Positions 1 through 64,000 of a DNA stretch of 64,000 bases are shown piece by piece; position 1 is the first letter of the stretch; each line of letters starts with the position of its first letter. The stretch is taken from NCBI RefSeq assembly GCF_016026235.1, contig NZ_CP065613.1. One strand, written 5' to 3'. The notes beneath the pieces are model-generated. The model worked only from the letters and a program-made list of their open reading frames with translations, ran no database searches and was not told the DNA's origin. The position numbers and the translations under genes were made by a program. Source of the DNA: Escherichia coli. GTDB lineage: Bacteria > Pseudomonadota > Gammaproteobacteria > Enterobacterales > Enterobacteriaceae.

Positions 1-744
1 CGCTCCTTCATTTTTCGCCAGGCCTTTAATCAGGAAGGCCACGCAGGTGCCGAAAATCGCCATCGCCATGATGTCCACCTTGAGGTACAGCACCGCGAAG
101 AATCCGCCGATAAACCACGGCAGCAGGCTCTTTTTACCAATCACCATAATGGTGATGGCGAAGCCCAGCGCTGGGAGAATCCCGCCCATGATTTCAAACG
201 AGTGGGTCAGCCAGTGCGGCATCAGCTTGAGGAAACTTTCCACTACGTTCTGGCCGAAGTAGTTGGCGGCGAACACCACTGGGAAACGTAGTACCAGCCC
301 CAGCAGCGCCGGGTAGAGAAAGGCGCAGCGCATAATGGCTGACATATTGGCCGTTTCCGCGTGTTTATCGGCCATATGCACCCAGGCCGCATTTAGCGTG
401 CGACGCAACTGGTCGAGGAATACGCCGATAACGCCAAATGGAATCGCCAGTGCAATCGCCAGGTTCGGGTCCATATTGGCCTTAACGGCGATAGGAATGG
501 CGATACAGGCCGCCAGCGCCGGGTCTGACGGCACATTGCCGCCTGGCGTTGAGGTCACACCCAGATAGACCAACTGCATCCCCGCGCCGATAATCATCGC
601 CGCAGGCATATTGCCGAGCAGCAGGCCGACAAAGACCGCCACCACCACTGGCTGTAACAGCATGGCGGAGAAGGTATAGCCAAGGCGCAACCGGGCAAAC
701 CAGTAATACAGCCCCATCAGGCTTGCAAAAAGTAAGGTATCCAT
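1..744 (-). CDS. PTS mannose/sorbose-family EIIC component (partial, runs off window start)
   Basis: Minus-strand reading frame from ATG at 744 to position 1 without stop (not in ORF track because no stop in window); translation MDTLLFASLMGLYYWFARLRLGYTF... is hydrophobic multi-pass and resembles mannose-family IIC; follows IIA and IIB genes on same strand. Confidence 0.6.
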   Translation of the reverse strand, partial: MDTLLFASLMGLYYWFARLRLGYTFSAMLLQPVVVAVFVGLLLGNMPAAMIIGAGMQLVYLGVTSTPGGNVPSDPALAACIAIPIAVKANMDPNLAIALAIPFGVIGVFLDQLRRTLNAAWVHMADKHAETANMSAIMRCAFLYPALLGLVLRFPVVFAANYFGQNVVESFLKLMPHWLTHSFEIMGGILPALGFAITIMVIGKKSLLPWFIGGFFAVLYLKVDIMAMAIFGTCVAFLIKGLAKNEGA

Positions 745-769
745 AATTTGTTATCCCATGTTCAGAGGG

Positions 770-1255
770 TCAGAATTTTTTCAGGATATCGTCCAGCGAC
801 TGCGGTTTATCTTCCGGGATGGTCTGGAAAACAGCCTTAATGCCGCGACTTTTCAAATCGTTAAGAATGCCAACGTCTTTTTCATCCAGCGTTATGTTCT
901 GGAACACCGCTTTACGGTTTGGCCCGCCGCCTAAACCGCCAACCTGAATATCAGCCACGTCAAAGCCCTGCTGCACCGCTTCCTGAATCGCCGCCAGCGA
1001 CGGGAACAGCACCAGCACGTTGCCGTCGCCCAGCTGGTTCTCTTTCCACGCGGCCGCGAAGCTCTGGTTGCTAAAGCAGTCCACTTTGATATTCGGCGGC
1101 GCGGCCATCAGGTAGATATTTTTCATAAACGGATCGGCGTCCAGCTCGTCGCTGACCACCGCAATACGGTTGGCCTGAGACTGCCCTACCCACTTCGTCA
1201 CCACCTGTCCGTGGATAAGACGGCTGTCAATGCGACATAACACGATGTTTGCCAT
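770..1255 (-). CDS. PTS mannose/sorbose-family EIIB component
   Basis: 161-aa ORF with RIDSRLIHGQV motif typical of mannose-family IIB phospho-histidine region. Confidence 0.7.
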   Translation of the reverse strand: MANIVLCRIDSRLIHGQVVTKWVGQSQANRIAVVSDELDADPFMKNIYLMAAPPNIKVDCFSNQSFAAAWKENQLGDGNVLVLFPSLAAIQEAVQQGFDVADIQVGGLGGGPNRKAVFQNITLDEKDVGILNDLKSRGIKAVFQTIPEDKPQSLDDILKKF

Positions 1256-1265
1256 ACGATTTTCC

Positions 1266-1694
1266 TTACTGTTGTAATTGACGAATATGGGAGACGACGT
1301 CCAGGCAACTGTTGCGCCCAGCTTCCACCAGATCGGCCACGCAGGCGGTCAGTGGGCCATGTTCGCGCTTGTCCAGCGCCTCCAGCAGCAGCGAGGCATT
1401 AAGCCCGGAGATCACCGCCACCGGATAATCGGCGCTCAGCCGCGCCGCCACGTTAGAGGTGGTGCCGCCGATAAAATCGGTCACGATAAGCGAACCTTCC
1501 GGCATGGTTTTCACCACGGCTTCGACGCGCTGGTAAAACTCGCCCAGCGTATCGACGGGCATCAGCGCGATTTCCGTCACGCCTTCGATTTCGCCCATCA
1601 CCATGCGCAGACTGTTGCAGAGCTGCAGCCCCCAGCCGCCGTGAGTTAGCAGCAGAATTTCAGGTAACGGATGAATAGGTACAGTTGTGGTCAA
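1266..1694 (-). CDS. PTS mannose-family EIIA component (TTG start)
   Basis: 142-aa ORF, LLLTHGGWG motif of EIIA-Man; AAGGAGG Shine-Dalgarno 6 nt upstream of TTG start on minus strand. Confidence 0.65.
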   Translation of the reverse strand: MTTTVPIHPLPEILLLTHGGWGLQLCNSLRMVMGEIEGVTEIALMPVDTLGEFYQRVEAVVKTMPEGSLIVTDFIGGTTSNVAARLSADYPVAVISGLNASLLLEALDKREHGPLTACVADLVEAGRNSCLDVVSHIRQLQQ

Positions 1695-1732
1695 AATAGC
1701 CTCCTTTGCTCCAGTGTTTACATTTCATCAGG

Positions 1733-1748
1733 AGCAAAGGACGTGCCA
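1733..1748 (-). promoter_or_regulatory. sigma-54 (-24/-12) promoter for the PTS operon
   Basis: Minus-strand sequence TGGCACGTCCTTTGCT matches TGGCAC-N5-TTGCW consensus exactly in spacing; located between LevR-like activator gene and PTS EIIA. Confidence 0.6.
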
Positions 1749-1812
1749 GAATTTGTGTCACGCACAGAGGAAATGAGATTGGATGGGGCGTTAAGCCCCG
1801 TAAACCAGGGGA

Positions 1813-4653
1813 TCAGCTGTAGAGCAGTTCGTAGATATAAAAATATTCTGCGTCCGATAAACGGATAGCGTAAGCCTCTTCAATCGGCAAAAAGGAGGAT
1901 TTGATGACGCTAAAGGCACGAGCGTCCAGATCAAGCCGGTTTTCTAGCGCCATCTGTAACGGTTTGCGGTTAATCACGATACGCTCGACCATGCAGCAGC
2001 AGTGGATCAGAAAACGTAGTGTCACCTGGCGGCTCGGTTTCAGGGAGAGCGTGTTGGTTAAGTAGTTCAGAACATCCTCGATCTCTTTCAGAATTCGCTG
2101 CGGGTTGAGCACCGAAATATGGTTGATGATGCTCTCCATGGTCAGCGCGCTGATAAAGCGCATGGCGCTGCGCTCCATCTCCAGTCGGCGCTCGCTGCTT
2201 GAGAGATCCGGCGTCAGCAGGCTGAGCACCAGCTCCGGCCCTTGCTCGGAAAACAGTTCCTCCAGCGAGATAAACGGTATATCCGGCAGTCCCGGCTGGA
2301 AGGTGCCGACGATCCCTGCCAGCCGTTCACTGGCATTAAGCGCCTGCTGAATACGCTCCAGGCTGCGCACCTCGTTATAGTCGAGAATCACCATACGCGT
2401 GTCCTGCGACATCAGCTCGCCAAAGCTCTCCTCCAGCACCTTTTTGATCTTTTCCGCCGTCCCCATTCCGGTTATACATGAGATAACCAGCACTTTGCCA
2501 CCGCTCTCTTGCTGCGGCGTGCAGAGCCGACAAGGGATATTTTTACTCTGCATAAGCACAGCCAATTGCGATAGATCGCCAGTTTCGTAGCTTAAATCCA
2601 GCCCAACCTCCAGCAGGCTGGTCAGAGTGATATTTGGCAACAACAGAACGTCAATCTGGAACAGCTTGCTGATGGTGCTGCCAAAATGGACCAGCGATCC
2701 GATATCCACCATCAGTATCAGCCGCTGCCAGCACCGGTCCTGAATCATCCGGGTCAGGGTTTCCAGGGTGTCATGCACCGACTGCTCAAATGGCATATCA
2801 ATTGCGTAGAACAGATCGCGCTCCAGCACCCGGTTCACATATTGCGCCTGGCTCGTTGCGGTGGTCGCACCGTGAGCGATTAGAATCACGCCGCAATCCG
2901 GGCTGGTGTCGATGCGCTGGCGGTAGTGGCGACACTCTTTCAGGAACAGGCACAGCCAGACCACCTCCGTCGCCGGGCACTGAATATGCAACAACTCATT
3001 GATTTTGCGGCACAGAAGCGTGGCATTGTCATACTCATCTTTACAGCGATCCAGAATCAGGCTGGATGAATAGAGTTGAGGTATAAGCCCTCGCCGCACA
3101 TAGCCAATCAGCGCAAGAAAGTGTTTACGTAACGGGTTCGCCAGGTTTTCTGGCAATGTAAATCCTAATACCTGCTCCACGTAACCGATCAGCAGCGTCA
3201 CACGCTCCTCAATTTGATCGCCATAGCGCGGTGGATGCGCCGCACTATGGCGGCTATAAAGACCATATTCAAAAATCGAACTGAGTTTGTTTTTCAGGAT
3301 AGCCAGCGTTTCTGCGGGCGGCACGTTACTGTTGCGCAGATTGACATATTCACGAGTCAGGAAACTGTAAAACAGGTCGCTCTCTTCTATTTCCGCGCTG
3401 GTCGCCAACGAATTTTTTAACGCGGGCAACGTACGCGCATCCACGTTCAGACGATCTTTACCGCCAAACAACGCATCGACCAGCAGACGCTGCTCTGGCG
3501 TGGTATTAAACGACATCTCCGCCAGTCGTTTATCTAACTCTAGCGTATCATTACGCTCGGTCATTCCCGACGCCCACGCCTGCGCGCACAAGAACTGAAT
3601 ATCACTTTTAAGCTGGCCGATATTGCCTTCCAGGGGTTTACTTAACAACCAATGCAAGAGCGTTTTATCAAGGCTTATGGTACGTTCAATTTTACGACTT
3701 TCACGCTGAAAAAAGCTTACAATCAATTCGAGCTGCTCCTCGACCGAACGCTGGCGAATACCCGGTAAGTCAATACATACCTGGATACGCCGCTGGAAGG
3801 TACGCAATAGTGCCGAGTTGACCGACTCTGTAGTGGCGCAAATAAGGCGCACCGAAATTGAATATGTTGGCCCACTTGAACCAAGTGGGCGGTATTCACC
3901 TTTATCGAGAATAGAAAAGAGCTTCTCTTGTCCTTCGTACGGGAGGCGATGCACTTCATCCAGAAGTAAATAACCTCCGTCAGCTTGCTCCACCAATCCC
4001 GTTTTATTCTCACTTGCCCCGGTAAATGCCCCCTTATGGTGACCAAACAGATGTGAGGAAAGCAACTCCGGATTATGAGCATATTCGGCACAGTTAAAGT
4101 AAACCAACGGAGGTGGCGAACCTATGGTGTGCTTGCAAGCGAAGCAATGCATTAACTCAGCAAAGAATGTTTTGCCAACACCAGATGCACCGGTTAACAG
4201 CACATGTAGTCCGTGGGGATAAAGCACCGCTGCGCGGCCTTTTTCTACCGCATCACGGAGACTACGGTCGTATCCGATAAGTCCGGAAAACGGATCATCA
4301 TCTGTATATTTTTCTTTCTTTGGCAATAAACTAGCCACTGAATGAACTATGCATTCGCAATCATCCAGTTTTCGATTAATGAGCAATTCTAGTGCGTGAC
4401 GATGTAGAAAAAAAACAGGACGTCCCTGACTTTTTACCACCAGGCCTTCATTCCATAATTGATTAAGATCTTTACTAACCGAGTTGCGTGCCAGCCCAAG
4501 GTTAAAACCAATCGCCTCAGCAGTAAATGCTTTCTCCTTCGCTAAATCAGACAGTTCCAGCCCATACGTCAGCCGCTCCAGCTCCTTGTGAATAACATCA
4601 ATCCGTCTCATTTCTTTACCGCTTAAAAAACAATAGTTGTTCAGAACATACAC
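1813..4653 (-). CDS. sigma-54-dependent LevR-type transcriptional activator with PTS regulation domains (true start may be the internal Met near 4611)
   Basis: 946-aa ORF; N-terminal HTH, AAA+ sigma54-interaction domain (GASGVGKTFFAELMH Walker A, LFGH-like motif), long C-terminal PRD/EIIA-like region; adjacent sigma-54 promoter and PTS genes. Confidence 0.75.
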   Translation of the reverse strand: MYVLNNYCFLSGKEMRRIDVIHKELERLTYGLELSDLAKEKAFTAEAIGFNLGLARNSVSKDLNQLWNEGLVVKSQGRPVFFLHRHALELLINRKLDDCECIVHSVASLLPKKEKYTDDDPFSGLIGYDRSLRDAVEKGRAAVLYPHGLHVLLTGASGVGKTFFAELMHCFACKHTIGSPPPLVYFNCAEYAHNPELLSSHLFGHHKGAFTGASENKTGLVEQADGGYLLLDEVHRLPYEGQEKLFSILDKGEYRPLGSSGPTYSISVRLICATTESVNSALLRTFQRRIQVCIDLPGIRQRSVEEQLELIVSFFQRESRKIERTISLDKTLLHWLLSKPLEGNIGQLKSDIQFLCAQAWASGMTERNDTLELDKRLAEMSFNTTPEQRLLVDALFGGKDRLNVDARTLPALKNSLATSAEIEESDLFYSFLTREYVNLRNSNVPPAETLAILKNKLSSIFEYGLYSRHSAAHPPRYGDQIEERVTLLIGYVEQVLGFTLPENLANPLRKHFLALIGYVRRGLIPQLYSSSLILDRCKDEYDNATLLCRKINELLHIQCPATEVVWLCLFLKECRHYRQRIDTSPDCGVILIAHGATTATSQAQYVNRVLERDLFYAIDMPFEQSVHDTLETLTRMIQDRCWQRLILMVDIGSLVHFGSTISKLFQIDVLLLPNITLTSLLEVGLDLSYETGDLSQLAVLMQSKNIPCRLCTPQQESGGKVLVISCITGMGTAEKIKKVLEESFGELMSQDTRMVILDYNEVRSLERIQQALNASERLAGIVGTFQPGLPDIPFISLEELFSEQGPELVLSLLTPDLSSSERRLEMERSAMRFISALTMESIINHISVLNPQRILKEIEDVLNYLTNTLSLKPSRQVTLRFLIHCCCMVERIVINRKPLQMALENRLDLDARAFSVIKSSFLPIEEAYAIRLSDAEYFYIYELLYS

Positions 4654-4869
4654 TATTTGTAAACGTAAGAATGAGAACTATCGGGAAGAATTAATGTTCC
4701 TTGTGGCAATCTGGTTTCTGAATATTCGTGTTTTAAATATTACTTATGGTCTGAAACAACCAGGCAGGTGAACAGAGCTAAGAAAAAGTAGCGTAGAAAT
4801 ATAAAAACATATATCGCACTGATGAATGTTTCCCGGCATGACTATGCACACCGGGAAATATTTAGTAAA

Positions 4870-5790
4870 TTACTCGCCCTTTTTCGCCGCCTGAATATAC
4901 AGCATCTCCAGCGCCAGCGTCGCCGCAGCCAGAGCGGTGATTTCCGACTGATCATATGCCGGAGCCACTTCCACTACGTCCATCCCAACGATGTTGAGAT
5001 CTTTCAGGCCGCGTACCAGTTTAATAGCGCGATCGGAGGTCAGGCCGCCAATCACTGGCGTACCGGTGCCTGGTGCAAAAGCAGGATCCAGGCAGTCGAT
5101 ATCAAAGGTCAGGTAAACCGGCATATCACCCACAATCTGTTTCACCTGGGCGATAACGTCATCCACGCTGCGATCGTTCACCTGGCAGGCGTCCAGTACG
5201 GTAAAGCCGTTGTCTTTATCAAACTCGGTACGAATACCAATCTGCACGGAATGATTCGGGTCGATCAGACCTTCTTTCGGCGCGGTATAGAACATGGTGC
5301 CGTGGTCAAATTCACAACCGTTCGCGTAGGTATCGGTGTGGGCGTCGAAGTGTACCAGCGCCATTTTGCCGAAATGCTTAGCATGAGCACGCAGCAGCGG
5401 CAGCGTAACAAAGTGGTCACCACCGAAAGAGAGCATACGCTTACCGGCAGCCAGCAACTTCTCGGCGTGTGCCTGCAGTTTTTCGCTCATCTCACGGGCA
5501 TCGCCGAAGGCATATACCAGATCACCGCAGTCCACGACGTTCAGGCGCTCACGCATGTCGAAATTCCACGGGAAGCGGTTGTGTTCCCAGGCCAGATTCG
5601 TCGAAACCTGACGGATCGCTGCCGGACCGTGACGACCACCGGCACGGCCAGAGGTGGCCATGTCGAACGGCACGCCGGTGATCACCCAGTCGGCATCGCT
5701 GTCATACGGCTGGAAGTTCATCGGCAGGCGTAAAAAACCAAAGGCGTTGGAAACCAGTGAGTTATCGTATTGATGACCTAAGGTGCTCAT
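4870..5790 (-). CDS. speB: agmatinase
   Basis: Translation [26 protein letters not shown]... matches E. coli SpeB over full 306 aa; ORF-track N-terminal extension to 5874 rejected. Confidence 0.9.
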
Positions 5791-5924
5791 GGATGGACTC
5801 CTATTACAAAGTCGATATAAAAAACCCTTCCGCGTCGTTAGGCCCGACGAGGAAGGGTTGGATTTGCGAAACACAAGTTTGTGCTAATTATCGCCTTAAA
5901 TGGGCGAGGCATCAAGCGAGGTTG

Positions 5925-6656
5925 CTATTTCCGACACGGTGGCGGCGCATAGCCATTGTTATCTGCCGGAAAGGCTTGTCCAGAGCACGGCGGCAGCGCG
6001 TTTTGCGCTGGGCCTTGTAATTCAAAGGCGGCAAAGCCGATTACCCCGGTATTACGCACATCGCCTTGCGCCGAATTGGCTGCGTAGGAATCAGCAACGT
6101 TGGCGAACTGAAAAGCCGCTTCGGTATGTTTATCTTTGCGGAATCCTTTAATCGCTAACGAATCTCCGGCATTCACAATATAGCCGTTGTTATTCAGCGA
6201 ACCTTGCTTGCCGTTCAGCACATCCATGCCATCAACCGTAGCAACGATCTCGTAGTTGGTGTTACGACTGTAATTACGGACATATAATTGATAATTCATT
6301 CCGACTCTGGCATGGACAATATAGCGTGGTTCATTATTGGATGAATCATAAACACGCGTAATAGGTAGAGAATTAAAATTACCATCGCGAATAGCATATT
6401 CCAGTTCGTTAATACGAATGCTATAAACGCGGTCATAGCCGGAAGGAACATTAGTCGAATAACTAATAACGATCATCTCTGCAGGATCGCGCCAGGCTCG
6501 TTCAGCAGATACGCCCTGGACCGATGAGTGCACATCCCCACCCCAGGCGGTGCCGACATTGCCCGATGCACTGCTATTATACTGCGCATTACTGGAACAA
6601 CCGGCCAGCAGCACGATTAATGCCACCAACGCGCTACGTACTTTCCATTTTTTCAT
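5925..6656 (-). CDS. hypothetical lipoprotein (signal peptide with LAGC lipobox)
   Basis: 243-aa ORF, N-terminus MKKWKVRSALVALIVLLAGCSS; sits between speB and speA where I recall only a short intergenic gap in K-12. Confidence 0.5.
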   Translation of the reverse strand: MKKWKVRSALVALIVLLAGCSSNAQYNSSASGNVGTAWGGDVHSSVQGVSAERAWRDPAEMIVISYSTNVPSGYDRVYSIRINELEYAIRDGNFNSLPITRVYDSSNNEPRYIVHARVGMNYQLYVRNYSRNTNYEIVATVDGMDVLNGKQGSLNNNGYIVNAGDSLAIKGFRKDKHTEAAFQFANVADSYAANSAQGDVRNTGVIGFAAFELQGPAQNALPPCSGQAFPADNNGYAPPPCRK

Positions 6657-6801
6657 AACCGTTCCCTCTGCATTTAATTAATGCAGCGATTGTAGGGAGA
6701 TTATTTAATAAGAAAAGCAGCCAGATTATTTTTAAGAATATATAAAAAGAAAGCGGGCCGATTTACGTAAATAAATCGACCCGCCAGCGGAATAATCTTA
6801 A

Positions 6802-8778
6802 TTATTCATCTTCAAGATAAGTATAACCGTACAAACCTGCCTCGAACTCTTCAAGGAACTGTTGTTGCAGTTCAGCATCAAGATCGGTTTTCTTCACTTG
6901 ATCGCGGAACTGGGTTAACAGCGTTTTCGGATCGAGCTGTACATATTGCAGCATGTCCGCCACGGTATCGCCTTCGTCAGACAGTTCTACTTCTACGCTA
7001 CCGTCAGGGAACACGAACACGTCAACCGCTTCGGTATCACCGAACAGGTTGTGCATATTGCCAAGGATCTCCTGATATGCGCCGACCATAAAGAAACCGA
7101 GCATCGGCGGATTCTCTGGATCGTACTCCGGCATTGGCATTGTCGTGGCAATACCATCACCATCAATATAGTGGTCGATAGCACCGTCAGAGTCACAGGT
7201 AATATCCAGCAGCACAGCGCGGCGTTCCGGCACTTGATCCAGCCCTTCCAGCGGCAGAACCGGGAACAACTGGTCGATCCCCCACGCATCCGGCATCGAC
7301 TGGAACAGCGAGAAGTTGACGTACATTTTGTCTGCCATACGTTCCTGCAGCTCGTCGATAATCGGACGATGAGCACGGTTTTGCGGATCCAGTTGCTTCT
7401 GCACTTCATGGCACATGCTCAGATAGAGTTGTTCTGCCCATGCACGTTCTTGCAGGCTAAAGGTGCCGGAAGAGTAGCCGATATGAATGTCGTGCAGATC
7501 CATCTGGCTGTCGTGTAACCATTCACGCAAAGAACGGCGAGTTCCCGGTTCGTGCATCTCCTGCCAGGTTTCCCACATGCTTTGCAGCGCGCGCGGCGCA
7601 TCTTCTGCGGGCGCGGTCGGCACCGTATATTCGTTACGTTCCACGCCGATGATATTCGATACCAGCACGGTGTGATGCGCAGTTACCGCACGACCCGATT
7701 CGGTGATTACCGTCGGATGCGGCAGACCATTTTCTTCACACGCATCACCAATCGCCCAGATGATGTTGTTGGCGTATTCATTGAGGCCATAGTTTACGGA
7801 GCAGTCAGACTGCGAACGGGTGCCTTCATAGTCCACGCCCAGACCGCCGCCGACGTCGAAGCACTGAATATTGACGCCCAGCTTGTGCAGTTCCACATAG
7901 AAACGCGCGGATTCACGAACGCCTGTCGCGATATCGCGAATATTCGCCATCTGCGAACCGAGGTGGAAGTGCAGTAGTTGCAGGCTGTCGAGACGCCCGG
8001 CTTCACGCAGGGTTTCAACCAGTTGCAGTACCTGAGTCGCAGCCAGGCCGAACTTCGATTTTTCCCCGCCGGAGGACTGCCATTTACCCGAGCCCTGCGA
8101 GGCCAGACGTGCACGCACGCCCAGACGAGGAACGACATTCAGACGTTCTGCTTCATCCAGCACAATGGCGATTTCTGACATCTTCTCAATGACCAGATAG
8201 ACCTTGTGCCCCATCTTCTCGCCAATTAATGCCAGGCGGATATATTCGCGGTCTTTATAACCGTTGCAGACGATGACGCTACGGGTCATGCCAGCATGTG
8301 CCAGCACCGCCATCAACTCTGCTTTGGAACCGGCTTCCAGACCCAGCGGTTCGCCCGAATGAATCAGGGACTCGATCACGCGGCGGTGCTGGTTAACTTT
8401 GATCGGATAAACAAGGAAGTAATCGCCGTTATAGCCGTAGGATTCCCTCGCACGTTTGAACGCGGCGTTAATGGAACGCAAACGGTGCTGCAGGATCTGT
8501 GGGAAACAGAACAGTGCAGGCAGACGCTGACCCTGTGCTTCACGAGTTTTCACTAACTGCGCGAGATCGACGCGAGCTTCCGGGACGTCCGGGTCTGGGC
8601 ACACGCTGATGTGGCCCAGCTCGTTAACGTCATAGTAGTTATTGCCCCACCAGGCAATATTGTAAGTACGCAGCATCTTGCTGGCTTCCTGGGAGCTCAT
8701 TGCAACCTCCTGCATGGAGCGTAGTACACCGTGTTCGCCCGCTGACGAAGGCAAACCCATAGACATGTCGTCAGACAT
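6802..8778 (-). CDS. speA: biosynthetic arginine decarboxylase
   Basis: 658-aa product starting [25 protein letters not shown]..., matches E. coli SpeA. Confidence 0.9.
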
Positions 8779-8786
8779 AGCGAACC

Positions 8787-8918
8787 TCAAATTATTTTAT
8801 TAAGTGTAAAACAGTTAACGACTATCGCAGCCTGGAACTGCGATAACAACCCATAAGCACATGGATTTTCCAGCAGTGTATGCTGACGCTCCGACTGCGC
8901 AACCGGTTTCTTTTTCAT
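8787..8918 (-). CDS. yqgB: small protein YqgB (43 aa)
   Basis: Manual reverse-complement translation gives [43 protein letters not shown]; immediately upstream of speA on same strand. Confidence 0.75.
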
Positions 8919-9053
8919 AACATTATTAAGCACATAACCGAACGTAAGTGTGACAGTTCGGCGAAACCACGAGAAAACTCTTGTTTTTACAAGAGCGCCC
9001 TTGTTCAGTCCTCAGTAACTGTAACCAGCTCTTGAATCCTGAGAAGCGCCGAG

Positions 9054-9269
9054 ATGGGTATAACATCGGCAGGTATGCAAAGCAGAGATGCAGAGTGCGG
9101 GGAACGAATCTTCACCAGAACGGTGAGACAGGTTAAGCAGCAGACAACGGTTCATTATTTCGTATCACCTCCACGGCCGCCTGTTAAGACGAACCCACAA
9201 GCCAAAACTCTGATTTCAACCCGGCTGGAAGTGGCAACACGAAAGAAACGTCGTGTGCTTTTTATTTAA
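9054..9269 (+). CDS. yqgC: small ORF, possibly yqgC (71 aa)
   Basis: 71-aa ORF in the position and of the length of K-12 yqgC; no functional motif. Confidence 0.35.
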
Positions 9270-9532
9270 GCCGCGCGCCGCGTTTTATACCCCACAATGG
9301 CAGAAAATTGCAAAAGATAAATACGCAGAATGCCGGCATTGTCAGGAAAAATTTCCAGCCACGTTTTTAACAGAATGAGACACGATTCAAAAAAAAGTGG
9401 AAATCGGGTGAAGAATTGACCTAAAATAGCCATCCAGATGTTAATCCATCCATACCGATTAACACTCAGACTGCCAGTGTTTTTAACTTGCAGAGTCGTG
9501 GTAGGATCCGCTACCACAGAAAATCCACACAA
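9266..9532 (-). CDS. yqgD: small ORF, possibly yqgD
   Basis: 88-aa ORF upstream of metK at the position of K-12 yqgD; weak. Confidence 0.3.
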
Positions 9533-9572
9533 CAGTTTGAGCTAACCAAATTCTCTTTAGGTGATATTAAAT

Positions 9573-10727
9573 ATGGCAAAACACCTTTTTACGTCCGAGT
9601 CCGTCTCTGAAGGGCATCCTGACAAAATTGCTGACCAAATCTCTGATGCCGTTTTAGACGCGATCCTCGAACAGGATCCGAAAGCACGCGTTGCTTGCGA
9701 AACCTACGTAAAAACCGGCATGGTTTTAGTTGGCGGCGAAATCACCACCAGCGCCTGGGTAGACATCGAAGAGATCACCCGTAACACCGTTCGCGAAATT
9801 GGCTATGTGCATTCCGACATGGGCTTTGACGCTAACTCCTGTGCGGTTCTGAGCGCTATCGGCAAACAGTCTCCTGACATCAACCAGGGCGTTGACCGTG
9901 CCGATCCGCTGGAACAGGGCGCGGGTGACCAGGGTCTGATGTTTGGCTACGCAACTAATGAAACCGACGTGCTGATGCCAGCACCTATCACCTATGCACA
10001 CCGTCTGGTACAGCGTCAGGCTGAAGTGCGTAAAAACGGCACTCTGCCGTGGCTGCGCCCGGACGCGAAAAGCCAGGTGACTTTCCAGTATGACGACGGC
10101 AAAATCGTTGGTATTGATGCTGTCGTGCTTTCCACTCAGCACTCTGAAGAGATCGACCAGAAATCGCTGCAAGAAGCGGTAATGGAAGAGATCATCAAGC
10201 CAATTCTGCCCGCTGAATGGCTGACTTCTGCCACCAAATTCTTCATCAACCCGACCGGTCGTTTTGTTATCGGTGGCCCGATGGGTGACTGCGGTCTGAC
10301 TGGTCGTAAAATTATCGTTGATACCTACGGCGGCATGGCACGTCACGGTGGCGGAGCATTCTCTGGTAAAGATCCATCAAAAGTGGACCGTTCCGCAGCC
10401 TACGCAGCACGTTATGTCGCGAAAAACATCGTTGCTGCTGGCCTGGCCGATCGTTGTGAAATTCAGGTTTCCTACGCAATCGGCGTGGCTGAACCGACCT
10501 CCATCATGGTAGAAACTTTCGGTACTGAGAAAGTGCCTTCTGAACAACTGACTCTGCTGGTACGTGAGTTCTTCGACCTGCGCCCATACGGTCTGATTCA
10601 GATGCTGGATCTGCTGCACCCGATCTACAAAGAAACCGCAGCATACGGTCACTTTGGTCGTGAACATTTCCCGTGGGAAAAAACCGACAAAGCGCAGCTG
10701 CTGCGCGATGCTGCCGGTCTGAAGTAA
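9573..10727 (+). CDS. metK: S-adenosylmethionine synthetase
   Basis: 384-aa product [29 protein letters not shown]... [19 protein letters not shown] motifs; ORF-track start trimmed by 4 codons. Confidence 0.95.
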
Positions 10728-10740
10728 TCTTTCTTCACCT

Positions 10741-10775
10741 GCTTTCAAAGGCCAGCCTCGCGCTGGCCTTTTTCT
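10741..10775 (+). terminator. rho-independent terminator after metK
   Basis: GC hairpin aaggccagc-ctcgc-gctggcctt followed by T-run. Confidence 0.6.
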
Positions 10776-11162
10776 TTTACCTCACCGCGGTGGATAGGCA
10801 TTCACGCCGCATCCGGCAAAAAGCTGCCCGCACAATAACATCATTCTTCCTCAACACGTTTTATCGCAAATTATCATCACTACTGAAACCGATTACACCA
10901 ATAACACCAGCCAAATATTTGTAATATTTTCATATTATTATTCAGTTTTCACAGTTGTTACATTTCTTTTCAGTAAAGTCTTAATTGCAGATAACAGCGT
11001 TTAATCTATGATGATATAACTCAATTATTTTCATGCACTTAAACCATAACTAAGATAAATGTTAGTGTAAGCGATTACACTGATGTGATTTGCTTCACAT
11101 CTTTTTACGTCGTACTCACCTATCTTAATTCACAATAAAAAATAACCATATTGGAGGGCATC

Positions 11163-64000: not shown

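Follow-up and report, generated by a model that had tools for sequence, protein, structure and literature searches.

What substrate do the mannose-family PTS genes next to speB serve, and how is their expression controlled? These genes occupy the left end of the window (i.e., the entire 64,000-nucleotide stretch of Escherichia coli DNA analyzed here). The initial annotation placed a LevR-type sigma-54 activator, a -24/-12 promoter, and mannose-family EIIA, EIIB, and EIIC genes beside speB, and it regarded the substrate as unknown. All of these components are present on the minus strand, with speB as the neighbor (Table 1). The substrate can be assigned by homology as D-glucosaminate, given that the products pass the DagR, DgaE, and DagF equivalog models and that the RefSeq names dagR, dgaE, and dagF have already been given at the locus. 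The region is very probably the promoter-proximal half of the D-glucosaminate utilization locus dgaR-dgaABCDEF, a known sigma-54/DgaR-controlled locus for the uptake and breakdown of this amino sugar acid.

Table 1. Features of the dga region and its flank (positions in the window)
Feature	Position	Strand	Details
dgaC, PTS EIIC	1..744	-	Codons 1-248 of 249; 3' end past window edge
dgaB, PTS EIIB, 161 aa	770..1255	-	Pfam PTSIIB_sorb, E = 4e-44
dgaA, PTS EIIA, 142 aa	1266..1694	-	TTG start; Pfam EIIA-man, E = 2e-12
11-bp perfect inverted repeat	1702..1741	.	Arms 1702-1712 and 1731-1741; 18 nt apart, 100% complementary
Sigma-54 promoter TGGCACGTCCTTTGCT	1733-1748	-	Exact TGGCAC-N5-TTGCT; directly upstream of dgaA
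GTGACAC, candidate DgaR half-site	1755..1761	-	6 nt upstream of -24 TGGCAC
GC hairpin GGGGC/GCCCC	1785..1799	-	Just past dgaR stop; sequence, fold, orthologue sequences
dgaR (RefSeq dagR), LevR-type sigma-54 enhancer-binding protein, 932 aa	1813..4611	-	NCBIfam NF047795
dgaR 3' coding stretch with embedded motifs, candidate distal enhancer sites	1905..2025	-	Synonymous-site conservation
GCGTCA in dgaR, degenerate TGTCA copy	1905-1910	-	Codons 901-903
GTTACA in dgaR	1955-1960	-	Codons 884-886
GTGACAC in dgaR	2019-2025	-	Codons V863-T864
AT-rich island-specific dgaR-speB spacer, island right end	4612..4869	.	GC ~43%
speB	4870..5790	-	

Gene content and substrate

The dgaC part inside the window is an open frame without a stop codon, and EIID, dgaE, and dgaF are located beyond the window edge; their presence is deduced from genomes that are identical across the shared 4.9 kb. 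In one 100%-identical genome (L001), the gene order is loiP/dagF-dgaE-IID-IIC-IIB-IIA-dagR/speB, so the EIID and downstream catabolic genes that the initial annotation proposed to look for (i.e., EIID, DgaE, and DgaF) are found in the interval up to loiP. The four mannose-family PTS genes are separate and ordered IIA-IIB-IIC-IID, with the identical full-length dgaC (RefSeq CDS at L001 11995-12744) matching Pfam EII-Sor (E = 2e-74) and IID matching EIID-AGA. The L001-encoded DgaE scores 688.9 bits against the NCBIfam equivalog NF047797 (cut-off, 600), and DgaF scores 350.1 bits against NF047796 (cut-off, 300) and matches Pfam PF07071 (E = 4e-93), which identifies it by sequence as a KDPG aldolase of the KDGP_aldolase family. 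The R-ABCDEF module and its promoter are conserved in the retrieved loci from Enterobacterales, Neisseriales, and Firmicutes.

The Salmonella Typhimurium dgaR-dgaABCDEF locus was reportedly characterized by Miller et al. in 2013 as a D-glucosaminate PTS and catabolic operon. The E. coli locus matches dgaR (STM3773)-dgaABCDEF (STM3772-3766) of Salmonella enterica Typhimurium gene for gene, with all seven in identical order. Both have a LevR-type activator, which in E. coli passes the DagR equivalog; DgaE is 86% identical to the characterized enzyme (PDB 7LC0) and retains His163, and both DgaF proteins are members of the KDGP-aldolase family. A review describes STM3772-66 as dgaABCDEF with DgaR, sigma-54 dependence, and HPr/EII control, and D-glucosaminate as a carbon and nitrogen source used via these genes (PMC4987338). 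What is known of growth on D-glucosaminate, its transport, induction by it, and dependence on rpoN and dgaR comes from Salmonella. The substrate, enzymology, and phospho-control of the E. coli locus are predicted by orthology to this system, the substrate in particular from the DgaE identity and the equivalog models.

It is very unlikely that the E. coli operon handles a different substrate from that of Salmonella, for example a 2-amino-2-deoxy-aldonate other than D-glucosaminate or, as in the gfr system, a glycated amino acid. Such a reading could draw on the PTS subunits, since EIIA to EIID all score below the cut-off of each substrate-specific NCBIfam equivalog or subfamily model, those for Man, Aga, and Sor included (e.g., 131 for IIC against AgaW, cut-off 300; 205 for IID against PRK11103, cut-off 365), and on the paralogous Salmonella LevR-type PTS operons gfr and STM0571, which have other substrates (PMC4987338). 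The sub-cut-off scores also fit a separate Dga subfamily of PTS permeases, and the three dga-specific equivalogs, the DgaE identity, and the shared gene order all speak for D-glucosaminate. The gfrR-gfrABCDEF locus (a fructoselysine/glucoselysine PTS) likewise combines a LevR-type bEBP, a sigma-54 promoter, mannose-family EIIABCD, and two catabolic enzymes; however, its catalytic genes differ from those of dga and include no DgaE/DgaF pair (PMC4987338), and DgaR scores above the cut-off of DagR, a model specific for the regulator of dga. In GfrR, Tyr replaces the HPr-target histidine (PMC4987338), whereas DgaR retains His580.

With D-glucosaminate as the substrate, the four-subunit permease DgaABCD would import and phosphorylate it to D-glucosaminate-6-phosphate. 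The PLP enzyme DgaE would then deaminate and dehydrate this product to 2-keto-3-deoxy-6-phosphogluconate, which the aldolase DgaF would cleave to pyruvate and glyceraldehyde-3-phosphate; D-glucosaminate would thus serve as a source of both carbon and nitrogen.

Distribution and insertion site in E. coli

The segment was found in 563, and dgaE in 562, of 5,426 complete E. coli genomes (about 10%); the Salmonella literature, by comparison, describes serovar Typhimurium LT2. All E. coli copies are at least 95% identical, single copy, and chromosomal, with none on plasmids. In K-12 (MG1655), loiP and speB are 205 bp apart, the spacer is filled with REP elements, and no PTS genes lie between them; a K-12-like loiP-speB junction occurs in at least 3,748 E. 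coli genomes. The initial annotation, which placed loiP/tktA left of speB in K-12, had regarded the operon as accessory and had named its presence at this position in K-12-like genomes as the refuting finding; the K-12 synteny and the accessory status both hold. The E. coli dga locus is a 7.6-kb accessory island that replaces the REP-filled spacer. Comparison of the K-12 junction with L001 (blastn) puts each island junction precisely at a stop codon, that of loiP on one side and that of speB on the other, with K-12 homology resuming at the speB stop codon at position 4870. The loiP-speB site is shared with Cedecea and differs from the Salmonella site (STM3766-73 region).

It is also very unlikely that the E. 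coli locus has decayed to an unexpressed or nonfunctional remnant. Its restriction to about a tenth of the genomes could be taken in this sense, as could a variant dgaE annotation (96.8% identity) in one O111:H8 genome and the change of the distal TGTCA in dgaR to CGTCA in E. coli. However, none of the seven ORFs is disrupted in L001 or in the portions that fall inside the window, 558 of the 562 dgaE copies are full length and at least 99% identical, and the promoter, the Shine-Dalgarno sequence, and the catalytic and phospho-acceptor residues are kept.

The regulator DgaR and the sigma-54 promoter

The maximal ORF of dgaR runs to a GTG at position 4653 (1813..4653) and encodes 946 aa, the length given to the activator in the initial annotation. 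Since the alignment to the NCBIfam DagR model begins at residue 15 and ATG 4611 is the start in all orthologues and in RefSeq, the protein most likely has 932 aa. It scores 1521.4 bits against NF047795 (DagR; cut-off, 1400; profile positions 1-938). DgaR contains a Sigma54_activat domain (PF00158; E = 9e-41; residues 112-270) with Walker A at 141, GAFTGA at 194, and Walker B at 215, preceded at residues 22-75 by weak matches to TrmB and HTH_Crp_2 (E ~0.003, under the Pfam gathering scores). An EIIA-Man-like domain follows at residues 572-667 (matches to PDB 3gx1 and 3gdw), and Pfam PRD matches occur in two stretches (E = 3e-14 at 846-930).

This domain plan (putative HTH, AAA+ with GAFTGA, PRD1, EIIA-Man-like, PRD2) is that of Bacillus subtilis LevR, the regulator of levDEFG-sacC, and DgaR is nearly of LevR size. 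Phospho-acceptors of LevR are His506, His585, and His869 (PMC10864463); His497, His580, and His870 of DgaR lie at these positions, the first two being kept in 18 of 19 aligned relatives and the third in all 19. Both loci have a mannose-family PTS under a -24/-12 promoter, whereas levDEFG-sacC differs in its substrate and enzymes and has its LevR enhancer in noncoding DNA at about -125. Transcription of dgaA-F from the sigma-54 promoter would require DgaR, encoded immediately upstream on the same strand. Following the LevR model, HPr~P would phosphorylate the EIIA-Man-like domain (His580) and render DgaR active, which would couple the operon to catabolite control; when no substrate is transported, EII(Dga)~P would phosphorylate PRD2 (His870) and switch DgaR off. 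Such antagonistic phosphorylation by HPr and EIIB is proposed from LevR and Salmonella DgaR.

The initial annotation had also reported a promoter with exact spacing, and the sequence is the sole exact match to TGGCACN5TTGCW in the window. Allowing up to one mismatch, six matches were found versus 3.3 expected, so a consensus match alone is weak evidence. What decides for the promoter is its conserved position downstream of the regulator stop across loci: about 65 to 80 nt in enterobacterial loci, about 35 to 55 nt in Firmicutes and Gilliamella, and about 165 to 300 nt in Neisseriales. The only related locus in which the promoter was not seen is L045, a 28%-identity relative. The Salmonella dgaA promoter (TGGCACAACCTTTGCTCT) is bound by sigma-54 in ChIP-chip, and it differs from the sequence in the window (TGGCACGTCCTTTGCTCC) at 3 of the 18 published bases. 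Transcription is predicted to start near position 1722. An AAGGAGG Shine-Dalgarno sequence (1700-1706) precedes the dgaA TTG start, and both are kept in nearly all Enterobacterales and Gilliamella orthologues (GTG in one locus). The hairpin past the dgaR stop is weakly terminator-like, with longer hairpins at the same place in the Citrobacter and Klebsiella orthologues; because it lacks a T-run, read-through from dgaR into dgaA is plausible.

The inverted repeat and candidate enhancer motifs

A 10-bp inverted repeat had been noted over the -12 element and the Shine-Dalgarno sequence, with a suggested additional control layer. The repeat is real and overlaps both the -12 element and AAGGAGG, its arms being 11 rather than 10 nt long. 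On the minus strand, the arms span about -19 to -9 (left) and about +11 to +21 (right). The duplex energy of the arms, -24.6 kcal/mol, compares with -14.6 +/- 2.8 in constrained shuffles (p ~0.003). Of the related loci compared, Escherichia sp. L024 alone shares the repeat with the window, and the published Salmonella promoter (CTTTGCTCT), which matches the Citrobacter type, is repeat-free. An Rfam search of the repeat region matched no family.

Given the predicted start, the sigma-54 transcript would not contain the left arm, which would lie in the untranscribed promoter. A functional repeat would need to act on read-through transcripts derived from dgaR or speB, in which the -12 arm would pair with the Shine-Dalgarno sequence and block dgaA translation; sigma-54-started transcripts would be translated, and leaky read-through would make no permease. 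We consider this mechanism improbable, although the predicted RNA structures agree with it: in read-through RNA a 16-bp helix that includes the repeat is present in the MFE as well as the centroid structure (-22.5 kcal/mol; z = -5.0), the 48-nt sigma-54 leader is predicted to be unstructured (-4.3 kcal/mol), and the unpaired probability of the Shine-Dalgarno sequence is 0.58 in the sigma-54 transcript versus 0.06 in read-through RNA. However, shuffling the upstream 97 nt masks the Shine-Dalgarno sequence similarly (null mean, 0.22; 12% of shuffles as low as the window), which indicates that pyrimidine-rich upstream DNA does so whatever its order. Family-wide, the masking is no stronger than in shuffled controls (median rank, 0.43), and a control role is therefore unsupported. 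Insulation would also be limited to dgaA, since dgaB has its own ribosome-binding site. In the large Citrobacter/Klebsiella clade, which has the published Salmonella-type promoter, complementarity between promoter and Shine-Dalgarno sequence is not kept (p = 0.1 to 0.9). Three further lineages, represented by Pantoea sp. L036, by Gilliamella L029 and L049, and by Jeongeupia L032, show comparably strong complementarity (p <= 0.013), and for this reason a function retains some small probability. The repeat is probably not a regulatory element. Most likely, it is peculiar to this lineage and a by-product of purine/pyrimidine complementarity between two signals: TTTGCTCC in the -12 region and GGAGCAAAGGAGG in the ribosome-binding region.

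GTGACA-like motifs occur beside the -24 element and within the dgaR 3' end, and their conservation extends to synonymous sites. The DgaR enhancer was still unknown as of a 2016 review. Since the dgaR stop is only 64 nt upstream of -24, candidate sites fall beside this element and inside the regulator coding sequence: one GT(G/T)ACA-type half-site may abut -24, and others may lie within the last 70 dgaR codons, kept by synonymous-site selection. A combined proposal, in which such half-sites form the DgaR enhancer and the Escherichia -12/Shine-Dalgarno hairpin silences dgaA on read-through only, is tentative and rather unlikely as a whole. If true, the Escherichia promoter sequence would double as an anti-Shine-Dalgarno sequence missing from properly initiated mRNA, and the two parts together would make an unusual cis-regulatory layout. 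At the -24-proximal position, TGACA[CG] occurs in 43 of 48 loci, including those of Firmicutes and Neisseriales, and TGCCAC occurs in three more. Among 394 conserved degenerate columns in dgaR, the only two fully invariant codons are GTG (15/15) and ACA (14/14) of these motifs, with TTA (14/15) and GTC (14/16) also conserved at synonymous sites.

A probable D-glucosaminate locus beside speB

The window contains the regulator gene dgaR (dagR in RefSeq) and the genes of three PTS subunits, and the remaining genes (EIID, dgaE, and dgaF) were read in L001, a carrier genome that is identical over the shared 4.9 kb and extends beyond the window edge. Three products passed NCBIfam equivalog cut-offs, i.e., DagR (1521 bits; cut-off 1400), DgaE (689 bits; cut-off 600), and DagF (350 bits; cut-off 300). 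Pfam matches were obtained for EIIA-man, PTSIIB_sorb, EII-Sor, EIID-AGA, the SelA-like PLP enzyme, and KDGP_aldolase. DgaE of E. coli and the Salmonella enzyme of known crystal structure (PDB 7LC0) agree at 319 of 369 positions (86%), and the E. coli protein retains His163. All PTS subunits scored under the cut-offs of the NCBIfam Man, Aga, and Sor models, as expected of a separate Dga subfamily. Judged by these sequence matches, the locus is the orthologue of dgaR (STM3773) and dgaABCDEF (STM3772-66) of Salmonella Typhimurium. Our scan for relatives by exact peptide patterns yielded 48 loci, none of them from Salmonella, where the patterns were unmatched; support for the orthology accordingly comes from PDB 7LC0, the NCBIfam equivalogs, and the Salmonella promoter as published.

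In Salmonella, the dga genes depend on sigma-54 and DgaR and allow D-glucosaminate to be used as a carbon and nitrogen source, and DgaR is switched through phosphorylation by HPr and EII (discoverers' review, PMC4987338). Circuits for dga in E. coli have already been given in a KEGG-based survey, and RefSeq annotates this segment as dagR plus PTS IIA, IIB, and IIC beside speB. The initial annotation, which described an operon of unknown substrate, is thus obsolete on this point, and a concrete substrate and pathway can now be assigned. Previous work has characterised the system together with its class of regulator and its enzymes, and RefSeq names them; the value of the result lies in annotation, not discovery.

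Every dga gene in the window lies on the minus strand. The DagR profile alignment begins at residue 15 of the 946-aa open reading frame, and the ATG at 4611 is the start in RefSeq and in all orthologues; DgaR is therefore most likely 932 aa long. Between the regulator stop codon and the dgaA start are 118 nt, which include TGGCACGTCCTTTGCT (1733-1748). The TTG start codon of dgaA (1692-1694) is shared by nearly all Enterobacterales and Gilliamella orthologues (GTG in one locus), and ATG is used in the Neisseriales and Firmicutes loci. Such a weak start, conserved at the head of the operon, may restrict the amount of EIIA.

Features of the dga segment in the window
Feature	Position	Strand	Remark
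dgaC (EIIC)	1..744	-	248 open codons, truncated at window edge
dgaB (EIIB)	770..1255	-	
dgaA (EIIA)	1266..1694	-	TTG start preceded by AAGGAGG
Proximal GTGACAC (candidate site)	1755-1761	-	beside -24
dgaR (regulator)	1813..4653	-	maximal ORF, 946 aa
Degenerate copy (candidate site)	1905-1910	-	CGTCA in E. coli
GTTACA (candidate site)	1955-1960	-	codons 884-886
GTGACAC (candidate site)	2019-2025	-	codons 863-864
speB	4870..5790	-	beside regulator

DgaR contains an AAA+ sigma-54 interaction domain (E = 9e-41), which carries the Walker A (residue 141), GAFTGA (194), and Walker B (215) motifs, as well as a PRD at residues 846-930. Residues 572-667 resemble the EIIA-Man-like domains of LevR-type proteins (PDB 3gx1 and 3gdw), and the N-terminal HTH gave a weak match. 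Among 19 aligned relatives, His870 is invariant, and His497 and His580 are kept in 18; these three residues occupy the positions of His506, His585, and His869 of Bacillus subtilis LevR, of which His585 is the activating target of HPr and His869 the inhibiting target of EIIB (PMC10864463). The initial observation is confirmed and its interpretation in part: the LevR-type, sigma-54-dependent, mannose-family architecture first proposed was borne out. In L049 (Gilliamella apicola ESL0177), the regulator frame has an internal stop at about codon 426, so that this gene is a pseudogene or the stop a sequencing error.

The sigma-54 promoter and candidate DgaR sites

The consensus TGGCAC-N5-TTGCW has one exact match in the 64-kb window, namely the dgaA promoter. 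Allowing up to one mismatch gave 6 matches versus 3.3 expected, so the consensus by itself is weak evidence. Among the related loci, TGGCA(C/T)-N5-T(T/C)GC is found 3' of the regulator stop in all except L045 (a 28%-identity relative), and it is conserved even where the proteins share only 40% identity. In enterobacterial loci, about 65-80 nt separate the stop from the promoter; the spacing is shorter in Firmicutes and Gilliamella (about 35-55 nt) and longer in Neisseriales (about 165-300 nt). This comparison carries far more weight than statistics on the window by itself and identifies the dgaA promoter as real. The promoter reads TGGCACGTCCTTTGCTCC in the window, compared with TGGCACAACCTTTGCTCT in Salmonella, where it was bound by sigma-54 in ChIP-chip. 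A scan for sigma-70 promoters and terminators returned nothing informative as a dgaR promoter. In several Citrobacter, Enterobacter, and Superficieibacter genomes (L004, L006, L009, L015, L034, and L043), the dgaA 5' leader carries a REP-like insert of about 90 nt (GCCGGATGGCGGCGTAAACGCCTTATCCGGCCTAC), located about 30-120 nt past the promoter, and is about 120 nt long rather than about 29 nt.

The DgaR enhancer has been listed as not known (PMC4987338). We found GTGACA(C/G) 4-6 nt upstream of the -24 element TGGCAC in 43 of 48 loci and GTGCCAC in three more; the carriers include Firmicutes and Neisseriales, in which the intergenic DNA is otherwise unalignable. Further upstream copies lie in non-coding DNA in Neisseriales, arranged as TGACA-N30-35-TGTCA, and within the final 70 codons of the regulator gene in Enterobacterales and Firmicutes. 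The coding copies were assessed by a synonymous-site test on 394 conserved columns, from 18 diverse regulators, whose codons are at least three-fold degenerate. Only two columns were fully invariant, and these are adjacent: Val863 (GTG, 15/15) and Thr864 (ACA, 14/14), which together read GTGACA. Moreover, Leu885 is encoded by TTA in 14 of 15 regulators, which gives GTTACA, and Val902 by GTC in 14 of 16, which gives TGTCA. Enterobacterial codon usage favours none of these codons. We infer that the GT(G/T)ACA/TGTCA motifs are candidate DgaR enhancer half-sites. For an enhancer-binding protein, a site touching the -24 element would be unusual; LevR binds at about -125 (PMC10864463). Reading GTGACAC instead as a CRP or IHF site was rejected, as it fits these consensus sequences poorly and is conserved in Firmicutes. 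The place of DgaR binding is the only possibly new point here and offers a lead towards the DgaR enhancer.

An inverted repeat at the dgaA promoter

An inverted repeat overlapping the promoter and the Shine-Dalgarno sequence had been proposed as an additional control layer. The repeat exists and is slightly larger than first reported, with perfectly complementary 11-nt arms (1702-1712 and 1731-1741) separated by 18 nt. From the position of the -12 GC (1735/1734), transcription is expected to start near 1722; one arm (left in the direction of transcription) thus spans -19 to -9 and the other +11 to +21, the latter including the Shine-Dalgarno sequence. A hairpin in the sigma-54 mRNA is ruled out, since the left arm lies outside this transcript, and pairing would be possible only on RNA reading through from dgaR. 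Such RNA is predicted to form a 16-bp helix (-22.5 kcal/mol; z = -5.0), and the predicted 48-nt sigma-54 leader is unstructured; Shine-Dalgarno accessibility falls from 0.58 in the sigma-54 transcript to 0.06 in the read-through RNA.

Compared with shuffles in which TGGCAC and TTGC were held fixed, the energy of the duplex between the promoter and the Shine-Dalgarno region is exceptional in Escherichia (-24.6 versus -14.6 +/- 2.8 kcal/mol; p about 0.003). The same holds (p <= 0.013) for Pantoea sp. L036, Gilliamella L029 and L049, and Jeongeupia L032; energies are unremarkable in the large Citrobacter/Klebsiella group, as in the majority of other lineages. We also compared masking of the Shine-Dalgarno sequence in read-through RNA, using partition-function folding, with shuffles of the upstream 97 nt in 36 loci. 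Masking was indistinguishable from this null across the family (median rank, 0.43) and was accordingly rejected as a conserved family feature; that of the window was equalled by 12% of shuffles. The upstream DNA is pyrimidine-rich and masks the purine-rich Shine-Dalgarno sequence whatever its order. The E. coli sequence GGAGCAAAGGAGG corresponds to GAGCCAGGAGG in relatives, so two or three substitutions made an imperfect complement perfect. A permissive Rfam search of window 1-7000 returned no match. We read the repeat as a lineage-specific by-product; with one arm untranscribed and masking no better than the null family-wide, the proposed control layer is unsupported, and a regulatory role appears very unlikely.

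Distribution and insertion site

Megablast detected window 1-4900 in 563 of 5,426 complete E. coli genomes, with 561 copies at least 99% identical, and the segment is chromosomal and single-copy in every carrier. These carriers, including O111:H8 and O22:H8 strains, represent ~10% of the complete genomes. A sensitive blastn search found dgaE in 562 genomes, all copies being at least 95% identical, and no divergent copies in E. coli. So little variation suggests that the island was acquired once and fairly recently.

In K-12 MG1655, loiP and speB are 205 bp apart with no PTS genes between them, and at least 3,748 genomes have a K-12-like junction. Homology between K-12 and the carrier ends exactly at the loiP stop codon and restarts exactly at the speB stop codon. 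A 7,630-bp island (L001 9240-16869; right boundary at window 4869/4870), with the gene order dagF-dgaE-IID-IIC-IIB-IIA-dagR, thus stands in place of the entire REP-filled K-12 spacer (L050 4673-4877), confirming the accessory status initially suspected. The island ends showed no integrase, IS, or direct repeats. As an extra carbon and nitrogen source, D-glucosaminate could bring carriers a small niche advantage over strains such as K-12 that lack the system.

In the scan with one genome per species, the complete R-ABCDEF module occurs with unchanged gene order in Citrobacter, Klebsiella, Enterobacter, Pantoea/Erwinia, Hafnia, Serratia, Gilliamella, Neisseriales, and several Firmicutes. It lies between speB and loiP only in Escherichia sp. 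MOD1-EC7003 (L024) and Cedecea neteri (L028), and at other sites in Citrobacter, Klebsiella, and the other scanned lineages. The site shared with C. neteri suggests an old insertion site or exchange via flanking homology.

The GC content of the operon is 55-60%, versus about 51-53% in the flanks and about 43% in the dgaR 5' end and spacer. An AT-rich stretch (43-48% GC; window about 3700-4869; L001 15500-17000) covers the 5' third of dgaR and its spacer to speB; a mosaic origin might explain it, as might a silencer-prone (H-NS-type) region spanning the dgaR promoter.

The speB-speA interval contains, within segment 5867-6801, a gene for a 243-aa predicted lipoprotein (5925-6656, minus strand) with a signal peptide ending in LAGC and no match in Pfam or NCBIfam; of the 5,426 complete E. 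coli genomes, 3,557 carry it, and K-12 lacks it and has 60 bp in its place. Outside the window, to the left of cmtA (L001 1970-4024), IS1A splits a sorbose-1-phosphate reductase/zinc-dehydrogenase gene near glpX and cmtAB.
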